The translations under genes and the position numbers were made by a program. Under the pieces are notes generated by a model, which was given only the letters and a program-made list of their open reading frames with translations, ran no database searches and was not told where the DNA came from. A stretch of 32,000 nucleotides of DNA from NCBI RefSeq assembly GCF_000829315.1, contig NZ_AP013028.1, forward strand, positions 510,001 to 542,000, read 5' to 3'. The stretch is from Wolbachia endosymbiont of Cimex lectularius (GTDB taxonomy: Bacteria; Pseudomonadota; Alphaproteobacteria; Rickettsiales; Anaplasmataceae). Shown piece after piece: positions 1 to 32,000 of this stretch (position 1 is the stretch's first letter; each line of letters opens with the position of its first letter).

Positions 1-223
1 TTGCCAACCAGAAACTTTATAGTCTCTAGGTGATCATACATGGCAGCAAGATGTAGCAGTGTCCGACCACCATTATCGGCATCGTTAATGCTTATACCCT
101 CCTTATTAAGGAAAAACCCTACAATATTTTTATGTCCACCTACAGTAGCACTTTGTATAGGCTTGTCACCAGAAATAGCATTTCTAACATGCACGTTAGC
201 CCCTTTGCCAATCAGCGACCTTA

Positions 224-1083
224 GAACCTGTTTAAAATCTTGGAAATGTGAGGTAAAGTAAGCATAGATTAATAATGAGGTGTCTATGCAGAAAAGTTAT
301 CCAAGTAATATAAGTCAAGAGCAGTTTGAAAAAATCAGGCCAATTTTGGAGAGTAGCAAGCAGAAAACAAAACCAAGAAAACTTGATTTGTATGACGTAT
401 TTTGTGGGGTGTTGTACGTCTTAAAAAGTGGTTGTCAGTGGAGGATGTTACCAAAGGGTTTTCCAAGATGGGAAAGCGTATATTACTATTTTCGAGTGTG
501 GAGTAAAAAGAATGGAGAAGAGCCAAGCTTGTTGGAATTAGTCTTAAAAAAAATTAGTTGGAGAGGTCCGTATCAGCAATGGTCGGAAAGAGAAAACTAG
601 CTTTTGTATAATTGATTCTCAAAGCGTTAAAAACGCAGATACTGCTGAAAAAAAAGGCTATGATGCAGGTAAAAAGATTTCAGGGATAAAGCGCCATATT
701 GCAGTTGATACACAAGGTTTGCCACATGCAATTTATGTAACAACGGCAGAAGCAACTGACCGTAGCAGTGCTGTGAAAATGGTCGAAAATGCTAAAGCAA
801 ACCTCTCTGAAGTTAAAAACATACTGGTTGATGCTGGCTACACAGGAGAAAATTTTGCAACACAAATAAAAGCTATCATTGGTGCGACTGTTGAAGTAAT
901 AAAGCGAAGTGAGTTACACACTTTCGTCGTATTGCCAAAAAGATGGGTTGTTGAACGCTCTTTTGCCTGGTTAGAAAAGTGCAGGCGATTGTGGAAAAAT
1001 TGCGAGCGGAAGCTCAACACTAGCTTACAGATGATAGTCCTCTCCTTCATTTCTCTCCTGTTACGAAGATTTTAAACAGGTTC
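224..1083 (+). mobile_element. IS5-family insertion sequence, copy 1 (860 bp)
   Basis: Perfect 18-bp terminal inverted repeats gaacctgtttaaaatctt (224-241 vs 1066-1083). A 3-bp TTA direct duplication flanks the element (221-223 and 1084-1086). It carries an internal DDE transposase. It is identical to 16736-17595. Confidence 0.9.
280..1075 (+). CDS. IS5-family DDE transposase in two frames (ORFA 280-600; ORFB frame open 548-1075), joined at an A8 run
   Basis: The ORFB frame upstream of its first ATG reads KKLVGEVRISNGRKEKTSFCIIDSQSVKNADTAEKKGYDAGKKISGIKRH. It then continues with ILVDAGYTG and RWVVERSFAWLEKCRRL, the D, D and E motif blocks of IS5-type transposases. The frames overlap at aaaaaaaa (546-553). 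Confidence 0.85.
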
Positions 1084-1493
1084 TTACAGCCTCTAAGTGA
1101 CCATACATAGCAGCAACGTGTAAAGGTGTATAACCACAGCTATAACCGTTAATGTCATCGCCTTTATTTACAGAATATTTTATTGCTTCTAAATCGCCAT
1201 CTCTAGCAGCATTATGCAAAGGAGTATAAAACTCCTTATTATCCTTGGCATTGATGTTATCTTCATGAGACTTACGAACCCCACGAAACTTGTCCTGCTC
1301 TACAGTATTAGATAACTTACGATCAATTTTTCTCATAAACTCTTTAATGATATTAATCTTTCTTCAAACTATACGTTGTTACTGAATTATGCAAATTCTA
1401 GTGCCTACAATATAGATATTTCCTGTATACAACAACTTTTTTTGAAATTGTGAGTTTGAATTGATGGTAATTTTTATGCCGTCACACTCTGAG

Positions 1494-2872
1494 TTAGCCA
1501 GTGACTACTCTATTTCTGCCACTGTTTTTTGCTTTATATAGGTATCTGTCAGCGCGTACTATAAATTTTTTAATGTTATCAAGATCAGATTTTTGCATTT
1601 CTGCAATTCCAATGCTCACAGTCACACTATGAGTTGTGTTCTCGCCTGAGAGCACAAAAGGTTCTGTGGCAATAATTTCACGTATTCTCTCTGCAACAGT
1701 GTATGCATCTGATATATTGGTATCTGGCATTACTATAACAAATTCCTCACCACCAAACCTAGCTAGCAAATCCGTCACTCTGATATTCTCAGAAATTCTC
1801 TTCTGCATTTGCTTTAAAAACTCATCCCCAGCACTATGCCCAAAATCGTCATTTACTACCTTAAAATAGTCTATATCAAGTATCATAAGAGATAATCTTC
1901 TGTCCTTCTCTACAGAATCCTTAACAATGTTTTTCAAGTGCGCATCAAAATATCTTCTGTTATAACAGTTAGTTAGCGAATCCTTTATAGACATTTCTGC
2001 ATTATTGAACAAGTTCATTCTCAAGGCGTCTTGATACCTCTTACGTTTCACTTGTAAATTAACTCTTGCCATTAACTCACTCTCGTCCAATGGTACTGTT
2101 AAGTAATCGTTAGCACCCACGTTAAGCGCTTTTACTAAATTGTTTTTATCATAATCTTTAGAGAGAATCAGAATTGGCGTGTAACGTGTTTCCACTTTAC
2201 TGCGAAACTCAGAACACAAACGTAGGCCATCAGTTTGCGAAAATTGCATATCGGAAATAATCAGGTCGTAGTTATCGTCAATACCAATCTTCAATGCCTC
2301 AGTTGGATCATTCAGCACTTTAATTGAACCAAAACGCTGACTCAGTACATTATATATCTGCTCCGCTTGAAAGACATCCTCATCTACAACAAGTATGTTA
2401 GCATCAAAAATCTGGTTGGAATAATCCATAATACTGCTTCCTGCTACCCCACCAATCTCAGCGTTAGTTTCTCCTCTCAAACGCAACTCATCTATTACCA
2501 TCTTCAAGCGCGTGAGGGACTTTTGATTCTCGCAGAAAGAGCAGTTTCATCTATTGGTTTAGTTAGAAAGTCATCTGCACCGGCATTAATGCCCTGCACT
2601 CTATCGTGAGTGTCATGCAGCGCAGTCACCATAATTATTGGAATATGGGTTGTTAAGGGATCACTCTTTAGGCTCTTACAAACTTCAAAGCCATTTATTT
2701 TCGGCATCATGATATCGAGTAATATAATATCTGGCTGCTGCTTTGCTACCAAATCTATAGCTTCTTTACCATCGTGAGCTACGATAACTGTATAGTACTC
2801 TGCTTTTAGTCGAGCTTCTAAAAGCTTAACATTAGATAGTACATCATCTACTACCAGAATCTTCGCTGTCAT
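1494..2872 (-). pseudogene. pleD: PleD-like response regulator / diguanylate cyclase (REC-REC-GGDEF), split by a frameshift into ORFs 2504-2872 and 1494-2507
   Basis: The N-terminal ORF is a complete receiver domain (ILVVDD...LLDIMMP...TALHD...KP). The second ORF contains a second receiver-like domain plus GGDEF with GGEEF and an RVTD (RxxD) site. The downstream frame reads SLTRLKMVIDELR directly after ARIK of the upstream frame. Confidence 0.8.
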
Positions 2873-3140
2873 TGCCTTTAGACGTATTATCTATATTGTA
2901 ACTAGGATAAAACTTACCATCTTTACCAACTATATAATTTACCTTCTCGACACTATACTCTTTATACAAATCTTCAATTCCGGCATCTTTTAACAAATTC
3001 CTAATTCTCGACTTTGCAATCATAAAATACCTATATATATTCCTAATAAGGTCAATAAACGCAGGTATCTTATTCTTATCAAGAACAACTATACTCACTA
3101 GTGCTACGACTAAAATTTCTGAAAGACCTATGTTGAACAT
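2844..3140 (-). CDS. tatB: Sec-independent (Tat) translocase component, TatB-like
   Basis: The N-terminus MFNIGLSEILVVALVSIVVL followed by an amphipathic segment matches the TatB/TatA family signature (E. coli TatB starts MFDIGFSELLLV). The gene is tightly packed between gdh and pleD. Confidence 0.55.
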   Translation of the reverse strand: MFNIGLSEILVVALVSIVVLDKNKIPAFIDLIRNIYRYFMIAKSRIRNLLKDAGIEDLYKEYSVEKVNYIVGKDGKFYPSYNIDNTSKGNDSEDSGSR

Positions 3141-3145
3141 TTTTC

Positions 3146-6100
3146 TTACGAGGCAAGTACTTTAATTCTTCTTATTATAAATATTAATTTACTTAAATCA
3201 AGCTTAGAAGCAACCATCTCATCTAAGAAACTATTATAACGTTCTATGCAATCTCTATCATTACAAGCCCAGGTTTGAACTTTATCTTCACGGTTACCGG
3301 TGGACTTTATAACTTTGACAGCTAGCTTATAATGATAATTGCTTAAATCATCCAATAAATCATTAATTAAGCTGCGGTCCCAATAAGAAGAATGACTTTT
3401 CATCTTGATAGCAATTGTTCTAATTAGATCGAATCTTAGTAGCGACTTTAACTCAAAGTATATTTTACCAGTGTCAAGAATAGGTAAGGATGTCTGCTCA
3501 GCAATGGATATAACGTCCAATGCATAGGCCAAAATACACAGGTCAGCAACCTTTTTTACTAGATCTTTATTTATATTAAGCTCCACTAAAGAAGCAGACC
3601 CATGGTGATAGACCTTCAATAGATGCTCATCTAAAACATCAGTTAAGTTCTGGCCTAAAGTCTCAATTGCATCCTTAAATTTTGTGACATCATCCAGCTC
3701 TATAGAGCCGAGTTTGCTGAGATTTTTTACTAACCAAAATGATACTCTGCCAATAAATTTCTGCACATTTCTCACTATTTGCAAGTATGAGTTAACATCA
3801 ATCTTTCCATCCAATTCATCAATTTTCTGCCACAGGTTATTTAAACTATATAGACGATTAACAACAATATACACATTAACTGCTTCATGCACTTTGATTC
3901 CAGTATTTTCAACTAGATTATTAATAAATATACATCCCATCCTATTCACTATATCGTTTGCAATGCAAGTGGAGATAATCTCTCTGCGAAGTTGGTGTTT
4001 TAATATGTAATCCTTGAACTCTGTTACCATTTTTTGTGGAAAGTAGTTTAGCAAGTAATCACGACACAAGGAATCTTTTTCAGGCAAGCTGGAAAGTATA
4101 ATTTCATTTTCTATTGCTGTTCTAGCGTAAGACATCAGGACAGAAAGCTGAGGAGAACTAAAGCCCTCCGCTCCAGTCAACATTCTCGCTATTTCCTCAT
4201 CAGCTGGAAGAAATTCCACACTTCGGTTTAGCAACCCAGATCTCTCCAAGCTGAGTAATAATCTGTGATGCTGCTCTAACCTTTCCTTAGCTTGCAAGCA
4301 CTCAAGGAGTAATGCTTTTGTTTCAATTCTGTTATGATCTTCAAGTACCTTAGATGCAACTTCGTCTACCATACTGGCCAGTATTTCGTTCCTTTTTTCT
4401 AAGGAAATGCCCCCTCCTTTCATAATCAAAACAAATGCAATTTTGATGTTAACTTCCAAATCAGAACATATTACTCCTGCCGAATTATCAACAAAATCTG
4501 CATTGATATATCCACCCTTCTCTGCATACTCTATTCTTCCAAGCTGCGTGCAACCGAGATTACCACCCTCTATGAACATAGAAGCTCTAATATCCTCACC
4601 ATTCACTCTTAACTCATCATTTGCCTTGTCACTGACCATATCATGGCTTTCACTTCTCGCTTTAACAAACGTGCCAATTCCTCCATTCCATATAAAATCC
4701 ACTCTTGCTTTTAACAGATATCGGATCAAGTCATTTGGAGATAATATATCCTCTGTTATGTCAAAGCATTTTTTTATTTCTTGAGAAATGTTTACTTGCT
4801 TGCTGCTGCGCTCAAATACCCCACCACCCTCAGAAATCAAATCTTTGCTATAATCCATCCAAGTTGAAAATGGCAACTCAAAGAGACGTTTACGCTCTGC
4901 AAAACTCTTTTCTGCATCAGGACTCGGGTCAACAAAAATATGCATATGGTTAAATGCGCCGATTAAACGCATATTTTTTGAAAGCAGCATGCCATTCCCA
5001 AACAGATCGCCAGCCATATCTCCAATTCCAATAACAGTTACATCTTGATAAATATCCCTATTCATTCTCCAAAAATGCCTTTGTGCTGCAATCCACGCGC
5101 CTCTTGCTGTAATACCCATCTTTTTGTGGTCGTAACCTGCCGATCCACCAGATGCAAATGCATCGCCAAGCCAAAAATTATACTCAGAGGCTATTTGGTT
5201 GGCATAATCAGAAAATGAAGCAGTGCCTTTATCTGCCGCAACTACTAAGTATGGATCATCTTCATCATACCTAATTACATTTTCTGGTGGAATTATTTTA
5301 CCATCAACTACATTATCAGTAATATCAAGCATTCCTCTGATAAAATTCTTATAGCACTCAACACCTTTCTCTCTTAAGATATTTTTATCTCTATAAACTT
5401 TCTTTATTATAAACCCACCCTTTGCACCAACAGGGACTATAACCGCGTTTTTCGTCATCTGAGCTTTCATGAGTCCCAAAACTTCAGTGCGAAAATCTTC
5501 CGTCCTATCTGACCACCTTAAACCACCACGCGCTAGCTTTCCTCCTCTTAGGTGTATTCCCTCAAAAAGGTTCGAATACACATACAACTCACGATATGGA
5601 CGCGGGTCAGGCAAGCCATTTATTTTACTTGAATCAAATTTTGTAGATAAATATGGTTTATCCTCTTGATAATAACTGGTCCTTAAAACGGCCATTATCA
5701 AGTTAAATATCGAACGTATAACGTAATCATGTGAAACATTGCTGATCTCTTTTAGAAGCTCCTCAATTTTCTCTCTGAAGATGTCTGTAGTTTCTGCTCT
5801 ATCAATATCTATACTAGGATCAAATCTTGCATGAAATAATTGTATCAGATACTTCACTATCTTTGGATACTCTGAAACTACTTTTTGAACGTATTCTGGG
5901 TTGTATTTAAATGACGTTTGCTTCAGGTAAGCACTTAGCGTCCTAATCAGAAGCACCTCTTTCCACTCCAGCCCAGCAATAATGATCAAACTGTTGAAAT
6001 AGTCATTTTTAATTTCTCCTCTAAACACTTTTGCAAGCGTTATCTCAAACTGCTCTTTCAGAGTAATGTTGTCTATTAATTCATCAACCCTCGACAACAC

Positions 6101-7855
6101 AAAATGGTGTATCCATATTCCACCGTTGATTTCTATGTAATAACCATTATGAGATAGGATCTTCGCCCCCAAATTCTTAGTAATTCTCAATATCTTTGAT
6201 AATTCAAGGCCGCCATTGCTTAGAGTATAAACCTTTAATTGATAATTGAGATTGTCACGAGTAAGTCTTAAATCGACCTCACTTACTTTCTTTTTCCTTA
6301 CTATCTCCAATTTCTTCATATCGTAATATACGTCGTTGGGTTCGAAACTCTCTTGATAGCTTATCGGGAATGCCTTGCAATAACGGATGAATACATCCTC
6401 AACAGTACCGAAGGTATTATATAGGTTATCTATAAAACGATCTTCCCACTTTTCTGTAATGTTTCTCAATTTGTTTTCAATACACAGAACTTCATCATCA
6501 AGAACACTAGCACCTTCAGCCTTTAGCACCACATGCAATTTCATCAAGTCATATTCGTTTATAATGTGATGGTTATAAATATCTGCACCTTTTGCATTTA
6601 TCTCATCCTTCAATATGTCACGTACCTTGAACATTAACCTGGCACTAGCATAACGCATCGGTATCAACACTATGCAACTAATAAAGTCCCCCACCTTTCT
6701 TAAAAACAATTTGACTCTTGGCCTAATTGCAAGAGACATGATCGAAGTACAAATTTTAAACAACTCATCTTCATTGGACTGGAATAATTCATCACAAGAG
6801 AATGCTTGCAAGATAGAAACTAAAGCCTTATTGTTGTGGCCACCCGGTATGAACCCTGCCCTTTTCTCTATTATTTCAATTTTATTCTTTATTACCGGGA
6901 TAGTTCGAATATCTTGAACTTCAGCTATAGAAGTAAACAATCCAAAAAAACGCCGTTCCTTTATCACGTTACCCTGATCATTAAATTCTCTCACTCCTAT
7001 ATAATTCATGTACGTACGCCGATGAACTATTGAAATCAGATCTGACCTCAATATGTATAAACAATCAGTGTCCACACAAGGAACCAATACATTTTGATAC
7101 TCTTCACTTGCTCTCATTAAACCAAGATTTTCCTTACCACTTGGAACGAACTTCCCATCTTCATCAGGAATGCATTCTTGATAACCTAAAAATACAAAGT
7201 TGTTATTCTTCAACCAAGCTAGAAAATCTTTTTCCTGGATCCCAGTATCAAGTACTGGGATGACAGAAAGATTTGCCTCATCAAGCTTCTGCAGCATCAG
7301 GCGCCAATCTTTCACAACGCAATTAACTGCTTTCAGTGTTCTGTGTAGAGACTCTTTTAGTGTATCAACAAAACTGTCACTTATGCATTTAATAACCACA
7401 TATATCACCGACTCCTTGATACCATTATCATCTTCTAAATTGCAAATCTCATTAATAAGGCCACTTTTTCTTTGGATGTTAATTATGCTGTTGCTGTAAT
7501 AGCATATAGTTAAATTATGCGACTTAATGGTGGCAATAATAGAGTCAACCAGAAAAGGTATGTCGTCATTTGCTACTTTAATTATAGTAAAATTGCCTTC
7601 TATCCCTGGTACATCATTTACATTACTTACCATTAACTTACTTTCTTCTTTCTCTTTTTTAAGGATGAAGTTGTATGCGTCTTCTGCAATGTACAGAAGG
7701 AATTTATCATTAATCTTTAGGTCGCTATTGTAGACAAAATTATAAAAGTACTTAATAAACTCTTTAATTTTCTCCTTTTCTTTTTGATTTTCTTGATTAA
7801 TCAACTTAAATAAAGACTCAGTGTCAACATTATGCTCTACACACATTTTTTGCAA
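3146..7855 (-). CDS. gdhB: Large NAD-specific glutamate dehydrogenase (about 180-kDa class)
   Basis: A 1,569-aa uninterrupted ORF. The central catalytic region (GGLRWSDR...VPVGAKGGF...VVAADKGTA...GGSAGYDHKKMGITARGAW) is typical of the large bacterial NAD-GDH family. Confidence 0.9.
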   Translation of the reverse strand: MQKMCVEHNVDTESLFKLINQENQKEKEKIKEFIKYFYNFVYNSDLKINDKFLLYIAEDAYNFILKKEKEESKLMVSNVNDVPGIEGNFTIIKVANDDIPFLVDSIIATIKSHNLTICYYSNSIINIQRKSGLINEICNLEDDNGIKESVIYVVIKCISDSFVDTLKESLHRTLKAVNCVVKDWRLMLQKLDEANLSVIPVLDTGIQEKDFLAWLKNNNFVFLGYQECIPDEDGKFVPSGKENLGLMRASEEYQNVLVPCVDTDCLYILRSDLISIVHRRTYMNYIGVREFNDQGNVIKERRFFGLFTSIAEVQDIRTIPVIKNKIEIIEKRAGFIPGGHNNKALVSILQAFSCDELFQSNEDELFKICTSIMSLAIRPRVKLFLRKVGDFISCIVLIPMRYASARLMFKVRDILKDEINAKGADIYNHHIINEYDLMKLHVVLKAEGASVLDDEVLCIENKLRNITEKWEDRFIDNLYNTFGTVEDVFIRYCKAFPISYQESFEPNDVYYDMKKLEIVRKKKVSEVDLRLTRDNLNYQLKVYTLSNGGLELSKILRITKNLGAKILSHNGYYIEINGGIWIHHFVLSRVDELIDNITLKEQFEITLAKVFRGEIKNDYFNSLIIIAGLEWKEVLLIRTLSAYLKQTSFKYNPEYVQKVVSEYPKIVKYLIQLFHARFDPSIDIDRAETTDIFREKIEELLKEISNVSHDYVIRSIFNLIMAVLRTSYYQEDKPYLSTKFDSSKINGLPDPRPYRELYVYSNLFEGIHLRGGKLARGGLRWSDRTEDFRTEVLGLMKAQMTKNAVIVPVGAKGGFIIKKVYRDKNILREKGVECYKNFIRGMLDITDNVVDGKIIPPENVIRYDEDDPYLVVAADKGTASFSDYANQIASEYNFWLGDAFASGGSAGYDHKKMGITARGAWIAAQRHFWRMNRDIYQDVTVIGIGDMAGDLFGNGMLLSKNMRLIGAFNHMHIFVDPSPDAEKSFAERKRLFELPFSTWMDYSKDLISEGGGVFERSSKQVNISQEIKKCFDITEDILSPNDLIRYLLKARVDFIWNGGIGTFVKARSESHDMVSDKANDELRVNGEDIRASMFIEGGNLGCTQLGRIEYAEKGGYINADFVDNSAGVICSDLEVNIKIAFVLIMKGGGISLEKRNEILASMVDEVASKVLEDHNRIETKALLLECLQAKERLEQHHRLLLSLERSGLLNRSVEFLPADEEIARMLTGAEGFSSPQLSVLMSYARTAIENEIILSSLPEKDSLCRDYLLNYFPQKMVTEFKDYILKHQLRREIISTCIANDIVNRMGCIFINNLVENTGIKVHEAVNVYIVVNRLYSLNNLWQKIDELDGKIDVNSYLQIVRNVQKFIGRVSFWLVKNLSKLGSIELDDVTKFKDAIETLGQNLTDVLDEHLLKVYHHGSASLVELNINKDLVKKVADLCILAYALDVISIAEQTSLPILDTGKIYFELKSLLRFDLIRTIAIKMKSHSSYWDRSLINDLLDDLSNYHYKLAVKVIKSTGNREDKVQTWACNDRDCIERYNSFLDEMVASKLDLSKLIFIIRRIKVLAS
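7237..7266. repeat. Short palindromic element embedded in frame in the gdh CDS
   Basis: atcccagta-tcaag-tactgggat forms a perfect 9-bp stem with a 5-nt loop (7239-7261). It is translated as VIPVLDTGIQ in gdh. It is closely similar to the intergenic gatcccagtatcgagcattggaatgac at 10014-10040. Confidence 0.8.
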
Positions 7856-8169
7856 CCAAAATACATAGTGAATTTAAACCCTTTATGACTAAGATTTCAT
7901 TACTAAAAGCACACATTATTAGCTCATCGCCTTTTTATTGCATTACTTACATACCACAAGCGCTCCTGAACGAGAGTGTGGAACTCCCCTACAATAGTAC
8001 TAAAGCGACACATAATACCCAGCTAAGGTCCTATAGACCCTATGGTTATCGCCACATATGATGCAAACTTTTTTTTGATCAGGCATGAACTTTCTCCTTC
8101 AAATTATTATAATTCTTTATTATTGAATAATTTCGCAACCAATGTCAATTATATAACAGAGGTTTCCGA

Positions 8170-8200
8170 TTGACTTTTAATGCACTTTAGTCTATATAAT
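8170..8200 (+). promoter_or_regulatory. Putative sigma70-type promoter for nuoD
   Basis: TTGACT (8170-8175), a 17-nt spacer, then TATATA (8193-8198; TATAAT at 8195-8200 with N19). It lies about 25 nt upstream of the nuoD ATG at 8224. Confidence 0.45.
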
Positions 8201-8223
8201 TTCAATATCTTAAGTTATCAGAT

Positions 8224-9396
8224 ATGCCAGATCTAAAAACAATGATGTTGAATTTTGGACCTCAGCACCCAGCGGCACATGGGGTGTTGCGTCTTGTATT
8301 GGAAATGGATGGTGAAGTGATCGAAAGAGCAGATCCCCATATTGGGCTTTTGCACCGTGGCACTGAAAAATTAATAGAGCACAAAACGTACCTCCAAGCT
8401 TTGCCGTATTTTGATCGTCTTGACTACGTATCACCAATGTCACAAGAGCACGCATATTCACTGTGTGTAGAGAAATTGTTGCAATGCGAAGTGCCGGTCA
8501 GAGCAAAATATTTGCGTGTTTTGTTTTGTGAGCTGACCAGAATACTAAATCACTTGCTCAATATCTCTTCTCAAGCACTGGATGTTGGAGCGATGACTCC
8601 TCTTCTATGGCTCTTTGAAGAAAGAGAAAAAATATTGGCATTCTACGAAAGAGCTTCGGGTGCAAGGTTTCATGCAGCTTATATTAGGCCAGGTGGAGTG
8701 GCAGCAGATATTCCAGAAGGTTTAATTGAGGATATCGCAAAGTTCATAGAGCAATTTCCGCAGTATATAGACGATGTCGACGAACTTTTGACGGAAAATA
8801 GGATATGGAAACAACGTACTGTAGGAATCAGTGAAATATCGATTAAACAGGCGCTTGACTGGGGTTTTAGCGGACCAATGCTGCGTGCTGCTGGGCTTGC
8901 TTGGGATTTGCGAAAAAGCCAGCCATATGAGATATACGACCAACTGGATTTTGATATACCAATCGGCCAAAATGGCGACTGTTATGACCGTTATTTAGTC
9001 AGGATGGCGGAGATTAGGCAATCTATTAGTTTGGTAAAGCAGTGCATAGAAAAAATGCCCGAAGGACCAGTAAAAACTGAAGATAGAAAGATTTCTCCAC
9101 CGCCAAGAGCAGAGATGAAAACGTCCATGGAGGCTCTTATTCACCATTTTAAGCTTTATTCGGAAGGGTATAGTGTGCCAGAAGGTGAGGCTTATGCGGC
9201 TGTTGAAGCACCAAAAGGTGAGTTTGGGGTATATATAGTTTCAGATGGCACTAATATGCCCTATAGGTGCAGAATAAGAGCACCCGGCTTTGCGCATTTG
9301 CAAGCCTTGGACTTCATGTCAAAAGGGCACATGCTTGCTGACATTGCAGCAATTATTGGTTCGCTCGATATAGTTTTTGGTGAGATCGATAGGTAA
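8224..9396 (+). CDS. nuoD: NADH-quinone oxidoreductase subunit D
   Basis: The 390-aa ORF starts [18 protein letters not shown] and ends ...[13 protein letters not shown], which are hallmark NuoD (49-kDa subunit) termini. Confidence 0.95.
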
Positions 9397-9468
9397 GCTA
9401 TAGCTCGTTTGGTAGCAACCAGAAGTTAATAGATCTATTGCATAACAAATCGGCTTTTGGCATATGCG

Positions 9469-9726
9469 AAAAAACTACTTGACAACCTTCACCATTACCC
9501 TTATAATAATACTGAAGCTATTTGTTTAACTTCCCAATCTGTGCACTGCATGTCTTTTTAAAACTTCGGGTTTTTACCCATACAAGCTGAAACGCGCTTA
9601 TAAGTCGTTTAAGACATCACCCAACGCCGGATTTTAAAATAGAGAGCGGAATAACTAGTTACCTCGGGTTTTTATTGTCTTTTTTCCCTGCCTGGTAAAT
9701 TTCTTAAATATTATAGCTTAGACTAG
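9469..9726 (+). repeat. Promoter-bearing repeat, copy 1 (candidate small RNA unit)
   Basis: The reverse complement of 24485-24760 aligns to this region. The 127-nt core 9542-9668 differs from the other copy at only 2 positions. It has no ORF of 60 aa or more, and a 7-bp stem atgtctt/aagacat (9550-9556 / 9611-9617) closes a 68-nt domain. Confidence 0.75.
9479..9507 (+). promoter_or_regulatory. Consensus sigma70 promoter inside repeat copy 1
   Basis: TTGACA (9479-9484), a 17-nt spacer accttcaccattaccct, then TATAAT (9502-9507). Both hexamers match the consensus exactly. Confidence 0.65.
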
Positions 9727-9846
9727 TTGCGTTTAAAAGCAGCTAAATTGCAGCGTTTAAGGCATAAAAGCGCCAATACTGAAAGTAAATACCGACCAGG
9801 GCTCCTTTTGCTTTTTTTCTCGCTTGGTAAGTTTCTTAAATATTTA
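9675..9846 (+). repeat. Two ~39-nt direct repeats (9675-9713 and 9808-9846)
   Basis: ttgtcttttttccctgcctggtaaatttcttaaatatta versus ttgctttttttctcgcttggtaagtttcttaaatattta. The start-to-start offset is 133 bp. A shortened relative (tttctttgcctgtttttct) sits at the end of repeat copy 2. Confidence 0.6.
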
Positions 9847-9860
9847 TTGCTAAAGTAGTA

Positions 9861-9935
9861 TCCTGGGTCCCAGTGTTGGCTACTTGGATGACACCCATAA
9901 CCTTGTCATTTCAGCGCGTGACGCTGGAATCTAGG
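9861..9935. repeat. Two adjacent degenerate palindromic elements (cccagtg... type and ttcagcgcgtgacgctggaa type)
   Basis: tcctgggtcccagtgttggctacttggatgac is followed by gtcatttcagcgcgtgacgctggaatc (stem cagcg/cgctg). Both have the gtcat/atgac-flanked architecture seen at 7237-7266 and 10014-10040. Confidence 0.6.
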
Positions 9936-10013
9936 AATTTTATTAAGTTGGTGAATATAAAAGTAGCTGTTTTATGTTAAAATACGACGTTTTTGATGAT
10001 TATGGAAAGGCTA

Positions 10014-10040
10014 GATCCCAGTATCGAGCATTGGAATGAC
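10014..10040. repeat. Degenerate palindromic element of the same family as the one in gdh
   Basis: gatcccagtatcgagcattggaatgac versus gatcccagtatcaagtactgggatgac in gdh (7238-7264). Confidence 0.65.
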
Positions 10041-10153
10041 AAGAAAAGGAGGCACTTACATGACACCACTTTTGCTTCAATATTTGCAAATTAACCACGT
10101 CCCTAAATAGATATCAAAGTTTTAGAATAAATTGTACCTACTCACAACCTCAA

Positions 10154-10175
10154 TTCGCACCTAAAAAGGTGCGAA
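10154..10175 (-). other. Perfect hairpin downstream of surE (possible terminator, but no U-tract)
   Basis: ttcgcacc-taaaaa-ggtgcgaa forms an 8-bp stem with a 6-nt loop, about 75 nt after the surE stop on the minus strand. Neither strand has a T-run after it. Confidence 0.3.
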
Positions 10176-10247
10176 ACAGGAAGTATTATGTCTAATAGCT
10201 ACATATTATTCGGCTAATAAAAGATTTGCAAACGTTTTTTCAATTAA

Positions 10248-10991
10248 CTATGGAAAAAATTTGTCTGCGTGAGAATTTTTCATAGCATTCAACGTATCAT
10301 AATCTGTAAAATCTAATTTTATTGGTGTGATAGTGATAAATCCTTCTTTGATTTTACCTACACTACCACTACCTGAGTGTTCTCGAGACCAGTTTAAACT
10401 TAAAGAGCCATCTGAATTTTCAGTAAAGGTTAAATCTCCATCAATGTTATATTCACCTTGCTCAACAAACTCTATTCCTTTTACTTTTTCCACAGCAGGA
10501 AGATTTACACTCATCGCTATATTTTTAGGCCAGCCAATTTCAACTAGTTTAGCAATAACTTTTGGTGCAAAAACCTTTGTATTGTGCCAGTTTATCCCGT
10601 TATGATATACTTGGCTTAGCGCAATAGAAGGTATAGATCTTGCAGCGCCTTCCATAACAGCACCAATTGTTCCTGAATAACAAACATCGTCTCCAACGTT
10701 TGATCCAACATTTACTCCAGATAATATTAAATCTGGCTTTTTATTCATGATCTTATTCAGCGCAATAATAACACAATCTGCAGGAGTACCAGACACACTG
10801 AATTCCTTTTTACCATGTTGGTTTACTCTAATAGATTGACTTATTGGGTAGTCAAGAGATCTTGCTGCTCCACTTCTGTCAGTATCTGGTGCCACTACCC
10901 ATATTTCTGATGCAAAATTTTGTGCAACCTCTTTGAGTAATTTTATTCCTTCACTTTCAAAACCATCATCATTTGTTATTAATATTATCAT
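10248..10991 (-). CDS. surE: 5'/3'-nucleotidase SurE
   Basis: MIILITNDDGF... matches the SurE N-terminal NDDG motif, and the length is SurE-like. The longest ORF starts 7 codons earlier at 11012; the ATG at 10991 is preferred by comparison with family N-termini. Confidence 0.85.
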   Translation of the reverse strand: MIILITNDDGFESEGIKLLKEVAQNFASEIWVVAPDTDRSGAARSLDYPISQSIRVNQHGKKEFSVSGTPADCVIIALNKIMNKKPDLILSGVNVGSNVGDDVCYSGTIGAVMEGAARSIPSIALSQVYHNGINWHNTKVFAPKVIAKLVEIGWPKNIAMSVNLPAVEKVKGIEFVEQGEYNIDGDLTFTENSDGSLSLNWSREHSGSGSVGKIKEGFITITPIKLDFTDYDTLNAMKNSHADKFFP

Positions 10992-11206
10992 ATGAAATTT
11001 TATATAGCTCAAAAGTTATGATAAATAATTCTGGTCACTGTTTGCAAATAAATATATCGCTCTTACCTACTTTCAATCATCTGCAGCTTTTATTGATTTT
11101 CTAGTACTTTACCTCTACCATGCATTAAATTCATGAAAATTCATAGCTTGACGGAAAAATCAATCTGACCTCATATTTGTGCACTAGTTCCAGTGTTGGG
11201 AGATAA

Positions 11207-13249
<2,043 letters not shown>

Positions 13250-13331
13250 GAAATGTCTAAGTGAACGTACCTTTGAGATGCCTTTTTAGGGCACCTTGTC
13301 TATCTCATTCTACCATTCTGCTGCACAAAAA

Positions 13332-13820
13332 CTATCCCATAAAACATGAATCTTTCATATGAGCATGACAAATTGCTATAGCAAGAGCATCAGCAGCATG
13401 GTGACATTTTATATCTAAATTTTTAACTATCTGTTTCACCATAAATATAACTTGATCTTTGTCAGCATGGCCATTTCCAGTAATGCTTTTCTTTATATAG
13501 TTTGCATCATATTCATTTATAGTTAACCCTGCTACCTCCAATGACAAAATTACGACCCCTCTCGCGTATCCTAAAATTAGCGAAGATTTAGGATTCTTAT
13601 TAACGAAAACTTTCTCCACCGCAGCTTCACTTGGAGAATATAAAGAAATTACTTTTTTTAGCTGTCCGAAAATTATGTGCAGACGTTCACCTATGCTGAG
13701 CTTACTGTCAGTTGATATGGTACCACTTTCCAGAAACTCAATATTACTTTTCTCACTCAGATTGATAATAGCCCATCCAGTTTTACTTATTCCCGGATCG
13801 AGACCTATTATTTTAACCAC
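13332..13820 (-). CDS. ruvC: Crossover junction endodeoxyribonuclease RuvC
   Basis: IIGLDPGISKTGWAII at the N-terminus and ...HHAADALAIAICH near the C-terminus are RuvC catalytic motifs. The start codon is GTG. Confidence 0.9.
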   Translation of the reverse strand: MVKIIGLDPGISKTGWAIINLSEKSNIEFLESGTISTDSKLSIGERLHIIFGQLKKVISLYSPSEAAVEKVFVNKNPKSSLILGYARGVVILSLEVAGLTINEYDANYIKKSITGNGHADKDQVIFMVKQIVKNLDIKCHHAADALAIAICHAHMKDSCFMG

Positions 13821-13835
13821 CTAAAAAACACTCAG

Positions 13836-14648
13836 CTAATAAATAAATACAAACAAAAATATCCAGACCACATCTACAAAGTGCCAATACCAGGAAGCAA
13901 ATTCAAAGCATAAATGGTCTTGAGGTGTAAATTGATCTTTCCGAGCCCTGAACAAACATACTGACAAAAATATTATCCCTATTATAATGTGTGCGCAGTG
14001 AAACCCAGTAATCATATAAAAATTGGACGCATAGATCAGCTTTTCTCCTGTTTCTTGTAGTGAAAAACTCGCCTCATGATACTCCATAGCTTGCACCATT
14101 ATAAAAAATACCCCAAGCAATATAGTCGTTGATAGCATTTTAATCATGCTCTTTTTATCATTTTCAAGTAGAGAGTGATGTGCCCAGTTAATAGTTGTAC
14201 CAGAAAGCAATAATATTAACGTGTTCATAAATGGCAATGACCACGGATCAGGCGGCAAAATTCCCTCAGGAGGCCATTCAACCCTTTTTGTAGGAGAAAA
14301 TGCCTCAAATGAAAAAACCGGGTCAAGCCAGGCTTTAAAGAATGAACAAAAGAACGTTATAAAAAATACAACTTCTGAAAGGATAAATAAGTACATTGCA
14401 ACCTTAAGTCCATTTTTTACAATGGCAGTATGGCATTTATCATAAATGGCTTCTTTTATTACATCCCTCCACCAATAAAATAACACCCCTGATACCGCAG
14501 AGATTCCTAAAATTAAACTAAGTATTCCAAAAACCTGTCTATGGAGGGTGCCAACTAACCCAAGCGCAAGAATAAGAATTGCCGCTGATATAACAATTGG
14601 CCAAGGACTTGGGTCCACTAAATGAAAATCATGTTCTTTACTTTTCAT
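13836..14648 (-). CDS. coxC: Cytochrome c oxidase subunit III
   Basis: A 270-aa polytopic membrane ORF beginning HDFHLVDPSPWP and ending ...ASWYWHFVDVVWIFLFVFIY, both signature COX3 motifs. Confidence 0.92.
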   Translation of the reverse strand: MKSKEHDFHLVDPSPWPIVISAAILILALGLVGTLHRQVFGILSLILGISAVSGVLFYWWRDVIKEAIYDKCHTAIVKNGLKVAMYLFILSEVVFFITFFCSFFKAWLDPVFSFEAFSPTKRVEWPPEGILPPDPWSLPFMNTLILLLSGTTINWAHHSLLENDKKSMIKMLSTTILLGVFFIMVQAMEYHEASFSLQETGEKLIYASNFYMITGFHCAHIIIGIIFLSVCLFRARKDQFTPQDHLCFEFASWYWHFVDVVWIFLFVFIY

Positions 14649-14695
14649 ACCATCTTCAAAAATACGTATTAAGCATACAAATTAGCTCAAAATTG

Positions 14696-15355
14696 TCAAT
14701 GTTCCTTAGGCACTTGATTGAACTTTGAAACATTATATGCACTGTCCCAAAAGTCCAATTCAAATTGTGCACTGATTCCAAATAATTCAAGCATTCTGCT
14801 CCTTTCATTTACCCCTACTTTTTGGCAATATTCATCAACAATACTCTCTAAAGCGATGCATCCATACTCTATTAAACTATTGCTGTAAAAATCAAACCAA
14901 TCTTTATACCTGTTATTTTTCTTGAATCTATTTTTCATAGTATCAATGACAGTCTTGTATATAAACATACAAGAATACAAAACTGTTATGGCTTCATAGG
15001 TATCACTATACGAGATGGATAAAAGAAAATTGGTAAAGTTGAAACATGCAAGAGATTTTTTTCCACGCCTTATACCATATACAGTAAAGTAGCGATCATA
15101 CAAGAATTTATTAGCAGCTATTGACCCTTGTGCCACTTTAGCAAGTAGGACCATGTTATTACGATCTTCTATTCTAGATGCGATAATTAATATGGTACGG
15201 ACATAGTCATCCAAAAATAATGCATCCTATTGGATATAGAACTTAAAACTCTTTATATTTAAAGTACTGTTCATCAATTCAACATTAAAAGGATGATCAA
15301 TTATATCTCTTAAAAGGTTTGATCCATAACAGCTCTTAATTATACTGCTAAACAT
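14696..15355 (-). pseudogene. TenA/thiaminase-II-family paralog with a single in-frame TAG at codon 43
   Basis: The frame is continuous from the ATG at 15355 to the stop at 14696 (660 nt), except for TAG at 15227-15229. The translation is MFSSIIKSCYGSNLLRDIIDHPFNVELMNSTLNIKSFKFYIQ*DALFLDDYVRT. It parallels the neighbouring paralog (HPFNVELMNNTLDYEKFKFYLQQDYLYV), so the TAG replaces a conserved Gln. Confidence 0.8.
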
Positions 15356-15412
15356 ATAAAATCAAAAAATTTAAGTTTTTGATATGAGTAGTTCACTGCT
15401 AACATCCTTTAA

Positions 15413-16063
15413 TCATGAGAGACTGGAATAGTACATCTCATCCCAGAATGCCAGTTCAAGCTCTAATCCACTATGAAAGAATTCTAACATGTTCTTTTGT
15501 TCATCACTGCTGTATTTTTCATATAGCTTATTCATGATTTTAGTCACATCATTAATCATCTCGGTGTTAAAAAAATCTATCCACTTCTGATATTTATTGT
15601 TAGGAGCAATGCCACTTTCCACAATGTGACGAACAACCATTTGATATATACAAAAACATGGGTAAGATGCTGCAAAATCTTCAGCAACAGAATTATGATA
15701 TGCAACGCGCATGAAAAAGTCAGTAAAAGCAGAACAAGACTTTGACTTTTTGTGGTTGTCAGATAAATCACAATCTGCGAAATGTTCTCTATAGTAATCT
15801 CGTGTAGCGAAAGTGCCAACAGCTACACTAGTTAATTTATCCATTATTTCAATATCATTAGCTTTAGCTGCAATGATCAATAAAGCGCGAGTACAATCTG
15901 TTACATACAAATAATCCTGCTGAAGGTAAAATTTAAATTTTTCATAATCCAGCGTATTATTCATTAACTCAACATTGAAAGGATGTTCCTTTATTTTTTT
16001 GATAAGATCAGATGATTCTCTTATAGCTATATCGTAGAATTTCTCTTTTATTTTGTTACACAT
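15413..16063 (-). CDS. TenA/Thi-4/PqqC-family protein (thiaminase II-like, heme-oxygenase-like fold)
   Basis: Contains HPF...FKFYLQQDYLY, YPCFCIYQ (PC at the position of the TenA catalytic Cys) and a C-terminal ELELAFWDEMY. This is the TenA family motif pattern. Confidence 0.75.
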   Translation of the reverse strand: MCNKIKEKFYDIAIRESSDLIKKIKEHPFNVELMNNTLDYEKFKFYLQQDYLYVTDCTRALLIIAAKANDIEIMDKLTSVAVGTFATRDYYREHFADCDLSDNHKKSKSCSAFTDFFMRVAYHNSVAEDFAASYPCFCIYQMVVRHIVESGIAPNNKYQKWIDFFNTEMINDVTKIMNKLYEKYSSDEQKNMLEFFHSGLELELAFWDEMYYSSLS

Positions 16064-16245
16064 TTTGTGAGCCTCGTAAATATGAAATTATTATTAATAT
16101 AGTATAATTATTATGAAAAACTAATTATATTTTAACTATAGGTTAGTATATCAGTATTAAGCTATAAATCAAAAACTTTAGCAATCTAAAGAAATTTTTT
16201 TGTTGTTCCCCATATTAAACTCCCTACAAAGAACATCAGACAAAT

Positions 16246-16735
16246 CTATGTTTTCCCAAGAGAATCCACATATTCTTCTGATTTCTTACCAAAGTGTCCA
16301 TAACAGGTTGTACGTTTATATATAGGACGATTAAGCGATAAATGTTTTATGATACCTTTAGTTGATAAATCTATGTTATCTTCGATAAGCTTTTTAATCC
16401 TCTTCTCATCTACTGTATTTGTACCAAATGTATCAATGTAGAATGAGGTAGGTTTTGACACACCAATTGCATAAGAAAGCTGCACAAGGCAGCGCTCGGC
16501 TAAACCTGCAAAGACAATATTTTTAGCAAGATATCTTGCCATATAAGCTGCAGATCTATCAACCTTTGTTGCGTTTTTTCCAGAAAACGCTCCCCCACCA
16601 TGCGGAATATATCCTCCATAAGTATCAACCATGATTTTTCGTCCAGTTAATCCACAATCACCAACTGGTCCACCAACAACAAACCTACCAGTTGGATTGA
16701 CCAAGAGATTTTCCTCAGAACACATCCACCCCTTA
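16246..16735 (-). pseudogene. metK: S-adenosylmethionine synthetase, 3' fragment only (about the C-terminal 40 percent), truncated at the IS
   Basis: [29 protein letters not shown]...[23 protein letters not shown]...SYAIGVSKP matches the C-terminal domain of MetK. The frame runs open into the IS end, and the roughly 225 N-terminal residues are absent on the other side of the IS. Confidence 0.88.
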
Positions 16736-17595
16736 GAACCTGTTTAAAATCTTGGAAATGTGAGGTAAAGTAAGCATAGATTAATAATGAGGTGTCTATG
16801 CAGAAAAGTTATCCAAGTAATATAAGTCAAGAGCAGTTTGAAAAAATCAGGCCAATTTTGGAGAGTAGCAAGCAGAAAACAAAACCAAGAAAACTTGATT
16901 TGTATGACGTATTTTGTGGGGTGTTGTACGTCTTAAAAAGTGGTTGTCAGTGGAGGATGTTACCAAAGGGTTTTCCAAGATGGGAAAGCGTATATTACTA
17001 TTTTCGAGTGTGGAGTAAAAAGAATGGAGAAGAGCCAAGCTTGTTGGAATTAGTCTTAAAAAAAATTAGTTGGAGAGGTCCGTATCAGCAATGGTCGGAA
17101 AGAGAAAACTAGCTTTTGTATAATTGATTCTCAAAGCGTTAAAAACGCAGATACTGCTGAAAAAAAAGGCTATGATGCAGGTAAAAAGATTTCAGGGATA
17201 AAGCGCCATATTGCAGTTGATACACAAGGTTTGCCACATGCAATTTATGTAACAACGGCAGAAGCAACTGACCGTAGCAGTGCTGTGAAAATGGTCGAAA
17301 ATGCTAAAGCAAACCTCTCTGAAGTTAAAAACATACTGGTTGATGCTGGCTACACAGGAGAAAATTTTGCAACACAAATAAAAGCTATCATTGGTGCGAC
17401 TGTTGAAGTAATAAAGCGAAGTGAGTTACACACTTTCGTCGTATTGCCAAAAAGATGGGTTGTTGAACGCTCTTTTGCCTGGTTAGAAAAGTGCAGGCGA
17501 TTGTGGAAAAATTGCGAGCGGAAGCTCAACACTAGCTTACAGATGATAGTCCTCTCCTTCATTTCTCTCCTGTTACGAAGATTTTAAACAGGTTC
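16736..17595 (+). mobile_element. IS5-family insertion sequence, copy 2 (identical to 224-1083)
   Basis: Same 18-bp IRs and same ORFs, offset by exactly 16,512 bp. TTA sits on both sides (16733-16735, 17596-17598). Confidence 0.9.
16792..17587 (+). CDS. IS5-family DDE transposase in two frames (ORFA 16792-17112; ORFB frame to 17587)
   Basis: Protein sequences are identical to those of copy 1, with the same A8 run at 17058-17065. Confidence 0.85.
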
Positions 17596-17874
17596 TTACA
17601 CTAACTCATCACTTTTATAGAACATCTCATTAAAATCATCTAAAGTTCCAAAATCCTGGTCATTGATAAACAAATGATCATCAATAACATATGCTTTATC
17701 AAGAGTAAATGGTTCGTAGTAATGGTTGTGAGCCGGACTAACAATTTCGTTATATAAAACCATAACTTGCTCATAGCTATATTCTTTGCTCACATGGTAT
17801 TTGTCACGTACGGTATCATAAAAATTCTTCATATCGTCATACGTAACTTGTAGTTCCACCTTATACTTTCCCAT
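17596..17874 (-). CDS. Hypothetical acidic 92-aa ORF, probably the C-terminal part of the upstream gene (joined through a C9 tract)
   Basis: I recognise no family. The ATG lies 8 codons downstream of the C9 tract in the frame that a C10 tract would produce. The stop codon TAA coincides with the IS target duplication. Confidence 0.5.
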   Translation of the reverse strand: MGKYKVELQVTYDDMKNFYDTVRDKYHVSKEYSYEQVMVLYNEIVSPAHNHYYEPFTLDKAYVIDDHLFINDQDFGTLDDFNEMFYKSDELV

Positions 17875-17894
17875 TTCAATAGGTTCACCTATCT

Positions 17895-19190
17895 TTAAGG
17901 GGGGGGGTGCAGATAATCTTCCTTCTTATCATCCTTCATACTGTTTATAACACTTGTTATGACAACTTCTTCTTGTTCGTCCTCTTCACTTAAAGACAGT
18001 TCTTGAGTTGACGCTTTCGATGAAGAGTCTTCTTGAAACTCCACGTTCGTTGATTTTTGGTCCTCATTTTTTGCTTGTGAGTTATCACTATCTTTCATAT
18101 CATTATCGTCTTCTTCAATTGCTCTTTTCTTTCTAGGCTTGGTTTCACTTTCTACTATAACTTCTTCGTTCATTTGCTCATTATCAATTGTAGCTTCAGT
18201 ATCTAATTGACTCATCCAGCCATCATTTCTCTCTAGACTATGAGATAATTCTTCAGGTAACTGACTATCACCAAAATACTGGTTCTTAGTGCTTAAATTG
18301 CTTGCATAAGAATTGAAGTCGAACATTGGATAAAATCCACTATCAAGATCAGAATAGGAGCTTTCGTTCAGCACAAAAAATAAATCGCTATAATCGAGCA
18401 GCGTATCATAACCAGAACTAACACAATGTAGGTACTCATTGCCTTCATAATCTGCTATATAGTATTTACTCGAATCGAGAGGTATCTTATCTCCTTTCTC
18501 TCCATCAAGTTGCAGAATTACTGCTGAACGTCCATCACCTACTTCGTGACCTTTTATCACTTTAAATATTTTAATCTCCTCTTTTTCTATAAGTTCTTTT
18601 AACTCTTCATTCTTTTGGTTTAATTCTTCTTCCGCCTGTCTTTTCTCTCTTACTAGCTTCACCTCTTTTTCAGCAATTTCATTTTGTACTTTTAAAAGTA
18701 CGTCTTGCGTAGCTAAGCCATTAGTGTTGCTTAGAAAGTTATCTAACACATTTGATGCAATTGGTGACAATTCACCATGATCATCAAATACTTTTTCTTT
18801 TGCCTTATCATAGTAACTTGGATTATAAATTACAGCCAGAGGATAAAAGCCATAGTCTGCGATTGCTCCTTCACCCAATGATAGCTCCATTGAAAATCCG
18901 TAGTGATTAAGTGGAAGGTTAGAAGTTAAAGATCTGCCATCATCATTTTTAACATATAGCTCATCTCTACCATAATATCCACCGTATTTATTGTAATAGA
19001 TATAAAAATTCTCATGATTGAGGTCTAAGTAGCTATCCAGGTTATCAAACTTAACTGTATCGCCGAGCTTCCCGCGCAAAAGATTTTTGCTTTCATTTGT
19101 AAGCTTTATGCGCGCAGAAAAGTGGGATTGACCTGCTATAGGCTCACCTCTTTCTATCTCAAAGTTCAAAGTAATCTTATCGTCAACCAT
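17895..19190 (-). CDS. Hypothetical protein with a central coiled coil and an acidic Ser/Asp/Glu-rich tail (orphan, candidate effector)
   Basis: The ATG at 19190 is preceded by GGAGG with a 6-nt spacer (the longest ORF uses TTG at 19205). The coiled-coil-like stretch is KVQNEIAEKEVKLVREKRQAEEELNQKNEELKELIEKEE. The tail contains KPRKKR, and the ORF ends LHPPP* inside the C9 run. Confidence 0.65.
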   Translation of the reverse strand: MVDDKITLNFEIERGEPIAGQSHFSARIKLTNESKNLLRGKLGDTVKFDNLDSYLDLNHENFYIYYNKYGGYYGRDELYVKNDDGRSLTSNLPLNHYGFSMELSLGEGAIADYGFYPLAVIYNPSYYDKAKEKVFDDHGELSPIASNVLDNFLSNTNGLATQDVLLKVQNEIAEKEVKLVREKRQAEEELNQKNEELKELIEKEEIKIFKVIKGHEVGDGRSAVILQLDGEKGDKIPLDSSKYYIADYEGNEYLHCVSSGYDTLLDYSDLFFVLNESSYSDLDSGFYPMFDFNSYASNLSTKNQYFGDSQLPEELSHSLERNDGWMSQLDTEATIDNEQMNEEVIVESETKPRKKRAIEEDDNDMKDSDNSQAKNEDQKSTNVEFQEDSSSKASTQELSLSEEDEQEEVVITSVINSMKDDKKEDYLHPPP

Positions 19191-19357
19191 AAATGGCCTC
19201 CACAAATTATGTAAATCTATTAATTTATCAATTATATGGTGTGTACTATGAAAAATATGTTAAATATTAAGATCTTTTTTCTATGTATAGTTTTTCCAGT
19301 TTATCTATATTGTTAAAGGTTACAGACTCATAAAAACAGTGCTAAACTGAAACTGCC

Positions 19358-21316
19358 ATGACAAAGACAGTTGACGTATTACTACCACTTCCAATTGACC
19401 AGTTATTTTCATATGCAGTTGAAGAAAACACTGAAATTTCAATTGGGGATTATGTGGTAGTGCCGTTTGGTAAAAAGCGTTTAATTGGAATAGTTTGGAA
19501 ATATAGTGACAAGAGTGATCGAGAATTAAAATTTATCGAGCAAAAGATCAATCTACCAAGCGTTAGACCAAAATTGATCGCATTTGCAGAGTGGGTTGCG
19601 CAATACAATTTAATACCTATTGGTATGCTTGCAAAAGTGATAATGGGAGGAGTGTTAAAAGTAAAACAAATAGATAAACTGGTTTGTGTTGAAAAAGATC
19701 AGGAAATAAGTGAAATAAGTTGCCAATTAAGCCCTGAACAGCAGATAGCTAGTGATAGAATAACAAGCAATTTAAACGAATACTCAGTGACTTTACTTGA
19801 CGGTGAGACAGGGTCTGGGAAAACGGAAGTTTATCTCTCTGTGATTGCGAAGTTAGTTGACACTGTAAACGACGCTCAAGTTTTAATTCTCCTGCCCGAA
19901 ATTATTTTAACTTCACAATTGGTAAATCGTATTCGCAGTCAGATATCAAGAAACCTAGCTCAGTGGCACTCGGGGCTCACTCCAAAGACTCGCAGAAATA
20001 ACTGGCTTGATATAGCAAATGGAAATGTACAAATAATCATCGGGGCACGGTCAGCACTTTTTTTACCTTATAAAAACCTAAAATTGATTATCGTTGATGA
20101 AGAGCACGATTCATCTTTCAAGCAAGAACAGGGGATTATATACAATGCTCGAGATATGGCGATAATCTTAGCCAGAATTGAAAATATTCCAATAATTCTG
20201 TCGTCAGCAACTCCACTGCTCGAGACGATTCATCACGTTAAAAATGGGAATTACAATCACGTGAAGTTAACTAAGCGATTCGGTGGTGCGGAATTGCCAC
20301 TCATTAGAGTAGTGGACATGAGGAACAACAAACAATGGATTTCCGATGAGCTTTTCGAGTGCATAAAACAAACCATACAGAAGAAACAGCAGGTTATGCT
20401 TTTTCTAAACCGCAGAGGATATGCGCAACTTGCAGTTTGTAAAAAGTGTGGATACAAAATTTCCTGCCTAAATTGTGCCATTTGGCTTACATACCACAAG
20501 AAAAAGAACGCCCTCTTGTGCCATCATTGTTTTTATCAATTAAAACTCCCAGAAAAATGCTCTAATTGCCAAAGTGAGCAGTCATTATCCCTTTATGGTG
20601 TAGGAATTGAAAGGTTGCTTGAAGAAATGGTCAAACTAATACCAAACGCAAAAACTTCGATCATAAGTAGCGATCAGAAGTCGGTTAGCAACGTCATTGA
20701 CTTAGTGCTGAAAGAAGAGGTGAATATTATAATCGGCACACAAATAATTGCTAAAGGGCACAATTTTCCTAAATTGACCTTAGTTGGTGTGATAAATGCG
20801 GATTTGAGCCTCGAAAATTCTGATCTGAGGGCAGCAGAAAAGACATATCAGTTATTGCACCAAGTTGCAGGGAGATCTGGAAGGTTCAACGAAAAAGGGA
20901 CAGTAATAGTACAAACCAATAATCCTGAAAGTCCAATAATAAAAGCATTGCAGTATCAAAAGAGGGACGCATTTTATGAAATTGAGCTTAAGTCAAGATG
21001 CGAAGCAAAAATGCCGCCATTTAGCAGGCTGATAGCACTTATAATTTGTAGCAAGAATCAAATTGCAACACAAAAGGCAGCAAATGAAATAGCAAGATTC
21101 TTGCATAACCAATGTTTAAAAGAGTTCGAAATTCTTGGTCCATCGCTAGCAGCAATAAATTTTTTAAATAATAAGTATCGGTATAGGATATTACTAAAGA
21201 TACACAATAAACATAGTCTATCCATGCAGAGAAAGCTGAAATGCTGGATTAAAAGTTGTAACTTGAGTTCGAGCATTGCAGTAACAATAGATGTTGATCC
21301 TGTGAGTTTTTTTTAA
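19358..21316 (+). CDS. priA: Primosomal protein N' (replication restart helicase PriA)
   Basis: Contains Walker A GETGSGKTEVY, DEEH (IVDEEHDSSFKQ), Cys-rich Zn motifs (CKKCGY...CLNC...CHHC...CSNC) and helicase C motifs (QVAGRSGR). Confidence 0.93.
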   Translation: MTKTVDVLLPLPIDQLFSYAVEENTEISIGDYVVVPFGKKRLIGIVWKYSDKSDRELKFIEQKINLPSVRPKLIAFAEWVAQYNLIPIGMLAKVIMGGVLKVKQIDKLVCVEKDQEISEISCQLSPEQQIASDRITSNLNEYSVTLLDGETGSGKTEVYLSVIAKLVDTVNDAQVLILLPEIILTSQLVNRIRSQISRNLAQWHSGLTPKTRRNNWLDIANGNVQIIIGARSALFLPYKNLKLIIVDEEHDSSFKQEQGIIYNARDMAIILARIENIPIILSSATPLLETIHHVKNGNYNHVKLTKRFGGAELPLIRVVDMRNNKQWISDELFECIKQTIQKKQQVMLFLNRRGYAQLAVCKKCGYKISCLNCAIWLTYHKKKNALLCHHCFYQLKLPEKCSNCQSEQSLSLYGVGIERLLEEMVKLIPNAKTSIISSDQKSVSNVIDLVLKEEVNIIIGTQIIAKGHNFPKLTLVGVINADLSLENSDLRAAEKTYQLLHQVAGRSGRFNEKGTVIVQTNNPESPIIKALQYQKRDAFYEIELKSRCEAKMPPFSRLIALIICSKNQIATQKAANEIARFLHNQCLKEFEILGPSLAAINFLNNKYRYRILLKIHNKHSLSMQRKLKCWIKSCNLSSSIAVTIDVDPVSFF

Positions 21317-21400
21317 CAGGTTTGTTGCAGAACGTTAATTTAAATTTGGATAACATTCATAGAAACTCTCACAAATTGTATTAACTTTTTAACTAAAAAC

Positions 21401-21429
21401 TTGACTTTCAGCAGAATTTGTTGTATTAT
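21401..21429 (+). promoter_or_regulatory. Near-consensus sigma70 promoter for the ankyrin/TM gene
   Basis: TTGACT (21401-21406), a 17-nt spacer, then TATTAT (21424-21429). A strong SD, aaggagg (21452-21458), lies 5 nt before the ATG at 21464. Confidence 0.55.
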
Positions 21430-21463
21430 TAATACACAATATGATCAAAATAAGGAGGATCGT

Positions 21464-22210
21464 ATGATTGGTAATTTGAATTCAATAATCAAAGAAATAG
21501 AGAATGGTAAAAAGATTAGTCAAGGCACACTTGCACCTTTTTTAAAACAAGCAAAAGCTGAAAAAGAAATAGCAATGCACACAATTCTGCTTCATTTTGT
21601 GCAAAACCCTGGTGAGCAATCGCTAGAAGATGTGACAGAGCATTTGAACGCAGCAATACGGGGGATAATGCTCCAAAAAAATAGCCCAATAAAGAATCAA
21701 GATAAGGAACTTCGTACTCACATGAACTTTAAGGGGGAGGGAGGAAATACATTATTACATCAAGCTGTTATAAGTGACAACATTGAGGCAATAGAAACCC
21801 TTTTGAAATATGGTGCGAATCCTTTGATAAAGAACGAAAAAGGTAAAATTCCATTAGATTTAGCTCAAGGAAAAACAAGAGACGCGCTTGTTAACAGTAT
21901 GACAGACCTAGCTAACTCAAAGAAGTGGAGCGCTGTATGTAATAGTTCATTTGGTGTTATACCTGGCGTTTTTCTCGGTGTTGGACTGGGTATTGGTAGT
22001 GCTTTGGCAGGTCCTTCAATGGTTATCATATTGGGTGCAGCAGCAGTATTTACTCTCGTTGCTGGAATAGCGGTTGGGCTAGCTATATATTTCTTAAGTC
22101 AAGATCGTGAACAAGTTAAAGCGATAGAAAAGGCGATTAATTCTGAGCCATCTTCTGCGTTCACAAATGGTAAAGAAGCGCCTGTAACTGCGGATGGAAA
22201 AGGGCGATAA
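21464..22210 (+). CDS. Ankyrin-repeat protein with a C-terminal Gly/Ala-rich hydrophobic region long enough for two membrane helices
   Basis: ANK motifs are GNTLLHQAVISDNIEAIETLLKYGANPLIKNEKGKIPLDLA. The hydrophobic stretch is FGVIPGVFLGVGLGIGSALAGPSMVIILGAAAVFTLVAGIAVGLAIYFL. The ATG with SD is preferred over the TTG at 21401. Confidence 0.8.
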   Translation: MIGNLNSIIKEIENGKKISQGTLAPFLKQAKAEKEIAMHTILLHFVQNPGEQSLEDVTEHLNAAIRGIMLQKNSPIKNQDKELRTHMNFKGEGGNTLLHQAVISDNIEAIETLLKYGANPLIKNEKGKIPLDLAQGKTRDALVNSMTDLANSKKWSAVCNSSFGVIPGVFLGVGLGIGSALAGPSMVIILGAAAVFTLVAGIAVGLAIYFLSQDREQVKAIEKAINSEPSSAFTNGKEAPVTADGKGR

Positions 22211-22215
22211 CATGC

Positions 22216-23478
22216 CTAACAAAACCTGCTCTTGCGGTTCTTACCATACACTTGATGAATGCTTTTTATTATATTACTATGGGCAACCGTTTTTTCTTCA
22301 CCCAAATCCATATCTTTGACCTTTAAAGTTTTGCTGCTCAGTTCTTCATCACCAAAAATAAGTGCAACTTTAGCATCCGCTTGATTTGCTTTTTTCATTC
22401 GGGTTTTGAGAGTTCCGCTATACTCATAGATTACATATAAACCATTTCTGCGCAGCTCATTCGCAAGTGTTAGAGCATACTCTTCAGCCTCTTTGCCAAT
22501 AGGAATTAGATAAACAGATCTTTCTTCTTTCACGGAACAGTTGGCCAGTTCCATTATGCGCTCAATACCTCCTGCAAATCCTATTGCCGGAATATGCTTC
22601 CCACCTACTGAAGATACTAGATTATCATATCTTCCCCCTGCAAAAACTGCTCCTTGGCTACCTAAATCTTCTGTGACGAATTCAAACACTGTGTGGCAAT
22701 AATAGTCCAAACCTCGGACCAATTTATCGTTTACAGTATAAGGTATATCAAGAATTGTTAATCCATTTAGTATTTGCTCAAAGAAACTCAAGGACTCTTT
22801 TGTATAATAGTCACTGATTTTAGGTGCGCCAGAAATTATTTCTTTATCTGTCTTGTCCTTGGAGTCTAATATTCTGAGTGGGTTCTTAATCAATCGATTT
22901 TGGCTATCTTCTGATAGGTTGTTTTGAAACTTTTTAAAATATGATATCAAGGCTTCTCTATACTTACTTATTGTTTCACCATCGCCCAAAGAATTAATTT
23001 CCAGCCTTACATTTTTATCGATACCAAATTCAGTTAATAGGTGCTGAGCAAGTGTAATCAATTCAATATCGGCTTTTGGATCTTCTATGCCGAAAGCTTC
23101 AAAATTTATCTGATGAAATTGTCTTTGCCTCCCTTTTTGCGGTCTTTCATAGCGAAATGCAGGTCCTGTCGAGAATAATTTTACCGGTGTTTGCAGTTTT
23201 TTTTCAATCAAAAGCCTGACAACCGCTGCGGTGAACTCAGGACGTAAAGTTATGCTCTTGCCACCTTTGTCATTAAAGGTATACATCTCTTTATTGATGA
23301 TATCTGAGCTATCACCTAAAGTTTTCGTGAAGACTTCTGTATATTCAAATATTGGAGTTTCAGCAGGCAAAAAGCCATATAAACTTGAAATTTCACTCGC
23401 TGTTTGTTGAACATATTTAAACCTATACCATTCATCAAACAGAAGATCTTTTGTTCCTCTAACTGTTTGATTAGTCAT
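22216..23478 (-). CDS. hisS: Histidine--tRNA ligase
   Basis: Contains class II aaRS motifs ([30 protein letters not shown]-like AGGRYDNL) and a C-terminal anticodon-binding domain. The ATG at 23478 overlaps the upstream TGA (ATGA), so it is preferred over 23520. Confidence 0.9.
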
Positions 23479-24059
23479 AGTATAGTCTCTATACCCGAAA
23501 CTTCTGGTATGTGATAGCACAGCATATTTTGCACTCCTTGCTTAAGAGTAATTGCAGCACTTGGACATCCAGAACAAGCTCCTTGCAGTTCAACGTAAAC
23601 TATTCCGTCTTTATAGCCACGAAATTTGATATCACCACCATCTTGAGCAACTGCAGGTTTAATATAGCTTTCCATCAACTCTTTTATCCTGTTTACAATT
23701 TCTATATCATTTTCATCAAAAAATTCTTCTTCTAATATATTATTATCATTCACCTCTTCCTTATCAAGTGCTTTTCCACCAGAAGTAAAGTGATCCATAA
23801 TCGTAGTTAAAATTTCCACTTTTAATATGTCCCAATTAATACCATCTAGTTTTGTAACTGAAATAAAATCATGACCAAAAAATACTCTCATCACATGTTC
23901 TATTTGAAAGAGGTTTGCTGCTAGTTTAGAGTTTTTTATTTCATCCGCACTTGAAAAATCAGCCGTTTCTTCTTCATTTAAAATTGCAAACCCAGGAAGA
24001 AATTTTAGCGTGTTTGGGTTTGGTGTTTCTTCAATTTGAATGAACATGTTGTTTACCAT
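23475..24059 (-). CDS. Nfu/NifU-type Fe-S cluster assembly protein (Nfu_N + NifU C-terminal domain)
   Basis: [16 protein letters not shown] matches the Nfu N-terminal domain. The C-terminal domain has the [19 protein letters not shown] CxxC motif. Confidence 0.85.
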
Positions 24060-24108
24060 GACGACTATAATTGTTACTATTTAATCACAAAATGATAAAA
24101 AAATATAC

Positions 24109-24468
24109 ATGTCATTCATCTTTTTTCTTTTTTTGATATTCATAGTAATTACTTTTGTCTTGCCCAGCGTTGTTGTATTTTTTCTCTTCTTAACAAAAAG
24201 AAATAACATAGGTTTCATGATGAATTCTATATTGAGTAGATTTTTGAATGAATTTAATGGCAATAGAAGTTATACTAAAAATGAAGCCGGTGATAATATG
24301 TCCACAGATGAGGCACTAAAAATATTGGGGCTAAATCCTGAAGCAAGCAAAAATGAAATCAATAAAGCATATCAAAATTTAATGAAGTTAGTTCACCCAG
24401 ATAAAGGAGGCTCAGAATATTTTGCACAAAAGTTAAATGCAGCACGTGATAGATTGCTGAGGAGATAA
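24109..24468 (+). CDS. Small membrane-anchored J-domain protein (DnaJ-domain only)
   Basis: The N-terminus is hydrophobic (FIFFLFLIFIVITFVLPSVVVFFLFL). The C-terminal J domain has EALKILGL...AYQNLMKLVHPDKGG (HPD motif). Confidence 0.8.
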   Translation: MSFIFFLFLIFIVITFVLPSVVVFFLFLTKRNNIGFMMNSILSRFLNEFNGNRSYTKNEAGDNMSTDEALKILGLNPEASKNEINKAYQNLMKLVHPDKGGSEYFAQKLNAARDRLLRR

Positions 24469-24484
24469 TAAATCTCTTGCATAA

Positions 24485-24760
24485 CCTAAGCTAAGCAGAA
24501 AAACAGGCAAAGAAACCCCGAGGTAGCTAGTTATTCCACTCTCTATTTTAAAATCCGGCGTTGGGTGATGTCTTAAACGACTTATAAGCGCGTTTCAGCT
24601 TGTATGGGTAAAAACCCGAAGTTTTAAAAAGACATGCAGTGCACATAGTACGCCAAATACAAGTTTTCTTGTCATTTTAACCTGTACAGATTGGGAAGTT
24701 AAACAAATAGCTTTAGTATCATTATAAAGGTAACGGCGAAGGTTGTCAAGTAGTTTTTTT
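24485..24760 (-). repeat. Promoter-bearing repeat, copy 2 (inverted relative to copy 1, with a 43-nt insertion)
   Basis: The reverse complement matches 9469-9726. The insertion at 24644-24686 is absent from copy 1, and the 3' part is shorter than in copy 1. Confidence 0.75.
24721..24749 (-). promoter_or_regulatory. Consensus sigma70 promoter inside repeat copy 2
   Basis: On the minus strand: TTGACA (24749-24744), a 17-nt spacer accttcgccgttacctt, then TATAAT (24726-24721). The spacer differs from copy 1 at 3 positions, while both hexamers are unchanged. Confidence 0.65.
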
Positions 24761-24810
24761 GTTTCTATTGGGTAGCTTTTTTCTACTGTCGTCTTGTGTC
24801 TTGTCAAAAG

Positions 24811-24834
24811 CATCTAATGTTAGGGCATTAGATG
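24811..24834 (-). terminator. Hairpin downstream of tyrS (possible terminator)
   Basis: catctaatg-ttaggg-cattagatg forms a perfect 9-bp stem with a 6-nt loop, about 115 nt after the tyrS stop. On the minus strand it is followed by cttttg, which is only a short T-run. Confidence 0.3.
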
Positions 24835-24948
24835 GAGAAGGAAAGAACTCTGTAAACGCTCCTTTTGCCCACAGTTGGCCGGTTTGAGTGAATTTGTGAT
24901 ATATTTTATTTGCCTTTCCAATAACGAAAATTAGTATTACTTCAAAGT

Positions 24949-26199
24949 TTAACCCACTACAACTTTTATATGGCGTTTCTTTCCTGCGGATAGCTTCATG
25001 AATGGCTGGCCTTTAAAGCTCTCGAAATTTATTATATAATTAACATCATTTATAGTATTATCATTAACTTTACATCCATTGCCCTGTATTAAACGCTTTG
25101 CAGCACCTTTTGAAGGTTCAAGACTGGTGTTGTGTAGCAGATCTACTAAGGGTATGCCATTTGCAACTTGTTCTTTTGTTATGATATAATCAGGAAGTAA
25201 TGAACTATCTTCATTCTCAAAAGCTAAAACTGCAGCAGATCGTGCAATTTCTGCTTCTTTTTCACCATGACATATTTTTGTTACTTCTGTTGCCAAAACT
25301 TTTTTCGCTTCATTTATTTCTTGATCCTTTAGAGACTCTAGTTTTTTAATCTCATCAATCGGCAAATCAGTAAAAAGCCTCAAAAAATGCCCAACATCTT
25401 GATCATCAACATTGCGAAAATATTGCCAGTAGTCATAGGGCTTTAGCATACTGCCATCGAGCCATATAGCTCCATTTTCAGTTTTACCCATCTTTTTTCC
25501 TTGTGCATTTAATAAAAGAGGAGCGGTTAGGCCAAACAACTCAGGTAGATTCAACCTTTTGCCAAGTTCAATTCCGTTTACTATATTTCCCCATTGGTCT
25601 GATCCTCCAATCTGCAGACAACAGCCATACTTTTTATTCAATTCAACGAAATCATAAGCTTGCAACAACATGTAATTAAACTCAAGAAAGCTTAGGTTTT
25701 GTTCTCTATCGAGCCTAATTTTTACACTGTCGAGACTTAGCATACGGTTCACAGAAAAATGCACTCCTACGTTGCGTAAAAAATCTATATATTTTATACT
25801 ATCTAGCCAATCTGCGTTATTTACTACGATTGCACCAGTCTTTCCATCGTTGAAAGATATCATTTTCTCGAGTGTTTTTTTTATGCCGGATATGTTTTGG
25901 TTGATATCTTTTATAGGCAAGACACTCCTTGCTTTGTCTTTGCCGGATGGATCGCCAATCTTGGTTGTACCGCCTCCAAGTAAGACTATTGGCTTGTAAT
26001 CAAATTTTTGTAGGTGACGGAGCATCATAATCTGAATTAGATGACCAGCATGAAGGCTTGGTGCTGTGCAATCAAACCCGATATATGCAATTATATGATT
26101 ATTTTGCGATAATAGTCGATCTAACCCCTCAGCGTCTGTACACTGATATAGATACCCTCTTTCTTGGATAAAATTTAAAAATTCGGACTTATGTTTCAT
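24949..26199 (-). CDS. tyrS: Tyrosine--tRNA ligase
   Basis: Contains a HIGH-type motif (PSLHAGHL), a KMSKS-type motif (KKMGKT) and a C-terminal S4-like domain. The ORF is 416 aa. Confidence 0.93.
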   Translation of the reverse strand: MKHKSEFLNFIQERGYLYQCTDAEGLDRLLSQNNHIIAYIGFDCTAPSLHAGHLIQIMMLRHLQKFDYKPIVLLGGGTTKIGDPSGKDKARSVLPIKDINQNISGIKKTLEKMISFNDGKTGAIVVNNADWLDSIKYIDFLRNVGVHFSVNRMLSLDSVKIRLDREQNLSFLEFNYMLLQAYDFVELNKKYGCCLQIGGSDQWGNIVNGIELGKRLNLPELFGLTAPLLLNAQGKKMGKTENGAIWLDGSMLKPYDYWQYFRNVDDQDVGHFLRLFTDLPIDEIKKLESLKDQEINEAKKVLATEVTKICHGEKEAEIARSAAVLAFENEDSSLLPDYIITKEQVANGIPLVDLLHNTSLEPSKGAAKRLIQGNGCKVNDNTINDVNYIINFESFKGQPFMKLSAGKKRHIKVVVG

Positions 26200-26257
26200 G
26201 GTTTGCTTTCGTCAATTAAAGTGATTTTAATCTATGAGTCTTACAAATGAAAGAAAG

Positions 26258-26587
26258 TTAATTCCATAGTTCTTCTATTTTATAATACTCCCTTACTTCC
26301 GGTCTGAATATGTGAACCATTATGCCTTGAAAATTCACAATTACCCAATTGCCTTCATCCATACCTTCTACGTCTGCTTTGTCATGTGGCTTGAGACTTT
26401 TTATTACATGCTCAGCTAATGCTTTCACGTGGCGGCTCGAATCACCGGATGCAATAATCATGTATTTTGCAATAATGGTTTTATTCTGCACATCAAAAGT
26501 GACTATATCATGACCTTTGTTTTGATCTATGATACTTACAATCATGTTTTTTATTAATTCTGTATCGCCAGATACACCAGCCATCAT
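26258..26587 (-). CDS. rsfS: Ribosomal silencing factor RsfS (Iojap family)
   Basis: The 109-aa ORF shows the typical RsfS pattern KGHDIVTFDV...YMIIASGDSSRHVKALA...EG...WVIVNFQGIMVHIF. Confidence 0.85.
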   Translation of the reverse strand: MMAGVSGDTELIKNMIVSIIDQNKGHDIVTFDVQNKTIIAKYMIIASGDSSRHVKALAEHVIKSLKPHDKADVEGMDEGNWVIVNFQGIMVHIFRPEVREYYKIEELWN

Positions 26588-26752
26588 TTTAAATTATATA
26601 ATTTGTTTATAATGATATACTCAAAAATTCCAAACATGAACTATTTTTGATATTACTAAGACCAAATTGTTCATGCTTTTGATGCAACAGTATATACAAT
26701 ACATATCCTTTTATATATAACTTAAGGATGGTTTTCTAATAGTGTATTTATT

Positions 26753-27358
26753 ATGAGCAAAACTTTTATTTACTTAATCGGCTTTCCAGGTAGTGGTAAG
26801 TTTACTATTGCACGAAAACTGAGTGAGATTATTAATGTAGTGATAGTAAGTAATAATCTATTCAACAATGTCATATTTAACGTGGTTAAATTACCAAATG
26901 CTGAAGTTTCCGATGACCTATGGGAAAAAATTTTTGCGGTTAGAGAAAATATGCTAGCGGTATTGGGAAAACATCATATAAAATCAAAGCATTATATATT
27001 TACAAATGAGTTGATAGATGGTGATTCTTACGACCAAAGAGTATACAGCTCAATGGTGAATTTAGGTGAAAAAATGGGTGTAGAAATTCTTCCTGTAGTA
27101 TTGCATTGCAATAATGAAGAGCTAATAAAGCGTGTTGAATCAAAAGAGAGGTATCAGGAAGGTAAAATTACTGATTCAGATTTTGCTATAAAAAGGACTA
27201 GAGAAAAAAGGCTGTTTGTACCTGAAGGTTCGCTTGAAATTGACAATTCGAACTTGAGTGCAAAGGAAGTTGCAGAAAGAATTGTTAAAAGGATGAATAA
27301 TGGAGAAAAATTAGTTAAAACTTCTGTAAATAATTTAATAAAGCGTACTCGTGGTTGA
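26753..27358 (+). CDS. Uncharacterised P-loop NTPase, nucleotide-kinase-like
   Basis: The P-loop GFPGSGKFT is of the GxPGxGKxT type found in adenylate/NMP kinases. The protein is about 200 aa. I cannot assign a substrate from sequence. Confidence 0.6.
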   Translation: MSKTFIYLIGFPGSGKFTIARKLSEIINVVIVSNNLFNNVIFNVVKLPNAEVSDDLWEKIFAVRENMLAVLGKHHIKSKHYIFTNELIDGDSYDQRVYSSMVNLGEKMGVEILPVVLHCNNEELIKRVESKERYQEGKITDSDFAIKRTREKRLFVPEGSLEIDNSNLSAKEVAERIVKRMNNGEKLVKTSVNNLIKRTRG

Positions 27359-27845
27359 ACAGAAAGATAAGTATCGTCCCTGTGTTGGCATAATGCTATT
27401 TAATAAACAAGGGCACGTTTTTGTTGGAAAACGCTTTGATAGTGACTTTTGCTGGCAAATGCCGCAAGGAGGGGTTGATGATGGTGAAGAGCTGGAGCAG
27501 GCAGCGTTACGTGAGTTGCTAGAGGAAGTTGGCACTGATAAAGCAGAGATTGTAGCTAAAAATAAGGATTGGATATACTATAACTTGCCTGAGGAATTTA
27601 TACCAACTTGTTGGAATAGGAAATATTCTGGCCAAAAGCAGAGATGGTTCTTAATGAGGTTTTATGGGAAGAATCAGGACATTAATATTAACTATACTGA
27701 TCATCCAGAGTTCAAAGAATGGCGTTGGCAAAATATAGATGGTTTGGTAGCAAATGCTATATCCTTTAAAAAGAAAGTTTATAAAACAGTGATAGAAGAG
27801 TTTTCTTCTCAAATAAAAGCCTCTATTATTGAGCGAAAATTATAA
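27351..27845 (+). CDS. rppH: Nudix hydrolase, RNA pyrophosphohydrolase (RppH/NudH type)
   Basis: The Nudix box is GGVDDGEELEQAALRELLEEVG, with YRPCVGIMLFN at the N-terminus and QKQRWFL, typical of RppH/InvA. The GTG start overlaps the upstream gene by 8 nt. Confidence 0.85.
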   Translation: MVEQKDKYRPCVGIMLFNKQGHVFVGKRFDSDFCWQMPQGGVDDGEELEQAALRELLEEVGTDKAEIVAKNKDWIYYNLPEEFIPTCWNRKYSGQKQRWFLMRFYGKNQDININYTDHPEFKEWRWQNIDGLVANAISFKKKVYKTVIEEFSSQIKASIIERKL

Positions 27846-27852
27846 TAAGTTC

Positions 27853-28629
27853 ATGATAGTAGATTCTCATTGCCATTTGATTTATTTTTCTGATGATGAA
27901 ATACCAAAAGTAATTTCGAGGGCAGAGCAAAATGGTATAAAAGTTTTACATAATGTATGCACAAGCATTGATGATGTTTCTAAATTGTTAAAAATTTCTT
28001 CATCCTATGATCACGTTTACTCCTCTGTTGGTGTGCATCCACTTGATGCTACTGTAGAAAGCGGCGAATGTATACGTGTTGATGAATTAGTTGAACTTAC
28101 CAAGAATCAAAAGGTAATTAGTATCGGTGAAACCGGATTAGATTTTTATAAATCCAATAATAGAAGCAATCAGAAAAAAAGTTTTGCATTGCACATAGAA
28201 GCAGCAAGGATAACTGGGTTGCCTTTAGTCATTCACACTAGAAATGCTGATGATGAAATGATTGATGTGTTAAAGTCAGAAATGAAGAATGGCACTTTTA
28301 GCGGAGTAATGCACTGTTTTGCTTCTTCGAAAGAGCTTGCTTATCAAGCTATGGATTTGGGATTGTATATTTCATTTTCTGGAATTATTACTTTTAAAAA
28401 TGCTAGCTTACTGAGAGGAATTGCGCAAGATGTGCTACGTGAGCGTGTTTTAGTTGAAACTGATGCACCGTATCTATCACCTGAACCTTACAGAGGGAAA
28501 AAAAACGAGCCGGCAATGGTAAAATGTGTTGTGGATTGCCTGGCGAAATTATGGGATGAATCACCCGATAAAGTAGCAGAGGTAACCACAAGCAACTTTT
28601 TTAGGCTGTTTGCGAAACTCAAGTTATAA
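27853..28629 (+). CDS. tatD: TatD-family metal-dependent hydrolase/DNase
   Basis: MIVDSHCHL at the N-terminus, plus GETGLDFY, VIHTR, HCF and ETDAPYL, which are TatD metal-binding motifs. The ATG at 27853 is preferred over the TTG at 27829, which would overlap rppH. Confidence 0.88.
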   Translation: MIVDSHCHLIYFSDDEIPKVISRAEQNGIKVLHNVCTSIDDVSKLLKISSSYDHVYSSVGVHPLDATVESGECIRVDELVELTKNQKVISIGETGLDFYKSNNRSNQKKSFALHIEAARITGLPLVIHTRNADDEMIDVLKSEMKNGTFSGVMHCFASSKELAYQAMDLGLYISFSGIITFKNASLLRGIAQDVLRERVLVETDAPYLSPEPYRGKKNEPAMVKCVVDCLAKLWDESPDKVAEVTTSNFFRLFAKLKL

Positions 28630-28655
28630 AGAAATCCTATAAAATATTAATTTAC

Positions 28656-29609
<954 letters not shown>

Positions 29610-30182
29610 CTACTCCTTTATATTTACTTTTGTAGCTTTACCTTCCCAAGGGGATAAACTATCAAACATCCGAAAATCCTGCGGCAAATCTATAGGATTG
29701 TACACAACTTTTTTTGCTTCTATATCATACCTAACTTCCTCATAGCCAGTGAGAGGAAAATCTTTCAACATTGGATAGCCTTTGAATCCATAATCCGTTA
29801 GGATCCTACGCAAATCGGGGTGATCAGAGAATTCTATTCCATACATATCGAACACCTCGCGCTCAAACCATGAAGCTGTGCTGAATATATTCGCTACACT
29901 TGGAGGCATATCACTTTCGTATAACTGAAGCTTTATATGTACCCTGATGTTATGTACAATGCTGAGCAAGTTATAAACGAGCTCAAAACGTTTTTCTCTA
30001 TCTGGATAATCAACTCCAAAAATATCAACTAATAGTTCAAACCTGCATTTCTCATCATCACGTAGAAAGAGTAAGTGATTTTCAATATCATCTAAAGCTG
30101 AATACATTACAATAGTACCATCACCTTGCTGAATGCACTTACATTTAGTCTTTTTTTGTATATGTTTTACAGTTTTATCCAT
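29610..30182 (-). CDS. nuoC: NADH-quinone oxidoreductase subunit C
   Basis: FELVYNLLS..., [42 protein letters not shown] is the NuoC (30-kDa subunit) signature. Confidence 0.93.
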
Positions 30183-30690
30183 GTTGTATATTCTGAGTTC
30201 GTTTTATTTTATTTTGTAAGCATAGCATTCCATATAACAACGCCTCAGCGGTTGGTGGGCATCCAGGAACATACACATCAACTGGTACAATTCTATCACA
30301 ACCACGGACTACTGAGTAGGAGTAATGATAATAACCACCACCATTTGCGCAACTGCCCATGGATACAACATACTTCGGATCTGCCATTTGGTCGTAAACC
30401 TTACGCAACGCCGCTGCCATTTTGTTAGTTAGTGTACCGGCAACAATCATAACGTCCGCTTGCCTTGGACTTGCACGAAACATTATACCATATCTATCAA
30501 GATCGTAACGACTGGATGCAGTGTGCATCATCTCCACTGCACAACATGCAAGACCAAATGTCATTGGCCACAATGAACCAGATCTTGCCCAATTCATTAT
30601 ATAATCTATTAAATCACCAAATTTAGTGACAAGAAACCCTTCTTTCTTATAACGACCCCAATCATCATTAGATAGAATTTGACCCGTCAT
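30175..30690 (-). CDS. nuoB: NADH-quinone oxidoreductase subunit B
   Basis: [34 protein letters not shown] and VPGCPP are the N2 cluster ligand motifs of NuoB. The gene overlaps nuoC by 8 nt. Confidence 0.95.
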
Positions 30691-30694
30691 AAAC

Positions 30695-31048
30695 TTACTC
30701 CCATTCTAACGCACCTTTACACCATTCATAGATAAAGCCTATAGTGAGTATTGCAAGAAATATCATCATAGACCAAAATCCACAATAACTTATTTTAGAT
30801 AAAGAAACAGCCCAAGGAAAAAGAAAAGCAATTTCTAAGTCAAATATTATAAATAATATTGAAACTAAGTAAAACTTAATGTCAAAATTTTTTCTTGCTC
30901 TTGATAGAGGATTGAAGCCGCACTCATATGTTGAAAGTTTTTCGCTATCAGGATTGCTCACTGCAAGAAACATCGGCAATACGCCCAGGGTAAGAGATAC
31001 TATGATTGATACGCAGATAAAAATTACTATGGTTAAATATTCACTCAT
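30695..31048 (-). CDS. nuoA: NADH-quinone oxidoreductase subunit A
   Basis: A 117-aa three-helix membrane ORF with YECGF.P and [14 protein letters not shown] motifs. Confidence 0.92.
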
Positions 31049-31073
31049 TTAACAAAATATATAGAAAGCAACA

Positions 31074-31442
31074 CTACAAACTTACATGCTTTCCTAATCT
31101 TTTGCCACCTAAAATATGCATGTGAAAGTGTGGTATAACTTGTTCTCCATTTTCACCGTAGTTAGTAACTAATCTGTACCCTGTTTTTTCTAGATTATAC
31201 TTATGTGTTATCTCTCTTACAGTTTTAAAGAAACTTACTATCTCCTCTGCAGAGGCTTTTAGAATAAAGTCGTCATATGAAATATATTGACTTTTTGGTA
31301 CAACTAAAATATGAACTGGTGCGTCAGGATATTTATCATAAAACGCCAACACACCCTCATTTTCATGCACCTTCTCACAAGGCAGCTCACCCCTTAATAT
31401 CTGAGCAAAAATGTTACCATCATCGTAATTGTCATTGTGCAT
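31074..31442 (-). CDS. HIT-family (histidine triad) nucleotide hydrolase
   Basis: IFAQILRGELP at the N-terminus and the histidine triad HFHMHILGG near the C-terminus. Confidence 0.88.
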   Translation of the reverse strand: MHNDNYDDGNIFAQILRGELPCEKVHENEGVLAFYDKYPDAPVHILVVPKSQYISYDDFILKASAEEIVSFFKTVREITHKYNLEKTGYRLVTNYGENGEQVIPHFHMHILGGKRLGKHVSL

Positions 31443-31445
31443 ATT

Positions 31446-32000
31446 TTAAAAGCGAAGTTTCTCCTCTCTTTTCCCCTCTCCTTTTTCATTTCTTATAGCA
31501 GATGTAAGTGGTGATTCTATCTTTTCACCAGGGGGGACGTCCTTGAAATTAACAGCACCCTCCAATCCTTCTGCTTGCTCTTTGACATCTTGTAATAACC
31601 GCATACTTTTTATAGGAGATATAGTTTCTTTACCAAAAGGAAAATCGTTAGGATTAGTTATGCCAAAATGCTTTTCATCATCTGTACCTTTAACAGTTTC
31701 TGAAGAATTCATAGTGTTTGATGGCTTTTTAGGTACTGCAGTTTCTGACAATCTGCTATCATATTCCTTATACAATTTTTCCGCAATACCATGTAGCAAT
31801 TTTCGGTCTGTGTGACGTTCCAACTCTCCACCGATGATTCCTGCCAGATCTTTGAGATTGCGATCAACTTCACCATAAATCCCTTTAAGAACAAGCCTTT
31901 TTATCTCTTCTGGGCTCTTTCCTTTGTGTTCAGGATCGTTTTTAATATTGTTGGTAATTTCCTTAACATCAACTTCAATTACAACTTTGTTTTCTTCTTT
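31446..32000 (-). CDS. Hypothetical protein, C-terminal 184 aa (ORF open to the window end)
   Basis: The minus-strand frame is open from 32000 to the stop at 31446 (KEENKVVIEVDVKEITNNIKNDPEHKGKSPEEIKRLVLKGIYGEVDRNLKDLAGIIGGELERHTDRK...). No recognisable family. It lies 3 nt upstream of the HIT gene. Confidence 0.5.
   Translation of the reverse strand, partial: KEENKVVIEVDVKEITNNIKNDPEHKGKSPEEIKRLVLKGIYGEVDRNLKDLAGIIGGELERHTDRKLLHGIAEKLYKEYDSRLSETAVPKKPSNTMNSSETVKGTDDEKHFGITNPNDFPFGKETISPIKSMRLLQDVKEQAEGLEGAVNFKDVPPGEKIESPLTSAIRNEKGEGKREEKLRF

Follow-up and report, generated by a model that had tools for sequence, protein, structure and literature searches.

Perfect consensus promoters at two wCle loci belong to a dispersed, ARM-like intergenic repeat of Wolbachia

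In the Wolbachia endosymbiont of Cimex lectularius (wCle), a chromosomal stretch of 32,000 nucleotides (referred to here as the window) contains two intergenic loci, each with a consensus promoter directed into a gap free of coding sequence. This raises the question of whether they encode a small RNA family, as an earlier note on this DNA proposed, or belong to something else. That the loci are inverted copies of one repeat was borne out: positions 9469-9545 and 24683-24759 are 92% complementary, and positions 9540-9685 and 24500-24645 are 95% complementary. Each copy does have a 12/12 match to TTGACA-17-TATAAT. These are the only two TTGACA-N17-TATAAT sites in the window, both inside the repeat (0.04 expected from shuffles), and none of 100 shuffles of the 32 kb sequence reached two. 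Weaker promoter-like sites number 5 in one region (2.8 expected) and 3 in the other (3.7 expected). Between the copies there are 3 differences in the promoter spacer and 2 in the shared core (gagCgga/gagTgga and ctagTt/ctagCt), both as described beforehand, and the motifs atgtctt (9550-9556), aagacat (9611-9617), cttataag and aaaacttcgggtttt were all present. The architecture of the copies had been called identical, but 43 nt that separate the start-site region from the core in copy 2 are missing from copy 1.

Searches with a family profile showed that the copies are real but that the homologous unit is longer than had been claimed. Copy 1 spans 9464-9855 (+ strand) and was matched by nhmmer in two segments, with model positions 3-82 at 9466-9545 (E-value: 2e-20) and 138-459 at 9539-9854 (E-value: 5e-85). 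Its internal deletion amounts to 55 model positions and removes some 55-63 nt from the 5' part of the transcribed sequence; Wolbachia sp. C61_2 (L129) has a syntenic copy that retains 63 nt lost from copy 1. Immediately 5' of the -35 hexamer is an A-tract (AAAAAACTAC, 9469-9478), the central A's of which have a family conservation of 0.86-0.99 and which is reminiscent of a proximal UP-element subsite. It is followed by the sigma-70-type promoter (9479-9507) and by a predicted transcription start at the G of GAAGCT (9514), 7 nt past the -10 hexamer, placed by homology to the starts of paralogs. Both modules of the unit are present in this copy. Module A (9584-9716), delimited by the anchor match and the family alignment, consists of the conserved core AAGCTGAAACGCGCTTATAAGTCGTTTAAGACA... 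and a U-rich tail (approximately 9666-9712). Module B (9717-9855) is a diverged tandem copy of module A, containing GCAGCGTTTAAGGCAT and then CGCCAATACTG, with a tail at 9799-9844; the two share the direct repeats D1, D2 and D4, which lie 132-148 nt apart. Copy 2 (24471-24764, - strand) corresponds to model positions 2-295 (E-value: 2.6e-83). Its promoter lies at 24721-24749 and its start, again by homology to mapped starts, is predicted at the A at 24714. Most of the 5' region is kept in copy 2 (with a 19-nt deletion) and module B is missing, while the wMoz ortholog (L050), which has the same flanking genes, retains module B. Judging from these alignments, copies 1 and 2 are deletion derivatives of a longer unit.

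The genes upstream of the copies are nuoD (8224-9396, + strand; Pfam Complex1_49kDa, with a product 100% identical to NuoD of Wolbachia of Cimex lectularius) for copy 1 and tyrS (24949-26199, - strand; Pfam tRNA-synt_1b, 3.5e-74, and SYY_C-terminal) for copy 2. Coordinates confirmed that both predicted transcripts head for the 3' end of a convergent gene, namely surE (10248-11012, - strand; Pfam SurE, E-value: 5.5e-54) for copy 1 and a J-domain gene (24109-24468, + strand; Pfam DnaJ, 5.6e-9, and Pam16, 3e-8) for copy 2. The stop codon of the latter is 3 nt away from the end of copy 2. No canonical intrinsic terminator was found within or after either copy. The wCle RNAs would be expected to approach the 3' ends of surE and the J-domain gene and probably to enter them, giving putative antisense read-through.

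The earlier note was right to see a family here, and the family is not confined to the two copies. A 19-base anchor from the repeat identified at least 120 matching stretches (nearly all Wolbachia among the matches listed), and a profile search brought in further copies without an exact anchor. One complete genome carries at least 19 loci and others carry at least 8-24. The repeat is thus a dispersed, intergenic unit of approximately 450 bp with about 10-25 copies per Wolbachia genome, where the genome-wide counts come from other Wolbachia and the wCle figure is the two copies within the 32-kb window. The unit has sharp edges, at -190 and about +280 from the anchor, and similarity among copies stops about +300 from it; the interior comprises two tandem homologous modules spaced 132-156 nt apart, both in copy 1 and in the family consensus.

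A repeat of this kind has been catalogued previously. ARM, the 'A-supergroup repeat motif' of wMel, was introduced as a PCR marker (Schneider, Klasson, Lind & Miller 2014, BMC Microbiol 14:121; PMC4029913). Megablast reportedly did not detect it in supergroups B, C or D (PMC4029913), and it was reported to lie beside the VNTR-105/141 tandem repeats (PMC4029913; Riegler et al. 2012, PMC3287509). The ARM primers match exactly, 315 bp apart, in three members of the present family (L054, L056 and L103), and the window copies fit a profile built with these members (E-values: 5.4e-85 and 2.6e-83). ARM and the window family are alike in being intergenic, dispersed, approximately 440-450 bp in length and present at about 20 copies per genome. 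The wCle copies differ in carrying internal deletions, and their primer sites have diverged (8-9 mismatches out of 21 for ARM-F and 5 for the other primer). Based on sequence homology, the window repeats are supergroup F members of this already catalogued repeat (PMC4029913). Because homologs are found beyond supergroup A, in supergroup F (wCle and wMoz) and, in degenerate form, in supergroup D, the family is broader than its name, and 'ARM-like' is the better term for the window copies. Only edge fragments of the repeat were found in phage collections, in two WO prophage records, and plasmid collections gave no match.

ARM has been described purely as a DNA marker, whereas the window family carries a conserved promoter and has paralogs with mapped starts. 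The word 'promoter' is absent from the ARM and VNTR papers, and transcription is absent from the VNTR paper (PMC4029913, PMC3287509); no description of a promoter or transcript for ARM was found in the literature searched, and no useful lead to a named Wolbachia repeat with a promoter came from general literature searches. Over 87 copies, conservation is 0.956 for the -35 hexamer and 0.872 for the -10 hexamer, whereas the spacer reaches 0.71 and the flank 0.38, and the hexamers are the best-conserved positions of the unit. A promoter score of at least 10/12 was obtained for 98 of 108 copies. The suggestion that the promoter is selected, and is not a chance match in AT-rich DNA, is upheld by this difference between hexamers and spacer or flank. 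Since the hexamers are conserved position-specifically across diverged subfamilies, selection for transcription is indicated, and drift and recombination alone are insufficient. A dedicated promoter or 5' UTR of the downstream gene was rejected in view of the orientation of the downstream neighbour (same strand in 43 cases, opposite strand in 42).

The 5' ends of paralogous transcripts have been mapped by two methods. In wMel, Woolfit et al. (2015, PLoS One; PMC4349823) described candidate intergenic sRNAs including IGR-1047, IGR-1021 and a 'highly conserved' nuoD/WD0562 region. IGR-1047 and IGR-1021 are paralogs of the window repeat; their 5'RACE clones start GAAGCTATTG... and GAAGGCATTC..., at the base homologous to 9514. 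The wMel RNA is at least approximately 310 nt in length, continuing past the first U-rich tail into the second module. In wMelPop-CLA, the Cappable-seq starts oTSS_-_131390 and iTSSps_+_1067756 read (T)GAAGCTATTTATTT... after TTGACA-N17-TATCAT, at about 40-45 CPM. The starts predicted at 9514 and 24714 thus fall on the base homologous to mapped 5' ends in wMel and wMelPop-CLA, which for wCle itself is a prediction by homology. The window's own sequences did not occur in the text of the Cappable-seq supplements, where all the starts identified belong to other subfamilies. IG-446, with primers similar in sequence to the family, was reported at 392 RPKM, compared with 18-34 for its neighbouring genes. 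By extension from these supergroup A paralogs, both wCle copies, with their perfect promoters, are probably transcribed. The wMel study handled each region separately without grouping them into a family. It set IGR-1021 aside on account of co-transcription with its downstream CDS in wMel, and IGR-1047 for want of specific primers (PMC4349823). Its 254-nt conserved region after nuoD has the gene context of copy 1. The named wMel sRNAs ncrwmel01 and ncrwmel02 are unrelated in sequence to the repeat, and ncrwmel02 was accordingly rejected as the identity of copy 2.

The proposal of a compact structured sRNA built around a 68-nt domain did not hold, in view of the length of the wMel RNA and the results of Rfam, folding and covariation analyses. 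Rfam gave no match to the repeat at the gathering score and only noise at E-values up to 10 (mir-191, E-value: 1.4), and a scan for tRNA and tmRNA found none. In single-sequence folding, neither window RNA (MFE z-scores of +0.87 and +0.11) nor the full-length ARM RNA (-1.73) was stable beyond shuffles. RNAalifold of 72 homologs recovered 4 invariant pairs and no more, with nearly equal energies for the forward (-53.7) and reverse-complement (-51.4) strands. In the same 72 homologs, 8 pairs had changed on both sides, compared with 7.5 in shuffles, and 237 of 500 shuffles scored as high. A long-range helix, UUGGCGU/ACGCCAA, has an excess of G-U over A-C cells (48:12). The earlier note had held that its proposal would fail if the copies were pieces of a larger known element without structure-preserving covariation among homologs, and this is largely what was found, the element being the ARM repeat. 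When approximately 1 Mb of Wolbachia DNA was sampled for complementary antisense targets, only fragments of the element came up. With respect to coding capacity, a short ORF covering the most conserved block is intact in 33 of 86 copies, with start codons and frames that vary among subfamilies; it is lost in copy 1, and the wCle and wMoz orthologs differ by a 4-nt indel that breaks its frame. A 72-aa ORF over copy 2 had no Pfam match.

Copies of the repeat sit at synteny breakpoints. Among testable pairs of loci, 16 have one flank in common and 1 has both, and no gene is shared upstream or downstream of the copies. In L031, the copy after nuoD has another interior and another downstream gene, and nuoD adjoins recJ directly in supergroup B and D genomes. 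Over the whole intergenic region, wCle and C61_2 are 0.874 identical, compared with 0.875 at the 4-fold sites of nuoD and 0.95 at those of surE, and promoters have decayed in C61_2, wMoz and one supergroup D genome. Single copies thus appear to decay at roughly neutral rates. Copy 2 and its wMoz ortholog agree at 99% of positions over approximately 75 nt of the core, whereas 4-fold sites of the flanking genes are 0.77-0.92 identical, and this comparison hints at constraint or at gene conversion. Neither a full ARM copy nor copy 1 has terminal inverted repeats, no consistent flanking target duplication was found among 46 full copies, and no transposase or reverse transcriptase adjoins the repeat among the approximately 120 matches listed. 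A MITE or an IS end was rejected for the absence of these three features.

Based on these results, we regard the two loci as copies of a dispersed, transcribed repeat and not as a new structured small RNA. Our preferred reading, to which we assign a probability of roughly 0.65 as a whole, is that both loci belong to a Wolbachia-wide, ARM-homologous, dispersed intergenic repeat of approximately 450 bp, each unit of which is a self-contained transcription unit. An A-tract and a near-consensus sigma-70 promoter at the 5' edge would drive transcription from a start 7 nt past the -10 hexamer. The transcript would be non-coding and weakly structured, consisting of a 5' region and then two tandem homologous modules, each with a U-rich end. 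Homologous recombination between copies and slippage between modules would allow the family to persist and reshuffle, while individual copies would drift and then decay. The main cellular effect would presumably be local, with a portable promoter giving sense or antisense read-through according to chance orientation, and a dedicated trans-acting structured sRNA would not be the main effect. Weighing against this reading are the position-specific conservation of the hexamers, the near-identity of the core in copy 2 and its wMoz ortholog, and the G-U excess in the long-range helix.

Other readings place the selected function in the RNA itself. In one of these, ARM-like units would be a pan-Wolbachia battery of 10-25 strongly promoted ncRNA genes, the transcript being a trans-acting or sponge regulator, possibly reaching the host, or an RNA needed in trans for recombination or mobility of the element. 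This would account for hexamers that are best conserved across subfamilies older than the supergroup splits; we nevertheless regard it as decidedly unlikely. A related reading, possible though on balance unlikely, is that the copies encode sibling trans-acting ncRNAs in which the 5' region and a core of approximately 33 nt (AAGCUGAAACGCGCUUAUAAGUCGUUUAAGACA) base-pair or bind protein, with copies maintained by RNA dose or variants. The rank of the promoter hexamers within the unit, the mapped paralog starts (one of which has a log2 fold-change of 2.4 in the Cappable-seq table), the spread over supergroups A, D and F, the near-identical core of the wCle and wMoz orthologs and the G-U excess in one helix are all in its favour, as is the placing of the wMel region after nuoD in the most conserved class against wPip (Woolfit et al., PMC4349823). 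Against it, no Rfam family fits, the thermodynamic signal is absent, covariation is not significant and the two strands are alike in alifold energy. Orthologous copies change at about the synonymous rate and lose promoters, both window copies tolerate large internal deletions, the copy in a reduced supergroup D genome is degenerate, and complementary targets are absent from the DNA sampled. If the repeat were instead a non-autonomous mobile element that needs its own transcript in order to spread (as a guide- or bridge-like RNA, or as a template for a recombinase or reverse transcriptase acting in trans), promoter retention in proliferating lineages would be accounted for. Its dispersed, multi-copy state, its sharp boundaries, a promoter conserved family-wide while single copies decay, sites that are filled in some supergroups and empty in others, and several copies that look inserted into a palindromic repeat, with one half of it on either side, would fit such an element. 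However, the hallmarks of transposition are missing as described above, Rfam shows no match to group II introns or other mobile-element RNAs, and sharing of one flank only is equally compatible with recombination. An RNA copy of the element would, moreover, leave the promoter behind, since this lies 5' of the transcription start. We consider a mobile element of this type very unlikely.

Two further readings receive almost no weight. Loci of 400-500 bp that are intergenic, multi-copy and strongly promoted are typical of type I toxin-antitoxin systems, and the recurrent short ORF over the most conserved block could encode a peptide of 27-37 aa (M..YKLKRAYKSFKTV). That ORF is missing from most copies, however, and the peptide is, by eye, not clearly hydrophobic and has no Shine-Dalgarno sequence ahead of it; a small-protein or toxin-antitoxin-like locus was rejected because the frame is disrupted, and we see next to no chance of it. 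It is just as hard to credit that the promoters are chance matches in a dead, AT-rich duplicated segment without transcription. Weak promoter-like sites are indeed common in this AT-rich genome, but perfect sites are confined to the repeat, the hexamers are conserved over 87 copies despite a variable spacer, and paralogs start at the homologous base by two methods, which already contradicts this reading for the family.

Short, non-coding, multi-copy elements that can supply promoters in either orientation are familiar from other bacteria, and include the Correia repeat-enclosed elements of Neisseria, ERIC, BOX and RUP. Correia elements are about 100-155 bp in length, with terminal inverted repeats and TA target duplications. 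In contrast, the ARM-like unit is approximately 450 bp in length, has neither feature and is itself transcribed from the promoter at its 5' edge. Sibling sRNA families such as Qrr1-5, LhrC1-5 and AbcR1/2 are paralogous non-coding units with their own promoters, but occur in 2-7 copies. Their RNAs are under about 200 nt with conserved terminator hairpins and seed regions, unlike the ARM-like family with its 10-25 copies, an RNA of at least approximately 310 nt, no canonical terminator and no supported structure.

No new RNA class or mechanism is revealed by the ARM-like repeat. It does tie together the ARM PCR marker, the wMel 'candidate sRNA' transcripts and the orphan Cappable-seq starts, which are unconnected in the papers searched. 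If each unit is a strong portable promoter, a regulator-poor genome would have about 20 extra sources of transcription, with sense or antisense read-through of any downstream gene, and the units would also mark rearrangement sites. The family bears on Wolbachia transcriptomes, in which multi-mapping reads from ARM-like units are usually discarded, on any Wolbachia sRNA screen and on the claimed A-supergroup specificity of the ARM marker.

Other repeated sequences in the window are separate from the unit. The IS5-family elements are unrelated to it in sequence. Palindromic WPE-like repeats (9863-10058), which form a direct-repeat family, adjoin the 3' end of copy 1. WsnRNA-46 (Rfam RF02625) is, like the ARM-like transcripts, a Wolbachia ncRNA from a repeated intergenic sequence. 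It was rejected as the identity of the repeat, as its match (9890-10058, both strands; 39.3 bits, below the gathering score of 65.3) sits on this palindromic neighbour of copy 1 instead. At least 8 of 46 full copies elsewhere show the same junction of the unit with the palindromic repeat.

The two repeat copies in the window are inverted relative to each other, with arms that are 92% (9469-9545/24683-24759) and 95% (9540-9685/24500-24645) complementary. Both carry TTGACA-17-TATAAT, matched at 12 of 12 positions. A pattern search of the 32-kb window found exactly two such promoter sites, both in the repeat copies; dinucleotide-preserving shuffles gave a mean of 0.04 perfect sites and never two. 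Pairwise alignment reproduced the three promoter spacer and two core substitutions described in the earlier note, but not the identical architecture claimed there, as copy 2 carries 43 nt, absent from copy 1, that separate its start-site region from the core. When a profile HMM of the repeat unit was run on the window, only these copies matched: copy 1 at 9464-9855 (+), without model positions 83-137, and copy 2 at 24764-24471 (-). The copy 2 alignment stops at model position 295, and this copy therefore has no module B, the second of the two modules of the unit. Based on ORF listing and Pfam, copy 1 lies between nuoD (8224-9396, +) and the 3' end of surE (10248-11012, -), and copy 2 lies between tyrS (24949-26199, -) and a convergent J-domain gene (24109-24468, +) with a stop codon 3 nt from the copy 2 end. 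Both predicted transcripts are thus directed at the 3' end of a convergent gene, as had been proposed. The NuoD protein matches that of the Cimex lectularius symbiont (wCle, supergroup F) at 100% identity, which assigns the window to wCle or a strain nearly identical to it. Upstream of and divergent from nuoD is an ORF of 1569 aa (3146-7855, -), which in an identical public locus is a large NAD-specific glutamate dehydrogenase (Bac_GDH and GDH_* Pfam families).

Further copies were found in related genomes. One genome per species was scanned with a 19-base segment of the core as anchor (AAGCTGAA-N0-1-CGCGCTTATAA), which retrieved at least 120 stretches. A handful are evident chance matches in unrelated taxa, and the remaining matches listed belong to Wolbachia or to Rickettsiales-labelled MAGs, the flanks of which align to the window at 92-98% where compared (L031 and L058). 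Among the matches listed, there are at least 19 copies in the complete Cantharis cryptica symbiont genome, at least about 24 in one MAG and at least 8 in wMoz, another supergroup F Wolbachia. In all-against-all BLAST, the sequence shared between copies extends from approximately -190 to +280 relative to the anchor, a unit of some 450-470 bp. In a column-wise profile, conservation sets in sharply a little before the -35 hexamer, and the 3' boundary falls near ...TTTATAGCTAAAG. The interior of the family consensus consists of two modules: module A (AAGCTGAAACGCGCTTATAAGTCGTTTAAGACA ... ACGCCAAT ... GGGGTTTCTTTTGCCTTTTTTTCTGCTTAGTAAATTTCTTAA) and module B, a diverged tandem copy of module A.

The window element belongs to a known repeat family, as it is ARM-like. 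ARM is an intergenic repeat of 440 bp, of which wMel carries 24 near-identical, dispersed copies and other supergroup A strains about 20; it occurs in association with VNTR-105/141 tandem repeats and serves as an ultrasensitive PCR target (Schneider et al. 2014, PMC4029913). The ARM primers match three members of the present family (L054, L056 and L103) exactly, 315 bp apart, and each of these primer sites stands behind TTGACA-N17-TATCAT or TACCAT. Given these exact primer matches, ARM sensu stricto is a subfamily within the wider family described here. While ARM as published is confined to supergroup A, with absence from supergroups B, C and D reported by megablast (PMC4029913), the present family also includes diverged homologs in supergroup F (the window copies and wMoz) and degenerate homologs in supergroup D. 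The extension to supergroup F is new, as is the promoter and transcript reading of the unit, which we did not find in the ARM literature; neither the ARM paper (PMC4029913) nor the VNTR paper mentions promoters.

Selection on the promoter, suggested by the earlier note, is consistent with the family alignment. In 87 aligned copies (window copies excluded), the mean fraction with the consensus base is 0.956 for the -35 hexamer and 0.872 for the -10 hexamer (TATCAT, TATAAT or TATTAT), compared to 0.71 for the 17-nt spacer, 0.64 for the discriminator, 0.757 for the transcribed part and 0.38 for the upstream flank. This position-specific pattern, with the hexamers kept more than the spacer or flank, is as selection on promoter function predicts. 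An A-tract immediately upstream of the -35 hexamer is conserved across the family, and 98 of 108 copies in a separate scan score at least 10/12 at 17-nt spacing. The unit is not a dedicated promoter of a gene class, since the genes downstream of it are almost evenly divided between co-oriented (43 cases) and convergent (42 cases).

The family promoter is real and fires in paralogs. Woolfit et al. (2015, PMC4349823) published wMel 5'RACE clones for IGR-1047 and IGR-1021, which read GAAGCTATTGTATTTGC... and GAAGGCATTCAGTTATC... after the adaptor and later ...AAGCTGAA(A)CGCGCTTATAA...; both loci are paralogs of the window repeat, with 5' ends homologous to window position 9514. Cappable-seq of wMelPop-CLA includes oTSS_-_131390 and iTSSps_+_1067756 (about 40-45 CPM), where the downstream sequence begins (T)GAAGCTATTTATTTATC... 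and the upstream sequence contains TTGACA-N17-TATCAT. The IGR-1047 reverse-transcription primer sits in module B, so this RNA is at least ~310 nt in length and passes the first U-rich tail. IGR-1021 and its downstream gene are co-transcribed in wMel (PMC4349823). Neither Woolfit et al. nor the Cappable-seq study groups these loci as one family. Two further wMel intergenic regions, IGR-446 (hemC/sucB) and IGR-1049 (WD1276/htpG), are highly expressed, with 392 RPKM for IG-446 versus 18-34 for its flanking genes (PMC4349823). Their 5'RACE primers resemble the ...CACTATGTGCAC..ATGTCTT segment of the family in sense orientation, and this likeness may be a reason for the 5'RACE failure at these loci.

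Of the candidate small RNA family, the promoter, the transcription (in paralogs) and the family itself stand; the evidence gives no support to a structured small RNA. Rfam yielded no family match on the repeat, even at permissive thresholds. Folding of the predicted RNAs shows no stability beyond that of shuffled sequence for either window copy (z = +0.87 and +0.11) and only a marginal gain for a full-length ARM RNA (z = -1.73). With 72 homologs, the sole survivor of default RNAalifold is a 4-bp invariant hairpin. RIBOSUM scoring suggests four elements (a 5' hairpin, a long-range UUGGCGU/ACGCCAA helix, a GCAC/GUGC hairpin and the GUCUU/AAGAC stem named in the earlier note), with almost equal scores for the reverse complement (-51.4) and forward strand (-53.7). 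Pair changes on both sides number 8, versus 7.5 in shuffles. Structure is hinted at only by the long-range helix, in which G-U cells outnumber A-C cells (48:12); copy 1 has lost the 5' strand of this helix. The alternative mentioned in the earlier note, that the copies are pieces of a larger known repeat without covariation, is largely what was found, the larger repeat being the ARM-like unit of ~450 bp. A coding function was also rejected: just 33 of 86 copies keep the short core ORF intact, its start codons vary by subfamily, and a frameshift in it separates the wCle ortholog from that of wMoz.

Among locus pairs from sampled genomes with one common flank and a testable second flank, 16 differ on the other side and one, copy 2 and wMoz L050, has both flanks in common. 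The copy after nuoD in the close relative L031 has an orthologous left flank and promoter (95%), an interior from another subfamily and a different downstream gene. In L125 (OX366317.1, supergroup B) and L126 (CP050521.1, supergroup D), convergent recJ comes within 11-19 nt after nuoD, and the element is absent from the gap; L126 instead has a copy upstream of nuoD that is degenerate along its whole length. Wolbachia sp. C61_2 shares the nuoD-element-surE arrangement. Its intergenic region (mostly element and neighbouring palindromic repeats) is 0.874 identical to that of wCle, compared to 0.875 (nuoD) and 0.95 (surE) at four-fold degenerate sites, so the region evolves at a roughly neutral rate. 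The C61_2 promoter has decayed (TTGACG/TTCAAT). The 63 nt that copy 1 lacks are still present in the C61_2 copy, which makes the wCle deletion a recent one. Copy 2 and its wMoz ortholog are 0.67 identical in the promoter, 0.84 in the 5' region and 0.93 in the core (about 75 nt of which are nearly identical), with 0.77 and 0.92 at four-fold sites of the flanking genes. The copies examined showed neither terminal inverted repeats nor target duplications, and no transposase was linked to them.

The best-supported picture is that of a portable transcription unit, a ~450-bp repeat with a strong sigma-70 promoter at one edge that would drive a non-coding, weakly structured RNA with interspersed U-rich tracts, often running past the unit end. 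Recombination between copies and slippage between modules would allow the family to persist and reshuffle the genome, with the loss of module B from copy 2 as a putative instance, and individual copies would drift, shed pieces and lose promoters. Most likely, the RNAs of the window copies run toward surE and, almost without a spacer, into the J-domain gene as antisense. Drift and recombination do not explain why the hexamers stay conserved across old subfamilies, and this leaves room for a selected RNA product. Such a product might be a family of sibling RNAs, which we consider unlikely, or an RNA needed for the spread of the element itself, which appears very improbable.

The repeat also breaks short-read assemblies: draft contigs L002 (CACPSL010000033.1) and L003 (CACPSO010000037.1) end 211 bp after nuoD, within it. 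Phage sequences carry fragments as well. The WOVitA1 prophage record HQ906662.1 opens with 120 nt of the repeat's 5' region (13-133) adjoining the prophage site-specific recombinase gene, and a second fragment lies under an annotated RNase HII gene in WO record MN180249. The window also contains two copies of an IS5-family insertion sequence (220-1084 and 16732-17596; 300 nt in common at 100% identity) with inverted ends of ~45 nt and split transposase ORFs (280-600, DUF4096; 719-1075, DDE_Tnp_1). Short palindromic repeats of a kind abundant in Wolbachia (CTGGATCCCAGT...GGGATGACA) occur at 7235-7265, 9863-9893 and 10011-10041. For the two that follow copy 1, Rfam returns WsnRNA46 below threshold on both strands of 9890-10058 (39.3 and 31.5 bits versus a gathering score of 65.3). 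The junction of ARM-like unit and palindromic repeat, ...CTAAAG/TAGTATCCTGGAT.CCAG (9850-9875 in the window), is seen again in no fewer than 8 of 46 full copies from different genomes (L006, L041, L063, L074, L104, L123 and others). In several copies the 5' flank bears the other palindrome half, which gives the appearance of a unit lodged within the palindrome.
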